A stretch of DNA of 64,000 nt from Candidatus Binatia bacterium. Its GTDB lineage: Bacteria > Desulfobacterota > Binatia > Bin18. Within the stretch, counting starts at the first letter, position 1; each line of letters opens with the position of its first letter. The stretch spans positions 992,001-1,056,000 of the forward strand of contig OY761159.2 of assembly GCA_963664395.2 (NCBI GenBank). Reading direction: 5' to 3'. Below are positions 1 through 64,000 of this stretch, one piece after another. Below the pieces are notes generated by a model. The model was not told the DNA's origin and did not search any database. It saw only the letters and a program-made list of their open reading frames with translations. A program made the translations under genes and the position numbers.

Positions 1-17
1 CATTATCTGATAATACC

Positions 18-1089
18 CTACGTACAGCGGCAGAGACGTTTCCATAGACGCCAAGACACCCCGGCGAGCGCGAGCAGACCGCACACAGGAAGCGCGTAGA
101 GCGTATACCGATTGGGGTAATGCAGAACGAATAGGGTGAGGTGGGCGCTGATGAAGAGTCCGATTGAAACGCCGGCCAGTGCCCAAGCTTCCCGACCGAT
201 CACACCAGGGAGAAACCGCCAGGCGGCAATCAGCAGACCGCTGAGGAGAAGCGCAACCCAGGGATCAATACCTAAGCCGTTCCGCTTGGAGAAATAGAAG
301 TGCCACGGGTCGGGATTAAAGAAATGACTCCGCCCGCCGGGCCAAAACTTCGGCATGGCATATGCCTCGGCAAAGGTGACTGTGCGGCCAAGCTCGGGCG
401 GAAAGGGACGAAGATAGGCCAGGCCCAGGACCACAAGCGCCAGGCAGCCCAGCCCCACAAGAGCGAGCCGCCGCTCGGGCAGCTGCCGTTCTTGCCAATC
501 TTGCCAAACGCGCAGCGCCAAAACAATCGCAGCACACAGGCCCAGATTTGCAGCTACTCGGGTAGAAGAGAACAGCCAGGAGCAGGGCACACCCGAGCGC
601 GGTCTGACGCTGCGTGAGCAAGGCCCACATGCCGAACAGGAGAATCGGGGTGGCAAAGGAGCGCGGCAGACCGGCGTGCAGGAAGCGTAGTTCCGCCAGA
701 ATGAAAAAGGTCGCTCCGACGACTCCGCCCGGCAGCCCTTGACCAACACGCTGTCCAATAAGAAAGGCGAGTACCGTCCCAGCCGGAACCAGCAGCAATG
801 GGACTGCCTCTGCGAGATGCTGCGGATCAACGACAGGGACAAACAGCCGAAAGAGGAATTGATAGCCATAGGGGGCGAGAATCGGCTGAGAAAAAAACTC
901 CCGAGCGAGATCGTTTGGGAAGAGTGCGGGATCAATCCAGCGATACGTCCACCAGATGTGGTGCGCGAAGTCCTCATCATGCAGATCGGCCCGCAGCAGG
1001 GCGGGCAGAAATTCGCGGACAGCTACAATGCCAGCCAAACACGCGATCCAGCCGAGTGCGAAGCGTCGTCCCTGAGAATTTCCGTCCAT
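18..1089 (-). pseudogene. Polytopic membrane protein (GT-C glycosyltransferase-like), frameshifted near 558
   Basis: ORF 316..1089 gives a hydrophobic N-half (DEDFAHHIWW, GLPRSFA, ending LFYP). ORF 18..980 continues it in another frame (VAANLGL...LHYPNRYT). The break may be a sequencing indel. Confidence 0.6.
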
Positions 1090-1125
1090 ACCCTGCGTTC
1101 ACGAATCGGCAAAGGCGCTTCTCTC

Positions 1126-2493
1126 CTACAGCGGCTCAAAGCGTTTCCTTTTCAGCAGCTTCCCTCTTCCCGCGTTTCCCAACACATGCCCGTTTTCCAC
1201 AATCACCTCACCCCGCGATAGCGTATGCGTCGGCCAGCCCGTCACCTGAAAGCCTTCGTACAGTTCATAGTCTGCGCGCGAATGCATATCACGGTGACGG
1301 ATGGTGGTGTCTTTTTTGGGATCAAAGATCACAATGTCGGCATCCGCTCCAACGGCAATCGTGCCCTTTTGCGGATAGATACCAAACAGCTTGGCCGGGT
1401 TCGTGGCACTCACTTCGACAAAGCGGTTGAGTGAAAGTTTGCCTTGGCCAACGCCTTCGGAGTAGAGCATGGGGATAAGGGTTTCTAGGTTGGACATGCC
1501 GGGCAGCAAGTCATCGACCGTCTTCCCCGCTTTTTTCTGGGCCAGATTCCACCCACAATGATCTGTGGCTACAGTCTGCAAATTATCGGTGCGCAAGCCG
1601 TCCCACATGACCTGCATTTGGGACGCTTCTCTGAGCGGCGGCCAGCCAACGTAGCGTTCAGCGTCCGGCTCTTCAAAGCGTTCGCGGGAGAGATGCAAAT
1701 AGAGGGGCCGTGTTTCGCCGTAGATGATCTGGCCGCGCGCGCGCGCCTGACGAATCGGAGCCAGCGCTTCCTCACATGACAGATGGACCAAGTAGATGGG
1801 GGCTTCGGCGTACTTGGCCATACTGATGGCGCGCTGCACCGCCAACCCTTCGGACTCTCGGGGACGCGAGTCGGGGAAATACTTTGGTCCGAGCTTTCCC
1901 GCTGCCGTCATTTGTTCACACAGATAGCCGATCAAACATTGATCTTCGGCGTGGATATTGGTCAGCGCACCGTGTTTGCCGGCCTGGGCCATAACCTTGA
2001 GATAGTCGACGGCCAGCTCGTCAAAACGCGCCATGCCGATCATGAACAACTTGAAGCTCGTATGGCCTTCAGCAATAACGTCAGCCATTTCATCAATAAT
2101 CTGCTGAGTCGGCTCCAGGATGACAGGATGAATGCCGTAGTCGATGAGGGCTTTGTCTTTCGCTTTCTCCTCCCAGGCTTCAACACTGCCTTGGATCGAT
2201 TGGCCCGCTTCGGGTAAGGCATAATCAACGATGGTTGTCACCCCGCCACACGCCGCCGCAACCGTTCCGGAGTAAAAGTCGTCAACCGAGCGGTGGCCCA
2301 TCAACTCGATGTCAACATGGGTGTGGACATCCACCCCGCCGGGGAAGAGATAGTTGTCTGTCGCGTCGATTTCCCTAGCTGCCGGCCCAAGGCCCTGGCC
2401 GATCTGTTTGACTTTCCCCGCTTCAATCCCCACATCGGCTTGCGCGATTTCTCCAGCAGTCACCACTGTACCGTTGCGAATGACGAGATCCAT
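1126..2493 (-). CDS. hydA: Dihydropyrimidinase / D-hydantoinase
   Basis: Motifs PGGVDVHTH, SFKLFM (carboxylated Lys), IHAED, VHLS, ATDHC and NPAKLFG-YPQKG; 455 aa. Confidence 0.9.
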   Translation of the reverse strand: MDLVIRNGTVVTAGEIAQADVGIEAGKVKQIGQGLGPAAREIDATDNYLFPGGVDVHTHVDIELMGHRSVDDFYSGTVAAACGGVTTIVDYALPEAGQSIQGSVEAWEEKAKDKALIDYGIHPVILEPTQQIIDEMADVIAEGHTSFKLFMIGMARFDELAVDYLKVMAQAGKHGALTNIHAEDQCLIGYLCEQMTAAGKLGPKYFPDSRPRESEGLAVQRAISMAKYAEAPIYLVHLSCEEALAPIRQARARGQIIYGETRPLYLHLSRERFEEPDAERYVGWPPLREASQMQVMWDGLRTDNLQTVATDHCGWNLAQKKAGKTVDDLLPGMSNLETLIPMLYSEGVGQGKLSLNRFVEVSATNPAKLFGIYPQKGTIAVGADADIVIFDPKKDTTIRHRDMHSRADYELYEGFQVTGWPTHTLSRGEVIVENGHVLGNAGRGKLLKRKRFEPL

Positions 2494-2519
2494 GCTGTCC
2501 TCCTTTGTATGCAGATCGA

Positions 2520-3014
2520 CTAACGCTCCACTCTTTCCCCCAGCTTGCGCGCCGCCTCAACCAGCGATTCCACAAGAACGGCGACATCAGGGTCGGCAAT
2601 ACTTGTAATCCCCGTGGGATTGGAAGCGAGTTGGTCCGTCTCTACCAGCCGGTGGGCAATACGCCACTGACCGCTATGTTTCACGAGGCGATCAACATAG
2701 CGGCCCTGGGCAAAAATTTTATATCCACCGGCAGTCGCCAGCGTGGCCAGCATACTGCACTGACCGGTCGCTGCGTCTCCGCTCACCTCGTACAGAAAGT
2801 TGGCCATCATATGTCGGCAGCGGATTTCCTGTACGTGGACATCGGCATAGCCGCGCAGGGCGGCCTGACCACGCATGGCCCGCGGGCCGACCTGAAAAAT
2901 GCCGTCCGGCGTGAAGCAGGCGACCCAGGCTTCGGGGTTGAGGTCGTCAATCGCGTGGGCGTAGCGGGCAAAGAGTTCTTGGATAGCCAGTTTTTCAATC
3001 CATGCGTTGTCCAT
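2520..3014 (-). CDS. SnoaL-like / NTF2-family protein
   Basis: IQELFARYAHAID, FTPDG, RH, GRYVDRLV..WRI pattern; AGGAGG RBS. Confidence 0.85.
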   Translation of the reverse strand: MDNAWIEKLAIQELFARYAHAIDDLNPEAWVACFTPDGIFQVGPRAMRGQAALRGYADVHVQEIRCRHMMANFLYEVSGDAATGQCSMLATLATAGGYKIFAQGRYVDRLVKHSGQWRIAHRLVETDQLASNPTGITSIADPDVAVLVESLVEAARKLGERVER

Positions 3015-3031
3015 CTATTACCTCCTTAGAC

Positions 3032-3055
3032 CATCAGATCATCAGATCATCAGAT
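3032..3055. repeat. Tandem 8-bp repeat (CATCAGAT)x3 between the AKR stop and the SnoaL RBS
   Basis: Read directly from the sequence. Confidence 0.9.
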
Positions 3056-4080
3056 CAGACCATTTTGGCCGGGTTCGGTTGCTCATGCCCCAGGATGGGG
3101 TGGGGCTGATACGGCGCTTCGAGCGTCGCGACTTCCTCATCACTCAGGGCCATATCCACCGCCGCGAAGAGTTCTTCCAGATGATGTATCTTCGTGGCTC
3201 CGATTATGGGCGCTGTAACGCCCGGCGCCTGGAGTACCCAGGCACAGGCAATCTGGGTCGGGGAGACACCCCGCTGTTCGGCGACCTTTTCTACTGTCGC
3301 GGCAATAACGAAATCGTTCTCACGAAAATAATTGTTATGCGCAAACGCATCGGTTTCGGCGCGCTTGGTCAGGGCCGTGCTCCCCTCGGGCTGACGGTTA
3401 CCGGCAAAGAAACCGCGCGCCAGCGGGCTCCACGGAATGAGCGCCACGCCTTGATCGATACACAGCGGATTCATCTCCCGTTCTTCCTCACGATAGATCA
3501 GGTTGTAATGGTTCTGCATGGTCACGAAGCGATGCCACCCTTCTTCCTTGGCCAGAGAGAGCGCCTTGGAAAACTGCCAGGCCGCCATGCTGCTCGCGCC
3601 TACATAGCGTACCTTGCCGCTGCGCACGAGGGAGTCCAGGGCTTCCAGGGTTTCTTCAATCGGAGTGGAAAAATCCCAGCGGTGGATCTGATACAGGTCG
3701 ATATAGTCCATCTTGAGACGGCGCAAAGAATGCTCGCACGCCTCAATAATGTGCTTGCGGCTCAGCCCACCACGGTTTGGCCCGGGGGCCATCTTGCCCC
3801 ATACCTTGGTGGCAACGACGATGTCATCGCGTACGGCCAGCTCCCCCAACCAGTGTCCGGTGATCTCCTCACTCAGACCGATCGAGTAGACGTCGGCGGT
3901 ATCGAAAAAGTTTATGCCGGCTTCGAGGGCCAGGACGAAATGCGCGCGCGCTTCGGCCTGATCCAGCGCCCAGTCGCGTGGCATCGCCCATTCGGGCTGC
4001 GGACCGCCACCATAGCTCATACAGCCGAGACAGAGCCGTGACACGGTCATTCCGGTGTTGCCAAGCTTTGTAAACTGCAT
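3055..4080 (-). CDS. Aldo/keto reductase (YajO/Tas-like)
   Basis: LCLGCMSYG, FDTADVY, ATK, DYIDLYQIHRWD, QNHYNL, PWSPLARG. Confidence 0.92.
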   Translation of the reverse strand: MQFTKLGNTGMTVSRLCLGCMSYGGGPQPEWAMPRDWALDQAEARAHFVLALEAGINFFDTADVYSIGLSEEITGHWLGELAVRDDIVVATKVWGKMAPGPNRGGLSRKHIIEACEHSLRRLKMDYIDLYQIHRWDFSTPIEETLEALDSLVRSGKVRYVGASSMAAWQFSKALSLAKEEGWHRFVTMQNHYNLIYREEEREMNPLCIDQGVALIPWSPLARGFFAGNRQPEGSTALTKRAETDAFAHNNYFRENDFVIAATVEKVAEQRGVSPTQIACAWVLQAPGVTAPIIGATKIHHLEELFAAVDMALSDEEVATLEAPYQPHPILGHEQPNPAKMV

Positions 4081-4095
4081 ACTTCCTCCTCTGCA

Positions 4096-4977
4096 CTATG
4101 GACGCGGTTGTCGTTGGGCGAAGTCTTCAGCAATCTCTGAAAACGTGGCCCAGCTCACTCCAGCATGACTATTGAAGTGTTCAATTAAACGCTCGTGCAT
4201 CATCAGCACCTGCGGACGGCCGCTCACGTCAGGATGAATGGTCATGGTAAACACGGCGTAGTCATATTCACGGTAGATCCAGTCGAACTGATCCCGCCAC
4301 ATTTGCTCAATGTCGCGGGGATTCACAAAGCCATGGCTATTGGGCGATTTTTTGATGAACATCATGGGCGGCAGGTCGTCGAGATACCAGTTGGCCGGAA
4401 TCTCAACCAAGTCGGTTTCTTCGCCACGCATGAGCGGCTTCATCCATTCTTCTGCCGGCTTGGAGTAGTCGATATTCGTCCAGGTATCTCCGACCCGGAC
4501 ATAGTAGGGATGGAAGTCGTTATGCATCAGACTGTGGTCATAGCGAAAGCCGTGCTTCAGCAGGAGTTCGTTGGTCACGTTCGAGAACTCCCACCACGGG
4601 GCCACATAGCCGGACGGACGTGTGCCCGCTTTTTCCTCGATGAGGCCAATTGTTTTGACCAGAACATCTTCCTCTTGCTGCGGCGTCATGGCGATCGGAT
4701 TCTCATGCGAGTAGCCGTGCGCACCGATTTCGTGTCCGGCCTCGACAATCATTTGGGTTTGCTCGGGAAACGTCTCGATTGAGTGACCGGGAATAAACCA
4801 GCTTGTCTTCATGCCATACGTATCAAACAGCTTGAGCAGACGCGGCACGCCCACTTCCCCGGCAAACAGCCCCCGCGAAATATCATCCGGCGAGTCCTCG
4901 CCCCCGTATGATCCCAGCCAGCCGCCGACCGCGTCCACGTCAATACCATACGCCAGCTTAATGTCCTTTGTGGCCAT
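4096..4977 (-). CDS. CE4 polysaccharide deacetylase family, H. pylori PgdA (HP0310)-like
   Basis: [50 protein letters not shown]. Confidence 0.88.
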
Positions 4978-5003
4978 ATCTCCTCCCTTCTTTCGTCCAG
5001 GCT

Positions 5004-6221
5004 TCAGTGTGCTAGCTGGCTCTTATCCAGCACCCGATCCATAACGTATTGCGCCAACTGGTGGATGCATTCTTCCAGATGACAGTAGCGTCCAGGTCGC
5101 GCCATGCGCGAATTCAGCCCCTGCTGAACCGACTCGCACGCCCACATGTCCTGCTTGTTTATGAACTCGAGCCCTTCGACCGCGTGTTCGAGATGTTGTT
5201 CAAAATCCGGCATCTCCATAGCTGCTGGAGGAAAGCACAGCGCCAGGCTCCACGTAATCCGGTCAGCCGCCTGCGGCAATATCTGTCCATAAAACATGCC
5301 GTCGGGTAACGGCGTAAAGAGATGCGTTGGATAGATATTAATGAAGTCACCGCGCTGGCGTTCTTCGGGAGACAAGCTCTCAATCAACGGGAAAGGAGAA
5401 GGTAACCACTCGGTCTTGCCAGGTTCGGCTTCCGTCACCCCCGGTGAATAAAATGTTGCCCCCGGTGTTGCAAAATCCCCCCAGATGATCCCAAACGCGC
5501 CGTTATACGCTGCGTTGGTAATATTGTAAGCCTGAGGCGAAGCATTATGAACGGAATGGACTGGCATCACATCGTGCGGTCCCTTATGCAGACCAAGAAC
5601 GTGGTAGGCCTCCATATAGTTCTCAACCATAATTTTCCAGTTCCAGTTACCCTCATAGACTAATGTTTTGACGGTCCGCATCTCACTGAGATTATAGTGC
5701 TGCAATCGCTCGGAGAGGGGAGCCAGCTTGGGCCCAAGCGGCTGTGCTCGCTGATCAAAATTGACAAAGATGAACCCCTCCCACGTCTCGACCCGTGGCG
5801 AGGCTAATTGACACTGTTTTTTGTCAAAGTTGTCCGTGCGTTGCATCTCGGGGGCGCCAATGAGTTCTCCTTTCAAGGAGTAGGTCCAGCCATGGTAGGG
5901 GCACTCAAAAGTGCGCCGATTACCCCGCCCTTCTACGACTTTCGTTGCGCGATGGCGGCAGACATTCGATAATACCCGGACCTGGTTTTCCTCATCTCGC
6001 ACGACGATCAGTCGTTCTCCTAGTAGGGTCAGCGTAAAAAAATCTCCGGGCTTCTCCACCTGATCTACTCGCCCGACGCACAGCCACTCTTTCAAGAAGA
6101 TATGCTCGACTTCTCGCTCATAAAACTCGCGTGAGGTGTAACAGGGAGGTGGGAGCGTCGAGGCTTGAGACGGCGGCAGCTGGGCTGCCATAAAATCACT
6201 CTTGGTCATTTCCCTAGTCAT
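5004..6221 (-). CDS. Rieske non-heme iron oxygenase alpha subunit
   Basis: NVCRHR and CPYHGW Rieske ligands; [11 protein letters not shown]...H mononuclear Fe site; D in [10 protein letters not shown]. Confidence 0.92.
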
Positions 6222-6388
6222 AGTCTTCTCATCCCCCTTTCGCGAGATACTCAGGTGAGCGCTCCCCTTATGCCGGACCCTAGCTGTGTCTTGCCGGGAG
6301 TGTCAAGGAAAACGATGAGGGTTGCGTAAAGGCGAAAACTTTCCGACATTGCTTCTGGATGGGCATGAGGAAAAAAGGGGGGCAAAAA

Positions 6389-7390
6389 ATGAACCGAGAA
6401 GGCGGGTGGCGGGCGTGTCTTGAGGCAGTAGTGTTCACCGGTTTATTCGTCTTCTGGCTTATCTCGTCTGCCGCCCTGGCAGACGACGTAGCCAAGAGTC
6501 CGTATGGCCCGGACGATGAAATCGGAGTCCTGAACGAATTAACCGAGGCGAATACCCTGGCCGTCTTGCAGCGGGTCAGCAGCGGCAAAACCTATGATCT
6601 CAGCGTTGAGAACTTCGTTGGTATGCCCGGCCTGGCCGATCTCGGTATGGGCGACCCGCCTTTCCATATGTGGATGACGCATACGCCCCGAGGGATACGT
6701 ATCGAAAAATTATCTCCAGCCGGCGGTCCCCCCAATCTCGCCTTGTACGATGATGCGTATACGCTGTCGGCCCATACCGGCACTCATATTGATGCGCTGA
6801 ATCACCTGGGCCGGGGCGAGAAAATTTTTAATGGCTACGACGCCCCGACCTATTTGAGCGACAAAGGCTGGACCAAGGCCGGGGCGGACACCGTCCCGCC
6901 CATTATCACCCGTGGGATTCTTATTGATGTGGCCGGCGAGAAAGGCGTCGCCATGCTGCCGAACTCGTATGAGATTAGCATCGAAGATCTACAGCGAGTG
7001 ATGAAGAAACAAGGCGTCCGCCTACAGAAGAATGATGCCGTTTTAATCCGCACCGGACGTATGACGGTCTGGCCGGACCCTAAAAAGTTCGTGCATAACG
7101 ATCCGGGCATTACCAAAGACAGTGCCGCCTGGCTGGTCGATAACGGCGCGGTCATTATCGGTGCGGACAATATGGGGATCGAAAAATTTCCGATGGCAAA
7201 AGACAGTGTGCATGTCTATTTGTTTACCGAACGGGGGGTGTGTCTCCTCGAACTGCTATGGCTGGAGGATTTGGCCAAGGACCAGGTGTATGAATTCGCC
7301 TTTATCGCCGCGCCGATCAAAATGCGCGGCGCAACCGGCTCGCCGATCCGTCCGTTGGCGCTGCCAATTCGCGTAGCGCCGAGCGAATAA
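6389..7390 (+). CDS. Exported cyclase-family (kynurenine formamidase-like) metal hydrolase
   Basis: Signal peptide ending ALA; YGPDDEIG; HTGTHIDAL; LIRTG; GATGSPIRPLA. Confidence 0.85.
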   Translation: MNREGGWRACLEAVVFTGLFVFWLISSAALADDVAKSPYGPDDEIGVLNELTEANTLAVLQRVSSGKTYDLSVENFVGMPGLADLGMGDPPFHMWMTHTPRGIRIEKLSPAGGPPNLALYDDAYTLSAHTGTHIDALNHLGRGEKIFNGYDAPTYLSDKGWTKAGADTVPPIITRGILIDVAGEKGVAMLPNSYEISIEDLQRVMKKQGVRLQKNDAVLIRTGRMTVWPDPKKFVHNDPGITKDSAAWLVDNGAVIIGADNMGIEKFPMAKDSVHVYLFTERGVCLLELLWLEDLAKDQVYEFAFIAAPIKMRGATGSPIRPLALPIRVAPSE

Positions 7391-7462
7391 AAAGGGCGAG
7401 CGTCACAAGCCGGCCTCTCCCCTTCCTTGCCTGAGCCCCAGAGATATGATGGGCTGGCAGCG

Positions 7463-8035
7463 GTGCATACAGACCTACTTACTGTCCTCAAAAATCGTCT
7501 TCAGAGTCGAACCCGTGTCGTAGACGACGGCCAATCCGCCAAACGGGCAGCCGTGTTGGTCCCGTTCTTCGAGCGTGAGGGAGAATACCATCTCCTCTTT
7601 ACGCTCCGAACGTCACACCTTCCGACCCACAAAGGCGATGTATCCTTTCCGGGTGGACGAGCTGACAAAGAGGATGCGTCACTCCTCCACACCGCCCTGC
7701 GAGAGTCTGAAGAAGAGGTCGGCTTACACCCGTCGGATGTCCAACCTATTGGCCCGTTGGACGACTTGCGAACGCACGCCACAGACTATGTCGTCACGCC
7801 CTATGTTGGTGTGATTCCCTACCCGTACGATTTTCAACCAAGCGCGTGGGAAGTGGCAGAGATTTTCTCTGTGCCGTTCGCTTTTCTCGAAGACCTCAGC
7901 AATCTGAATGATGAAACCTGGCTGCACGACGGCGAAACCATTCCCATTCAGACCTATCGCTATCAGGGCTATAAGATCTGGGGCGCGACACAGCGCATGA
8001 TTCAGAATTTGCTGGAGCTTCTCGGCGCTTCCTGA
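7463..8035 (+). CDS. CoA pyrophosphatase, Nudix (NudL-like); start uncertain
   Basis: AAVLVP, HKGDVSFPGG, TALRESEEEVGL Nudix box, IWGAT. Confidence 0.88.
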   Translation: MHTDLLTVLKNRLQSRTRVVDDGQSAKRAAVLVPFFEREGEYHLLFTLRTSHLPTHKGDVSFPGGRADKEDASLLHTALRESEEEVGLHPSDVQPIGPLDDLRTHATDYVVTPYVGVIPYPYDFQPSAWEVAEIFSVPFAFLEDLSNLNDETWLHDGETIPIQTYRYQGYKIWGATQRMIQNLLELLGAS

Positions 8036-8076
8036 GCAGGCGAAATTCATTGCATACCGCTCTCCTGCCTGACAAC

Positions 8077-8802
8077 TTAATCTCGCCCGGCCTCAATGAT
8101 CTTCTCCGCCAATCCAATCGGATTGGTAAAAATCACCTCATGACTGCCCGGCATTTGCACCAGGCGATACAGCCCCAGGCGGTTTGACATGCGTGGATGC
8201 CAGCCCCACTCCCCCGGCGGCAGGGCGATGTCTTCGGTGCAGTTCAGGAAACTCTTGGGCATGTCCAAGGCATAGAACGGCTTCATGTCGAGCGGGTCGC
8301 AAAACGGCTGATACGGTTCAGGCGACAACCGGGCGTAGGCCGACTGTGCCAGGGCGAGATCGGCATCGTTGATGAATGCCTCACGCCAAATTGGAAACGG
8401 CAGGGTCACGGTCCTGTCGCTCGACGCGGCAACCATTTCATCAAACAGTTTGCGATAGTGATCTGGAATCTCATCCATTAAACTATTGCCGTCCTCACAC
8501 ACAAACGCATTCCAGAAGATCAGACGCCGAATCCGCTCGGGAAGCGCCGGGGCGACTTGGGAAATAATCGTCCCGCCAAAGCTATGACCGAGCAGGACAA
8601 TGTCGCGCAGGTCTTTTTCCAAGATGAAGTCGATAATCGACTGCGTGCACTGGGCATGATTGACGTTTTTATCAACGCCCTTGCCGTGCCCGGCTATGGT
8701 TGGGCTAAAGGCACGATGGCCTTTCTCCGCCAGGTGAGTCCGCACCGGCTCCCAGGCCGACCCGTCATGCCATGCACCATGAACCAAGACAAATGTAGAC
8801 AT
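8077..8802 (-). CDS. Alpha/beta hydrolase (salicylate esterase-like)
   Basis: FVLVHGAWHDG, GHSFGG nucleophile elbow, TED and GSHE triad residues. Confidence 0.88.
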   Translation of the reverse strand: MSTFVLVHGAWHDGSAWEPVRTHLAEKGHRAFSPTIAGHGKGVDKNVNHAQCTQSIIDFILEKDLRDIVLLGHSFGGTIISQVAPALPERIRRLIFWNAFVCEDGNSLMDEIPDHYRKLFDEMVAASSDRTVTLPFPIWREAFINDADLALAQSAYARLSPEPYQPFCDPLDMKPFYALDMPKSFLNCTEDIALPPGEWGWHPRMSNRLGLYRLVQMPGSHEVIFTNPIGLAEKIIEAGRD

Positions 8803-8922
8803 ACTTCCTCCCGTGCGAGTCTTGGTATGATATGCAACTACGCACTGTCAATGCACAGACCCCGGCTTACCCCGCCTCATACAGAATGATATTGATCGGA
8901 GCCAGAAATACAGGAGGGACGC

Positions 8923-10137
8923 ATGCAGCAGTTCCACACCGAGCGGGAGCAGCGCTTCATTGATCTCGCCGCTACCTTAGCCGACGACTTTGCCACCCGT
9001 GCGGCCCAGCATGATGCAGAAGGCTCGTTTCCCCATGAGAACTACGAGCGGCTGAAAGAGACCGGCTACAGCGTACTGACCATACCTGAAGAGTTGGGCG
9101 GGATGGGCGCCAGCCTGTTGGAACGTATGAAGGCGCAGGAACGTCTGGCCCAAGGCTGCGGTCCGACCGCGCTCGCCATCAATATGCATTTCAATGTGAT
9201 GAGTCTCCTCATCAACCTCTGGCAGAGGTCTCGCACGCCCCCTGTCGAAGCCATGTTGCGCCAGATCGTTGCCGAGCGTCTCATTGTCGGCGGCTCGGGT
9301 TCCGAGCCGGACAACGCCGTTTCCATCCTCCGTCCCCGGACCACGGCAGAACGTGTGGACGGCGGGTGGCGGGTGAGCGGACGCAAGATTTTCAGCACCC
9401 AGTCCATCGCCCTTGATCGTTATTTTGCAGAAGCAACCTGGAAAGAAGGCATCCACGCCGGGCAGCAGACCGGTACGATTATTTCCTTCCTGATTCCCCG
9501 CGACACTCCGGGTTTCATTATTAAAGACGACTGGCATACCATGGGCATGCGTTCAACCGAGTCGAGAAGCACCGAACTCAAAGACGCTTTTGTTCCAGAA
9601 TCCGCCGTCTTCTTGCAACGTCCGGTTTTCGCCCGAGGGGGGATAACCAATCTGTTCCCACGCGCGCCGTTTACCATAGGGAGCGTGTATATCGGCATTG
9701 CAACCGCGGCCCGCAATTTTGTGGTGGAGTTTATGCGGGACCGGCCGCGCTTCCCGCTCACCAAACCGATGAGCCATCTGCCGAGTGTCTACAATAAAGT
9801 CGGCGAGATGGACGCCCTGCTTGAAACGGCCCGCGCCGTTGTGTGGAAAGCCGCTGCCGAGGCTGACCAGGAAACCCCACGCACCTGGCTTCGCAAAAGT
9901 GTGGCCGCCAGGATGGTCGCTATGGAGAATTCCGCTCGCGTGGTTGACCTCGCCATGCGGGCCGTGGGAGGAGCCTCATACTTTAAGCGCTTTCCCTTGG
10001 AACGCTATTATCGCGATGTGCGGGCTGGTCTGTTCCATCCTTTTGACAGCGATGAAACCTTGGAACTCCTCGGTAAGACGGCCTTCGGTATAGCCATGTA
10101 CGATGAAGAGACGATTCGCGCCCTCAAGGAATTGTGA
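8923..10137 (+). CDS. Acyl-CoA dehydrogenase family protein
   Basis: IPEELGGMG, NMH, SEP, GRKIFST, MGMRST, LERYYRDVRAG. Confidence 0.88.
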   Translation: MQQFHTEREQRFIDLAATLADDFATRAAQHDAEGSFPHENYERLKETGYSVLTIPEELGGMGASLLERMKAQERLAQGCGPTALAINMHFNVMSLLINLWQRSRTPPVEAMLRQIVAERLIVGGSGSEPDNAVSILRPRTTAERVDGGWRVSGRKIFSTQSIALDRYFAEATWKEGIHAGQQTGTIISFLIPRDTPGFIIKDDWHTMGMRSTESRSTELKDAFVPESAVFLQRPVFARGGITNLFPRAPFTIGSVYIGIATAARNFVVEFMRDRPRFPLTKPMSHLPSVYNKVGEMDALLETARAVVWKAAAEADQETPRTWLRKSVAARMVAMENSARVVDLAMRAVGGASYFKRFPLERYYRDVRAGLFHPFDSDETLELLGKTAFGIAMYDEETIRALKEL

Positions 10138-10151
10138 GAAAGGAACCCCTC

Positions 10152-10997
10152 ATGTCACATCCAGTTCGCTTTGGCATACAGATCCCACAGCAGAACGGGG
10201 ACTGGAACGATATGCTCAGGCTGTGGCAAGAGGCCGACAGTCTGGGGTTTGATACGGCGTGGGTCTTCGATCATTTTCTACCTATTTTTTCCGACCCAAC
10301 CGGCCCCTGCCTGGAAGGCTGGACTGCCTTATCAGCTTTGGCTATGGCGACAAAAAATGTTCGCCTGGGCGTCATGGTTACGGGTAATACCTACCGCCAC
10401 CCGGCCGTCCTGGCCAAGATGGCCACAACGGTGGATATCATCAGCCACGGACGGCTGATTTTCGGCATTGGCAGCGGCTGGTTTGCGTTGGAGCATGAGG
10501 CGTACGACATTCCCTTTCCCACAACAGGGGAACGGCTGATCAGTCTGGACGAATCCATCACCCTGATTAAGCAACTCTGGACCCAGCAGCGGGCAAACTT
10601 TACCGGACGCCATCACCATCTGCACGATGCGCCCTTTGAGCCCAAACCGCTCCAGCAGCCACACCCGCCGATTCTGGTTGGGGCCGGCGGAGAGAAGGTG
10701 GCTTTGGGCATTGTGGCGCGCCACGCAGACATGTGGAACACCTTCGGCACACCGGAGACCTTCCGGCATAAGATCAAGGTATTGGCCGACCACTGCGCCC
10801 ATATCGGCCGTGACCCGGACGAGATTGAGAAGTCCGTCCTCATCTCGACGACCTTCTCCTCCGATCACAATATGCGCAAGCTGATTGAAGGCTATCTTGC
10901 CGTGGGCGTGACCCATATTATCTTTTCCGTTTCCCCCTCAACCGAGCCACAGCTCTTGCGGCGTTTTGCCCGGAACATCATGGCGACATTCCGCTAA
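10152..10997 (+). CDS. LLM-class putative F420-dependent oxidoreductase
   Basis: WVFDHF, LEGWTALSALA, GNTYRHPAVLAKMATTVD, PKPLQQPHPPI. Confidence 0.88.
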   Translation: MSHPVRFGIQIPQQNGDWNDMLRLWQEADSLGFDTAWVFDHFLPIFSDPTGPCLEGWTALSALAMATKNVRLGVMVTGNTYRHPAVLAKMATTVDIISHGRLIFGIGSGWFALEHEAYDIPFPTTGERLISLDESITLIKQLWTQQRANFTGRHHHLHDAPFEPKPLQQPHPPILVGAGGEKVALGIVARHADMWNTFGTPETFRHKIKVLADHCAHIGRDPDEIEKSVLISTTFSSDHNMRKLIEGYLAVGVTHIIFSVSPSTEPQLLRRFARNIMATFR

Positions 10998-11041
10998 ATA
11001 GCCACACTACTTTTCAGACTGCACAGGAAAGGAGACAGTCC

Positions 11042-11323
11042 ATGCTCTATGTGGTGACAACCAAAATTCTTCGGTCCCAGATTCCCGAAGATCAGGCCGC
11101 CGAACTGATCCAAAAAGAAATGGCCCATGCGCGCCAATTTATTGAACAAAAGAAAATCCTGGCGGCCTATCGCCGGCTCGGCGGTGGCGGCTCGTTCTTC
11201 ATTGTCGATGCGGACTCGAACGAAGAGGTCCACCGGATTTTCTCCGGTCTGCCTCTGGCGCGTTATCTGGAGTTTGAGGTCACGCCGGTCCTGTTGCACC
11301 CCCTCTTTGGCGGGCCGGCATAA
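11042..11323 (+). CDS. Muconolactone delta-isomerase-like small protein
   Basis: 93 aa; IVDADSNEEVH..FSGLPL..YLEFEVTPV pattern; GGAG RBS. Confidence 0.7.
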   Translation: MLYVVTTKILRSQIPEDQAAELIQKEMAHARQFIEQKKILAAYRRLGGGGSFFIVDADSNEEVHRIFSGLPLARYLEFEVTPVLLHPLFGGPA

Positions 11324-11338
11324 AAGAAGGAGAGACAG

Positions 11339-12106
11339 ATGAACATCAACGAAGCTGTTGAGACCCTGTGGCAAACCATCCAGAGCGGGCAGTATCCGCC
11401 GCCAGGGTTGGAAAAAGCTCTGACTTTTGCGGATGCCTACAAAATTCAACTGGCGATTCTTGAACGACACATGACAGCGGGCGAACAGCTCGCCGGCTGG
11501 AAGGTCGGCCTTTCGTCCGATGCGACCCGTCAGATGTTTGGTCTTGATGCCCCTATCAGTGCCTATCTGCTTACCAGCCGTCGGTTCCAAAGCGGGGGCA
11601 GCTTCAACTGTGCCGACTTTCGCAAGCCTATCATTGAATCCGAGCTATGCATCATGATGGGGCAAAGGTTGAGGGGTCCCGGCGTCACCCGTGAGCAGGC
11701 TTTGGCCGCCGTGGCTGGTGCCGCTCCTGCATTGGAGTTGGTAGACATGCGGCTCAATATTGGTGCAGACCTCCCACTCGGCGTGGCCGATGGAGTGGCG
11801 CAGTGGGGATTTGTGACGGGTCCTGAGGTCACGCCCTACCCGGCTGCCTTGGACCTCGGAGCTATGACAGCAGAGACCAAGAGAAACGGTGAGGTTGTGG
11901 CAAGCGTGCAGGGCAAGGAGGCGATTGACGATCAAATTCAGACGATTGCCTGGCTGGCGAATCACCTTGCTCAGTTTGATCTGGCTTTAGAAGTGGGCCA
12001 GTGCATTATGACCGGCTCAATGACCAAGCCGACGCCCATTGAAAAAGGCGATACTTGGGAAACCACCTTTTCCTCGTTTGGAACCGTGTCGGCGACATTT
12101 TCATGA
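11339..12106 (+). CDS. 2-keto-4-pentenoate hydratase / FAH family protein
   Basis: DAYKIQ, GWKVGLSS, IESEL, PALELVD, WLANHL, MTGS. Confidence 0.88.
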   Translation: MNINEAVETLWQTIQSGQYPPPGLEKALTFADAYKIQLAILERHMTAGEQLAGWKVGLSSDATRQMFGLDAPISAYLLTSRRFQSGGSFNCADFRKPIIESELCIMMGQRLRGPGVTREQALAAVAGAAPALELVDMRLNIGADLPLGVADGVAQWGFVTGPEVTPYPAALDLGAMTAETKRNGEVVASVQGKEAIDDQIQTIAWLANHLAQFDLALEVGQCIMTGSMTKPTPIEKGDTWETTFSSFGTVSATFS

Positions 12107-12161
12107 AGCGGAAGAGGATGTGGAACGTCTTGTGTTTCCTGAATAGTGCCTCCCTGAAAAT

Positions 12162-14060
12162 ATGAAGCGCAAACTCGCCGCCCTCCTGAGCGCGGATGTC
12201 CAGGGCTATAGTCGTCTCATGGGCGAGGATGAAGTCGCCACGATTCGGACGCTCACCGAATATCGGGAGCTGATGTCTCGGATGATTCGGAAACATGCGG
12301 GCCGGGTGGTCGATTCTCCCGGCGATAATCTCCTGGCTGAGTTTTCGAGTGTGGTTGATGCGGTGCAATGTGCGGTTGAGGTTCAGACGGAGCTTGCCCT
12401 GCGGAACGCTGAGCTGGCTGAAGACCGACAGATGCACTATCGCATTGGTATCAACGTCGGCGACGTGGTTGTTGAAGATGAGTGTATTTACGGAGAGGGC
12501 GTCAGCATCGCAGCCCGCTTGGAAAGCCTGGCCGAGGCTGGTGGCATCTGCATCTCAGGCGCTGTGCATGAGCAGATAGAAAACAAGCTCGCCCTGGCAT
12601 TTGCGTATCAAGGCGAGCAGCGGGTGAAGAATACTGCCAAGCCCATTCAGGTCTATCAGGTGCGTTGGGAGGCGGCAGACCTCGCACCAACTACAATCGA
12701 CAACAATCTCCTCCCTCTGAGACCGGACCCCCCAGGGCCAACGGGCCGTGGCTCGCTTATCATCCTCGGCCTTGTCGTCCTCGTGATCCTCGGTCTGGGT
12801 GCCTTCGCCCTCAAAGGCTGGTATCCGCTCTTATCATCGCCGGCCTTCTGGAATCCGCCCAGCCTGCCGCTTCCTGACAAACCATCTATCGCGGTGCTGC
12901 CCTTTACGAATATGAGCGGCGACCCGGAGCAAGAGTATTTCAGCGACGGCATCACCGAAGACATTATTACCGATCTCTCAAAAATCTCGGGCCTGTTTGT
13001 CATTGCCCGTAATTCTTCGTTTACCTACAGGGGCCGAGCGGTGGATGTTGAGCAGGTGGGTCTCGACTTGGGCGTCCGCTATGTTTTGGAAGGGAGCGTG
13101 CGCCGGACCAACGACCGGGTTCGTATCAGTGCTCAGTTATTGGACGCAACAACCGGCGACCATGTGTGGGCGGATCGCTATGACGGCGAAATGCAGGATA
13201 TCTTTGCCCTCCAGGATCAGGTCACACAGCAAATTGTCCACGCCCTCCAAATCACCCTGACAGCGGATGAGCAGACTCGCTTAATACGAAAATCTACCGA
13301 GAATCTCGAAGCCTACGATTTCGCATTGCGGGGGGAAAGCTATCTGTGGCGGACAACCAAAGAGTCGGTTGTCCAAGCCCGGCACCTGTTTGAGCAGGCA
13401 ATCGCATTGGACGCGGGGTATGCCGCAGCCTATGCCTGGCTGGGCTGGGCAGAATTCTTCGGCGTTGTGATGCAGTGGGAGCAAGACCCCCAGGCCTCAC
13501 AGCGAGCGCGTGAGTTGGTGCAGCGGGCCGTAGCCCTGGACGATTCTTTGCCTGTCGCGCATAGGTTATTGGGCTATATCTATCTGTTCGAGAAACAGCA
13601 TGAGCGGGCGATTAGCGAGCTTGAGCAAGCGGTGGCTCTCGACCCAAACGATGCGGACAATTACGCCTGGTTCGGGAACGCGCTCAATTTCGTTGGGAGA
13701 CCACAGGAGGCCCTTCGATTCATACAGAGAGCCATCCGCCTCAACCCGCGTTATCCTTTTCTTTACCTTTTTTTCCTGGGGCATACCTACCGCACGCTCG
13801 GCTGGCCTGAAGAGGCAATAGCCGTACTAAAGAGAATGCTCGCGCATAACCCGGATTTTCTGCCGGCCTATTATAATCTGATTCCGGCCTATGCCGAGTT
13901 GGGACGTATTGAAGAAGCACGTACTGTGGCAACGGAGATTGTACGCCTCAGCCCCAACTTCTCGGTCGCAACCATGAACCAGGTGCTTCCGTACAAAGAC
14001 ACCGCCAGCCTCGATCGTATTCTGGCCGCCTTTCGGGCAGCGGGCTTAGAGGAAGAATGA
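12162..14060 (+). CDS. Class III nucleotidyl cyclase with TM helix, TolB-like/FlgO domain and TPRs
   Basis: RKLAALLSADVQGYSRLM, GDNLLAEF, RIGINVGD, AARLE; DKPSIAVLPF..YFSDGITEDI; C-terminal TPR repeats. Confidence 0.9.
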   Translation: MKRKLAALLSADVQGYSRLMGEDEVATIRTLTEYRELMSRMIRKHAGRVVDSPGDNLLAEFSSVVDAVQCAVEVQTELALRNAELAEDRQMHYRIGINVGDVVVEDECIYGEGVSIAARLESLAEAGGICISGAVHEQIENKLALAFAYQGEQRVKNTAKPIQVYQVRWEAADLAPTTIDNNLLPLRPDPPGPTGRGSLIILGLVVLVILGLGAFALKGWYPLLSSPAFWNPPSLPLPDKPSIAVLPFTNMSGDPEQEYFSDGITEDIITDLSKISGLFVIARNSSFTYRGRAVDVEQVGLDLGVRYVLEGSVRRTNDRVRISAQLLDATTGDHVWADRYDGEMQDIFALQDQVTQQIVHALQITLTADEQTRLIRKSTENLEAYDFALRGESYLWRTTKESVVQARHLFEQAIALDAGYAAAYAWLGWAEFFGVVMQWEQDPQASQRARELVQRAVALDDSLPVAHRLLGYIYLFEKQHERAISELEQAVALDPNDADNYAWFGNALNFVGRPQEALRFIQRAIRLNPRYPFLYLFFLGHTYRTLGWPEEAIAVLKRMLAHNPDFLPAYYNLIPAYAELGRIEEARTVATEIVRLSPNFSVATMNQVLPYKDTASLDRILAAFRAAGLEEE

Positions 14061-14072
14061 GATCAGATTCTC

Positions 14073-15026
14073 CTAGGCCGGCAGCCCCGCTGTCTCGGGC
14101 AGCCCTAACATTAAATTCAAATTCTGAATGGCTACGCCGCAGGCACCTTTCCCCAGATTATCAAGAATGGCTATCAGCAAGACATGGCCGGCGGGATGAG
14201 ACGCCACGTAGATCTCAAGTCGATTGGTATCGTTACAGGCCTGCGGGTCGAAGCTGTGTTCGTTGACTTCCAGTGACTTCTCGTTGGGCAGAACCTTCAC
14301 AAACGGCTCATGCTGATAGCGCTCATAGAGGACTTCCCAGACCGTGTCGCCCGCTCCATGTTGTAGCAGACTGGTATGAATCGGCACCTGGACCCGCATC
14401 CCGTACCGGAACGGACCGACCGCCGGCACGAGGTGGGGTGCAGAGTCGAGCAGGCTGTACTTTGTCATTTCCGGAACGTGCTTATGCACCCGCTCCAGGG
14501 CATACGGCGCTTCGTACACCAACGAGCCCAAGCCCAGTTCGGTGTCCTCCCATTTTTCAATCAGCGGCCGTCCGCCGCCCGAATAGCCGGACAGCGCATG
14601 AATTGAAATCGGCGTGTTCTTCTCAATCAAGCCGGCATCAAGCAACGGCCGGACTAACAGCAGAAAAGCCGAGGAATAGCAGCCAGGGTTGGCAACATAC
14701 TGTGCGTGTCGAATGGCATCTCGTTGGTGTGGCTGGAGTTCTGGCAGACCATACACCCAGCCGGCCTCGACGCGGTGCACCGAACTCGCGTCAATCAGCC
14801 GTGTGTTCGTGTGCGCTGCCCAGCCCGCAGCCTCTCGTGAAGCATCATCGGGCAGACATAGAATAGCCACGTCAGCTTCAGCCAACAACGCCCGACGCGC
14901 GGCCTCACTCTTGCGCTGTGCGTCGGGCAACGTCAATAATTCTACGTCGTGTCGTCCTGCCATCCATTCCCGGATGCGCAGTCCGGTCGTGCCAACATGA
15001 CCGTCAATGTAGACCTTCGGGGGCAT
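14073..15026 (-). CDS. argC: N-acetyl-gamma-glutamyl-phosphate reductase (type 2)
   Basis: YIDGHVGTTGL, LCLPD, WVYGLPEL, ANPGCY, SGYSGGG, LDNLGKGA. Confidence 0.93.
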   Translation of the reverse strand: MPPKVYIDGHVGTTGLRIREWMAGRHDVELLTLPDAQRKSEAARRALLAEADVAILCLPDDASREAAGWAAHTNTRLIDASSVHRVEAGWVYGLPELQPHQRDAIRHAQYVANPGCYSSAFLLLVRPLLDAGLIEKNTPISIHALSGYSGGGRPLIEKWEDTELGLGSLVYEAPYALERVHKHVPEMTKYSLLDSAPHLVPAVGPFRYGMRVQVPIHTSLLQHGAGDTVWEVLYERYQHEPFVKVLPNEKSLEVNEHSFDPQACNDTNRLEIYVASHPAGHVLLIAILDNLGKGACGVAIQNLNLMLGLPETAGLPA

Positions 15027-15291
15027 GCTCCTCACCTTCTTTATCCTGCTTCAGCTTCAGTCTGCTTCAGCCTGCATCAGCTTGGCTGAATGTTTTATCA
15101 TACTGAGTGATCTCCCGCTAACGAGGATCACTCCCGGCATCGACAAAATCAAGAGGATCAAAAAAACTGAACGCTCACTCAACATGTCTTGCCCTATGTC
15201 TTGACAGACCGCTTCAGAGTATGCGACAGGTTAGGCGTGAGTGCATACAGTGGCGTAGAGAAGCAATTTTTTGTTTGAAAAGGAGGGTAGT

Positions 15292-16401
15292 ATGGCAAAG
15301 TTACGCGTGATCTCGGCAGACTCGCACATGATGGAGCCGGCCGATCTGTGGCAGCAACGTCTGGACAACAAATTCCGTGACCAAGCGCCGAAAGTAGTCG
15401 AAAACCCAAAGAATCCGGGCTTTATCTTTGTGGCGGATGGCATTGACCCCTTTCCCGTCGCCGGTGGGTTCGGGGCCGGACGGTCCGGAGAAGAACTGAA
15501 AGACCATATGAGCAAAGGCTACGAAGCCGCCCGTCCGAGCGGCTGGGACCCGGTCGAACGCATCAAAGACCAGGAGATCGACGGGGTAGAAGCCGAGGTG
15601 CTCTACACCACACTCGGTATGCCGCTCTTCGGGCTACCCAATGCCGACCTGCAACGGGCCTGCTTCCGCTCCTATAACGACTGGGTCGCCGAGTTCTGTT
15701 CGCATAGTCCCAAACGCTTGTATGGCATCAGCCTGATCTCCCTCGAAGATATTGATGCGGGCGTCAAAGAATTGGAGCGGACGCAGAAGCAGGGTCTGCG
15801 CGGTGCCATGATTTGGGGCTCGCCGCCGGAGGACAAGCCGTATAGCAGCCACGAGTATGATCCCTTTTGGCAGGCAGCCGCGGAACTCCACATGCCGCTC
15901 TCACTCCACGTGATTACCGGCAAGAGTAAAGAGAGCAAGATCGATTTTTCGCAGATCAGCCTGTTCTATATGAACGTGATCCACGAGGTGCAACGTTCCC
16001 TGTCCACCATCGTTTTTGGTGGTGTGTTGGAGCGTTTTCCCGAACTGAAAATTGTGTCCGCAGAAAATGACACGGGCTGGTTTCCGCACTTCATGTATCG
16101 TATGGACCATGCCTACGATAAATTCCACGCTATGGAAAAAGAGCCCCTGCCGATGAAGCCGAGCGAATATGTCCGGCGGCAGGTCTGGGCGACCTTCCAG
16201 GACGACCCGGTCGGTCCGGCGACCTATAAGATCTTTGGCGAAGACAATTACATGTGGGCGTCCGACTTCCCGCATACCGACTCCACCTGGCCGGAATCCC
16301 GCCAGTGGATCAAGAAGGACTTCAACGGCGTGCCGGAGGAGGTCACCCGTAAGATCGTGTTTGAGAATGCGATCAAGGCGTACCGGATGGATGTGGACTA
16401 G
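15292..16401 (+). CDS. Amidohydrolase_2 family metal-dependent hydrolase
   Basis: ISADSH..EP, DGVEAEVLY, YNDW, LSLH, ENDTGW, MWASDFPH.DSTWP. Confidence 0.9.
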   Translation: MAKLRVISADSHMMEPADLWQQRLDNKFRDQAPKVVENPKNPGFIFVADGIDPFPVAGGFGAGRSGEELKDHMSKGYEAARPSGWDPVERIKDQEIDGVEAEVLYTTLGMPLFGLPNADLQRACFRSYNDWVAEFCSHSPKRLYGISLISLEDIDAGVKELERTQKQGLRGAMIWGSPPEDKPYSSHEYDPFWQAAAELHMPLSLHVITGKSKESKIDFSQISLFYMNVIHEVQRSLSTIVFGGVLERFPELKIVSAENDTGWFPHFMYRMDHAYDKFHAMEKEPLPMKPSEYVRRQVWATFQDDPVGPATYKIFGEDNYMWASDFPHTDSTWPESRQWIKKDFNGVPEEVTRKIVFENAIKAYRMDVD

Positions 16402-16428
16402 TCGGCGTCGCTGATTCGTGCGAAGCGG

Positions 16429-16459
16429 AAAGGGTCAGGGAATCTTCCTTGGCCCTTTT
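16429..16459 (+). terminator. Intrinsic terminator after the amidohydrolase
   Basis: AAAGGGTCAGGGAA...TTCCTTGGCCCTTTT stem-loop followed by a T tract. Confidence 0.7.
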
Positions 16460-16496
16460 GTTTGTCTTCATCCTGAACCGGTAGGAGGAGAGTCTG

Positions 16497-16807
16497 ATGT
16501 CTATTTCAAGAAGCTGGCTGTACGGCACATTCAAGCAGATGATGGGATCCGGGAGCGGCTCTACGAGTTTGAGACTGTACGGGTGACGCTGGAGGTCAAG
16601 ACCCCGCTTAAGGCAGCAGATGAATCTCCACTGATTATCGAAACGCTCGCCTCACAAGAACAGTGTGGTGTACCGTTTCGGGCCGGAGAAGAATACTTCG
16701 TGTATGCCTACCGCAGTCCGGAGGGCGATTTGAAGACTGATATGTGCACGCGGACGGTCACTGTCGCCCAAGCGGCTAAAGATGTTGCAGACCTAGTCAA
16801 GCAATAA
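16497..16807 (+). pseudogene. TIMP/NTR-like domain fragment
   Basis: QCGVPFRAGEEYFVYAY...TDMCTRT motif. No signal peptide or CxC N-terminus; the RBS-preceded ATG at 16497 is out of frame with the domain. Confidence 0.5.
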
Positions 16808-16893
16808 GAAGCTGTTGGCACATCCCTTCCGCTTGGAATAACGGCGCTGTCAGAGAATGCAGACTGCATAGTTTCCGTCCCGGCGTGTGCGCT

Positions 16894-17709
16894 TCAGGCA
16901 GCCTCTCCGCCTTTCAAGAAAACGGTAATTTCCTCAAATGCGCGGGGGTCCTGCATAAAGAACAAATGGCCGCCTTCAAAGAGTGCCATTTGGGCAGTCG
17001 GAATCTGTCGGAGCAGCGCTTCCTGATTCTCGACCGGGGCGACTCCGTCATACCGTCCGCCACAGATCAACACCGGCATAGTGAGCTGAGGCAAGCGGCT
17101 ATAGGTAGCGTGTCCTTGGCGGGCTTCGATCTGGCGGCGCGCCCCAACGACCTTGCCGGGTTCGTCAGCGCCTACTGTTCGAATAGCCAGCATCTCGTCG
17201 GTTAAGGTCCGGAACTCCCGGACGTTGGCTGCTTGCCAGGCCGTGTCACGTCGCAGATCACTCAGCTCAACCACCCGCCGAGCCCAGTCTTGCGCGGAGA
17301 GATGAGACAGTTCGTGCAGGGGATACGAGGCGCCGCCCTCCCCGCCGCTGCTTGTACAGCCGAGCACTAACCGCGCAACGCGGTTCGGATAGCGCAGGGC
17401 AAATTCCTGCGCGACCATGCCGCCGAAAGAGATCCCCATGACCAGGCAACGCTCCCACCCGACCGCGTGGAGCAGCCCGTCCGCATCAGCCGCATAGTCC
17501 GCCATGGTGTAGGCAACGTCAGGTTTGTCCGTTTGGCCCAGGCCACGTTGGTCATAGGCGAGCACTTCAAAATGCTCGGTGAGAGGCGAATCAAACGCAT
17601 TCGGCGAGCGCCGCAGATCCCCACCCGTTCCGCTTATGTACAGGAGGCGCGGGCCAGCCCCGCGCAGTTCGTAATACATCTGAATGTCGCGGACAGCAGC
17701 AAATGGCAT
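16894..17709 (-). CDS. Alpha/beta hydrolase (3-oxoadipate enol-lactonase-like)
   Basis: YDQRGLGQT, GISFGG, GRYD, EGGH. Confidence 0.88.
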   Translation of the reverse strand: MPFAAVRDIQMYYELRGAGPRLLYISGTGGDLRRSPNAFDSPLTEHFEVLAYDQRGLGQTDKPDVAYTMADYAADADGLLHAVGWERCLVMGISFGGMVAQEFALRYPNRVARLVLGCTSSGGEGGASYPLHELSHLSAQDWARRVVELSDLRRDTAWQAANVREFRTLTDEMLAIRTVGADEPGKVVGARRQIEARQGHATYSRLPQLTMPVLICGGRYDGVAPVENQEALLRQIPTAQMALFEGGHLFFMQDPRAFEEITVFLKGGEAA

Positions 17710-17911
17710 AGTGGTCCTCTTCTACACGCCCAGGGGAGCTACTATTTTCCATGAATCCGTTTATGGCACCCCCCGCACATTGCGGTCAGGTCACGGAGTC
17801 GCTCCCTGCCGTCGTGCCTATAAGTTTCATGCTGTACCTGAGGCATTGGCACCGTTCGCCTGTCATGACACCCTGCACGGGCAAAGTCAAGGAACATGTC
17901 GGCGCAGCGCG

Positions 17912-17940
17912 TTGACGCTCACTAGGGGGAGCGATAGGCT
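17912..17940 (+). promoter_or_regulatory. Sigma70-type promoter for the sfnB-like pair
   Basis: TTGACG-N17-TAGGCT. Confidence 0.55.
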
Positions 17941-17994
17941 ACGAAGCTCTCACAGCACCGGCTTTAAGAGCTATGCAAAGGAGTTGGAGCGGCT

Positions 17995-19275
17995 ATGAGC
18001 ACAGAAAATATTGGAGCGCAAACAGACCATCCAGTAGCGAATGGAGCATCTCGGACCGAGAACCTGGAGGCCTCAGGTCCGCCGCGTCCAACCATACCCG
18101 CCCATATTATTCAGAACGATCAAGAAGCTATTGAAGTCGCGCACCGTTTAGCCAAAAGCTTTGCGCAAGAAGCGGCTGTTCGTGACCGAGAACGTCGCTT
18201 ACCGCTCGCCGAGTTGGACGAATTTTCGCACAGCGGCCTGTGGGGCATGACCGTGCCCAAAGCCTATGGCGGCGCTGAGGTTTCCTATGTCACGGTGGGC
18301 GAGGTGATTAAAATTATCTCCGCGGCCGACCCGTCGCTCGGGCAAATTCCCCAAAACCATATTGCCGTGCTGGATATGATTCGTCTGTGTGCCAGCGAGG
18401 AGCAAAAGAATTTTTTCTTTAGCGAGGCCCTGAAAGGCGTGCGCCTCGGCAATGCGTTTGCCGAGAGAGGCAGTAAAACCGCCGGTCATTTTGACACGCA
18501 GATACGTCCCCACGGGGACGGCTATGTCGTAAACGGCCAGAAGTTTTATTGCAGCGGCGCGCTGCTCGCGCACCTGGTGCCGGTCGTAGCGACCGATGAG
18601 CGCGGCAAAGCGCAGCTTGCCTTTGTGGAGCGCGTCGCGCCGGGGATGCGCATTATCGATGACTGGTCGAGTTTCGGCCAACGTACCACGGCCAGCGGGA
18701 CGGTTCTGCTGGAGGACGCATTTGTGCCGGCTAGCCATGTGATCCCAGCGCATGAGGCGTACGACAGACCAACCGCGAACGGGGGAGTCTTACAGATTAT
18801 TCATGCCGGAATCGATCTCGGTATTGCCCAAGCTGCCATTGACGAAACCATCCACTTTGTCCGCAGCTATACCCGTCCGTGGATCGATAGCGGTCAGGAG
18901 CACGGCTATGAGGACATGTACTCCATTGCCCAAATAGGAGACCTGAAAATGCGCTTGCACGCGGCAGAGGCTATCCTGGACCGGGCTGGCCGCACGGTCG
19001 ATGCGGCAATGGCCAATCCGAATGAAGACACTGTGGCCGCGGCCTCAATTTCCGTAGCAGAAGCAAAAGTTCTGACCACGGAAATTGCTATTCAGGCGAC
19101 CAATAAATTGTTTGAACTCGCCGGCACTCGCTCAACATTAGAGGAGTACAACCTGGACCGTCACTGGCGGAATGCCCGTACCCATACGCTGCACGATCCC
19201 GTCCGGTGGAAGTTTCAGGCAATCGGCAATTACTATCTGAATAATATCAAGCCGCCACGCCACGCCTGGATATAA
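17995..19275 (+). CDS. SfnB-family sulfur acquisition oxidoreductase (DszC-like ACAD fold), copy 1
   Basis: GQIPQNH, GNAFAE, DDWSSFGQRTTASG, LDRHWRNARTHTLHDPVRWK. Confidence 0.9.
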   Translation: MSTENIGAQTDHPVANGASRTENLEASGPPRPTIPAHIIQNDQEAIEVAHRLAKSFAQEAAVRDRERRLPLAELDEFSHSGLWGMTVPKAYGGAEVSYVTVGEVIKIISAADPSLGQIPQNHIAVLDMIRLCASEEQKNFFFSEALKGVRLGNAFAERGSKTAGHFDTQIRPHGDGYVVNGQKFYCSGALLAHLVPVVATDERGKAQLAFVERVAPGMRIIDDWSSFGQRTTASGTVLLEDAFVPASHVIPAHEAYDRPTANGGVLQIIHAGIDLGIAQAAIDETIHFVRSYTRPWIDSGQEHGYEDMYSIAQIGDLKMRLHAAEAILDRAGRTVDAAMANPNEDTVAAASISVAEAKVLTTEIAIQATNKLFELAGTRSTLEEYNLDRHWRNARTHTLHDPVRWKFQAIGNYYLNNIKPPRHAWI

Positions 19276-19297
19276 AGAAACAGGCCAAGGAGAATAT

Positions 19298-20557
19298 ATG
19301 AGCCAGGTGTCCTCGCAGGCCACCGCTCCAGCGGAGCAAGATATTCGAGTCGCCGCGCCAATGGCGCGGGTTGAGGCTCCGGCCCACATTATTCGTGACG
19401 ATCAGGAAGCCATAGCAGTGGCCCAGCGTCTGGCCGAGCGCTTTCGGCAGGAGTCGGACAAACGTGACCGGGAGCGCCGCCTGCCGCGCAAAGAACTGGA
19501 CGAATTCTCCCAGAGCGGATTATGGGGCATCACTATTCCGAAAGAATACGGCGGTGCGGGAGTATCGTTCTCGACCGCGGCCGAAGTGGCAACGATTATC
19601 TCTGCCGCGGATTCCTGCCTGGGCCAGATTCCACAGAACCATTACTATATGGTTGAAGCCCTCCGGCTGGATGGGACTGAGGAGCAGAAGCAATTCTTTT
19701 TTCAGCGGGTGCTGGAGGGCGATCGTTTTGGGAATGCCTTTGTCGAGGTTGGCACCAAAACCGTCTTTGACTTCCAGGCGCGTCTCACGGCCAAAGGCGA
19801 TACCTATATCTTGAACGGTAAAAAGTTCTATTCCACCGGCGCGGTGTTTGCCCACTGGGTGCCCGTTGTCGCCAAGGACGACCGGGGCCGCATCGCCATC
19901 GTCTTTGTCAAGCGCGATGCTCCGGGCGTGACCATCATCGACGACTGGTCCAGCTTCGGCCAGCGCACCACAGCCAGCGGCACGGCTGTTTTCGAGCATG
20001 TCGCAGTCAACGCTTTTGATGTTATTGATCACCATGCCGCTTTTGACCGCCCAACGACGATGGGCGCAGTGGCCCAAATTTTTCATGCCGCGGTCGATGC
20101 CGGTATCGCGCGGGCGGCCCTGGCCGATACGATCAATTTTGTCCGCCAGTATACGCGCCCGTGGATTGATAGCGGCCAGGAGCACGGCTACGAAGACCCG
20201 TACACTATTTATCAAATTGGCGAGCTCGAAGTCCGCGTGCACGCTTCAGACGCATTGCTCGAACGGGCCGGCCGTTATGTTGATGCTGCCGTAGCAGCAC
20301 CGACACAAGAGACGGTTTCCGCAGCCTCGGTTGCCGTAGCCGAAGCCAAAGCCATGTCCACCGAAGTCTCTCTTCTGGCAACAAACAAGTTGTTTGAGTT
20401 GGCCGGAACACGCTCAACGCTGGAGGAGTACAATCTGGACCGCCACTGGCGCAACGCCCGCACCCATACGTTGCACGATCCGGTGCGCTGGAAATACCAC
20501 ACCATTGGGAACTATTGGCTGAATGGCGTCCCGCCGCCCCGCCACGGCGCGAGTTAG
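19298..20557 (+). CDS. SfnB-family sulfur acquisition oxidoreductase, copy 2
   Basis: Same motifs as copy 1; C-terminal PPRHGAS. Confidence 0.9.
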   Translation: MSQVSSQATAPAEQDIRVAAPMARVEAPAHIIRDDQEAIAVAQRLAERFRQESDKRDRERRLPRKELDEFSQSGLWGITIPKEYGGAGVSFSTAAEVATIISAADSCLGQIPQNHYYMVEALRLDGTEEQKQFFFQRVLEGDRFGNAFVEVGTKTVFDFQARLTAKGDTYILNGKKFYSTGAVFAHWVPVVAKDDRGRIAIVFVKRDAPGVTIIDDWSSFGQRTTASGTAVFEHVAVNAFDVIDHHAAFDRPTTMGAVAQIFHAAVDAGIARAALADTINFVRQYTRPWIDSGQEHGYEDPYTIYQIGELEVRVHASDALLERAGRYVDAAVAAPTQETVSAASVAVAEAKAMSTEVSLLATNKLFELAGTRSTLEEYNLDRHWRNARTHTLHDPVRWKYHTIGNYWLNGVPPPRHGAS

Positions 20558-20627
20558 TCCACTGCTTTGATAAAGAGTTTTCTCTGTCTATAGGGGGTCA
20601 GGTAGTACCATCCACTGCCAAACCGGC

Positions 20628-20867
20628 TTAAACCCGCTCCCTGCCCGCCGTCGCAAGCAGCCGAGTTCGCACCTCATCAGAAAATGTTACCCGGACGAAA
20701 CGACTCGTCGGATAAAGGTAGTCCTCCCCTGACTCATCAACCACGCGTATGCAATCGACCTCTGCTGCCTTCTGGTCTGGAAGGACTTGGTACACCTTCC
20801 AGACTTCCAGGTCTTCGTAGCTTTCATTTGTCACGCAAATGGCGAATTCACATTGCTCTGTTGGCAT
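20628..20867 (-). CDS. Small acidic hypothetical protein (putative antitoxin/immunity)
   Basis: 79 aa; FAIC..N, L...KVY.V, IRVVDESGEDYLYP; starts 11 nt after the partner gene. Confidence 0.7.
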   Translation of the reverse strand: MPTEQCEFAICVTNESYEDLEVWKVYQVLPDQKAAEVDCIRVVDESGEDYLYPTSRFVRVTFSDEVRTRLLATAGRERV

Positions 20868-20878
20868 ATATACCAGCC

Positions 20879-21130
20879 TTAATCTAAGACTCGTTTGACC
20901 TTCATCTTCTGCCGACCAACGCCATGAGCTTCATACCAGTGCAACTCTGCCAGGCGGACCTCGTGGTTGGGGAAACGCACGCGGCCAATACCTTTGAGCT
21001 TACGCCACCGACGCCCGCCGAATTGTTCCCTCAATCGCTGCCGCTCGCGGATGGACAGATTGACAGCGATAATTTCAATATCCGTTAATTCGCCGAGGAG
21101 TTCAAAGCCGATCCCTACGCTGTGGAGCAT
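20879..21130 (-). CDS. Small basic hypothetical protein (putative toxin/nuclease)
   Basis: 83 aa; WRKLKG, AELHWYEAHGVG, KVKR. Confidence 0.7.
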   Translation of the reverse strand: MLHSVGIGFELLGELTDIEIIAVNLSIRERQRLREQFGGRRWRKLKGIGRVRFPNHEVRLAELHWYEAHGVGRQKMKVKRVLD

Positions 21131-21215
21131 AACCGTCGTTCAATTCACATTCAAGATACAAGCCTGCCTGCGACGCCTGAACGTAAACCGGAAATCACCA
21201 ACCCGGCGCCACCAC

Positions 21216-22622
21216 TCACTTCGACCGTCTGAGACAAGGAGGTAACCGACGAAACGGACTATATGGATTTTCGCAACCGAGAGCAGAAAACCCCTCCACG
21301 AAGACCGCACTTAGTCGAGCGATAGACATGTTATTCATTTCCCACACTTGGATCGTGGTAAAGATTATAGAGACAGATAAGACGGTTGCTCCAAACAATA
21401 CCCCAATTGGGCGAATTGGACGGGGGTCAGGCATTGGTTGTACAGGCGGTACTTCGCTGGTCGCAGAGGCGCGACCGGCTACCGTAGGTCCAGGGAGTAA
21501 AAGGCGAGACTTTGATGTTACCTGCCTGGTAAAGCCCCGATGAGTTAATAATTTACCGACCTTCTGAATGTTCTGTGTGAAGCTATCCCGTGCAGCTTTA
21601 ACGACGTAGACACGCTGTTCTTCGATCCACACTAGAATGCGTCTGTTCAGCTGTTGAATTCCAGCGTTTAGGTCTCCAATAATCTGCGCCTCTACTCGCT
21701 CTTTAATGTTGTCCAGATTCTCCCCCGCAAATAGCCCGACGAGTGCCCCGACTCCCGCACCTATGAGTGTCCCTACCCCTGGAGCGATGAAGGTTCCGAT
21801 GATCGCACCCGCACCAACTCCGCCAGTCGTGGCGGTCATCCTATCTATCCCTATATTTTTTGCCGCGGCACTGATCGTAGCCTGTATCCCAGCCGACGAG
21901 AATCGTGGAGGCATAAATTGTCTCTTGGGGTTCAATCCGCGATATTGGAAAATGAGAGCGACCAGACAAAGAGCGAGAGGAATGAAGAGGAGATAGGGTT
22001 GCTTAAACACGATGGCCGGGGGATTCGGGAGAACAACGCAGACTGTAGGCACAAGGAAAGAAACCAGTAGAAACGAATTCCGATATAAGGTGGCCCACCA
22101 GTAACGACGACGCGCGGTATAGAGGTCACGAAAGAGCGAGAACAGAAATTCATCGTCGGCCACCTTCGCACGCTTGCAGAGGCGATCTACTTCCGACTCA
22201 ATGTCGTTAACCAACTCGACCCAGAGATCCTTGATGCGCTCTTTAACAGCCGTATCCAAGTCCGAACTCGATCCTGCTACGTGGATACAATAACGAATGT
22301 TCTCTTTAGCATCCGCAACCGCCTGTTTGTAAAATTCCTCATATACCTTTCCCATCTTTAAGAAGCTCATGTTGATCTGTTCATCAATGTGAGCTTCGTC
22401 GAAAATGTCTGTAGTAACCTCTGCCGTCCGCCCCGAACTAGCAGTTAGACTTTCTGCGATCAGAGTATAAGCCGTTGTGAGCAGAATAAACGGCTGCGCG
22501 TCGGCTGTTTTCGATGTGTCAGGGTGAAGCTGTTTGGCTCGCTCTCGGTAGCGAACCTTGACTTGATCGAGTGAGGCGTTTTCGGGAACGCCGAGAATGG
22601 CATAGGCGGTCGTGAGGTCCAT
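21216..22622 (-). CDS. J-domain (DnaJ) membrane protein with glycine zipper
   Basis: AYAILGV..ASLDQVK..YR..AKQLHPD; two central TM segments; GVGAGAIIGTFIAPGVGTLIGAGVGALVG; AT-richer than flanks. Confidence 0.8.
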   Translation of the reverse strand: MDLTTAYAILGVPENASLDQVKVRYRERAKQLHPDTSKTADAQPFILLTTAYTLIAESLTASSGRTAEVTTDIFDEAHIDEQINMSFLKMGKVYEEFYKQAVADAKENIRYCIHVAGSSSDLDTAVKERIKDLWVELVNDIESEVDRLCKRAKVADDEFLFSLFRDLYTARRRYWWATLYRNSFLLVSFLVPTVCVVLPNPPAIVFKQPYLLFIPLALCLVALIFQYRGLNPKRQFMPPRFSSAGIQATISAAAKNIGIDRMTATTGGVGAGAIIGTFIAPGVGTLIGAGVGALVGLFAGENLDNIKERVEAQIIGDLNAGIQQLNRRILVWIEEQRVYVVKAARDSFTQNIQKVGKLLTHRGFTRQVTSKSRLLLPGPTVAGRASATSEVPPVQPMPDPRPIRPIGVLFGATVLSVSIIFTTIQVWEMNNMSIARLSAVFVEGFSALGCENPYSPFRRLPPCLRRSK

Positions 22623-22636
22623 AATGTCATTTTGCC

Positions 22637-23359
22637 CTACGCCGGTGTGTGCTCGGCCAGAAAGCGCTCGACGGCCTGCTTGGCAGTCGGGATATGCTCG
22701 GGCTCTTTCCAGTGCTCGACCAGCGTTGCCTGTGGGGCGATCTCGGCAATCTCTCGGGATGTCTCCTGCGGATGATAGAGGTCGTCTCCCAATAATACTA
22801 ACAATGGCGTTTGACAGTTTGAGACAAACTCTTTCGAGACGTTGAAGAGGAAGTCTCCACTATACATGTTTGTTTTGAATGACTCCCACGCCTCGTCACC
22901 AACGTCGGGCCGGGAGGGTTTCAGCTCGGCGGCCCAGCCATCAAACATTTCAAAAAACGCCTGACGATTGTTAGACAGACCAATAGTCTGAAAGAGAATA
23001 GCCGATGCGACACGTTGCGGCGCGGCCTGGATGAGTCCCATACAGTATGGTCCGCCAATGCACATGCCGGCCACATGGAAATTCTCAACCCCCAAATGAT
23101 CCATCAATGCCAGTTGGTCTTCCGTGTAGGTATGCCAACTGTCCGCAGCACTGATCGGGGCGGTTGATTGTCCAGCGTTGCGTTGGTCCATTGCAATAAC
23201 GCGATAGCTGGGTGAAAGTTGCTCAATCGGGTTCCAGGGGGTTTTCTCCCAAAAGGACACGGACGAACGCATGCCGCCCGGTGCGATGAGTAAGATCGGA
23301 AATCCTGCGCCCTGCTCTTCGTAATACAACTTGGTCTCGCCACGTTCGAATATCGGCAT
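22637..23359 (-). CDS. Alpha/beta hydrolase with Cys nucleophile elbow
   Basis: APGGMRS, MDQRNAG, GMCIGG, GDDLYHP. Confidence 0.85.
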   Translation of the reverse strand: MPIFERGETKLYYEEQGAGFPILLIAPGGMRSSVSFWEKTPWNPIEQLSPSYRVIAMDQRNAGQSTAPISAADSWHTYTEDQLALMDHLGVENFHVAGMCIGGPYCMGLIQAAPQRVASAILFQTIGLSNNRQAFFEMFDGWAAELKPSRPDVGDEAWESFKTNMYSGDFLFNVSKEFVSNCQTPLLVLLGDDLYHPQETSREIAEIAPQATLVEHWKEPEHIPTAKQAVERFLAEHTPA

Positions 23360-23529
23360 ATATGTCTCCCTTCGCCTTTTTTCACCAGAAGATAGAAACT
23401 TCCAACGTCCTTTTCAAGCTGCGCCCGGACCTGAGCAGGCCGGACGCTTGACATGGGTCTGCCTCAATAGGGTAGAGTGGCCCCAAATTGAGTAGAAATC
23501 CCGAATCTTCCGGACGAAAGAAGGAGTGG

Positions 23530-24666
23530 ATGATGAAACAGCATCGCGTCATATCCGCCGACTCGCACGCCATCGAACCCCCTGACCTGTGGCAACAATA
23601 CCTGCCCTACGCCTACAAAGACCGTGGCCCCCATGTTGTTTCGGAATCTACGGGAGATATCTGGGTGTGTGAGGGCATGCAGTCGCACGTTGCAAAACGT
23701 CCGATGGGCGCGGTGGCAAGAAACAGAGAGAAGGCATATGCCGCGGCGGCAGCAGGCGATAAACGCTACGCCACGGATGCGAACGATTGGAACCCGGATG
23801 CACGGGTGAAGTATATGCGGCAGGACGGAGTGGATGCCGAGGTGCTGTATCCTAACTACGCCATGCGGGCCTTTGGCATCCCCGACCAAGACCTACAGCA
23901 GGCCGTCTGCCAGGCGTATAATGACTGGCTGAGCGACTTTTGCAGCGCCCATCCAAAGGAATTATTCGGTATTGCCGTGGTGCCGGCCTTTGATGTTGAC
24001 TGGGCAATACGGGAGTGCCGGCGAGCCAAGGAAAAAGGACTCGTCGGTGTACTTTTGCCTCAAGATACCCCCGACGGCTCACGCTATTCGGCAGCGCACT
24101 GGGACCCGCTGTGGGCCACGCTGGCCGAACTCGGTATGCCGCTCAGCCTGCATATTATTGCCTCTGGCCATGCCAACACCAATTGGACGCGGGATGAGAC
24201 TGGCGAAGAAAGTGCGGCGGTCGGCTACGCGGTCCTGCCGGTACGCATGGCGCGGGCGTTTGGCACTTTTATCCTGGAGGGCGTGTTTGACCGTCATCCA
24301 GGCTTGAAACTGATTTCAGCCGAGAATGAACTTTCGTGGGCCGCCAATTTTCTGAGTCGCTTGGACTGGGGCTATCACCGCCGCACCATGGCCAAAGACC
24401 CCATGGTCAGGTGTCAGCGCTTACCCAGCGAGTATTGGCACGAGCACTGTTATCTGACGTTTATCGATGACCTGCCGGGAGTCATGCTGCGTGAGTTTAT
24501 CGGGGTGGATCGCATCATGTGGTCGTCAGATTTTCCCCACCTTGACAGCAGTTGGCCCGAATCCCAGCGCTTCTTGGAGAAACATCTGGCCGCTGTCCCC
24601 GCAGATGAGGCCCGACCGATTGTCGCGGAGAATTGTATGCGCCTGTATGGTTTGGGGGAGGTTTGA
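23530..24666 (+). CDS. Amidohydrolase_2 family protein
   Basis: ISADSHAIEP, DGVDAEVLYP, LSLH, MWSSDFPHLDSSWP. Confidence 0.9.
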   Translation: MMKQHRVISADSHAIEPPDLWQQYLPYAYKDRGPHVVSESTGDIWVCEGMQSHVAKRPMGAVARNREKAYAAAAAGDKRYATDANDWNPDARVKYMRQDGVDAEVLYPNYAMRAFGIPDQDLQQAVCQAYNDWLSDFCSAHPKELFGIAVVPAFDVDWAIRECRRAKEKGLVGVLLPQDTPDGSRYSAAHWDPLWATLAELGMPLSLHIIASGHANTNWTRDETGEESAAVGYAVLPVRMARAFGTFILEGVFDRHPGLKLISAENELSWAANFLSRLDWGYHRRTMAKDPMVRCQRLPSEYWHEHCYLTFIDDLPGVMLREFIGVDRIMWSSDFPHLDSSWPESQRFLEKHLAAVPADEARPIVAENCMRLYGLGEV

Positions 24667-24724
24667 TCTGAGGGTCTTCCGGAAAGAACAAGATGGGTCC
24701 GGGGACCCATCCTCCTCTCAATAT

Positions 24725-25186
24725 CTACGAATCGGCACTCAACAATTCGGCCAGCCGCTCGTCCGCGTAATACACGACAATCGCACGTTCGGCGAAGTAC
24801 CATTCCCCACCATCACGGACAAAGCGGTCGTCATATCGACCAATTGCCTGACGCGGTGTGGTTTCGTCTTTAGCGATGAGGTCGGCGTCCATATAAGACA
24901 CCACCCGCGCTTCGTCTCCGTTCAGATCAATCTGAATGTTGGATATCTTATGGCGGAGGTGGGTCAGTTTCGCCCGGAAGTATTTATGGTAGTTCGCATA
25001 CCATTCGCGCACAGCCTCACGACCGTTATAGCCGTCGTTGTCTTCAAGGCTGACCACTAGCCGTCCGTTGGGATGAAAGAGCACGGCCACATCATCCGCG
25101 CTGCCGCGATCGACCGCATGACAATAGCGATCAATCACCCGACGAATGGCGGCTTCGTCCATGACCCGACGCATTTCGTCACTCAT
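24725..25186 (-). CDS. SnoaL-like / NTF2-family protein
   Basis: AIRRVIDRYCHAVD, RH, GRYDDRFVR..GEW.F..R. Confidence 0.85.
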   Translation of the reverse strand: MSDEMRRVMDEAAIRRVIDRYCHAVDRGSADDVAVLFHPNGRLVVSLEDNDGYNGREAVREWYANYHKYFRAKLTHLRHKISNIQIDLNGDEARVVSYMDADLIAKDETTPRQAIGRYDDRFVRDGGEWYFAERAIVVYYADERLAELLSADS

Positions 25187-25296
25187 TGGCTTGCCTCCTT
25201 GTCAGTAGTTTACGATTCCATGCTTCGACTGGACCTAGCCCTATAGGCTAGGCGATACATAACCGGAAAAAACAAAAGGGCACAATCGCGCCTCAC

Positions 25297-25740
25297 TCAT
25301 GCCCTTGTCGGGTCCACAGCAACAATTCCTTCTGTACCATAGCGAACGAAATCAGAGGTGTTCAATGTAAGGATATACGTCACGCTGTGAACCCTCATGG
25401 CAGCCACAAGGCGGGCGTCATATACTTGAACACCTGAAACTCCGAAGGAAACGACAAGCCGACGCCATTCAGTGTATACCGCAGGTGAATCCGGTAAGAG
25501 GGGGAAAAGCCGCTCCACAAAGCGCAGGAGTCGGTCAGCTTTGGCAGAGACCAAACCAAATCCGTTCCTTTCTATTGGCCGAGTAGCGACATTCCAGAAT
25601 TCGACAAAGTTCTGGGGCGTAGCACGCAACCGGTGTCCACCGGCACGGAGCTTCCGCACTGCGGCGCGGATAGTTGCATGAAGCGGGTGAGCGCGGTCTG
25701 CAAATCGCAGCAGGACGTTTGTGTCTACGAGGTAGGTCAC
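25297..25740 (-). CDS. vapC: PIN-domain VapC-type toxin
   Basis: YLVDTNVLLR, QNFVEFWNVATRP..RNG, VYDARLVA, LTLNTSDF. Confidence 0.88.
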   Translation of the reverse strand: MTYLVDTNVLLRFADRAHPLHATIRAAVRKLRAGGHRLRATPQNFVEFWNVATRPIERNGFGLVSAKADRLLRFVERLFPLLPDSPAVYTEWRRLVVSFGVSGVQVYDARLVAAMRVHSVTYILTLNTSDFVRYGTEGIVAVDPTRA

Positions 25741-25742
25741 AG

Positions 25743-26324
25743 CTAGGGGTGGTCTTCGTAGATGCCCTTACGACTAACGGCGTAGTCTGAGAGCGAAGGA
25801 GCATTAGGGTCAAGGTCCGCCGCAAGAGTATCGGCCAGTTGGTCTGTTGTCACTTCAAATTCAGCCTCTGTCAGTTCGGCGGGTATTTCCTGAAACGCTT
25901 CCCCTCCAAGATGCTTTGCAAGGCAAGTGACGAAGGTCTTGATCTCGTCTAGGGAAAGCTTGGCACGGAATCCATCCCTATCTTCAAATGAGAAGCCACC
26001 CACTTTATCGCCTGCGTTAAAGGGTTCGACTTTGAAGTGCGCGACAGCATTTCTCAACTTCTTGACCACCTGTCTTAGGTTGGGCTGGTGTTCGTGACCA
26101 TACGCGCACTTGCCAGGCTTTATAGAACCCGACCTTATACCCCACTTAGAGAGCGAGTCGAAGTCGTCTTTCGGAATCTTTTCATACAAGGTCTCCTTTG
26201 GAAGGACGAGCAAGCCAAGAAGGCAGTTGACGAGAAGGGTCGCGTCTAGGTTTCCCCCATAGTCATTGACGAGGGTGAGCGTACGACGCATGAAGTCCTG
26301 TTCGAAATCATTTTCGTACTCCAT
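25743..26324 (-). CDS. HEPN nuclease (pEK499_p136-like) fused to an antitoxin-like C-terminal tail
   Basis: DF..RT, TLLVNCLLGLLVLPKE, LRNAVAH (R-X4-H); acidic tail ending LSDYAVSRKGIYEDHP. Confidence 0.72.
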   Translation of the reverse strand: MEYENDFEQDFMRRTLTLVNDYGGNLDATLLVNCLLGLLVLPKETLYEKIPKDDFDSLSKWGIRSGSIKPGKCAYGHEHQPNLRQVVKKLRNAVAHFKVEPFNAGDKVGGFSFEDRDGFRAKLSLDEIKTFVTCLAKHLGGEAFQEIPAELTEAEFEVTTDQLADTLAADLDPNAPSLSDYAVSRKGIYEDHP

Positions 26325-26423
26325 GGGTATCTCCTGAGGATATAGTCTATGACATATGCCCTATTGAGGATGGCCAAGCCTAGCAACTGTTGCAGTATTT
26401 AGCCATCCAATAGTGACAGTCCA

Positions 26424-26882
26424 CTACGCCATCGGCTCTAACACCACCACCGGAATCTCGCGCTCGGTCTTAGCCTGATAGTCGTTATAGGGCGGATAAA
26501 TGACCGCCATTTTTTCCCATAGCGCAGCCCGCTCTTCTCCACTGGCGGTTCGTGCCTTGGCCTTAAAACATCTGTCCAGCACCTGCACCTCAACCTCTTC
26601 GTTTGCGGCCAGATTCAGATACCAGCCGGGATGTTTGGGTGCGCCGCCTTTGGAGGCGACGATAATATAGTTTCCATCAGCCTCGCCGTAAATTAAGGGC
26701 ATGATGCCCGTCTTGCCCGACCGACGACCCGTTGTGGTCAGCAACAGTGTCGGGAGGAGCCCTGGCCCGCCAACCGGCGCGGAATCCCACATATGCCCGT
26801 CGGCGCCATCCGTATCGAGGTAGCGCTGTAAATGGTCTGCAATCCAGCTTGGTAGATTATCCGGTACTTTGACATCACTCAT
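26424..26882 (-). CDS. Deazaflavin (F420H2)-dependent nitroreductase/quinone reductase (Ddn family)
   Basis: LLLTTTGRRSG, VASKGGAPKHPGWYLNL, Y..YQ..T.REIPVVVL. Confidence 0.92.
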   Translation of the reverse strand: MSDVKVPDNLPSWIADHLQRYLDTDGADGHMWDSAPVGGPGLLPTLLLTTTGRRSGKTGIMPLIYGEADGNYIIVASKGGAPKHPGWYLNLAANEEVEVQVLDRCFKAKARTASGEERAALWEKMAVIYPPYNDYQAKTEREIPVVVLEPMA

Positions 26883-26926
26883 ACTATTCTCCTTTTCCTT
26901 TGATTGACTATCTGACACACTGAAAC

Positions 26927-27322
26927 TCACTGTTCCGGCAGGTCTTCCAATAGCAGGGTTCGAGCCGCCATGATGACATGCTTTTCAACCCCATTCCGCC
27001 GATGTTCATTGGCCGCTAAAAACTCCTTGCTTTCCACCATATCAATAAACGCTGCGCGGCTTGGATAATAGACGAGGATCGCCCAGTCCCAGTCCACATC
27101 GCCCCCTTCATGCAGGGCTGCTTCTGCTACAGGCCCCGCCCAGAGCACCCGTCCGCCTCGGTCTTCAACGAGCTTCTGGACCGGCTTGGTATACCGAGCG
27201 TAGGCTTCCCGGCCCGTTCCGTCTCCGTCCAGCGACTGCGCCCGATACTTGATCAGATTGATCATCGTGACCGGGCCTTCGTCGGGCGACTCGCGAAGTA
27301 CATCGACGTTGAATGTGCTCAT
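26927..27322 (-). CDS. DUF1330 domain protein (long type)
   Basis: GPVTMINL, GREAYARY, WD...LV.YPSR.AF. Confidence 0.8.
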   Translation of the reverse strand: MSTFNVDVLRESPDEGPVTMINLIKYRAQSLDGDGTGREAYARYTKPVQKLVEDRGGRVLWAGPVAEAALHEGGDVDWDWAILVYYPSRAAFIDMVESKEFLAANEHRRNGVEKHVIMAARTLLLEDLPEQ

Positions 27323-27357
27323 AGGCTTCTCCTCTTGAAATGCTCAGATTGAAATAC

Positions 27358-27774
27358 TCAGAACAGGTCAAGCTGCTTCTTCTCTTCACTCGCGTTTTCC
27401 AAAGGATGGAAACCCTGCGCTTCAGCCCACTCCGGATCGGGGCCCTGCCAACCGAAGCGTCCGAGATCGGTCACTCCTTTGACACTAAAAGTGATCCCTT
27501 CCTGCTCAAGCAAGGTCTGCTGACGTTGCCCGGTACTCACTCTGCCTTGCGCATTGATAACCCGCTGCCAAGGAACGGGAGGGTCAGGCTGTCCATCCCG
27601 TAGAGCGGCCATGGCGTCACCAACTTCCCGTGCGGTCACAGACGCGCCCATGACTTGTGCGATTTGGCCGTAGGTGGCGACACGCCCGTATGGAATCTGC
27701 CGGGCAATCTCGTAAACGCACGAAAACACCGAACGCGGCCCGTCTGCTTCTCCGTCTCGATCAGGATGGTGCAT
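27358..27774 (-). CDS. Alkyltransferase-like (ATL/MGMT family) protein
   Basis: IPYGRVATYGQIA, AREVG, PWQRV (Trp in place of the catalytic Cys). Confidence 0.88.
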   Translation of the reverse strand: MHHPDRDGEADGPRSVFSCVYEIARQIPYGRVATYGQIAQVMGASVTAREVGDAMAALRDGQPDPPVPWQRVINAQGRVSTGQRQQTLLEQEGITFSVKGVTDLGRFGWQGPDPEWAEAQGFHPLENASEEKKQLDLF

Positions 27775-27795
27775 TCGGCTTCCTCTCCGTCTCGA

Positions 27796-28920
27796 TCAGG
27801 TAAAGCGCGGCATCACTTTCGTGGCGAAGAGTTCGAAGCTGCGCAGAATGGTATCACGCGGCAGGAGCCCATCGCCTAACAGGAAAAACATTTCGTCCGT
27901 CCCGATTTTCTGGGCCAGCTCGATTTTGCGCGACACGCTGTCCGGGTCCCCGATCAACGGCTCGGCAACACCTAGTCCGAACGGAATGCCCCACTTTTCC
28001 CAGAACCAGCGGGTGTCCGCCATGATCTGGGGCGTTTCCGAGGGGTTCTCCGTGAGTACGAGTTGGCCGCCTAAGGCCAATTCGGTGCCAGGTTTCACCG
28101 TCCGCCCCGCCTTTTCCGCCTCTTCCCGATAGACACCTTGGAGGCGGGCACATAACTCCTCGTGCAGGAGAATAATAATCGGTTTGCCGCCTTCTCTACC
28201 CCAATAGCGAATGGATTCCGTATTATGGGTAAAGCCAGCATACAGCGGAGGGTGAGGATTCTGGTACGGACGTGGCGCAATGCCAATCTCTTCGATGCTC
28301 ATATCGTCCTTCACCCCAGCGCCAAACTGTGTATACGCTTCCATGGGATGCGGATTTTTTGCGCCCTCGGGTGGGAACTGCCAGAACTCGCCTTTATGTG
28401 AAAACGTGTCGTTGCTCCAGGCTTTCTTGATGACCGCGACCGATTCTTCAAACGCTCTACGGTTTTTGAGATCGGACTCTTGTTTCTTATTCCAATGGCC
28501 GACGGCTTCGACGCCGGGCAGGCTGCCGTAGTTCTGGACCCAACGGGCTTGGTAGCCGCGCACAAAAGCGACATTCAGGCGGCCCTCCAGCATATGATCC
28601 AGCATGGCCACATCTTCGGCTACGCGCAGGGGGTTGTGGGTGCTGAGGACGTAGCCAAGGATGTCCACTTTGAGGCGCTTTGAGTTTTGTCCAATAAACA
28701 TGCTCAGCAAACCGGGGCTGCCGGTGGCTTCCATACCCTCAATCTGAAGGTGATGCTCGGGGTGTCCGAAGCCTTCAAAGCCAGATTCGTCACAGACCGT
28801 GACGTACTCTTTGAGATCTTTAAGCATGCGCTGGTAGAGCTCGGGCCGCTTACCCGCCATGCCGCCTTCGAGCTCTTTTCGGGTTCCCACCGTACAATAG
28901 GCAATCGCGTGAAATTTCAT
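27796..28920 (-). CDS. LLM-class flavin-dependent oxidoreductase
   Basis: PEHH, HNPLRVAEDVAMLDHM..GR, PRPYQNPHPP, FATKVMP. Confidence 0.88.
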   Translation of the reverse strand: MKFHAIAYCTVGTRKELEGGMAGKRPELYQRMLKDLKEYVTVCDESGFEGFGHPEHHLQIEGMEATGSPGLLSMFIGQNSKRLKVDILGYVLSTHNPLRVAEDVAMLDHMLEGRLNVAFVRGYQARWVQNYGSLPGVEAVGHWNKKQESDLKNRRAFEESVAVIKKAWSNDTFSHKGEFWQFPPEGAKNPHPMEAYTQFGAGVKDDMSIEEIGIAPRPYQNPHPPLYAGFTHNTESIRYWGREGGKPIIILLHEELCARLQGVYREEAEKAGRTVKPGTELALGGQLVLTENPSETPQIMADTRWFWEKWGIPFGLGVAEPLIGDPDSVSRKIELAQKIGTDEMFFLLGDGLLPRDTILRSFELFATKVMPRFT

Positions 28921-28954
28921 AGCGTTTTTACTGTAGCCTTTCGTGTCTTCATCT

Positions 28955-29803
28955 TTACGCCGGCACAGCACCCTTGAGCAGAATGCGCTGATGGATACGA
29001 CGTTGGCCTGGAGGAAAGTCCATATTGACCGAATGCGTCACACTGCGGTTGTCCCACATGAGCACGTCGCCGACCCGCCAGGCATGATGATACTGATATT
29101 GTGGCTGCGTCATGTGGGCATGGACGTGATCGAGCAGGGCGTCACTTTCTTCCCGTTTCATATCCGGGATGCGGTCAGTCCGGTTTGAGTTGAAATAGAG
29201 CGCTTTTCCCCCCGTCTCGTCATGCGTGCGAATCAGGGGATGAACGACATCCGGCGTTTCGGCCGCTTCTTCCCTGGTGCGCTGAACCGCCCGGGCCGGG
29301 GCGCGCAGGGTGTCATAGCTGTGAATGGCCCGCAGTCCGTCGAGGCGGGCTTTCATGTCTTCAGATAAATCTTCGTAGGCCGCGCGCGCATTGCAAAAAC
29401 GGGTTTCTCCTCCCTGTTCGGGGATTTCCAATGCCTGCAAGAGCGTCACTTTTGCCGGAACCGCAAAATACGAGTCGTCCGTATGCCAACCCGAGCGCCG
29501 GTCGAAGAGCAAGTCCGCTGGTTTGTCTTCCGCTTTTTTATACGTACTGTTAAAGACTGAGACTTCCGGGGCCGCCTCAATACGCATATTACGCAGCAGT
29601 TGCACCTGCGGCTCTCCAAAATAGCGGCTGACTTGGGCAAAGGTCGTGGGTGCCAGCGGCTGTGTCCGTAAGCACAGCAGGTGATACCTCAAAAAGGCAG
29701 CTTTGAGTGCCGCTACGGTCGTGGCGCTGACCGGCTGTGTCCAATCGACACCTGAAACCTCGGCACCGAGGGCATCACTTAATGGAGTAATCTGAAGCGT
29801 CAT
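28955..29803 (-). CDS. TauD/TfdA family Fe(II)/2-oxoglutarate dioxygenase
   Basis: LGAEV.GVD, WHTD, GGETRF, HPLIRTH, WDNRSVTH. Confidence 0.92.
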   Translation of the reverse strand: MTLQITPLSDALGAEVSGVDWTQPVSATTVAALKAAFLRYHLLCLRTQPLAPTTFAQVSRYFGEPQVQLLRNMRIEAAPEVSVFNSTYKKAEDKPADLLFDRRSGWHTDDSYFAVPAKVTLLQALEIPEQGGETRFCNARAAYEDLSEDMKARLDGLRAIHSYDTLRAPARAVQRTREEAAETPDVVHPLIRTHDETGGKALYFNSNRTDRIPDMKREESDALLDHVHAHMTQPQYQYHHAWRVGDVLMWDNRSVTHSVNMDFPPGQRRIHQRILLKGAVPA

Positions 29804-29904
29804 AACTATTCCTTCCACATCGCTGGACCCATTCCAGTGGGCCCATCTCACGAGTCAGTTTTATCTTTCTCTTTATGCCAGGCAGGTGAGAAGAAAATCA
29901 AGCA

Positions 29905-30684
29905 TCAGAAATGTGCCAGATAGCCACCGTCAACCGCAAGAACTTGTCCAGTGATGTACGAGGCCGCTGGCGATGCCAGGAAAACTGCCGCGCCCGCGAT
30001 TTCCGACGGCTCGCCCCAACGCCCGAGAGAAGTCCGACGTTTCAGCATGTTGGCAATTTTCCGGTCCGCGACAAGGGCCGTGTTTGTCTCTGTGGCAAAA
30101 AATCCCGGCGCGATGGCGTTGACGGTAATGCCGAATGGCCCCAGTTCAGCCGCCAAGGCCCGCGTCAGCGCTTCGAGACCACCCTTGGTCGCGGTATAGG
30201 CGGCATCCCCACTATTGGCAATCGGGCCGGCGATTGAGGTGATATTAATAATGCGCCCACCACCCTGTTCGATCATCAGGCGGCCGGCTTCCCGGCTCAC
30301 ATTGAACGGCGCAAGCAGGTTCACGGCGATCATCTGGCGGACCGCGTCCAGCTCGAAGTCAAAGAGTTTGCGACGATCGCGCCGGCCAACGTTGTTCACC
30401 AGAATATCGAGCCGACCGTAGGTAGCTCGAATGTGTTGGAAGGCGGCAGACACGGCCCCTTCGTCGGCAATATCGCATACCAGCGCCTCGGCCCGGCCAT
30501 CCTCAGCGGTAATGGCGGCCAACGCCGGCTCAATCCGGTCCCGACTGCGGCCGTTGACCAACACCTGGGCGCCATGCCGCCCAAAGGCCCGGCCGATTTC
30601 CAGGCCCAACCCACGTCCCCCGCCGGTAATCAGCGCGATTTTTCCCTCAAGCGAAAAGGCGGCTGGTGTCACGACCGTCGGCAT
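29905..30684 (-). CDS. SDR oxidoreductase (gluconate 5-dehydrogenase-like)
   Basis: TGGGRGLG, NNVG, YTATK, NAIAPG; ATG overlaps the upstream stop. Confidence 0.9.
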   Translation of the reverse strand: MPTVVTPAAFSLEGKIALITGGGRGLGLEIGRAFGRHGAQVLVNGRSRDRIEPALAAITAEDGRAEALVCDIADEGAVSAAFQHIRATYGRLDILVNNVGRRDRRKLFDFELDAVRQMIAVNLLAPFNVSREAGRLMIEQGGGRIINITSIAGPIANSGDAAYTATKGGLEALTRALAAELGPFGITVNAIAPGFFATETNTALVADRKIANMLKRRTSLGRWGEPSEIAGAAVFLASPAASYITGQVLAVDGGYLAHF

Positions 30685-31517
30685 CAGGCGCTGTGATCGC
30701 AGCCCCACTCGATGCCATTGCGGAGCAGTTGTTCAAACGGCTGGGTATCCCATGAGCCGCGAAAAACCTGAGGCGTTGTGCTCCCAGCATCGACACTCGT
30801 ATCGACAAACGGCTGCATATTGCTAGTCGTTGAGTGGCAGTGCCCCAGCGCAATATAGGCGACCCCTCCCCGGCCTAAGGCGCGGGAAAAACCCAGCACC
30901 CGAGTTTTTCCATCCGCTTGCAGGGCAGTGTCCTCATCGTACACAAAGCCAAAGCCCGGAGGGGACGGGTCTTTTGCCAGCTCAGTGGTCAACAGGATAT
31001 CTGAAGCCGCCGGCTCCTGGAGTTCAATCAGATACAACTCGTCCATGACCTCAAACGAGGCGGGCAGGCCCTTGGTCAGGATATGCTGCTGATTGACCAC
31101 ATCAACCCGGAACTTGCGTAGCGGCGGATGGTTCAGAAAGAAGCCTCCCAGGGTCTTATGATGGTCGGCCTTGACCATCTTGCGTACGCGCCGATCATCG
31201 CCGACCGGCGCAGCCTTTCCGCCACTCGTGCCGTGCAGCCCCAGCCAACGACCGCCGTCTTCGAGCCATTTTCGGAGGAAGCTATTCTGTGCTTCGTTGG
31301 GGAAAGGACCGGCGACATAGGTCATCAGCAATTGACACCCAGGCAGCCATTTGTCTATGTCCGTGAAGTCCCCGCTGACTGATGTCGTGACATGTGGCTG
31401 ATCTTGTAAAAGCTGAAGAATCCGCAGCCGGGCATAGTCCATATCGTGTCCGGCTGGAGAGCCAACCGGGAATCCGCCAGCAATCACGTGTACGCGAATG
31501 GGTTGAGGATTACTCAT
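30684..31517 (-). CDS. ThuA-like (class I GATase fold) protein
   Basis: GHDMDYARL, GLHG, HPP, DELY, GRGGVAYIALGH. Confidence 0.8.
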   Translation of the reverse strand: MSNPQPIRVHVIAGGFPVGSPAGHDMDYARLRILQLLQDQPHVTTSVSGDFTDIDKWLPGCQLLMTYVAGPFPNEAQNSFLRKWLEDGGRWLGLHGTSGGKAAPVGDDRRVRKMVKADHHKTLGGFFLNHPPLRKFRVDVVNQQHILTKGLPASFEVMDELYLIELQEPAASDILLTTELAKDPSPPGFGFVYDEDTALQADGKTRVLGFSRALGRGGVAYIALGHCHSTTSNMQPFVDTSVDAGSTTPQVFRGSWDTQPFEQLLRNGIEWGCDHSA

Positions 31518-31717
31518 AATACTATCTCCTTTTTCCTGGTTTTGCCATTCCAATCCTCCTGGTAGTCGTCACCCTACCAAACCTTTTGTCAGGCCACTAC
31601 CGAACACAGCCCCTCTTTTGACAGCGAGGAAAAACCCATACTATTTCGGCGGCCGGAGAAGCGCCACACTTCCCTCGTCCAAAAGAAACGGAGAAATAGA
31701 GGAATACGAGGAGCACA

Positions 31718-33028
31718 ATGTCAACGCAAGCCATTGAGACTACCCGCTTTCTTTCTCACAACGCCGTGCGGACAATCGCGCACCAGTTCGGGACACCGGT
31801 GTATGTCTACGACGAGGCGCGACTCACGCAGGCGGCCCAAGAGGTTTTGCACTTTCCAAACGCCTTCGGCCTGACCGCGCGCTACGCCATGAAAGCCCTG
31901 CCCAACGGCAATATCTTACGTTTGTTTGACCGCCTGGGCCTCCACTTTGACGCCAGCTCCGGTTTTGAGGTCGAACGGGCGATGAAAGCCGGCATTGCCG
32001 CAGAAAAAATTGCGTTGACCGCTCAAGAGCTGCCACAGAATCTCAAAGACCTGCATGAGGCCGGCATGTTGCTCAATGCGTGTTCGCTTGATCAGCTTCG
32101 TTATTTTGGCGAGAATTTTCCAGGACAGGAACTCGGCATTCGTTTCAACCCCGGTCTCGGCTCGGGCGGGACGAACCGGACCAACGTTGGTGGCCCGGCA
32201 GCAAGTTTTGGCATTTGGCACGAAGACAGAGCAGAAGTACAGGCCATTGTGCAAAAGCACCATCTCAAGGTCATCCGTATTCATACCCATATCGGCTCAG
32301 GCTCAGACCCCGCGGTGTGGCAACATGTGGCCGGCATGAGTATCGGCTTGTTAGAGCATTTTCCTGACGCTCACACATTAAACCTGGGCGGTGGGTATAA
32401 AGTGGGCCGTATGCGTCACGAAACCTCGACCGACCTACAGGAAGTCGGCCAGCCTGTGACCCAGATTTTTGTGGCGTTTGGGGAAGCAACGGGAAGAAAA
32501 ATTCGACTGGAAGTCGAACCGGGGACGTATCTGGTCGCCAATGCTGGCTGCGTGCTTACCACAATCCAGGACCGCACCAGCACGGGAAAAGACGGCTATT
32601 CCTTTCTCAAGATCGACGGCGGCATGACCGAAGTGCTCCGTCCGAGTATGTATGGCGCTCAGCATCCTCTCGTTGTCGTCTCGGCAACAACCGAGCAGGA
32701 ACAACGCCCGACTATAGAGGCCGTTGTTGCCGGTCACTGTTGTGAATCCGGCGATATCCTCACCCCGTCGGCCGGCGACCCGGAGGCTCTTGAACCCCGC
32801 GCGCTCCGCGGCGCCGCTGTCGGTGACTATCTGGTGATTGAAGGCGCAGGCGCGTATTGCGCCGGCATGAGTTCTAAAAATTACAACTCGTTTCCGGAAG
32901 CGCCGGAAGTGCTGTACCGCGGACCGGAGCAGGAACCCCTGCTTATCCGCAAGCAGCAAACGCTGGACCAGATCATTCAGAACGAAGTGTTTCAGCCTGG
33001 AGATTCTTCTGGAGTGAATCTCCGATAA
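31718..33028 (+). CDS. lysA: Diaminopimelate decarboxylase
   Basis: GTPVYVY, YAMKA (PLP Lys), HTHIGSG, NLGGG, EPGTY, HCCESGD, GAY. Confidence 0.93.
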
Positions 33029-33743
33029 AAGGTCTCAACCAATAGGGTTTGAGAAACTCCTGTTCAATAAAACGCGGATCATCACTCAGGGATGGGCCGT
33101 GGTCCACAGTCGTCCAGTACGCGTAGAACTGCTCGTGCAGACCGGGGTCGGAGATGGTGAACTCGCCCTCTTTCTCACACTGTTTCAGCCAGACGTGCAT
33201 CGCGTCAAAGGCTTCAAGCCCGGCTTGTTGCCATAAGACCCGCCCGCCTCCGTATTCCTTGTATAAATGACGTTGTAGTTTCCAGTTGGCGACCATCCAG
33301 CCGGCAAAACGTCGGCCGGGCGGTCTGAGCTGGGCATCAATCACCTGCCGTTCGTCCTCAAGCTGTTGTTTCTCCTCCGCAGCAAGCCCCGGCTTCGCAA
33401 GCGCGTGTTCAATCTCCGCGCGGCGATCTTTGAGCGGATGGTCCTGGGCCTTGAGGCGTTCATTATGCCAGCCATCAAAATGCGCAGTCGCGGTTGAGAC
33501 CTCTCGCTGTATGGGTTGAATCTCGCCCTTGTGCGCTGCGCGGTACTGCCGCATAACCGGATGGCTGAACAGATTGTGCAGTTCATTTGAGAGAGCTGCG
33601 CCCTCTTTGGCCGAGAGCTGGTCTCTATACACAGGCTGCCCCAGCACTGTCCCAATCTGCTCACGTAGCGTTTCTTCAGCGAGAGCAGGAGAGAAGAGCA
33701 ACAGACTGAATACGAACAGTCTCAGCAATTGCATTCCGGTCAT
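32973..33743 (-). CDS. Secreted hypothetical protein
   Basis: Signal peptide ending ALA; [28 protein letters not shown] block; overlaps the lysA 3' end convergently. Confidence 0.6.
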
Positions 33744-34016
33744 CCACTTCCCTTTCACTACAGTTCCATCGCAAGAGCATTTGCAGCTTCCTGACATCTA
33801 ACATGGCAGAAAAGCTGAGTAGAAAAAACTCCACTCGCAGTGCGTCCCTTCACCGGAATAAATGTGGCAGCAGAGACCGGTCTCCACCGCCCATGCTGGC
33901 GAGCACGATCAAACTCCGTCACGCTAGCTTTCAAGACACCCGGCTATTGCCGCCGCTGTAGCATTGAGACATATTAGGTTGGAGCAATCCGGAACACAGG
34001 AAGAAGGAGATACCAC

Positions 34017-34301
34017 ATGTCAGCATACATGATCGTTCAGGCGGATATTACGAATCCCGAGAAGTTTCCCGAATACCAGAAACTTGCCGTTCCTGCCGTG
34101 CAGAAATACAATGGCAAGATTCTCGGTCGGGGGGCACCGGACACAGTCGAAGGCCAATGGGGTGCCCCACTCGCCCTCATTATCGAGTTTGAGTCGGTCG
34201 AAGCCGCCAAGGGTTTCTTCAATTCTCCGGAGTATACTGCCGCCCGCGAGGCGAGGGCAAACACTGCCAATTTCGTCATGTCTATTATTCCGGGAGCGTA
34301 G
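34017..34301 (+). CDS. DUF1330 domain protein (short type)
   Basis: AYMI, EY, YNGK.L.RG, IIEFES.EAA..F.NSPEY; AAGGAG RBS. Confidence 0.88.
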   Translation: MSAYMIVQADITNPEKFPEYQKLAVPAVQKYNGKILGRGAPDTVEGQWGAPLALIIEFESVEAAKGFFNSPEYTAAREARANTANFVMSIIPGA

Positions 34302-34324
34302 CAAGCGAACAGGCAAGTGAACGA

Positions 34325-34360
34325 GCAGGGGACGGGTCGCTCTGGCCCGCCCCTGCTTTA
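34325..34360. terminator. GC-rich hairpin / likely terminator between convergent genes
   Basis: GCAGGGGACGGGTC...GGCCCGCCCCTGC followed by TTTA. Confidence 0.6.
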
Positions 34361-34438
34361 TTCTTCCTTTTTTGGAACCGAGACTTGAAAGGCCGGGCGT
34401 TCTCGCAGTCGGTCGTAATACTTCATCGCCGTTGGGAA
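34358..34438 (-). pseudogene. 3' remnant of a glutathione S-transferase-like gene
   Basis: Manual translation FPTAMKYYDRLRERPAFQVSVPKKEE* matches the GST C-terminal helix pattern. Confidence 0.5.
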
Positions 34439-34632
34439 CGCAGGCGTAAGAGCGATAACAACTCGGAGAGTTCGACAAGCCCTTCTGCCTCTGTGCGTTC
34501 GGCAGACGTGAGGGCATCCCCTCGATCCTGTCGGTCCAGGAGGTCATGCAAGCGTTCGTTCACTCCCCGCGGTAGTTTGAATCGGTCAAGGTCAGCTGGC
34601 ATTTCAAACTCGACGAGAACATGCTGAGGCAT
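34423..34632 (-). CDS. Small antitoxin-like protein (type usually paired with an HNH nuclease); partner absent
   Basis: 69 aa; RLHDLLDRQDRG..LT.AER.EAEGLV.L.ELLSLL; AGGAGG RBS and TATAAT upstream. Confidence 0.6.
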   Translation of the reverse strand: MPQHVLVEFEMPADLDRFKLPRGVNERLHDLLDRQDRGDALTSAERTEAEGLVELSELLSLLRLRSQRR

Positions 34633-34645
34633 CGGTGCCCTCCTC

Positions 34646-34666
34646 CTATAAGATATTTCATTATAG
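34646..34666 (-). promoter_or_regulatory. -10 box with overlapping inverted repeat (putative operator)
   Basis: Minus strand reads CTATAAtgaaatatcTTATAG, which contains TATAAT. Confidence 0.45.
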
Positions 34667-34738
34667 AGTATTTTGAGTGCTCTGTTCAGCTTAGCCAGAC
34701 AGGCTCCGTATCGGCCAGGGTTTTGATGAGAGAGGAAA

Positions 34739-34982
34739 TCAGAAGGACCCTCTGCCGTCTTCACCAGGCGCAGGCTTATTATCTTTTGTAATTCGGATCA
34801 GAAACCGTAGCGCCTCGTTGACGGACTCCGCATTGGGAAAGACTTCCGCCACATCATCCGCCAAGCGGATCACAGCACCAAAACGCTTACGGCCAGGACC
34901 GAGTCTTCGCACCCGGAGGCTCTTGAGATCATATTCCGACCGCAGTTCGTCCTCTTTTTCCTCAGTATTATCCTTACTTCAT
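34739..34982 (-). pseudogene. BrnA-like antitoxin with +1 frameshift at codon 3; no toxin partner
   Basis: ATG AAG (T) AAG GAT...; reads DELRSEYDL...VIRLADDVAEVFPNAESVNEALRFLI. Confidence 0.65.
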
Positions 34983-34990
34983 AGAGAGAT

Positions 34991-35020
34991 GTCGGATTAC
35001 GCTCCGCTAATCCGACCTAC
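34991..35020 (-). repeat. GTAG-type REP element
   Basis: GTAG-GTCGGATTA-GCGGAGCG-TAATCCGAC: tetranucleotide foot plus palindrome. Confidence 0.75.
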
Positions 35021-35070
35021 AACTAAGTCAGTAAACGAGAGAAGTTTGTTTGAACGTATTTTTTGTACTC

Positions 35071-35505
35071 CTAGATACATGAACGCTCCTTCACATATTC
35101 CTCCGCTTCGTCAGTGTCCTTATTCTTGCGTTTTCCATTGAACAATAATGAGCGTTTACCCGCGTTTTTACCCGCTTTATTTTGCTTTGCTTCCGCTAGA
35201 AACTCGTCGGAACTCATAATCCACATGGTGTCCAGACGCTCGGAATAAAAGACAAACCAATAGTCAGGGCGCTGCTCATGTTCTATTGCAGCGAACCTAC
35301 CAGCATCTCCTAATACGGCATCTTTTGACCGTGCTTTGATCTGAATTTCAATAAATCTACCGTCCGGTCTTTTGACAACGGCGTCAATGGCATCGTCATC
35401 TACAAGTGGCAAATAGACATCCAATCCTTCCTTGAGCATCTGCCCTACTATCCAATATTCGATGCGCTTTCCAAATGCGGCTGAATTCCGAAAAGATCCT
35501 CTCAC
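35071..35505 (-). CDS. PD-(D/E)xK nuclease superfamily protein; possible premature stop (frame continues to 35023)
   Basis: GKRIEY, DDDAIDAV, IEIQIKAR; AT-rich; in-frame EYKKYVQTNFSRLLT* follows the TAG. Confidence 0.7.
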   Translation of the reverse strand: MRGSFRNSAAFGKRIEYWIVGQMLKEGLDVYLPLVDDDAIDAVVKRPDGRFIEIQIKARSKDAVLGDAGRFAAIEHEQRPDYWFVFYSERLDTMWIMSSDEFLAEAKQNKAGKNAGKRSLLFNGKRKNKDTDEAEEYVKERSCI

Positions 35506-35531
35506 CGCAATTCACTCCCGATACATAGTTG

Positions 35532-37369
35532 CTATTCCCCCGTCACCGACTCGACATACGCCTGCGCCGCTGCATCGAAGGCCGTCTGCTCGGCGAACTC
35601 CCCAACTGCACGCGCTGCATATGGGCTCGATTGTCCTCCAGTTCGACCACGCACTCCACGACCCCCAGGCGGGCTGAGGCTCCCTCACCTGCCTCCTCAG
35701 GGGGTAGGAGTTTGGCTTCGGAGGTCATCTGTTTGATATGGTCCCGGTGCTCCGCCCGCCAAGCGTCGAACTCCTCGCGGCTGATGCTCGTCTCGCGCCA
35801 GAAGGCGGCTTGGTCGTAGGGCAGTTCTCGGAAGCGTTGCAGCAGGAAGTCGCGGGCCAGAAAGGCCAGCAGATTGCCGGCCTTGGGGCCGGAGTCGCGG
35901 TCGAGTAGCGTCCGATAGATCGCCTGAAAGGCGCGGGCCGGCGCGAGCGGGGTGAGCCGCGCGGCGTCGAATACCGCAGCCTGTAAGGCGTTATCGTCCT
36001 GCGGAATATCGGGCAGACGGGCGGCGAGTTGGTGCAGAAAGGCGTGCTGGCTGGCGGTTAGCTCGGCGGCTCGCTCCGGCAACGTTTTCTGCAAGACGAT
36101 CCGCTCCTCGGGGCTGGCGTAATGCTCCAGCCAGTAGCGGGCCGCCTGGGCCCGGCGTTCGAGTTGCTCCCGCTCAACCGGGGTCAGCGCCGCGCCCTTG
36201 CGCTTTTCGATCTCTCCGGTGAGATCAAGATGCGGCAATTGCGCAATCGTCGCCACCAGTTGAAAGTCCGCGGCGTAGAAATCATCGTCCAGGGTGGTCT
36301 GCGACAGGTGGTACACCCGCTTATCGTCTTCCGAAACCGAGGGGTCACGGTGCACGCGGGTATGAAATCGATCAAAATCATTGAAGATTTTGATAATGGA
36401 TTTTTCGTCCGGGGAGAAATTTACCGGCTGTTTGGGCTGGGTGCGGATCATCAGGAAACGCAGAATTTCGGGCGGCAGGAAATCCGCCATAGCCCGCGCC
36501 GACACTCCCAGCCCTTTGGACGAACTCATTTTCGCCCCACCCACGAGGAAGAATTCATACGGGATATTGAGCGGCGGAGCCTGGTTGAAGATTCTGCGCA
36601 AACAGGCCGCGGCCACGTCCCGAGAGCCGCCTTTTGTGGTATGATCTTTGCCCGCGCCCTCAATCGTAATATTGAACGTTTTCCACTTCGCGGTCCATTC
36701 GAGCTTCCACGGTAATTTCCCCTTGCCGTCAAACGGAGAAATTTTTCCTTGATAGCCGCACCCGGCAGCCCAAGTGACCAGATCAGGCCGGCAGGTGTAG
36801 GTGACCTCTTTCCCGTTATAGTCAGTGACTTCGGTCGTGCCGATACGCCCGCACTGTTCGCACACGGCTTGGAAGGGATACCAGTTATCCGGTCGCTCGG
36901 CCTTACTGACTTCTTTGTATACACCGCGAACGGTCGCCGCGTTGCGCAAAATATCATCAATGGCCGCATTGAATTGGCCTGAGCGGTAGATATCACGCAG
37001 CCGGTAGGTCTCGGCCTCGACGTTCAGGTCATGGAATACGCTGAAAAAATCCTGAATATAGTGCTCGGCTATATCGGAAAAGGAAGAACCCGGCGGCGAC
37101 GGCACGTTACACAGCGGCATGCCAAGATAGGGCCGGAAGAACTCTTCTTCGCCGGCCGGCAGCTCGTCCAAGGGGTCATAGTCATCCACCCCAAAGGTAT
37201 ACCGGACCGGCAGTCCACGGGCCTGAATAGCCCGGAAGACGACGTCGTGAATGAGCACGCCCCGCAGGGCACCAACATGGGCACGGCCCGAGGGTGTCTT
37301 CGAGTCGTTGATCAGTTGCTCTCCCCCGCCCTTCTCAATCTGGGCCGCGATTTTATCACACCAAAGCAT
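35532..37369 (-). CDS. lysS: Class I lysyl-tRNA synthetase with C-terminal extension (probable 1-nt frameshift near 35600)
   Basis: KTPSGRAHVG, DDYD, CEQCG, KLPWKLEW, EGAGKDH, KMSSSKG, SGPKAG. The alternative tail GEFAEQTAFDAAAQAYVESVTGE* is restored by adding one G to a G run. Confidence 0.93.
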
Positions 37370-37683
37370 GCATCCTCTCCAACTTGTTTATTCTGCCTCA
37401 GTAAGCGCTCCGGGGGCAGGAATCAGGCCAAGAATCAGGCTCTGTTATGCTATGAAAACACAAAAAAGGCAAAAGCGCTTCGACCCTCTTCTCTCATGGG
37501 TGCTCTTCGTCTTCGCTCACCGCTCCGTTCCTGTCTCAGGGGGAAGGGCTGGCGTCCTTCGCTTTACAGGGTTCGTGGCAAGCTCTATGAAGGAAGGAGC
37601 GTCGTTAGAGTCGCTCGGAATTCTGGTCCACCCAAATGAGGCAGTAAGGCGAGCCAGACACATCAGGAAGGAGACCGCGGATT

Positions 37684-38775
37684 GTGGAACAGGACCGAGC
37701 AGCCAGCGTACATGCGCTCCGCGTCTCCGAGCAGGTTCTTTCCCTTGTTCACGAACATATAAAGCGGATTGAGCAGATGCAGCCCGGCGCTCGGCATGGC
37801 CTCGACCTGAAGGAGGTCTCGGGTCTCAACGGCTTGGAAGCTGCAACCCTGCTGCGACTCGTACAGCAGGGAAAAAGTCGCGGGGTGACGGTGCAGTTTA
37901 CCGGAGTCTGTCAGCAAGTCTACCAAGCGTTTACTGGGCTTGATCTTAGCCTGCTCGATCCACCCGAACCTGCGCGCGGCAGACTGTCGCTGCTGGAGTC
38001 GATTGGCGACCATACACTGGCAGCCGTGGCAACCGGCCGCCGGCTCATCGAAATGATTGGCGAGCTCGCGTATTGGCTTTATATTGCCCCGTGGCGCGGA
38101 AAAGGCATTAAATGGGACCGGACACACGAGCAAGTCGTTAAAATTGGAGTGGACGGCATCCCTATTGTCACCTTTCTCTCCTTTCTGATCGGCGCGGTCC
38201 TGGCCCTGAACGCCGCCAGTCAGTTACGACAGTTCGGCGCCGCCATCTATATTGCCAATCTCGTCGCCGTTTCCATGACGCGTGAGATGGCCCCCTTGAT
38301 TACGGCTATCATTGTCGCGGGACGGAGTGGTTCGGCCATTACCGCGGAGCTTGGGACCATGGTGGTGTCCGAAGAGATCGACGCCATGCGCACCATGGCC
38401 CTCAGTCCGGGCCGCTTTCTGCTGCTGCCGCGCATGCTCGCCTTGCTGTGTGCCGTGCCAGGTCTGACCATACTCTCAAATGTGACCGGAATTTTTGGTG
38501 GCTATTGGGTCGGCGTTGTTTTACTTGGGCTGGGCAGTCGGAATTATCTCCAACAAACAGGACAGGCCCTCCTCATCAGCGACTTGGTCACGGGCATGAT
38601 TAAAAGCCTGGTCTTCGCCTTCCTGATTGGTATAGTCGCCTGCTACCGGGGCTGCTATGTGCACGGCGGGGCCGAAGGCGTAGGGACGAATACCACGGCA
38701 TCCGTTGTCGCTTCCATTGTCCTGTGTATTCTGGCAGATGCCGTCTTTACGACGATATTTTTCTATTTGTCCTAA
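37684..38775 (+). CDS. mlaE: MlaE-family ABC permease with N-terminal STAS-like domain
   Basis: REMAPLITAIIVAGRSGSAITAELGTMVVSEEIDAM, GGAEGVG..TT.SVV. Confidence 0.9.
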   Translation: MEQDRAASVHALRVSEQVLSLVHEHIKRIEQMQPGARHGLDLKEVSGLNGLEAATLLRLVQQGKSRGVTVQFTGVCQQVYQAFTGLDLSLLDPPEPARGRLSLLESIGDHTLAAVATGRRLIEMIGELAYWLYIAPWRGKGIKWDRTHEQVVKIGVDGIPIVTFLSFLIGAVLALNAASQLRQFGAAIYIANLVAVSMTREMAPLITAIIVAGRSGSAITAELGTMVVSEEIDAMRTMALSPGRFLLLPRMLALLCAVPGLTILSNVTGIFGGYWVGVVLLGLGSRNYLQQTGQALLISDLVTGMIKSLVFAFLIGIVACYRGCYVHGGAEGVGTNTTASVVASIVLCILADAVFTTIFFYLS

Positions 38776-38793
38776 CGAATATGTCTGGTCAGT

Positions 38794-39633
38794 ATGATGT
38801 CAGCAGCTCACCTATCGCCTTCCGTTCCCCCCGCCGTTCAGGTTGACGGACTCGTAGCCGAGTACGACGGACGTGCTGTCCTTGACCACGTCAGCATGCA
38901 GGCCCGGCAAGGCGAAATCACGGTTGTGTTGGGCGAAAGCGGCTGTGGCAAAACAACATTACTGCGCCATATCGTCGGGCTTCTGACACCAAAGGCCGGC
39001 AGGGTCCTCATCAACGGGCAGAACTTTCATACAGCAACCGAAGAGGAGCGTGAGCGAATCCTGCGCAACGTCGGCATGTCCTTCCAGGGTGGAGCCTTGT
39101 TTAACTCCATGACCCTGGAAGAGAATGTCACTTTGCCAATTATCGAACATACCCAGGTAGACCAGGCAACCGCGGCCCTGCTGGCCCGAATGAAGCTCTC
39201 CCTGGTTGGCCTGGGCCATGCCGCCCACCTGTTACCCGCAGAAATCAGTGGTGGTATGAAGAAACGAGCGGCCGTTGCCCGCGCGCTGGCCTTAGACCCC
39301 GGCTTGCTGCTCTTCGACGAACTCTCGGCGGGTCTAGATCCTGTCACTGCGCGTGAGCTGGATGAATTGGTCCTGCGCTTAAAAGAGCACTTGGGCGTGA
39401 CCATCGTTATTGTGACGCATGAACTCGGGAGTATTCAAACGATTGCCGACCGGGCCGTCATGTTGGACGCAGGAAAAGTCCTTGCCGCCGGCTCCTTGGA
39501 GGAAGTCCGGCAGACGGACCACCCGAAGATCCGGGCCTTTTTCGACCGTCGTCCGCGCCCCAGGGTCCTGCACGGCGATTTGCGTGACAGCCTTATCGTG
39601 AATGGAGAACAGTATGGGACAGGATCGGCTTAA
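38794..39633 (+). CDS. mlaF: MlaF-family ABC ATPase
   Basis: GESGCGKT, FQGGALF, ISGGMKKR, LFDE.SAGLDP, VTHE. Confidence 0.92.
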   Translation: MMSAAHLSPSVPPAVQVDGLVAEYDGRAVLDHVSMQARQGEITVVLGESGCGKTTLLRHIVGLLTPKAGRVLINGQNFHTATEEERERILRNVGMSFQGGALFNSMTLEENVTLPIIEHTQVDQATAALLARMKLSLVGLGHAAHLLPAEISGGMKKRAAVARALALDPGLLLFDELSAGLDPVTARELDELVLRLKEHLGVTIVIVTHELGSIQTIADRAVMLDAGKVLAAGSLEEVRQTDHPKIRAFFDRRPRPRVLHGDLRDSLIVNGEQYGTGSA

Positions 39634-40549
39634 GGTCGGCTTGTTCGTCACGGTCAGCTTCTTTTTATTTGCCAGTGCTCTGCTATGGCTGGCTGGCTCG
39701 CGTTTTTTTCAGTCGGTCGATACCTACACCATTCTCTTTGCAGAGTCGGTCAGTGGACTCTTACCCGGCGCCGCAGTCGAATACCAAGGGGTAACAGTAG
39801 GGAAAGTCGAAACCCTCGGCCTGACCCAGGACGCGCCGCCCCGCGTCCAGGTGACAATTGCGCTCCAGCCAGACACCCCAATCCGACAAGATACGACGGC
39901 TCATCTTATCGGCTCCTTTGTGACCGGCATTCGCTATATCGAATTGGCGGGAGGGTCGAGTGCCGCTCCCGTCTTGGACCCTGGGGCCGTCATTCCAGTG
40001 CAACGCGGGGGACTTGAGGAGTTCCGAGATCGCGCCAGTGCCATTGCTGAGCGCCTGCTGGACACCTTAACCCGCATTGAACAAGGTGTGCTGAGCCAAA
40101 ACAATTTGACCGCAGTCACGGACTTTCTGAGAAATATGTCGCTGCTGACGAAAGACCTGCGCACCTCGCTGGCCGAAGTGTCAACACCGGACACGCGGCT
40201 GGCGTTACGTCAGATGGTCGATAATTTAGCTCAGACTGCCGCCGGTCTGAAAAGCGCCACCGCCGCGATCAACACGATTCGGGAAGAGCTGTTTCAGGAT
40301 GGCAAAGCCATGCTGGTCCAGATTCGAAACACCGCAGAGGTCACCGCCGACCTCGCCAGCGACGTGCGCCGCCTGACCCAACACGTGGACGCGCTTGTGG
40401 TCGATAATCGTCACGAGGTCCGGCAGCTCCTGAGCAATTTGTCACACACCTCGTACGAACTCAGAGAGCTGAGTGTATCCTTACGCACTGACCCGTCTTC
40501 ACTCATCTGGGGGACAACCGTCTCAGCAAAAGAAATTCCCGATCCATGA
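39614..40549 (+). CDS. mlaD: MCE/MlaD family protein with helical extension
   Basis: KVGLFV TM, ESVSGL..GA.V.YQGV.VG.V, VTGIRYIEL.GG, DPSSLIWG. Confidence 0.88.
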   Translation: MGQDRLKVGLFVTVSFFLFASALLWLAGSRFFQSVDTYTILFAESVSGLLPGAAVEYQGVTVGKVETLGLTQDAPPRVQVTIALQPDTPIRQDTTAHLIGSFVTGIRYIELAGGSSAAPVLDPGAVIPVQRGGLEEFRDRASAIAERLLDTLTRIEQGVLSQNNLTAVTDFLRNMSLLTKDLRTSLAEVSTPDTRLALRQMVDNLAQTAAGLKSATAAINTIREELFQDGKAMLVQIRNTAEVTADLASDVRRLTQHVDALVVDNRHEVRQLLSNLSHTSYELRELSVSLRTDPSSLIWGTTVSAKEIPDP

Positions 40550-41168
40550 GGTATCCCAGGCTCTTCTTTCCGATTCTTCTCATTCCAGCCTTGTGCTCGG
40601 CGGGTGTAGCCTCATGCGCTCCAAACAAGAGGTGCAGTATTACGCTTTGACCCTGCCCACGCGCGCCTCTGCCCCGTCCAGTCCGGCACCCATCACGGCG
40701 TCGCTCGTCGTGCGGCCGTTTAGCGCCCAACCGCCGTATAACCGAGACCGTATTGTCTACCGCTCTTCACCCTATGAGTTTGATTTTTATCACTATCACC
40801 GCTGGGTCACGAAACCGGCTGACATGCTCACCGCCCTGACCCGGCGTTCACTGCAACAGTCTGGTCTCTTTACGACGGTCTATCCCACCTCAGACGCCCA
40901 GGCCGATCTGCAACTCGGAGGGGTTATCCGGCAATACGAAGAGGTCGATCAGACGCAAGCCTGGCAAGCGGTTCTGAGTATCGAGGTGTGGCTGTCCCGC
41001 TCCCGGGAGCCGGCCCCCTTCTGGTTCCAGCTCTATACGGCAACCCAGCCGGCGGCGAAGCGCAACCCGGCTGCTGTTGCTGAAGCGATGAGTCGGAATT
41101 TGCAGGATATTCTTGAGCGACTTGCTCACGATCTGGCACGCGAGTTATCAACGAAGCCACCCCCCTGA
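40546..41168 (+). CDS. PqiC-type ABC transport auxiliary lipoprotein (1-nt frameshift in signal peptide near 40585)
   Basis: ATGA coupling to mlaD; MRYPRLFFPILLI joins SLVLGGC lipobox after a one-base shift; IVYR, YHRW..P. Confidence 0.78.
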
Positions 41169-41210
41169 CGATGAGGACACCTGTCAGACGAATAAGGAGG
41201 AAGACGACCT

Positions 41211-42368
41211 ATGGACGCCACCACAGCCCAGATGCCTTTTGAGGGCGTCATTGATGCCGACGGACATATTTTGGAGCCTCCTGACCTGTGGGAGACCTAT
41301 CTTGAATCAAAATATCAAGACCGGGCCTTACGCATACAAACAGATGAGCACGATCTTGAATATTTAGAGATCAACGGCAAGAAGTCAAAGCTGAGTGCCT
41401 ATGGTACGCTGGGTTTTCTGGGCGGTATGGGCAAAAGCGCGGCAGAGACCATTCCGAAGCCCGAACGGACGTATGTCCGGGGTGCCCCCTTTGGCGCGAT
41501 GAATGCCAAAGAACGGGTGCAGCTCATGGATCAGGAGGGCACGGAAAAGGCGATTCTCTACCCCACACTCGGCATTTTATGGGAGGCCGAGTGTGACGAC
41601 GCGAAAATCTCTTCCGCCTATTGCCGAGCGTATAATCAGTGGATTTTAGATTTCTGCTCCGAGAGTGACGGCCGGCTCCTCCCGGTTGCCCATATCTCAC
41701 TGGGCGACGTTGGCGCAGCAGTCCGTGAATTGGAGCGCACGGCGAAGGCCGGAGCAGTTGGGGCTTTTGTCGCGCCGTTTACGATTACCAAAGTGCCGCA
41801 TGGCCATCCCGACCACGATCCCGTCTGGGCCAAGGCCCAAGAGCTGGATATGCCGATTGCCATCCACCCCACGCTTGAGCCGGTTGCGGTTAATCCCCAT
41901 CTGCGTTTTACCCAAATGGGCCATAAGGCCGGCTGGTATTATAACGTCTTTGCCGGCATGGGCACGCAAATGGCATTTACGACCCTTTTTCAATTCGGAA
42001 CGTTTGACCGCTTCCCCAACCTCAAGGTGGTGGTGCTAGAGAGTGGCGCCGGCTGGGTCGGGTTTTGGATTGATCGCATGGACGCGTTTTATAAAGTTCC
42101 AGTCGGCGCCTCGTGTCAGCTCAAAGACATACCGAGCACCTATCTACGCAATCAATGCTGGATCTCGGCAGATCCGGATGAGCGCGCGCTCACTCAGCTC
42201 GTCGATTATATTGGAGCCGACCGGCTCATGTGGGCAACCGACTTCTCTCATCCCGATCACGGCGGCCATTACGTTCAGGAATTACGCGAGATGTTGTCGC
42301 CACTTCCGGAGCCGGTGCAGAAACAAATTGCCGGAGAGAACGTCAGGCGGTTGTACAAGATATACTGA
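41211..42368 (+). CDS. Amidohydrolase_2 family protein
   Basis: IDADGHILEP, LYPT, IHP, LESGAGW, MWATDFSHPD. Confidence 0.9.
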   Translation: MDATTAQMPFEGVIDADGHILEPPDLWETYLESKYQDRALRIQTDEHDLEYLEINGKKSKLSAYGTLGFLGGMGKSAAETIPKPERTYVRGAPFGAMNAKERVQLMDQEGTEKAILYPTLGILWEAECDDAKISSAYCRAYNQWILDFCSESDGRLLPVAHISLGDVGAAVRELERTAKAGAVGAFVAPFTITKVPHGHPDHDPVWAKAQELDMPIAIHPTLEPVAVNPHLRFTQMGHKAGWYYNVFAGMGTQMAFTTLFQFGTFDRFPNLKVVVLESGAGWVGFWIDRMDAFYKVPVGASCQLKDIPSTYLRNQCWISADPDERALTQLVDYIGADRLMWATDFSHPDHGGHYVQELREMLSPLPEPVQKQIAGENVRRLYKIY

Positions 42369-42371
42369 CTC

Positions 42372-42433
42372 GTAGGCGGGCACCTCTTGTGGGTACCCGT
42401 CAGAAAACGGGCGGGCACAAGACCCGCCCCTCC
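42372..42433. repeat. Degenerate inverted REP doublet
   Basis: GTAGGCGGGCACCTCTTGTGGGTACCC on + strand and GGAGGGGCGGGTCTTGTGCCCGCCC on - strand, between convergent genes. Confidence 0.6.
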
Positions 42434-42448
42434 AATGGGGAAGGGTGA

Positions 42449-44377
42449 CTATTCCCCACCCACCGAAAACGCAATCAGGGCGTTGCCCGACATCCCACCC
42501 CACAGGCCGTAGCCGGAATTGACATACAGCATGCCACCCACAATGGTTGGGCCCGGGCCGTCAAAAGAACCGCCCTTCGTCTTGACGCCGTTGGTGCTCT
42601 CATACTCCTGATCGGCGTCGTAGTCCCATACGACATTCCCGCTGTCGGTGGCATAGCCGCGTAGATGTCCGTCAACCGAACCGGAGAACACCACGCCGGG
42701 CAGCGCCGACACGGCTGCCGACTGAGCGGGACTGCATTGGGGCTTCTCTCCACAGCTGACAGGCGGGACATGCCAGCGGCGCTCACCGCTCTCAATGTCA
42801 ATGGCAAACATGCCGCCGCCGACACTCCCGTCCAGGGTCGTGGCCCAGCCCGCGTCGGAATTCTCTACTGTCTTAATTCCGATATCCGACAGCGCCACAT
42901 AGACTTGTTTGGCATCTGCCGCCGAGCCCCACTGAATCCCGCCGATGATGCCGCCTTTTCCAACGCGGTGCTGCCACAGAATCTCACCGTCGCGGTCCGG
43001 GTCTATGGCATGCATCACCCCGGACTTTTGTCCGGCCAGGATCACGCGCCGGCCATTGGGTAAAATGCGCAGAATCGGAGACGAGGCAAAGTCAAGATCC
43101 GGACCGCGCGCCTCAGGGCAATTCATATCATCCTCGGTCTCACAGCCGACATTCCAGGCATCGCCGGCAGTGAACTGTTTCGACCATAAAAATTTCCCGG
43201 TGCGCATATCAAAAGCCCCCACCGCATCGCTCGTCAGGGAGGCCGGGTCCGAATAATTGTCGCCCGTGGTCACATAGATGCGGTTCCGCTCGGGATCGAG
43301 TACTGGTGAAGACCAGATTGAGGCACCGGACGGCCCCCATAACTGTACGCCAATCGCATTCTTACGCACAGGCGCGGGCGGGTCCGGAAGCGTATACCCC
43401 TTCCAGACTTGCGTGCCGTTAAACCGGTTGAGGGCCACCATGGAGCCTCGGAACGTACAGCACTCATAACTGGGATCACCGCCGGCGACTTCTTCAAACG
43501 CGGTGGCCGAAGCATAGATGCGGTTGCCATGCGTTTTGGGGGTAGCCGTAATCCGCGCCAGGGGATGGTCGTCAATTTTGACTTTCCAGATCTGCCTGCC
43601 GGTTTGCGCATCAAGTGCATACAAATTGGCCTCAACGTCCCCAACATAGACGACGTAGCGCTGCGGATTCGTAGCCGGCAGGCTATCGACCACTGGGGTT
43701 GAGCGGACGCCCGCCGTTGTTTTGACCGACCAGTACAGGCAGCCGGTTTTGGCGTCCAGCGCATACACCAGGCCCTTCATCGTTCCGACGAACACCCGGC
43801 CACCAACCACCGTCGGCTGGGAGGTCTGATAATCCATGGGCAAACCAAACACCCATTTGACCTTCAGGTCAGGAACCTGGTCCGCGCTTATGCCGGCGGC
43901 CGCTGCGGATTGGAAGCGGGTGTTGAAATTATCGGCCCCCCAGCCGTTCCACTGCGGAACACCGTCTTCGATAGCAAATGTCCCTGGCGCGTCTTCACAA
44001 AACCCGGCGACCGTCTCGTCTTTGGCGGTGGGCGGCGGGAGCTTCTTGCCGGTCATCCACTCCGCTAAGGCGCGCCGCTCTCGATTGGTCCGGGTCATGC
44101 CCTGGAATTGCATCTTGCCGAGTTCCAAAGAATTCAAGACCATCAAGGCGGGCAGGCGCTGAATAATGTTACGGTGCGGTGCGCGTTTGACTTGGCCCTC
44201 GTGGCAGCGCGCGCAGTGCGCCTGGTAGAGCGCTTCGCCGTCAGTTCCCCCTTCGGTTGGCGAGAAGGCCCAACTCGGTGCAATACTCATACCCAAGACA
44301 CAGGCAATACCCGCAATGGCTTGGACCGTGACTCGTATGTTTTGGCGTGCAGACCCGATAAACGCTGGGACAGACAT
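42449..44377 (-). CDS. Quinohemoprotein dehydrogenase, PVA-dehydrogenase-like (cytochrome c + PQQ propeller), copy A
   Basis: Signal peptide, CARCH, GKM axial Met, WNGWG, YECCTFRG, SGASIWSSP, TGDNY, GPDLDF, AGQKSG, YVNSGY; AGGAGG RBS supports start 44377. Confidence 0.9.
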   Translation of the reverse strand: MSVPAFIGSARQNIRVTVQAIAGIACVLGMSIAPSWAFSPTEGGTDGEALYQAHCARCHEGQVKRAPHRNIIQRLPALMVLNSLELGKMQFQGMTRTNRERRALAEWMTGKKLPPPTAKDETVAGFCEDAPGTFAIEDGVPQWNGWGADNFNTRFQSAAAAGISADQVPDLKVKWVFGLPMDYQTSQPTVVGGRVFVGTMKGLVYALDAKTGCLYWSVKTTAGVRSTPVVDSLPATNPQRYVVYVGDVEANLYALDAQTGRQIWKVKIDDHPLARITATPKTHGNRIYASATAFEEVAGGDPSYECCTFRGSMVALNRFNGTQVWKGYTLPDPPAPVRKNAIGVQLWGPSGASIWSSPVLDPERNRIYVTTGDNYSDPASLTSDAVGAFDMRTGKFLWSKQFTAGDAWNVGCETEDDMNCPEARGPDLDFASSPILRILPNGRRVILAGQKSGVMHAIDPDRDGEILWQHRVGKGGIIGGIQWGSAADAKQVYVALSDIGIKTVENSDAGWATTLDGSVGGGMFAIDIESGERRWHVPPVSCGEKPQCSPAQSAAVSALPGVVFSGSVDGHLRGYATDSGNVVWDYDADQEYESTNGVKTKGGSFDGPGPTIVGGMLYVNSGYGLWGGMSGNALIAFSVGGE

Positions 44378-44408
44378 ACCCTGACCTCCTTTTTCCGCTG
44401 TCCTCCCT

Positions 44409-44442
44409 TTTTGCCCTGGAGAAGCGTTTTGTGTCAAACCCC
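44409..44442 (-). promoter_or_regulatory. Putative promoter of copy A (shared with copy B)
   Basis: GGGGTTTGACACAAAAC; TTGACA-N17-GCAAAA. Confidence 0.55.
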
Positions 44443-44456
44443 TCCAACGTTCAGAC

Positions 44457-44491
44457 AAAAAAGGGTCGCCCACAGGGGCGACCCTTTTTTT
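44457..44491. terminator. Bidirectional intrinsic terminator after copy B
   Basis: AAAAAAGGGTCGCCC-ACAG-GGGCGACCCTTTTTTT. Confidence 0.88.
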
Positions 44492-44515
44492 CGTTTCCTC
44501 AGGCGCAAGAGCCAA

Positions 44516-46438
44516 CTACTCACCATTCACCGAGAAGGCAATCAAGGCATTTCCTGATGTGCCTCCCCAAAAACCATAGCCGGAATTGACGTACATCATG
44601 CCACCCACAATCGTTGGGCCAGGGCCATCAAACGACCCCCCTCTCGTCTTTACCCCGTTGGTGCTCTCATATTCCTGGTCTGCGTTGTAATCCCACACGA
44701 CCTCCCCGGTGTCTGTCGCGTAGCCACGCAGATGACCATCGACAGAACCGGAAAACACCACTCCCGGAAGAGCGGAAACCGCAGCAGATTGAGCCGGACT
44801 ACACTTGGGCCGGCCCTCACAGCCGACAGGTGGAACGTACCATTTACGCTCACCGCTTTCGATGTCGAGCGCAAACATGCCGCCACCAACACTGCCGTCC
44901 AGCCGCACCGCCCAGCCCACATCAGAATCCGAAATCGGGACCATACCAATATCTGACAGCGCGACATAAACCTGCTTAGCGTCGGCTGCCGAACCCCACT
45001 GAATTCCACCCGCCAGGCCGCCCTTGCCTACGCGATGTTGCCAGAGAATCTCACCATCGCGATCAGGATCTATGGCGTGCATCACGCCTGACTTTTGCCC
45101 AGCGAGAATGACACGCCGGCCATCAGGCAAAATACGCAGGATCGGCGACGACGCAAAGTCAAGATCCGGACCGCGCGCTTCAGGGCAATTCATATCCTCA
45201 TCCATCTCACAGCCGACATTCCAGGCATCACCCGCAGTGAACTGTTTTGACCACAGCAGCTTACCAGTCCGCATATCGAAGGCAACCACGGCATCGCTCG
45301 TGAGTGAGGCCGGGTCTGAATAATTGTCGCCTGTGGTGGCATAGATCCGGTTACGCTCGGGATCGAGGGCTGGCGAAGACCAGATCGAAGCGCCGGACGG
45401 TCCCCACAGTTGGGTCCCGATCTCATTCTTGCGTATCCGGGCGGGCGGCTCAGGCAGCGTATACCCCGTCCACACTAATTTGCCATTGAACCGGTTGAGC
45501 GCCATCAATTTGCCGCGAAAGGTACAGCACTCATACTGCGGGTCAGCACCCGCGACCTCTTCGAGCGCTGTGGTCGAAACGTAGATGCGGTTGCCGTGCG
45601 TTTTGGGCGTGCCGGTAATGGTGGCCAGGGGATGCGTATCCACGTCCACCTTCCACAATTGCTTACCCGTGCCGGCATCGAGCGCATAGACATTCGCCTC
45701 CGTGTCACCCACATACACCACAGAGCGCGGCGGATTAGTACCCGGCAGGCTATCCACCACCATAGTCGAGCGTACCCCACCAGAGGTCTTGGCCGACCAA
45801 TATAAACAGCCGGTTTTGGCATCAAGCGCATACACCCACCCTTTGACCGAGCCAATAAAAACACGCCCGCCCGCAACGGTCGGCTGGGAGGCCCGGAAAT
45901 CCATGGGCAAACCAAACACCCATTTGACCTTCAGGTCAGAAACCTGGTCGGCACTGATGCCGGCATGCTCCGCGGACTGATAACGGCTATTGAAGCCGTT
46001 AGCCCCCCAGCCATTCCACTGTGGAGCACCGTCTGCAATAGAAAAAATACCTGGCGCCTCCTCACAAAACCCGGCAACCGTCGCCTCTTTATCCGAGGGT
46101 GGCGGGAGCTTCTTCCCCGTGATCCATTCGGACATGGCCCGCTTTTCGCCACTGGTCCGAATCCAACCCTGGACTCGCATCTTCCCGACTTCGAGCGAGT
46201 GCAACACCATTTCTGCGGGCAGTTTTGAGAGGACTTCGCGGTGTGGCGCCCGCTTCACTTGTCCTTCGTGACACTGGGCGCAGTAACGACCATAGAGCTG
46301 CTCGCCATCACTAGCCTGTTCCGACGGCGAGAAGGCCCAACCGGGCGACGCAAGGCAGAGCCCCAGCGCAAGGGTCAACACGCTCGACACGCCGCTCATC
46401 ATAATTTTGCTCGGCCAGGTCCGATATGTTTCGATCAT
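44516..46438 (-). CDS. PVA-dehydrogenase-like quinohemoprotein, copy B
   Basis: CAQCH plus the same PQQ-domain motifs as copy A. Confidence 0.9.
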   Translation of the reverse strand: MIETYRTWPSKIMMSGVSSVLTLALGLCLASPGWAFSPSEQASDGEQLYGRYCAQCHEGQVKRAPHREVLSKLPAEMVLHSLEVGKMRVQGWIRTSGEKRAMSEWITGKKLPPPSDKEATVAGFCEEAPGIFSIADGAPQWNGWGANGFNSRYQSAEHAGISADQVSDLKVKWVFGLPMDFRASQPTVAGGRVFIGSVKGWVYALDAKTGCLYWSAKTSGGVRSTMVVDSLPGTNPPRSVVYVGDTEANVYALDAGTGKQLWKVDVDTHPLATITGTPKTHGNRIYVSTTALEEVAGADPQYECCTFRGKLMALNRFNGKLVWTGYTLPEPPARIRKNEIGTQLWGPSGASIWSSPALDPERNRIYATTGDNYSDPASLTSDAVVAFDMRTGKLLWSKQFTAGDAWNVGCEMDEDMNCPEARGPDLDFASSPILRILPDGRRVILAGQKSGVMHAIDPDRDGEILWQHRVGKGGLAGGIQWGSAADAKQVYVALSDIGMVPISDSDVGWAVRLDGSVGGGMFALDIESGERKWYVPPVGCEGRPKCSPAQSAAVSALPGVVFSGSVDGHLRGYATDTGEVVWDYNADQEYESTNGVKTRGGSFDGPGPTIVGGMMYVNSGYGFWGGTSGNALIAFSVNGE

Positions 46439-46467
46439 AAGTGCACTCCCTCCTTATCTCCTCATTC

Positions 46468-46501
46468 TTTTGCCGCGTGGCAGTGTTCTGTGTCAAACCC
46501 C
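46468..46501 (-). promoter_or_regulatory. Putative promoter of copy B
   Basis: GGGGTTTGACACAGAAC; TTGACA-N17-GCAAAA, same spacing as the copy A motif. Confidence 0.55.
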
Positions 46502-46555
46502 CGTGTCTCTCGCCGGGCTCTTCCGAGAGACATTCTACCCTTCCCGAAGACATAT

Positions 46556-46586
46556 AAAAAAGGGCGGCCGTGGGGCCACCCTTTTC
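46556..46586 (-). terminator. Intrinsic terminator after copy C
   Basis: AAAAAAGGGCGGCC-GTGG-GGCCACCCTTTT hairpin; T tract on the minus strand. Confidence 0.75.
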
Positions 46587-46604
46587 ACCAGACAAGAGCG
46601 CGCG

Positions 46605-48515
46605 TTATTCCCCATCCACCGAAAAGGCGATCAACGCATTCCCTCCCATTCCGCCCTGAAAACCATAGCCCGAATTGACATACACCATCCCGTCGACAAT
46701 GGTCGGTCCCGGACCATCGAACGAGCCCCCGCGCGTCTTGACGCCATTGGTGCTCTCATATTCCTGGTCCGCGTTGTAATCCCACATCACCTCGCCGCTG
46801 TTGGTCGCATAGCCACGCAGATGCCCGTCTATAGATCCGGAGAACACAACCCCAGGAATAGCCGACACGGCGGCGGACTGCGCCGGGCTGCACTGTTTTC
46901 GGTCGCCGCAGCCGGGCGGTGGGATATACCATTTGCGCTCACCCGTCTCAATGTCATATGCAAACATACCGCCACCGACACTACTATCGAGGGTGGTGTC
47001 AAAGCCGATGTCAGAATCCGGCACTGTCGTTACCCCGATATCAGACAGGGCCACGTACACCTGTTTGGCATCCGCCGCCGAACCCCACTGAATACCCCCA
47101 ATCAGGCCGCCCTTGCCAACCCGTTGCTGCCACAGGATTTCTCCCTTCCGGTCCGGGTCAATGGCGTGCATCACGCCGGACTTTTGTCCGGCCAGAATGA
47201 CTCGTCTGCCGTCGGGTAAGATGCGCAGAATGGGGGAAGAGGCAAAGTCAAGATCGGGCCCGCGTGCCTGCGGACAATTGGTATCATCCGTCTGCTCACA
47301 GCCAACATTCCAGGCATCACCGGCGGTGAACTGCTTGGACCACAGAAATTCCCCGGTCCGCAGATCAAAAGCCACTACCGCATCACTCGTCAGGGAAGCC
47401 GGGTCCGAGTAATTGTCACCCGTGGTGACATACATGCTGTTCCGTTCCGGATCGAGCGCCGGCGAAGACCAGATCGAGGCACCCGACGGCCCCCATAACT
47501 GCACGCCAATTGCATTCTTGCGGACCGGTTGTGCGGCATCCAGCGTATACGCCCGCCACACCAGCTTGCCGTTAAAGCGGTTGAGGGCCATCATCTTGCC
47601 GCGAAACGTGCAGCATTCGTAGTTCGGGTCTGCGCCGGCAAGTTCTTCGAGCGCCGTGGTGGACACGTACAGCCGATTGCCGAGCGTTTTCGGCGTGCCG
47701 GTAATCGTGGCCAGGGGATGGTCATCCACGTCCACTTTCCACAGTTGTTTGCCGGTGCGGGCGTCCAGGGCATACATATTCGCCGAGGCATCGCCCACGT
47801 AGACAACATAGCGGGGCGGGTTCGTTCCCGGCAGGCTATCCACCACCATGGTCGAGCGCACGCCGCCGTCCGTTTTCACCGACCAGTACAAACAGCCCGT
47901 CTTGGCATCGAGCGAATAGATACGGCCCTGCAGGGAGCCGACAAAAACCCGGCCACCAACCACCGTCGGCTGAGAGGCCCGGAAATCCATAGGCAAACCA
48001 AACACCCATTTGACCTTGAGCTGCGGCACCTTGTCGGCCGGTATGCCGGCGTTCTCAGCCGACTGGAAGCGACTGTTGGTGTTGTCCACGCCCCAGCCAT
48101 TCCACTGCGGAGCGCCGTCGGCAACAGAAAACTCGCCGGGCGCGTCCTCACAAAATCCGCCAACTGTCTCATCCGTTTCCTTGATTTTCTTGCCGGTGAT
48201 CCATTCGGACAGGGCGCGGCGCTCGGCAATCGTCCGTACCCAACCCTGCATCCGCATCTTACCCACGCTGAGTGAGTGCAACACCAAATTGGCGGGTAGG
48301 CGTGACATGACCTCACGGTGAGGTGCGCGCGCTACCTGGCCCTCGTGGCACTGCTGACAATACTGCTTGTAGAGCTGCTCTGCATCCGGTGCCGGTTGGG
48401 CGCCGGGTTCCATTGCCCAACTCGCCGGGACGCCGCCCAGCAACACCGCAAAGCACAGCGCTCCGCTCAGCCAGGTTATCATTTTTTTTGGCCCTACCCT
48501 GTCCATTGTGCCCAT
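46605..48515 (-). CDS. PVA-dehydrogenase-like quinohemoprotein, copy C
   Basis: CQQCH plus the same PQQ-domain motifs. Confidence 0.9.
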   Translation of the reverse strand: MGTMDRVGPKKMITWLSGALCFAVLLGGVPASWAMEPGAQPAPDAEQLYKQYCQQCHEGQVARAPHREVMSRLPANLVLHSLSVGKMRMQGWVRTIAERRALSEWITGKKIKETDETVGGFCEDAPGEFSVADGAPQWNGWGVDNTNSRFQSAENAGIPADKVPQLKVKWVFGLPMDFRASQPTVVGGRVFVGSLQGRIYSLDAKTGCLYWSVKTDGGVRSTMVVDSLPGTNPPRYVVYVGDASANMYALDARTGKQLWKVDVDDHPLATITGTPKTLGNRLYVSTTALEELAGADPNYECCTFRGKMMALNRFNGKLVWRAYTLDAAQPVRKNAIGVQLWGPSGASIWSSPALDPERNSMYVTTGDNYSDPASLTSDAVVAFDLRTGEFLWSKQFTAGDAWNVGCEQTDDTNCPQARGPDLDFASSPILRILPDGRRVILAGQKSGVMHAIDPDRKGEILWQQRVGKGGLIGGIQWGSAADAKQVYVALSDIGVTTVPDSDIGFDTTLDSSVGGGMFAYDIETGERKWYIPPPGCGDRKQCSPAQSAAVSAIPGVVFSGSIDGHLRGYATNSGEVMWDYNADQEYESTNGVKTRGGSFDGPGPTIVDGMVYVNSGYGFQGGMGGNALIAFSVDGE

Positions 48516-48550
48516 AACACTCCCCCCTGTTCTGTGCTGAAAGAATATAG

Positions 48551-50473
48551 CTATTCTTCATCGACCGAAAAGGCCAGCAGAGCGTTGCCCGGCATGCCGC
48601 CCCAATAACCGTAGCCGGAATTCACATACAGCATGCCGTCAACAATAGTCGGGCCAGGGCCGTCGAACGATCCCCCTCGGGTCTGTATTCCATTCGTACT
48701 CTCGTATTCCTGGTCGGCATTATACTCCCAAACCACCGCGCCGTCCGCGCTTGAGTAGGCGCGCAAATGACCATCGACAGAACCGGAAAAGACAACGCCG
48801 GGGATCACCGACACGGCCGCGGACTGGGCCGGGCTGCACTGGGCGCGGCCATTACAGCCCGGTGGCGGTGTATGCCATTTGCGCTCACCCGTCTCAATGT
48901 CATACGCAAACATCCCGCCGCCGACACTCCCGTTGAGGCTGGTCGTCCAGCCCAAGTCTTTATCTTGGTGGGTCTCCACGCCGATATCGGACAAGGCCAC
49001 ATAGATGGTCCGGGCATCGGCGGCCGGCCCCCACTGGATGCCGCCGATCAGGCCGCCCTTGCCGAGCCGCTGCTGCCAGAGAATTTCTCCATCCCGGTCC
49101 GGGTCCACGGCGTGGAGGACGCCGGATTTCTGCCCGGCCAGGAGTACCCGCCTGCCGCTGGGCAGCTTGACCAGAATCGATGAAGAACCAAAGTCCAAGT
49201 CCGGCCCTCTGGCCTCGGGACAGTTTGAGTCATCATCGGTCTCACACCCGATATTCCAGGCGTCGTTAGGCGTGAACTGCTGCGACCATAAGAACTCGCC
49301 CGTTCTCAGATCAAACGCCACGATGGCATCGCTGGTGAGCGAAGCCGGGTCGGAATAGTTATCACCGGTGGTGACATACAGCCGGCCGCGTTCCAGGTCG
49401 AGGGTGGGAGAAGACCAGACCGAGGCGCCTGAGGGCCCCCACAACTGGACGCCCTTTTTGTTTTTCCGGACCGGCGCGGCCGGCTCCGGAATCGTATAGG
49501 TCCTCCAGACCATCTTGCCATTCACCGGATTCATGGCCACCAGCGTGCCCCGAAAGGTACAGCATTCATAATCGGCATCCGCGCCGGCCGCTTCTTCCAG
49601 GGCCGTCAGGGGCACGTAGAGTCGATTGCCGTGCAGTTTGGGCGTGCCGGTGATGCGCGCCATGGGATGGTCGTCAATCCGGGTGCGCCATAACTCTGCG
49701 CCCGTTCGGGCGTCCAGGGCGTAGACCGTAGCTTCAGAGTCGCCGAAATAGACCACATGGCGGGCCGGGTCGGTTCCCGGCAGTTTCCCGACGACCAGGG
49801 TTGACCGAACGCCCGCCCTGGGTTTCATCGACCAGTACAGGCAGCCGGTCTTGGCATCGATCGAATAGATCCGACCTTTCATGGTTCCGACAAAGACCCG
49901 GTTGCCGACAACGGTCGGCTGGGAGGTCTGGTAGTCCATCGGCAGGCCAAACACCCATTTGACTTTCAGCTTGGAGACCTGCGCCGTGCTGACCCCGGCC
50001 TGTTCCGCGGGCTGAAAGCGGCTGTTCACGGCATCCACGCCCCAGCCATTCCACTGCGGAGCGTCGTCTGCGACCACGAATTCGCCTGGGGCATCGGCGC
50101 AAAAACCCGCCACCGTTTCATCGGTCGCCGCTTCCGGTTTGAGCTTCTTGGCGCTGACCCATTCGGAGATGGCGCGGCGCTCTTCGTTGGTCCGCAGCAC
50201 CCCCTGGAATTTCATTTTGCCCAGCTCCAACGAGTGCAGCACAAACTCGGCCGGCAGGCGGCGGAGAATGTCGAGCTGCGCCGCCCGGGTTGATTGTCCG
50301 GCGTGACATTTCGCGCAGTGCTGCTCGTATAAGGCCCGACCATCGGGCTGCTGCCCCGTTGGGGCAGCAGCCCAACTTGGGGAGAAGAGAAAACCGGTCA
50401 GCCCTATGGCCAGGACGGTTGCCCAACGGATTTTCCACCAGTGCGTACGGGTCGTACTCCAGTCGCGTGTCAT
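48551..50473 (-). CDS. PVA-dehydrogenase-like quinohemoprotein, copy D
   Basis: CAKCH plus the same PQQ-domain motifs; AAGGAGG RBS. Confidence 0.9.
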   Translation of the reverse strand: MTRDWSTTRTHWWKIRWATVLAIGLTGFLFSPSWAAAPTGQQPDGRALYEQHCAKCHAGQSTRAAQLDILRRLPAEFVLHSLELGKMKFQGVLRTNEERRAISEWVSAKKLKPEAATDETVAGFCADAPGEFVVADDAPQWNGWGVDAVNSRFQPAEQAGVSTAQVSKLKVKWVFGLPMDYQTSQPTVVGNRVFVGTMKGRIYSIDAKTGCLYWSMKPRAGVRSTLVVGKLPGTDPARHVVYFGDSEATVYALDARTGAELWRTRIDDHPMARITGTPKLHGNRLYVPLTALEEAAGADADYECCTFRGTLVAMNPVNGKMVWRTYTIPEPAAPVRKNKKGVQLWGPSGASVWSSPTLDLERGRLYVTTGDNYSDPASLTSDAIVAFDLRTGEFLWSQQFTPNDAWNIGCETDDDSNCPEARGPDLDFGSSSILVKLPSGRRVLLAGQKSGVLHAVDPDRDGEILWQQRLGKGGLIGGIQWGPAADARTIYVALSDIGVETHQDKDLGWTTSLNGSVGGGMFAYDIETGERKWHTPPPGCNGRAQCSPAQSAAVSVIPGVVFSGSVDGHLRAYSSADGAVVWEYNADQEYESTNGIQTRGGSFDGPGPTIVDGMLYVNSGYGYWGGMPGNALLAFSVDEE

Positions 50474-50601
50474 GATCCCCCTCCTTATGCTGAGCAGCGC
50501 GGCGCCCCGGTCGCCGCCCTTCCCTATTTAGCTCGCATTTGGTCGTTCTGCTAGCGCAGCACCGGGGGGGGCCGGAGGGGAATGGACGAATTGGGGAAGG
50601 C

Positions 50602-50982
50602 TTATGATTTGTGCAGGCGCTGCTCCCATTCATACTCGCGATTCGTTACCACATCTTCCATCCGTCGGAGGCGACGGTCGAGATGATCAAAGGTGTGTTT
50701 CAGACGGTGGAGAGCCAGCCCGCGCGAGTTGACGTAGGCGTCATAGAACTCGCGCTCGCCCGCACTGGCGAACGGCACGACAGGTTCGGGTTTCATCACC
50801 ACCGCGGCCAACAGATACAGGCCACCCACAGGCCACAGGCCGGAAAAGAGAAAAAACAGGATGGTCAGCATGCGCGTCCAAAAGAGTGAAATATCGAGAT
50901 AGTCGGCGATCCCTTTGCACACCCCGAGCAGCATGCCATCGCGTGACCGGTACAAGCCCGTCGAGCGTTCGGCTGTCGTCAT
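50602..50982 (-). CDS. pspC: Phage shock protein C
   Basis: LYRSRDGMLLGVCKGIADY, TM helix, RLRRME.VVT. Confidence 0.9.
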   Translation of the reverse strand: MTTAERSTGLYRSRDGMLLGVCKGIADYLDISLFWTRMLTILFFLFSGLWPVGGLYLLAAVVMKPEPVVPFASAGEREFYDAYVNSRGLALHRLKHTFDHLDRRLRRMEDVVTNREYEWEQRLHKS

Positions 50983-51242
50983 CGTTTTCCTTCTCCTTTT
51001 CTTTCCTGGTCAAGCAAAAGCGTTTCCAAGGCTTCCACGCGAGATTCCATCTTCGATAAGCCCTGATAGAGTTCCTGAATCATCTGGGCTTCATCCGCCT
51101 GGGCCAGATGTCCCTGTTTGGGCGTGCTTTTTCTCCAGATGAGCCATACCGCCAGCGCCAGTCCTCCGACCACCGCCACAAAGACCGAGCCGAAGATGAA
51201 GAGGACGACCAGCGGCCAAATGTCCATTATTTGTGCATCCAT
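50979..51242 (-). CDS. pspB: Phage shock protein B
   Basis: N-terminal TM; L..MESRVEALETLL; lies between pspA and pspC. Confidence 0.85.
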   Translation of the reverse strand: MDAQIMDIWPLVVLFIFGSVFVAVVGGLALAVWLIWRKSTPKQGHLAQADEAQMIQELYQGLSKMESRVEALETLLLDQERKGEGKR

Positions 51243-51284
51243 GTTGCAGACCCACTCTCCAGCAGCTTCCTTCGGGACAACCGA

Positions 51285-51980
51285 TTAGTCCTGCGGCTGG
51301 GCGGTTGTCTTTTGCTCAACCCCAGCTTTGAGCGTGGCTAACTCTTCTTCGATCTCCTCATCGCCTTCCAGCCGGGCAAACTCTTCTTCGAGTGAGTGCT
51401 GGCGCTCGGAATTGGGACCGGGGTTCACCAGGTCGGCTTCCGCTTCCATGCGCTCAATCCGGTTTTCAAATTGTTCAAACCGGACAAACGCCTCCGAGCT
51501 GTCGAGGCGGCGCAGGTCTTCCTGGGCGCGTTTCCGCTTTTGGGCATGAATATGGCGTTGGACGAGCAAGCGCTGTTTTTCGCGGACTGTCCCGAGTTTA
51601 TTTTCCAACTGGACAATGTCTTCCTGATACTGATGAATCAGGGCGTCACACTCGGCGCGTTCTTTTTGCAGCCCAGCGGTGCGTTCGGTATAGCGCCGCT
51701 TCTCCATGAGGGCCTCACGCGCCAAGTCTTCGCGCCCTTTATCTACGGCGAGCTGCGCCTTTTCGCCCCACTGGCTGGCCCGTGTTTCGACCGTTTGACA
51801 GTCTCGCTCGATTTTCTTTCTTGTGGCCATAGCCCCAGCGCACGAGACTTTAATCTCAACCAGGGTATCCTCCATCTCCTTAATCATGAGCCGAATGAGC
51901 TTCTCCGGGTCTTCTGCTTTGTCGAGCATGGCGTTGAGATTGGCACTGATAATGTCACGGACTCGGGTGAAAATTCCCAT
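51285..51980 (-). CDS. pspA: Phage shock protein A
   Basis: MGIFTRVRDIISANLNAMLDKAEDPEKLIRLMI.EMEDTLVE, GREDLAR.AL. Confidence 0.95.
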   Translation of the reverse strand: MGIFTRVRDIISANLNAMLDKAEDPEKLIRLMIKEMEDTLVEIKVSCAGAMATRKKIERDCQTVETRASQWGEKAQLAVDKGREDLAREALMEKRRYTERTAGLQKERAECDALIHQYQEDIVQLENKLGTVREKQRLLVQRHIHAQKRKRAQEDLRRLDSSEAFVRFEQFENRIERMEAEADLVNPGPNSERQHSLEEEFARLEGDEEIEEELATLKAGVEQKTTAQPQD

Positions 51981-52017
51981 TACGCTTCTCCTTTGCTTTC
52001 AGTACGCTCTGGAGCAT

Positions 52018-52034
52018 TGCAGTTAACATGCCAA
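52018..52034 (-). promoter_or_regulatory. Sigma54 -24/-12 promoter of pspABC
   Basis: TTGGCATGTTAACTGCA (GG-N10-GC) upstream of pspA, opposite the divergent pspF. Confidence 0.85.
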
Positions 52035-52136
52035 TTCAAAAAAACCTCCGAAGTCTTTTATTTCCAAGTACTTACAAAATTCAGAGAAATTTGTACAGAT
52101 TTGTTTTCGCTATGAATATGCTATATATACTGATAA

Positions 52137-53222
52137 ATGGCGAAAAAAACCACAGACAAGGGGAACGACTCGGTTCCCTCTTCCTTTGCTCCCGATACTT
52201 CTTTTAGTACACAAGAGGCGCTTGGACAGTCAGAGGCATTCCTGGCATTTCAGGAACGTTTATCCCGCGTCGCTCGGGTCAACCGCCCGGTTTTACTCAT
52301 GGGTGAACGCGGGACGGGCAAAGAGCTGGCTGCAGCTCGGTTGCATTATCTCTCCGGGCGTTGGCAAGGGCCCTTTGTCACCCTCCACTGCGCAGCACTC
52401 TCACCCAGCCTTATTGAAGCCGAATTATTCGGCCATGAAGCAGGGGCTTTTACCGGAGCAACCCGCCAGCGCCTCGGCCGTTTTGAGACCGCTCACAATG
52501 GGACTCTCTTTCTTGATGAAATCGGACACATTCCGCTTGAAGCCCAGGCAAAAATCCTGCGTGTCGTCGAGTATGGCAGCTTTGAGCGGGTCGGCAGTTC
52601 GCAGCCTGTTGGGAGTAATGTTCGGATTATTGGCGCAACCAATGCCGACCTCAGGGCGCTCGCCGCACGCGGACAGTTCAGAGCCGACCTGCTTGACCGC
52701 TTGTCTTTCGAGGTACTTTTTCTTCCGCCCCTGCGTGAGCGCCCTGAGGATATTTTTCTCCTCACCAACCATTTTGCCGCGCGTATGGCCTTCGAACTGG
52801 GACGGGAAGATGTTCCGCAGTTCAGCGATACTGCGCGCGCCGTTCTCGACAACTATCCATGGCCGGGCAATGTCAGAGAGTTAAAAAATGTGGTTGAACG
52901 CGCGGTCTACCGGGCTGATAGCATGCTGATTCGTGATACCGACATCGTACTCGACCCGTTTGAGACACCGTTTCAGCCCATGCCCCAGGAATCAGGTATA
53001 CGAGAAGAGGAACAAGCCGCATTCCCACCCGCCATTCCCGCTACCGCTTCTCACACATCCTTTCCCCAAGCCGTACAGGAATTCGAGTGTGGACTGCTTG
53101 AAAACGGGTTGCGCGCGACACGCTATAATCAAAGGAAAACAGCCGAGCGACTCGGTCTCAGCTATCATCAGTTTCGAGGCTTATACCGGAAATATGCGGA
53201 TCGATTACAGCGTAAAGAATAG
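52137..53222 (+). CDS. pspF: Psp operon sigma54 transcriptional activator
   Basis: GERGTGKEL, ELFGHEAGAFTGA, LFLDE, DLLDRLSF, WPGNVREL; C-terminal HTH; no N-terminal sensor domain. Confidence 0.93.
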   Translation: MAKKTTDKGNDSVPSSFAPDTSFSTQEALGQSEAFLAFQERLSRVARVNRPVLLMGERGTGKELAAARLHYLSGRWQGPFVTLHCAALSPSLIEAELFGHEAGAFTGATRQRLGRFETAHNGTLFLDEIGHIPLEAQAKILRVVEYGSFERVGSSQPVGSNVRIIGATNADLRALAARGQFRADLLDRLSFEVLFLPPLRERPEDIFLLTNHFAARMAFELGREDVPQFSDTARAVLDNYPWPGNVRELKNVVERAVYRADSMLIRDTDIVLDPFETPFQPMPQESGIREEEQAAFPPAIPATASHTSFPQAVQEFECGLLENGLRATRYNQRKTAERLGLSYHQFRGLYRKYADRLQRKE

Positions 53223-53229
53223 GGCCGCC

Positions 53230-53688
53230 CTAGGGGTAAAAGCGGTACACGCCCTCTGCCACACACGCCGGCTTACTGCTCTCTTCCACCTCAAAGGTCA
53301 GACCCACTGTGACTTGCAGGCCGCCGGTCACATCTTCCGCATTGTTCAAAGTAGCGCGCGCCCGCACCTTTTTGCCGATTGGCACAGGAGACGGAAAGCG
53401 GAGCTTATTCAACCCGTAGTTCACGCCCATTTTAATGCCCTGCACCGCCCAAATCTGATCCATGAAATACGGGGCTAAGGAGAGGGTATAATAGCCGTGT
53501 GCCACCGGACCACCAAAGGGCGACTCTTTTTTTGCTCGCTCGACATCAAGGTGAATCCATTGATGGTCGTGGGTACACTGAGCAAAAGCGTTGATTTCTT
53601 CTTGGGTGACCAGATGCCAATCCGAGACGCCGAGTTCTTCGCCAACCAGAGATTTGACCTCGCCATAGTCTACTTTTCGTGCCGTCAT
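53230..53688 (-). CDS. MaoC family dehydratase
   Basis: FA..T.DHQWIH.D.ERA, AHG, NYGLNKLRFPSPV. Confidence 0.9.
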   Translation of the reverse strand: MTARKVDYGEVKSLVGEELGVSDWHLVTQEEINAFAQCTHDHQWIHLDVERAKKESPFGGPVAHGYYTLSLAPYFMDQIWAVQGIKMGVNYGLNKLRFPSPVPIGKKVRARATLNNAEDVTGGLQVTVGLTFEVEESSKPACVAEGVYRFYP

Positions 53689-53745
53689 GCGGTACTCCTT
53701 TACTGTACGAAGATGAAACAGGATTAGTTCAAAAATGACAGCGTG

Positions 53746-53774
53746 TTGTCAAGGGGAAGAGCGGCTTGTAGGCT
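53746..53774 (+). promoter_or_regulatory. Sigma70-type promoter, probably giving a leaderless mRNA
   Basis: TTGTCA-N17-TAGGCT, followed 7 nt later by ATG 53782; no SD. Confidence 0.5.
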
Positions 53775-53781
53775 TGCCACA

Positions 53782-54015
53782 ATGACACACTACGCCCCCC
53801 CGCCACCAGAGACCGGCCTGTGTCCCTCCTGCCGACACACCCGCGAGATTGTAAGTGGCAAGGGTTCCCGCTTCTATTATTGCGGACGGTCTGAAACAGA
53901 CGCACACTATCCGAAGTATCCAAACCTACCGCTGCTTGAGTGCCCTGGATATCAATCGGACAGCGTAGACACCGCAAATACTGCACCCACTACGGATACG
54001 AAGGGACCGCGTTAG
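53782..54015 (+). CDS. Small four-Cys hypothetical protein (putative metal binding)
   Basis: GLCPSCRH...GSRFYYC.RS...YPKYP.LP...CPGY. Confidence 0.65.
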   Translation: MTHYAPPPPETGLCPSCRHTREIVSGKGSRFYYCGRSETDAHYPKYPNLPLLECPGYQSDSVDTANTAPTTDTKGPR

Positions 54016-55181
54016 CGATGGAGCAGCATTGCTGTCGTTGGCACCCCATTGCCTGAGGAGACAAAGGCCACCTCGGCGTCCGGGACCTGGTTAATGGCTT
54101 GCCCGCGTAATTGACGCACCGCTTCAACAATATTTTCCATGCCGTGAATATAGCCCTCGGACAGGTTGCCGCCACTCGTGTTCAGCGGCAGCGAGCCATG
54201 CGGCCACAACAGTTTGCCGTCAGACACAAAATCGCCTCCTTCGCCACGTTGGCAGAAACCCAGTTCCTCGATCGCCATGAGGACCAGCGGGGTGAAGTGG
54301 TCATACACAAAACACACATCAACATCACTGTGCGATATTCCCGCCCGGCCAAACAGGGCTTTGCCGGTCACAGTGGATTCTGTTTCGGCTTTCTCAACGT
54401 TTTTCACCACACGCTGGGTGTTCCACTCGCCCGCGCCAAAGGCCCCTCCCATAATATAGGCTGGTTTCTGCTGACAATCTTTTGCCCGGTCGGCTGAAGT
54501 AATCACCACCGCGGCACCACCGTCGGTTTCCAAACAGCAGTCCAGCAAATGGAGGGGGTCCGCGATCATACGAGAGTTTTGATGGTCTTCAATGGTGATA
54601 GGCCGGCCACGCATGACCGCATTGGGATTGGTCTGGGCATGCGTCCGACAGGCGACTGAGATTGCGCCGAAGTCCGCACTCTTGGTCCCATATAAATGCA
54701 TATGGCGCCGCGCAGAGAGGGCAACCATCTGGGCCGGGCTAAAAAGACCATAGGGTTCGAGGTAGGCACCCACGCCGGAAGCGCCCTTACGGACTGCGGC
54801 GCGTCCGAAGCGCGGCGTCCCACGCCCCGAGCGTTCGTTCATGGCCCGGAAAGCGATGACACAATTGGCCATGCCGGTGGCCACGGCCATGGCCCCAAGC
54901 AAAATCGAGCCGACCGGCCCACCCCCGCCGCCGTAGGGCGCTTCCGCGTAAAAACGTAGTTCCGGGATACCCAGGTTTGCGGCAATATCGACCGGATCGT
55001 TGTTATCCATGGAGAACTTGGCGATACCGTCGATATCGCTCGGCTTGAGTCCGGCGTCGGCAATCGCGTTACGGATGGCTTCGACCGCCAGACTCATCTC
55101 GCTGCGGCCCGAGTCTTTTGAGTATTCGGTGTGGCCGATACCAACGATGGCCGTCTTATCTTTCAGGGTTTCCGTTTCCAT
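54012..55181 (-). CDS. SCP-x type thiolase / lipid-transfer protein (Ltp2-like)
   Basis: AIVGIG.T, NPNA, LLDCCLETDG, YDHFTP, NTSGGNLSEGYIHG. Confidence 0.9.
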   Translation of the reverse strand: METETLKDKTAIVGIGHTEYSKDSGRSEMSLAVEAIRNAIADAGLKPSDIDGIAKFSMDNNDPVDIAANLGIPELRFYAEAPYGGGGGPVGSILLGAMAVATGMANCVIAFRAMNERSGRGTPRFGRAAVRKGASGVGAYLEPYGLFSPAQMVALSARRHMHLYGTKSADFGAISVACRTHAQTNPNAVMRGRPITIEDHQNSRMIADPLHLLDCCLETDGGAAVVITSADRAKDCQQKPAYIMGGAFGAGEWNTQRVVKNVEKAETESTVTGKALFGRAGISHSDVDVCFVYDHFTPLVLMAIEELGFCQRGEGGDFVSDGKLLWPHGSLPLNTSGGNLSEGYIHGMENIVEAVRQLRGQAINQVPDAEVAFVSSGNGVPTTAMLLHR

Positions 55182-55261
55182 ACTAGCCTCCCGAAACTGA
55201 ATTGAAGCCGGGATTAGAGCACAGGTCAACTGGATTTGCCACACCACTACCCCCTGCCCCC

Positions 55262-55654
55262 TTACGGAATCAGGGCTGGAATCAGGGGAGGAAACAGGAA
55301 CGGAACCAGTAGCAGCCTAGCCACAGAAGTGCCTACCAGCACTGAGCTAAAAACGATATTCTGTCCCTTTTCGAGCGTTGACTCTTCTTCTCCTGTCATC
55401 GCTACGCCAGCACTGTCAGCCGACTCAGCTCCGTGTTGCGAGATGATCTGGCTGTGTTGCAGGACAGTAGCGTCCCAGGCCGGGGCAGAAGAAAAAAACG
55501 GGTCATCAAAGGGGTCGCTCGCAAACGGGTCACTGACACGGCCATCGCGGACGGGCTCGTTCGGCGTGGACCGATGGGCGCTACACCCAGCCAAGAAGAC
55601 AAGGCAGACAGCACACACGCACAGCAACCAGCCAGCTCTCCATACCTTCTCCAT
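55262..55654 (-). CDS. Hypothetical lipoprotein
   Basis: LAGC lipobox, DPF repeats, C-terminal hydrophobic helix. Confidence 0.55.
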   Translation of the reverse strand: MEKVWRAGWLLCVCAVCLVFLAGCSAHRSTPNEPVRDGRVSDPFASDPFDDPFFSSAPAWDATVLQHSQIISQHGAESADSAGVAMTGEEESTLEKGQNIVFSSVLVGTSVARLLLVPFLFPPLIPALIP

Positions 55655-55907
55655 CTGTCCCCTCCCTACTCCACCACCGTCGGGCCGGTGGCGCACGAAA
55701 CGCCCCTCAATGAAGAGAAGGTCGTCCTCCTACTTCCTCCTGAGCCTGAAACTCGTTCCAAAACCATAAACAAGTTAAGTACCGCAGAGTATCCAACGGA
55801 CCCTCCCGACTAAGAGTTTTGTAGCATGCACACAGCGTGTTACGCAAAGAATCCGCGCCTTGCGAGCAGCCAAGCAACTCGTTTATGCTGCGGAAGAAAG
55901 GGACACC

Positions 55908-57158
55908 GTGACACCAGCACACGCTTCAGACGCGGTCCGCCATACGCCGGAGCCAGGGCGGGCCGCAACAGACCGGCGGTCGGAATTTGAGCATGACCGC
56001 GCCCGGATTATCCATTCGGCAGCGTTTCGGCGTTTGCAGGGCAAGACCCAGGTATTCGGTATCTACGAGGGAGATTTTTTTCGGACTCGCCTGACCCACT
56101 CTCTCGAAGTCGCCCAAATTGCCAAAGGCATTGCCCTGGCTCTCGGGACCGACCCGGATTTGGTGGAAGCGGCGTGCTTAGCGCACGATCTTGGCCATCC
56201 GCCCTTTGGCCATAATGGCGAGCGGACGCTGCACGCACTCATGCGGGCGCATGGCGGCTTTGAAGGCAATGCCCAGACCCTGCGTATTCTGACCTATCTC
56301 GAACAGAAACATGCGGACTATGCCGGCCTGAATCTGACCTATCAAACGCTTGATGGGGTTCTCAAATATAAAACCTGCATCGACTCAACAGCAATAGCCA
56401 ATGCTCCACAGAGCCCGGTCAAAGGCTTTTACACCTGGGATCGCCAGTTGGTTGAGACCATCGTCCAACAGACAGGCAGCGGGCAACAACGCAGCGTTGA
56501 GTGCCAAATCCTGGATGTGGCGGATGACATCGCCTATTCCGTGCATGACTTGGAAGACAGTCTCAAAGCCGGCTTACTGACCCAGGCGGACCTGCGGCGT
56601 CTTCCGCCGGCGCGCGTGGTGCGCGATGTCAATGCGAAGCTGACCGTTTGGGGACGGACCGTCAATGAAGGCACGGTCCACATGGAACTGGCGCAGATTG
56701 CCGACCGGCTCGAACAGCTTGAACAGCGGTCTCTTCGGGCGGGTAGAAAAATGCTGACTCGTGATCTCATTCATGAATTTGTCAGTCCGGTTGCCATCCA
56801 ATCACACGGAGACCACGAACACATTGATACCGATTTTTCCAACCGGGTCCGCATCGAAGCGCTCAAGGCGTTTGAGTCGTACAAGGTCATCAACAATCCG
56901 CGCGTGACCACACTCAGCCATAAGGGCAAAGAAGTCCTCCGCCGCCTGTTTGCCGTACTCGACCAAGGTCAGGAGTCCATCGGCCTCTTCCCCGAAGACC
57001 ACGGCGAGCACTATGAGAAAGCGCTCCTCAACGGCGACGAGACCGCCCGCAAGCGGGTCATCTGCGACTTTCTGGCCGGCATGACCGATTCGTACGCCCT
57101 ACGGTTTTACAGTCGCCTGTTCGTTCCGGGCGAGGGCAGCTTTTACGAGATGTTGTGA
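55908..57158 (+). CDS. dgt: dNTP (dGTP) triphosphohydrolase
   Basis: DRARIIHSAAFRRLQGKTQV, RTRLTHSLEV, AHDLGHPPFGH.GE, FEGNAQ, ADDIAY, DF.AGMTD. Confidence 0.93.
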   Translation: MTPAHASDAVRHTPEPGRAATDRRSEFEHDRARIIHSAAFRRLQGKTQVFGIYEGDFFRTRLTHSLEVAQIAKGIALALGTDPDLVEAACLAHDLGHPPFGHNGERTLHALMRAHGGFEGNAQTLRILTYLEQKHADYAGLNLTYQTLDGVLKYKTCIDSTAIANAPQSPVKGFYTWDRQLVETIVQQTGSGQQRSVECQILDVADDIAYSVHDLEDSLKAGLLTQADLRRLPPARVVRDVNAKLTVWGRTVNEGTVHMELAQIADRLEQLEQRSLRAGRKMLTRDLIHEFVSPVAIQSHGDHEHIDTDFSNRVRIEALKAFESYKVINNPRVTTLSHKGKEVLRRLFAVLDQGQESIGLFPEDHGEHYEKALLNGDETARKRVICDFLAGMTDSYALRFYSRLFVPGEGSFYEML

Positions 57159-57220
57159 CTAAAGTTCCCCTCGGTAAAGGCGTCAGCGAATAGTCCAAAT
57201 GACAAGAGAGGAAATGCTAC

Positions 57221-58039
57221 ATGGAGCATGAATTAAACAATTATGAACAACAACAAGTAAAGCTAATCAAGGAATGGAAAAATAAGGAGCCATCGATAGT
57301 CTCCCAGGGCATGGGGAAATTACTATATCCTTTGACATGGATGGCTGAAAAAGTAATCCCGGAAGCTGCTATCAGGGGTCTATTGGACTTCTCTTCAACA
57401 ATCGCCAAATGGCTGACTGATACATCTGATATTTTAAGAGACGGTAGGGTTGCTTCCATCAAGGAACTGAAGGCAAAAGATATCGAATTGTCAGACGAGT
57501 TAGCCAACGAAGTCCATAACTGGGCAATTGGTATCGCTACGGTAGAAGGCGGAGCGACAGGATTCACTGGACTCCCCGGTATAGCTGCTGACGTCCCAGC
57601 TATAATAACGATTGCTTTAAGAACTATACAAAAAATTGGTGTTTGTTACGGATTTGAAGTGAAAACCACAGAAGATAGAGATTTCATACGCGGCATAATG
57701 GCAGCGTCGGGTGCAAATGACATGAGCGAAAAACTGGCGGCGCTGGCCACCCTGCGATCCATTCAGGTAACTATTGCAAAGCAAACGTGGAAAAAGATGG
57801 CTCAAACGGCCGCCCAGGGTCAAATGAGCAAAGAGGCTGCAATCATCGGTCTTAAAAATCTAGCGAAACAACTCGGCGTCAACCTTACGAAACGGAAGGC
57901 TCTTCAAACTATACCCGTAATAGGAGCCGGAGTAGGTGCGTCTGTTAATGGTTGGTACATTAAAGATGTTGGATGGGCAGCCCGTCGGGCTTTCCAAGAA
58001 CGCTGGTTAATTGAGAATGAGAAAATAATAGAAATCTAA
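57221..58039 (+). CDS. EcsC family protein
   Basis: EGGATG.TGLPGIAADVP, YGF, RKALQ.IPVIGA.VGA.VN; AT-rich relative to flanks. Confidence 0.82.
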   Translation: MEHELNNYEQQQVKLIKEWKNKEPSIVSQGMGKLLYPLTWMAEKVIPEAAIRGLLDFSSTIAKWLTDTSDILRDGRVASIKELKAKDIELSDELANEVHNWAIGIATVEGGATGFTGLPGIAADVPAIITIALRTIQKIGVCYGFEVKTTEDRDFIRGIMAASGANDMSEKLAALATLRSIQVTIAKQTWKKMAQTAAQGQMSKEAAIIGLKNLAKQLGVNLTKRKALQTIPVIGAGVGASVNGWYIKDVGWAARRAFQERWLIENEKIIEI

Positions 58040-58114
58040 CGCTTGACCTCTCCCTTCTTCTTTTGACCGTTCTCTTACCTTGAAGCATCACCCTCTCCGT
58101 GGAGTATGCAAACC

Positions 58115-58333
58115 ATGAAGCTGACGTACCATCCTGACACGGACTCGCTTTACATCGACCTCTCTGAGCGGCCGAGTGTAGACAGCCGGGAGATATCCGA
58201 GGGTGTTGTGCTGGATTACGATGCCAGTGGGAACTTGGTTGGGATTGATATCGACAATGCCAGCAACAAGGTAGCGCTTAACGAACTGACGCTCAGCAAG
58301 TTGCCAGCCGAGATACAGACCATGACATCCTGA
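58115..58333 (+). CDS. DUF2283 domain protein (putative antitoxin, orphan)
   Basis: YHPDTDSLYI, GVVLDYD..G.LVGIDI..AS. Confidence 0.85.
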   Translation: MKLTYHPDTDSLYIDLSERPSVDSREISEGVVLDYDASGNLVGIDIDNASNKVALNELTLSKLPAEIQTMTS

Positions 58334-58339
58334 TAATGT

Positions 58340-59023
58340 ATGCAGTTCGACCAGTTCCAATTTGGTATTTCTGGCGCCGTACAGTCGCTTGGCCTCAAGG
58401 CCGTCTGCTTTGTTATTGAGGGAGTGCGCAATCAACAGACGCATCCTGCGTTTGAAGCGCTCAAAGCGCACACGCTTGCCCAAGTGACCAAAGACCTCTC
58501 GTATGAAGTCATACAGACCCACCCTGTTCTGAACGGCTTTCGCGCCCTGCATGACGCCATTGGACGCTCCAATCGGAAAAACGTGGCGTCACCGGAGAGC
58601 TTGCTCAAGCTCGTCTTACAAACAGGCGGGCTGCCTCAGGTCAATTTGCTTGTTGATATCTACAACCTGGTGTCGGTGAAAACATGCCTGTCTCTGGGCG
58701 CGCATGACTTGGCGGCCATTCGCGGCAATGTCCACCTCCGCCTTACGGACGGCAGCGAAACCTTTTGGCCTATGGGCTCGGAGAAGCCAAAAATCGTCAG
58801 CCCTGATGAATACGCCTATGTGGATGACGAGAAAAATGTGCTGTGTCGTCTGGAGGTGCGCCAGTGCCAGACAACAAAAATCACACTCGATACGACCGCC
58901 TGCTTTTTCATCGTGCAGGGAAATGCACGGACAGAACATACCTGTCTGCACCACACAGCAAACGAACTCCTCACTCTCATCAAACGGTTTTGCGGTGGTC
59001 AGGAACGCCTGCTGTTGGGGTGA
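58340..59023 (+). CDS. Stand-alone B3/4 domain protein (PheRS-beta editing-like)
   Basis: SPESL, LPQVNLLVDIYNLVS, GAHDL, EYAYVD, CR...RQ. Confidence 0.85.
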   Translation: MQFDQFQFGISGAVQSLGLKAVCFVIEGVRNQQTHPAFEALKAHTLAQVTKDLSYEVIQTHPVLNGFRALHDAIGRSNRKNVASPESLLKLVLQTGGLPQVNLLVDIYNLVSVKTCLSLGAHDLAAIRGNVHLRLTDGSETFWPMGSEKPKIVSPDEYAYVDDEKNVLCRLEVRQCQTTKITLDTTACFFIVQGNARTEHTCLHHTANELLTLIKRFCGGQERLLLG

Positions 59024-59054
59024 CACGGGGCTCACCCGACCGACGCGGCACGCT

Positions 59055-59888
59055 TCAGATACCCCTGCGAGAGTCCTCTTCTCCGGTGGGCAGGTTGTGG
59101 TCCATCTCGAGCGCCGGCTGTTGGAGTTTGGCGCAGCGGCCAACCAGCTTGGCCGGCACGCCGGCAACCGTGCAGCCCGACGGGACATCGGTGAGCACGA
59201 CACTGCCCGCGCCCACCTTGGCGTTTGCGCCGACCTCGACATTGCCCAGAATCTTGGCCCCAGCGCTGATCAACACACCAGTCCGAATCTTGGGATGACG
59301 GTCACCGGATTCCTTTCCGGTTCCGCCAAGAGTCACTTCCTGGAGCATGGACACATTGTTCTCAACCACGGCCGTCTCCCCAATGACGAGACTGCTGCCG
59401 TGGTCAATAAAAATCCCCGAACCAATACGGGCGGCGGGGTGAATGTCCACGCTGAAGACTTCCGAAATCCGATTCTGCAAACAGAAGGCCAGGGTCTTCC
59501 GGTCTTGCTTCCACAGCCAGTGAGTCACGCGGTAGGCTTCGAGCGCGTGAAAGCCTTTATAGTACAGCAAGGGCGCCGAATAGAACGAACAGGCCGGGTC
59601 GCGGTCGCGCACCGCGCAGATGTCCGCCCGCACGGCCTGCCCAATCTGTGGGTCATCCATCAGCGCTTCCATCATGATGTCGCGCAGGGTAATGGACGGC
59701 AGGTTGAGATTGGTCAGCTTGCCGGCCAAAAGGTAGCTCAGCGCTTCCTCTAATGAAGCGTGATTGAGAATAATCGAGTGTAAAAAGCTCGCCAGCACAG
59801 GCTCGCGGTCGGCTTCCAATGCGGCTTCGTCTCGAATGGCTTGCCAGACCCAGTCGTCAGATGTTGCTTGTTGCTTGACGGCACGCAT
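59055..59888 (-). CDS. cysE: Serine O-acetyltransferase
   Basis: RDPAC, KGFHAL, VDIHPAARIG.GI.IDH, TLGGTGKESGDRHPK, GVPAK. Confidence 0.95.
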   Translation of the reverse strand: MRAVKQQATSDDWVWQAIRDEAALEADREPVLASFLHSIILNHASLEEALSYLLAGKLTNLNLPSITLRDIMMEALMDDPQIGQAVRADICAVRDRDPACSFYSAPLLYYKGFHALEAYRVTHWLWKQDRKTLAFCLQNRISEVFSVDIHPAARIGSGIFIDHGSSLVIGETAVVENNVSMLQEVTLGGTGKESGDRHPKIRTGVLISAGAKILGNVEVGANAKVGAGSVVLTDVPSGCTVAGVPAKLVGRCAKLQQPALEMDHNLPTGEEDSRRGI

Positions 59889-59987
59889 GCATGTCCTCCT
59901 GTAGAGAAGTTTCTGGTATAGTCAGTCAGCTTCTCTCCATACGCTTTCCCTCTATACGGAATAGTGAGGAAGAACAATATAAGCAGT

Positions 59988-60138
59988 ATGAAACGTATCT
60001 GTGTTTTTACCGGAGTTCCTGCAACACGCGGTGGACGAGAAGTTTTTGAAAGCCACGTATCACGCCATGCTCTTTGGCGGAGAGCAGCCGGACGAACTCC
60101 TGCATGCATTCGAGGCGCAAACGAGCCGCTCAAGGTGA
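59988..60138 (+). pseudogene. LOG-family protein gene with large internal deletion
   Basis: MKRICVFTG (LOG N-terminus) abuts, out of frame, [27 protein letters not shown] (LOG C-terminus). Confidence 0.7.
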
Positions 60139-60148
60139 GGAACACGCT

Positions 60149-60514
60149 ATGGGCCATTCAGCGATCAATCTGGCGCAAAAACTCAACACGTTCTCAGACC
60201 ACTGGTCCCCCAAAATCATCGCCCGGATGAACGACTATCATTTCAAGCTGGTCAAACTCCAGGGCGATTTTGTTTGGCATAGCCATGTTGATACGGACGA
60301 AGTCTTTCTTATGATAAGTGGGTCTATGCAGATTGATTTTCGGGCTGGAAATGTTGAGCTGAAAACAGGAGAAATGTTCGTTGTGCCCAAAGGCGTCGAA
60401 CATAAACCGTGGGCTGAAAAGGAATGCCACGTCCTGCTGGTCGAGCCCGCAGAGACGGTGAATACAGGCGACGCCGGTGGAGAGCTAACCGCTAAGAATG
60501 ATGTCTGGGTCTAG
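60149..60514 (+). CDS. Cupin domain protein
   Basis: [34 protein letters not shown]. Confidence 0.9.
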
Positions 60515-60523
60515 GAGTACCCT

Positions 60524-61024
60524 ATGTCTACCATCACCGTTGTTGAAGCGGACTTACAGCGGCCCGATCACCAAGAGGCGGTCCTCCGGCTTGTGAACAA
60601 TTATGCGCGTGATCCAATGGGCAATAGTCAGGACCTGCCGCAGGAGGTGCGTAATCGCCTCATTCCAGGTTTACAGGCCCACCCGACAACGTTGATTTTT
60701 CTGGCGTATCGTGGAGACGAAGCAGTCGGAATTGCGGTGTGTTTCCGAGGCTTCTCCACCTTTGCCGCCAAACCGTTACTCAATATCCACGACTTGGCGG
60801 TGAATCCGGACTGTCGCGGACAAGGCATCGGGCGCTTGTTATTACAACGCGTAGAACAGAAGGCGCGCGCGTTAGGCTGCTGTAAGCTGACATTGGAAGT
60901 GCAACACAATAATACGGTTGCCCAAGGATTGTATTTTGGGGTCGGCTTTATTCGAGCGGCCTATGATCCGGAGGCCGGACAGGTTCTTTTTTTGCAAAAG
61001 CCGCTGTGGCACAATTCTTCTTGA
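60524..61024 (+). CDS. GNAT family N-acetyltransferase
   Basis: YARDPMG, FSTF, NIHDLAV, RGQGIG, CKLTLEV...N..A..LY. Confidence 0.9.
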   Translation: MSTITVVEADLQRPDHQEAVLRLVNNYARDPMGNSQDLPQEVRNRLIPGLQAHPTTLIFLAYRGDEAVGIAVCFRGFSTFAAKPLLNIHDLAVNPDCRGQGIGRLLLQRVEQKARALGCCKLTLEVQHNNTVAQGLYFGVGFIRAAYDPEAGQVLFLQKPLWHNSS

Positions 61025-61057
61025 GCAGAGCACTCGATTAAACGCCACGCTCCCCCC

Positions 61058-61564
61058 TTGGGTATGGATACGACGCAGCCAGACTATTACTACCGCGATT
61101 TCCCCTCTCAGGTCCTGCCGGCTCGGACCCCTTTTACTCGTGTCGGACGAGGGGATGCGGGACAGTTGTTTATTTATGTATCAAATCGCCTCCAACGCTG
61201 GAGTGTCTTACTCGCTAAGGATCGGGTGGACCACATCTATCCGGAAGCACGCAAGCAGATTCCGCCAGGGTTCGCTCATATTTGGTTGTTGGAAAAACGC
61301 TACAGTACGCGCCCGGTCGGTTTCCGGACAAAACATCCCCCGCCGCTGCACCAGCCCGATCAAGGCGACCGCACCCCAGTCACCGGGTTGGGCGAGTCAT
61401 TCGTACTCTTAGCTGAACCGTCTCAAGCTCCTGGTGTGCAAGGTGACGTCCTGTCGTACCACTTGCAGGAAGGGGCCGCTATCGAAGCGGCTGAGGAGTA
61501 CACAAAGCGGCAGCGGCGGCGTGCAGTCGTGGGTTTGCTGGTGTGGGATGATTATTGGTTCTAG
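61058..61564 (+). CDS. Hypothetical protein
   Basis: 168-aa ORF filling the gap between GNAT and ureD; no motif recognised. Confidence 0.5.
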   Translation: MGMDTTQPDYYYRDFPSQVLPARTPFTRVGRGDAGQLFIYVSNRLQRWSVLLAKDRVDHIYPEARKQIPPGFAHIWLLEKRYSTRPVGFRTKHPPPLHQPDQGDRTPVTGLGESFVLLAEPSQAPGVQGDVLSYHLQEGAAIEAAEEYTKRQRRRAVVGLLVWDDYWF

Positions 61565-61566
61565 CT

Positions 61567-62460
61567 CTACAACCAGCCTGATTTGCGGCGGCTTGCCGGT
61601 TCCACACCGGTCAGACACAACCGCACCGCGCTCCAGGCCGCATGAAATGCGTTGCGCAAAGCAACCGCGTCAACGGCGAGCACTCGCAGCCAGGCGCCCG
61701 CATTGTGAGGAAGGGCCGACGCGCCGGCATAGATGTCGGGAATAGGACCGAGCGCCGTTCGTAAGGTCGTCACCAACTCCCCGGCATCATGATCCGACAC
61801 AACCCAGAGCGTCCCTTGCGTCCGGTAGCGCCGCAAGGCCGGTGGCAGACTAGCAACAAACTCGTGTCCGGCAATCTCGAAGCGGTCAATACACAGGCGC
61901 TGACCGTCTGGCCGCTGGACCACTGTTTCATTGAAAAACGAAGCAAACGGACGGGCTAAAGATTCCGGGGATTCCGGGTCGTGCAGGCCAAAGGCATCGC
62001 CGCTGATGGCTGTTGCGCCTTCTTCGACAGTGATGTGGACACAAGAGCGGAAGCGCGCTTGTGGAAATAATGCGAGCGGGTCGGGCAGATACTCAACAAA
62101 ACTGCCTTTCCCCGCCTGGATGGAAACATGCTGCACCGCAGCCCTGCCCTCCTGCATCGAATGGACAACGGTTGCCCCTTGGGTTGTCAGATGGACGCAC
62201 GCCCCGTCCGCAACCGAAAAATCGAGCGCCAAACGATCCTTTTCATACACCCCGCCGGAGATGGATTGCAGGATCAGCGTCGGCATCCCAGGCGGAACAC
62301 GGTCAAAATAAAACGGCTGGGTAAGGGTGAAGGGATAGGTCGTAAATTGTTTGGCAATAAACGTTTGACCGGATGGGTCACGTTTGAAGCTGAGAGAGAC
62401 TTGGGGCGACGTGACGGAGAATGGCTCCGCTGAGAGCCGAGGAGAGGGATCACTACTCAT
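61567..62460 (-). CDS. ureD: Urease accessory protein UreD
   Basis: SGGVYE.D, LTTQGAT, EYLPDP...F, ASALP; follows ureG. Confidence 0.85.
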   Translation of the reverse strand: MSSDPSPRLSAEPFSVTSPQVSLSFKRDPSGQTFIAKQFTTYPFTLTQPFYFDRVPPGMPTLILQSISGGVYEKDRLALDFSVADGACVHLTTQGATVVHSMQEGRAAVQHVSIQAGKGSFVEYLPDPLALFPQARFRSCVHITVEEGATAISGDAFGLHDPESPESLARPFASFFNETVVQRPDGQRLCIDRFEIAGHEFVASLPPALRRYRTQGTLWVVSDHDAGELVTTLRTALGPIPDIYAGASALPHNAGAWLRVLAVDAVALRNAFHAAWSAVRLCLTGVEPASRRKSGWL

Positions 62461-62497
62461 GTCGTGCTGTGGTGCTTCGGGAGGAGCGCCGCTCCGA

Positions 62498-63121
62498 TCA
62501 CTCAGTAAAAAGTACCTGACGAGCAAGATGGGCGACCACCGCATCTATCCCGTCGCCCGTCTTGCAGTTTGTCAGCACCACCGGCTTTCCACCACGCACC
62601 TCGACCGCTTCGGCGACCATCTGTTCCAGATCAACACCAACGTAGGGAGCAAGGTCTATTTTGTTGATCACCAGCAGGTCACATTGAAGGATGCCGGGGC
62701 CACGTTTGCGTGGAATATCTCCGCCGCCGGATACATCAATCACAAACATCCAATAATCAACCAGCTCCAAGGCAAAGGTCGAGGCCAGATTATCCCCACC
62801 GCTTTCGAGCAGAATGATATCCAGATTCTGAAAACATTCTTCCAACTCTTCAGCCGCTTCTATATTCAGCGTCGGGTCTTCACGAATGACCGTGTGCGGA
62901 CAGGCGCCGGCTTCAACCCCACGGACACGCTCCGGCGCAATGAGACGAGACTGACGAATTCGATCAGCGTCTTCTTGGGTCACCAGGTCATTGGTAATAA
63001 CCGCCAACTCTGTATTTTGCGCATGCAGGGCGGGAATCAGGCGTTCAACCAGGGCCGTTTTGCCCGACCCAACCGGCCCGCCAATCCCAACCCGGGCGAC
63101 AGAAGATGAGACGCGCGTCAT
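62498..63121 (-). CDS. ureG: Urease accessory GTPase UreG
   Basis: [34 protein letters not shown]. Confidence 0.95.
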
Positions 63122-63126
63122 AACGG

Positions 63127-64000
63127 TCACCGTAAAAAATACTTTCGGGCGAGCGGGACCTCCACCACAGGGTCGCACGTCATCAGTTCGCCGTCCGCGT
63201 ACACCTCATGCGTGTGCGGATTGACGCTGATGTCCGGACAGGCATCGTTATGCAGCATATCCCTCTTCCCTAATGCGCGCGTATTCCGAATCGGCAACAT
63301 GGGTTTGTGGAGTTCAAGCTTACGCGGAATATCAGCTTCAAGCGCCAAGGAACTGGCGAAGATCGCACTGAGGGCGGACGGCGCGCTGCCCATCGCTCCC
63401 CACATGGGACGTTGGACGATAGGCTCAACCGGAAAGATGCAGCCACTCGCGTCGCCCATGATAGACCAGGCCATAAAGCCGCCTTTCATCACCATCAACG
63501 GCTTGGCGCCAAAAAACGCCGGCCCCCACAACACCATATCCGCCATCTTGCCCGCTTCCAGGGAACCGACGTAATGATCAATGCCCATAGCTCGGGCGGG
63601 GTTGATGGTGTACTTGGCAATATAGCGTTTAATCCGTTCGTTATCGGCGCGCGCCGTCTTTTCCGCGGGGAGACGACCGCGTTGGTCCTTCATTTTACTC
63701 GCCAGCCGCCAGCAATTTGTAATGGTTTCATTCACCCGTCCCATCCCCTGCGTGTCTGCGGCAAACATCGAGATCGCCCCAAGGTCGTGCAAGACATCTT
63801 CCGCGGCCATGGTCTGCGGACGGATACGGCTTTCTGCAAAGGCGACATCTTCCGGCAAGCGCCAGTTCAGCATATGGGCATCCATGGTCATGGGCAGGGC
63901 TTCGTCGAGCGCATTCCGCGAGTAGGGATTGGTTGGATTGGTGGAAGACGGCAGGCAATTGGGTACGCCCGTTACTCGGATGAGATCAGGCGCGTGGCCA
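63127..64000 (-). CDS. ureC: Urease alpha-subunit homologue (5' part outside window), divergent active-site flap
   Basis: [53 protein letters not shown]; frame open to the window end. Confidence 0.9.

Follow-up and report, generated by a model that had tools for sequence, protein, structure and literature searches.

A widespread branch of bacterial ureases with an altered active-site flap and a shortened pocket loop

The window, a stretch of 64,000 nucleotides from a Candidatus Binatia genome, ends inside a six-gene operon, ureE-ureF-ureAB-ureC-ureG-ureD, in which ureAB is a fused gamma/beta gene. Judged by its profile matches, its Ni ligands and its partner and accessory genes, the UreC encoded there is a urease alpha subunit, and its sequence places it in a second class of bacterial ureases, marked by fusion of the gamma and beta subunits, by the gene order E-F-AB-C-G-D and by an Ala167/170 loop 3–4 residues shorter than that of textbook ureases. 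Within this class it belongs to a clade whose flap helix reads E-[GA]-x-P-M-T-M-x-[AC]-H-x, here called the PMTM-flap clade, which is a widespread, uncharacterised branch of ureases. The altered flap most likely belongs to a working urease rather than to a new enzyme and, on balance, we lean towards the prediction that the PMTM-flap enzyme is a functional Ni urease isoenzyme.

Urease is a textbook nickel enzyme, and its mobile Cys-His-His (CHH) flap is the main point of attack for mechanistic work and for inhibitors, both the medical ones and those applied to fertilised soils. Because this large clade retains the metal centre and the catalytic His but has the rest of the first flap helix replaced and a substrate-contacting loop shortened, it amounts to a natural experiment on flap function. 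If its members are ordinary ureases, most of them lack the Cys targeted by thiol-directed inhibitors, which bears on inhibitor design, and ureC counts from soils and oceans would include a second urea sink under different regulation. Otherwise, many genes of Bradyrhizobium, Paracoccus, Mycobacterium, Rhodococcus and uncultured Binatia would be wrongly annotated as 'urease', and a so far unseen way of scavenging nitrogen would await discovery.

The operon at the window edge

The features within the window are as follows.

63127..64000, minus strand: 3' part of ureC (last 290 codons and stop), an open-ended frame (63127-63999) that runs off the window
63868..63906, minus strand: flap motif, residues 311-323 of the full-length protein P0001, with the catalytic His retained
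63736..63759, minus strand: ADTQGMGR, containing the Ni-ligand Asp361 and Met365
63421..63459, minus strand: variant of the canonical MGDPNASIPTPQP segment
62498..63121, minus strand: ureG (nickel-insertion GTPase), 207 aa from a likely ATG at 63121; the longest ORF is 62498-63178
61567..62460, minus strand: ureD, 297 aa from a likely ATG at 62460; the longest ORF starts at 62544

The full ureC has 569 codons and extends past the window end to the equivalent of position 64836 (2127-3836 of the extracted locus L003). Its product, P0001, matches TIGR01792 with 758.7 bits (cut-off 680) and NF009686 with 813.6 bits (cut-off 354), and its best PDB matches are canonical ureases, the alpha subunit of Sporosarcina pasteurii aligning with E = 5e-192. 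UreG matches TIGR00101 with 246.2 bits (cut-off 204.2; genome match at G000:C1:1054510-1055094, where G000 is the genome of the window), and UreD matches Pfam UreD with 124.6 bits (cut-off 27), its orthologues in relatives having 297–298 codons. Beyond the window end, UreAB matches NF009671 with 324.7 bits (cut-off 243), and upstream of ureAB lie ureE (NF009752, 179.2 bits, cut-off 162) and ureF (Pfam UreF, 110.3 bits). Three studies, with four RNA-seq libraries between them, supplied RNA contigs that match the operon at 95–100% identity but leave stretches of it uncovered (e.g. L003 1036-1242); strand, ends and expression level are not readable from these contigs.

The original prediction, made from the window alone, placed ureG and then ureD directly after ureC, and the profile matches on the minus strand bear this out. 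It also noted no ureE or ureF between them; this is correct for the interval between ureC and ureD but misleading, for retrieval of the complete ureC with its upstream context, as had been proposed, found both genes upstream, outside the window, together with ureAB. The more general expectation of a urease-fold enzyme with nickel-maturation genes of its own agrees with the profiles, the Ni ligands and the operon.

Active-site residues, phylogeny and operon class

All three motifs originally quoted, the flap, ADTQGMGR and the third segment, were located on the minus strand at the coordinates listed above, and the frame at the window edge reads as quoted. In the flap of the window UreC, compared with the canonical one, His is replaced by Ala, Asp by Pro, Val by Asp, Cys by Ala and the second His by Met. 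The contrast that had been drawn with the canonical motifs is sound for the flap, which is truly altered, but not for the other two segments, since SDSQGMGR and a replaced MGDxNASIPTPQP are also found in CHH-flap ureases. The Gly at the Ala366 position occurs in CHH-flap relatives as well as in the PMTM-flap clade, and the MGDPNASIPTPQP segment is changed in these relatives too (MGDSAASLMTCEP), so that change is not specific to the flap variant. Two of the three motifs proposed as marks of an altered enzyme are thus common to relatives with the canonical Cys-His-His flap.

Columns of the alignment were counted for 79 members of the clade against 14 + 47 canonical-flap sequences and 4 others. 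Residues H139, H141, K218, H220, E221, D222, H247, G279, H321, R337, D361 and M365 are retained in 79/79 clade members and H273 in 78/79. These include all the Ni ligands of P0001 (H139, H141, the carbamylated Lys K218, H247, H273 and D361), in agreement with the original claim that the Ni-ligand Asp and the flap His are kept, and the equivalents of Klebsiella aerogenes His219, Asp221, flap His320, Arg336 and Met364 (H220, D222, H321, R337 and M365), which are invariant in the clade. In the ADTQGMGR segment, D, Q, G and M are likewise invariant (79/79). The roles assigned here to the substrate-binding and catalytic residues, and to the Ala167/170 carbonyl that hydrogen-bonds urea, are those given in the review PMC7433671.

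The flap itself is different. The canonical E-H-L-D-M-x-M-V-C-H-H is absent from the clade, and of its Cys-His-His triplet only the catalytic His is left; in all 79 members Gly or Ala stands in place of His312 and Pro in place of Asp314. At the flap Cys position 63 members have Ala, 15 still have Cys and 1 has Gly, and the second flap His position is never His (M31, A10, Q10, I9, L8 and others), a free variation that looks like lost constraint rather than a new contact. In K. aerogenes urease, Cys319 and His321 are reportedly non-essential on mutagenesis. The Ala167/170 loop, canonically TGPATGTNATTCTPGP, reads GGTMGP----HFDISCAGP in the clade and is 4 residues shorter, against 3 in the CHH-flap sister clade. 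Fixed changes in the pocket comprise E137, A140, loop F168, I251, G/A313, P315, M343 and F358, with no His at 322; E137, two residues before the first His ligand, replaces an otherwise invariant Asp, and A140 sits between two His ligands, near the metal site. The active-site surroundings are remodelled clade-wide, as the originally suggested altered pocket would have it. AlphaFold2 modelled the variant UreC with pLDDT 84.3 and pTM 0.91 but with pLDDT <50 at 301-323 and 333-335, that is, in the flap; the canonical UreC of a congener, run as a control (pLDDT 79.1), was equally poor at 297-333, so the models are uninformative on the rebuilt flap.

In a tree of 144 sequences the PMTM-flap clade is monophyletic (79/79, support 0.998) on a long stem branch (0.259); 13 CHH-flap ureases with the same type of operon form its sister group (joint support 1.0). 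The alignment and tree that had been proposed as a check accordingly place the variant flap in a separate clade whose sister group has the canonical flap. A DNA-pattern scan found the flap variant in at least 114 species genomes from Pseudomonadota, Actinomycetota, Binatia and other phyla, a figure that rests on one pattern and misses PMAM variants such as that of Rhizobium tumorigenes pRt932. The operon type extends through the clade: all 51 clade loci give a single fused ureAB match, where most canonical loci give two separate ones, and the order E-F-AB-C-G-D is found in the genome of the window and in other clade loci. Eight congeners with fetched loci have no ureE or ureG at the locus. There is no solved structure for the PMTM-flap clade or its sister clade among the PDB matches, and literature searches outside the subscription journals found no paper on the flap variant or on an enzyme of the operon class.

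Gene neighbourhoods, copy number and the competing readings

If the PMTM-flap enzyme is a working urease, urea would be hydrolysed by the standard bridging-hydroxide mechanism. The Gly/Ala and Pro found in the flap helix, the usual lack of Cys and the missing second His would then affect lid dynamics, kinetics or sensitivity to thiol-reactive inhibitors and leave the chemistry as it is. Its role would be nitrogen scavenging, from urea made inside the cell or imported together with small amides. The competing reading that survives best is a Ni amidohydrolase that in the cell acts not on free urea but on a small substituted urea, ureide, carbamate or amide, whose substituent would fit into space opened by the short loop and by a flap that is smaller or more flexible; we regard this as possible but doubtful. 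Its boldest form is a new Ni amidohydrolase activity on the urease scaffold, acting under nitrogen starvation beside amidases and an amide/urea-type transporter on a substrate poorly handled by canonical ureases, with the Gly/Pro-broken flap helix and short loop as specificity determinants, and this we would put forward more tentatively still. The clade-specific changes fixed around the metal site and the long stem branch speak for a substrate other than urea, whereas the side-chain residues that bind and activate urea are all unchanged and the variable second-His position gives no evident new specific contact.

The neighbouring genes point both ways. Since longest-ORF calling gave antisense shadow ORFs in these high-GC loci, it was replaced by a codon-position GC score and then by tblastn maps against reference proteins. 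In 24 of the 51 clade loci the gene immediately upstream, on the same strand, encodes an amidase: 18 of these are of the Rhodococcus-amidase type (NF005565, 756–841 bits, cut-off 545; PDB 3a1k, E = 8e-144), 5 are paired AtzE-like and 1 is a weak match. No such amidase was found beside 20 canonical ureC neighbourhoods from the same genomes. The substrate-binding proteins encoded beside variant operons score 197–352 bits against UrtA cut-offs of ~494 and are ~23–32% identical to the UrtA-like proteins adjoining canonical ureC, a divergence that also favours a non-urea substrate. The ratio of 24/51 to 0/20 looked specific enough to be considered as proof of such a substrate, but was downgraded because amidase, AmiC/ANTAR and Urt-like genes also lie beside CHH-flap relatives (Ancylobacter pB, Aminobacter pAA01 and Acinetobacter). 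CHH-flap operons of this class adjoin either urate-catabolism genes and urtA, or AmiC/ANTAR and urtBCDE, and the operon class thus looks like a real urea module. The linkage to amidases and transporters is a trait of the operon class and not of the flap variant. Moreover, at least three unrelated amidase families (amidase-signature, acetamidase/formamidase and asparaginase-domain) occupy the same position, which fits a module scavenging amides plus urea better than one shared two-step pathway, and 17 of the 51 loci have no amidase and, mostly, no transporter adjoining. The organism of the window has no amidase/ABC module next to its operon; the amidases nearby belong to another subfamily and lie on the other strand or several genes off, in non-operonic positions, which again counts against a non-urea substrate. 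A scan of 7 clade loci (137 kb) at Rfam gathering thresholds found no riboswitch. The scan returned one tRNA and a 5_ureB_sRNA match antisense to Bradyrhizobium ureC (40.1 bits, gathering score 40), which is most likely due to likeness to coding sequence.

A full-length CHH-flap ureC is also present in 49 of 50 variant-carrying genomes, 12 of which have both other urease types, and at least two urease-alpha matches were obtained in 72 of 80 variant genomes. The variant is thus usually an extra enzyme, a coexistence that could suggest a separate substrate. A rule that there is always a second copy seemed to hold at 50/50 genomes with at least two matches but was broken by the genome of the window and by two closed, single-contig congeners (G114 and G174), in all three of which the variant is the sole urease alpha, an observation against a non-urea substrate. 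A single match was also found in 8 of 30 further assemblies, all MAGs or SAGs of 1.5–4.4 Mb and of unknown completeness. The search for a canonical urease in the genome of the window, proposed at the outset, found none of full length: the canonical locus is reduced to a 55-aa ureC end. Elsewhere in the genus the canonical ureC carries an in-frame TAG (G141/G048) or is interrupted by a 4.4-kb element that carries an integrase-core gene (G017), and in each case the variant is intact. The three variant-only genomes of the genus have no bona fide UrtA, which is present in two congeners with canonical ureC. The presence of the variant is thus not coupled to high-affinity urea uptake, a further point for a substrate other than urea. 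Having lost canonical ureC and urtABCDE, the genome of the window has no urease-type enzyme besides that of the variant operon.

Comparison of the variant ureC with three congeners gave dN/dS of 0.047–0.060; the gene is under strong purifying selection. G114 and G174 each retain one ureG elsewhere in the genome. Retention of UreG in relatives without a canonical urease, purifying selection and the conserved dinickel site all speak for a working urease. A point to the contrary is from Mycolicibacterium smegmatis, where, according to PMC4222082, msmeg_1084-1090, upstream of a second urease cluster, are induced 4.6–52 fold on nitrogen starvation and urea supports no growth.

A urease using a metal other than nickel, or tuned to low nickel, by analogy with the iron urease UreA2B2 that backs up the nickel enzyme of Helicobacter mustelae, is improbable. 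The usual coexistence with a canonical urease would suit such a backup, as would the Asp to Glu change before the first His ligand, Glu in every clade member and Asp in all others, and the H. mustelae 'urease subunit beta 2' (PDB 3qga) is among the matches; it is, however, no closer (E = 2.4e-184) than the nickel ureases (5e-192). The iron urease is not known to need accessory genes, whereas the operon of the window carries ureE, ureF, ureG and ureD, and the relatives without canonical ureC keep ureG. A catalytically dead or decaying paralogue, or a non-enzymatic role, might be read from the lost flap Cys and second His and the shortened substrate-contacting loop but is very improbable given the low dN/dS, catalytic residues that are invariant across several phyla, the retained accessory genes and a genus in which it is the canonical copy that decays.

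Comparison with known systems

The canonical Ni ureases of S. pasteurii and K. aerogenes (PDB 4ceu and 1fwj, among others) share with the variant their fold, length and end-to-end alignment (E = 5e-192 to 1e-186), the Ni ligands, the carbamylated Lys, His219/Asp221, flap His320, Arg336, Met364 and the accessory proteins; the canonical copies in the same genomes are ~50–57% identical to the variant UreC. They differ in the flap helix, E-H-L-D-M-L-M-V-C-H-H in the canonical enzymes, in the Ala167/170 loop, which is 4 residues shorter in the variant, and in gene order, D-A-B-C-(E)-F-G as against E-F-AB-C-G-D with gamma and beta fused.

Closer are the CHH-flap ureases of the same class, known from annotation only, in Methylobacterium radiotolerans pMRAD01, Aminobacter aminovorans pAA01 and Ancylobacter polymorphus pB, which are 60–63% identical to P0001; literature searches found no biochemical study of them. 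They resemble the variant in the fused gamma/beta subunit, the order E-F-AB-C-G-D, the shortened loop, the SDSQGMGR-type Asp motif and the changed MGD...EP segment, but retain flap His312, Asp314, Cys319 and His321 (K. aerogenes numbering) as well as D137, L251 and I343.

Helicobacter UreA/UreB also has gamma and beta fused, and its profile NF010592 matches the UreAB of the window with 235.8 bits, below the cut-off of 353. Its alpha-type subunit is no closer to the variant than those of other canonical ureases (E ~1e-186), and Helicobacter urease has the canonical CHH flap.

The second urease cluster of M. smegmatis, ureEFABCGD, has the same gene order as the variant, and the genes upstream of it, a peptide/nickel-type ABC transporter, a GatA-like amidase, a small hypothetical gene and an amidase, match those of the PMTM-flap loci of Mycolicibacterium vaccae, Mycobacterium and Rhodococcus. 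From this gene order and these neighbours, the UreC of the M. smegmatis cluster would be expected to carry the PMTM flap.

The variant urease operon and its active site

The window is G000:C1:992001-1056000. The urease genes at its right edge were followed to their full extent in a 17-kb stretch of the same contig (L003), where their order is ureE-ureF-ureAB-ureC-ureG-ureD:

ureE, upstream of ureC beyond the window, same strand; NF009752, 179.2 bits (cut-off 162)
ureF, upstream of ureC beyond the window, same strand; Pfam UreF, 110.3 bits
ureAB, fused gamma/beta subunit, upstream of ureC beyond the window, same strand; NF009671, 324.7 bits (cut-off 243)
ureC, last 290 codons, 63127-64000, minus strand; from the ORF listing
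ureG, 62498-63121 from the likely ATG, minus strand; TIGR00101, 246.2 bits (cut-off 204.2)
ureD, 61567-62460, minus strand; Pfam UreD, 124.6 bits

The profile scores confirm ureG and ureD after ureC, as originally predicted. The reported absence of ureE and ureF holds for the gene run within the window, but both genes lie upstream of ureAB in the same operon and seemed to be missing because they are beyond the window end. Family scans of the ureC fragment match Amidohydro_1 and urease-alpha models. The full gene has 569 codons, and its product, P0001, scores above the curated urease-alpha cut-offs (TIGR01792, 758.7 against 680; NF009686, 813.6 against 354) and aligns end to end with the ureases of S. 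pasteurii, jack bean, K. aerogenes and H. pylori (E 5e-192 to 1e-186).

Other reading frames lie nearby. A 100-aa ORF directly upstream of ureE (L003 5749-6051, equivalent to 66749-67051 and outside the window) aligns with a LysE translocator profile over its final third alone (positions 115-190 of 193), at a score under the cut-off, and seems to be what is left of a gene. A gene for a HicB-like antitoxin (Pfam PF15919, 65.7 bits) is likewise beyond the window, at L003 7560-7946; immediately before it on the same strand is a 69-aa ORF, and the two may form a HicAB pair. Within the window, a 168-aa ORF (61058-61564, plus strand) converges on the end of ureD; its first part lies under RNA-library contigs, and a Pfam search at E up to 0.01 gave it no match.

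Residues of P0001 were assigned from two alignments, a HMMER one to the urease of S. pasteurii and one of 144 urease alphas. All the Ni ligands are present (H139, H141, K218, H247, H273 and D361), as are H220, E221, D222, G279, the flap H321, R337 and M365, substrate-binding or catalytic residues whose roles are described in a review (PMC7433671). The Ni-ligand Asp and the first flap His are therefore kept, as the original prediction held, and the motif peptides it quoted are exact (63868-63906, 63736-63759 and 63421-63459, minus strand). The first flap helix is altered relative to the canonical E-H-L-D-M-L-M-V-C-H-H, and the Ala167/170 loop is four residues shorter, GGTMGP----HFDISCAGP against the canonical GGGTGPATGTNATTCTPGP. 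According to the same review, a backbone carbonyl of Ala167/170 in this loop hydrogen-bonds urea. Thus two features often treated as universal in ureases, the flap Cys-His-His (CHH) and the Ala167/170 loop, do not hold here. In predicted structures the flap has a pLDDT below 50 in the variant UreC and equally in a canonical control.

A clade of flap-variant ureases

Among the best 120 database relatives, eight at 78-95% identity have the same flap and a much larger set at 63-70% identity carries E-G-[VL]-P-M-T-M-L-[AC]-H-x; the named relatives with a variant flap are all annotated 'urease subunit alpha'. A degenerate DNA pattern for NPTNP-x7-E-[GA]-x-PMTM-xx-H, run on one-genome-per-species collections, matched at least 114 loci. 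Carriers among the matches listed include Binatia MAGs, Bradyrhizobium, Rhodopseudomonas, Paracoccus, Labrys, Acidocella, Skermanella and Geminicoccus; Mycobacterium/Mycolicibacterium, Rhodococcus, Frankia and Kineococcus; and MAGs labelled Gemmatimonadota, Methylomirabilota and Planctomycetota.

In a FastTree phylogeny (LG+gamma, 144 sequences, one truncated row, L019, left out), the 79 flap-variant sequences are monophyletic with a support of 0.998 and a stem length of 0.259. Their sister group, with a joint support of 1.0, consists of 13 sequences with the canonical CHH flap DEHLDM[IT]MVCHHLNP, which nevertheless share the SDSQGMGR motif, a changed MGD...EP segment and a shortened loop (by three residues). 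Three motifs had been proposed as changed in the window's protein; the flap change is real, but the other two predate it, because the CHH-flap sister group has both. Ten features are fixed in at least 90% of the variant clade and nearly absent elsewhere: A47, E137, A140, F168, V217, I251, P315, M343, F358 and the loop deletion. Position 313 is G or A in the clade, against His in the 61 CHH-flap sequences. At the flap Cys position, 63 of the 79 have Ala, 15 have Cys and one has Gly, whereas the place of the second His, 322, varies freely (M31, A10, Q10, I9, L8, others).

Other flaps occur in further urease-alpha paralogues (...DMLITCHNL..., ...HMIMTSHGL.../...HMIMSVHGL... and ...DMAMTSHHL..., at L188, L201, L202 and L181 of G013, G045, G033 and G023, respectively), hosted by a Burkholderiaceae MAG, a Mycobacterium MAG, Kineococcus and Paracoccus, some with up to four urease alphas. 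The flap DEGLDMTM[SA]CHLLRYD is found in a group of urease alphas of alphaproteobacterial and marine origin (P0044-P0078 and others); it retains the Cys and catalytic His and has Leu for the second His. An Rfam match to 5_ureB_sRNA (40.1 bits, gathering score 40) antisense to a Bradyrhizobium variant ureC (L130 9785-10075, minus strand) probably reflects coding-sequence likeness to the Helicobacter gene rather than an sRNA.

Canonical copies, accessory genes and expression

Fifty of the 80 fetched genomes were searched first, and every other copy was fetched and classified. All 50 have two to four urease-alpha matches, and 49 have a full-length CHH-flap ureC; the classical type, MLMVCHHLD, is found in 47 and the sister type in 14. 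In the fiftieth, an alphaproteobacterial MAG (G017), the flap-variant ureC is intact and the canonical one is split in two by a 4.4-kb insert (L203, G017:C3:174700-181100, 950-5329) encoding an integrase-core (rve) protein and an AAA_25 ATPase. Of the remaining 30, mostly fragmentary MAGs, 22 have at least two matches and eight (1.5-4.4 Mb, completeness not known) a single one.

Whether the window's genome, G000, also has a canonical urease had been put forward as a check; no full copy exists, only a 42-residue remnant match beside the variant. At the canonical locus (L204, G000:C1:2153000-2172999, about 9494-10877) a 55-aa ureC end lies on one strand and a partial ureB, ureG and ureD adjoin it on the other. 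This locus is a remnant. Compared with the congener G008, ~9.65 kb, comprising urtABCDE, the start of the beta-subunit gene and ureC except its last 45 codons, is replaced by ~6 kb of different DNA, in which there is an efflux-pump-like ORF. Urease alpha was found in 25 of 101 sampled genomes of the class, a tally that includes the unpublished G167, a genome that enters no other result. Within the window's genus, the closed, single-contig G114 and G174 (100% and 98% complete) have the variant only; G132, G141 and G158 have both types, G150 has the canonical only, and no urease alpha was found in G087 or G166. The canonical ureC of G141 (L158; C1:982419-984113 of G048, the same genome) contains a single in-frame TAG and may be a pseudogene or reflect a sequencing error. 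Scoring 579 and 578 bits against a cut-off of 492.75, a bona fide UrtA was found only in two congeners that hold canonical ureC, and at this cut-off in none of the three variant-only genomes of the genus.

The variant locus of congeners is ureF-ureAB-ureC-ureD only (8/8 fetched loci, for example L118 in G008, L255 in G114 and L256 in G174), and a single ureG lies elsewhere in the four congeners searched (G114, G174, G158 and G141). G000 is unusual in its genus in having ureE and ureG within the operon, as do most carriers outside it. That G114 and G174 keep ureG with the variant alone argues that the variant enzyme needs this GTPase; in G158 the lone ureG adjoins the canonical ureC, which suggests that the maturation proteins are common to both ureases.

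Nei-Gojobori dN/dS between G000 and three congeners is 0.047-0.060 for ureC, 0.084-0.129 for ureAB, 0.191-0.199 for ureF and 0.214-0.259 for ureD. Four RNA-seq libraries, drawn from three studies, gave contigs 95-100% identical to L003 1-6200 that cover 27, 29, 11 and 7 of 30 bins, and one contig bridges the ureAB-ureC junction, which is consistent with transcription of the operon or with DNA carry-over. Near-identical DNA to this stretch is present in runs labelled sponge metagenome (X10, X20 and X21), X10 with 0.78 of sampled words and X20, an RNA library, with three pieces of 151-240 nt showing 0-3 differences.

Amidase neighbours and function

We mapped 51 variant-clade loci by tblastn (G000 and the 50 searched genomes). 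In 24, ureE or ureF is immediately preceded by a co-oriented amidase gene. Eighteen of these amidases are of the Rhodococcus N-771 type (NF005565, 756-841 bits, cut-off 545; PDB 3a1k, E 8e-144), and ahead of them are five genes for an amide/urea-family ABC transporter; an ABM-domain protein comes after the amidase in 9/18 loci. The binding protein of this transporter scores 197-352 bits on urea models (cut-off ~494) and matches solved urea-binding proteins and AmiC. In five actinobacterial loci a 65-aa ORF separates two AtzE-like amidases, and a peptide/nickel-type ABC transporter is also present; one of the 24 has a weak amidase match only. In one further locus transporter and amidase are downstream instead, and 17 of the 51 maps contain no amidase. 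In Binatia, including G000, nearby amidases are of another subfamily (NF005899-like, below cut-off), on the opposite strand or several genes off. Twenty canonical ureC neighbourhoods (~9 kb each side) from genomes with an amidase at the variant locus, taken as a control, contained none; their order is urtABCDE-ureD-A-B-C-(E)F-G.

The linkage is a trait of the operon class (fused ureAB, order E-F-AB-C-G-D), because it is also present in CHH-flap members. AmiC/ANTAR and urtBCDE occur both on Ancylobacter pB, together with an aliphatic amidase, and on Aminobacter pAA01, together with HupE/UreJ; Acinetobacter has urtA and an ANTAR gene, and M. radiotolerans pMRAD01 urate-catabolism genes and urtA. 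The amidase position is filled by enzymes from several unrelated families. We therefore rejected the amidase linkage as settling the substrate.

Profile match, ligands, catalytic residues, partner subunits and maturation genes all make the predicted product a member of the urease alpha family. We lean, with some reserve, towards a functional nickel isoenzyme of urease whose lid behaves differently. A different physiological substrate, to which the rebuilt flap and the amidase neighbours might point, seems less likely, with the substrate-binding residues retained and the same module beside CHH-flap enzymes. An enzyme that uses another metal or is dead is improbable, given the nickel-maturation genes in the operon and the low dN/dS of ureC, respectively. 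On the simplest reading, the isoenzyme would serve in a module for nitrogen scavenging in which urea and small amides are taken up and each is split by a hydrolase of its own.

The literature outside subscription journals yielded no account of the flap-variant clade, of where it occurs or of its tendency to accompany canonical ureases. Annotated plasmids offer parallels: Pleomorphomonas pSM30-1 (variant flap) carries AmiC-like binding proteins, an ABC transporter, an amidase and an ABM protein, and Rhizobium tumorigenes pRt932 (PMAM flap) an acetamidase/formamidase gene and an asparaginase-domain gene. The operon type itself is already in print for M. smegmatis, which, according to PMC4222082, has two urease clusters, ureABCFG and ureEFABCGD; the enzyme of the latter would be expected to have the PMTM flap. 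The same paper reports that msmeg_1084-1090, encoding a peptide-opine-nickel ABC transporter, a GatA-like amidase, a hypothetical gene and an amidase, are induced 4.6-52 fold by nitrogen starvation, and the arrangement so described is that of the variant locus of Mycolicibacterium vaccae (L132).
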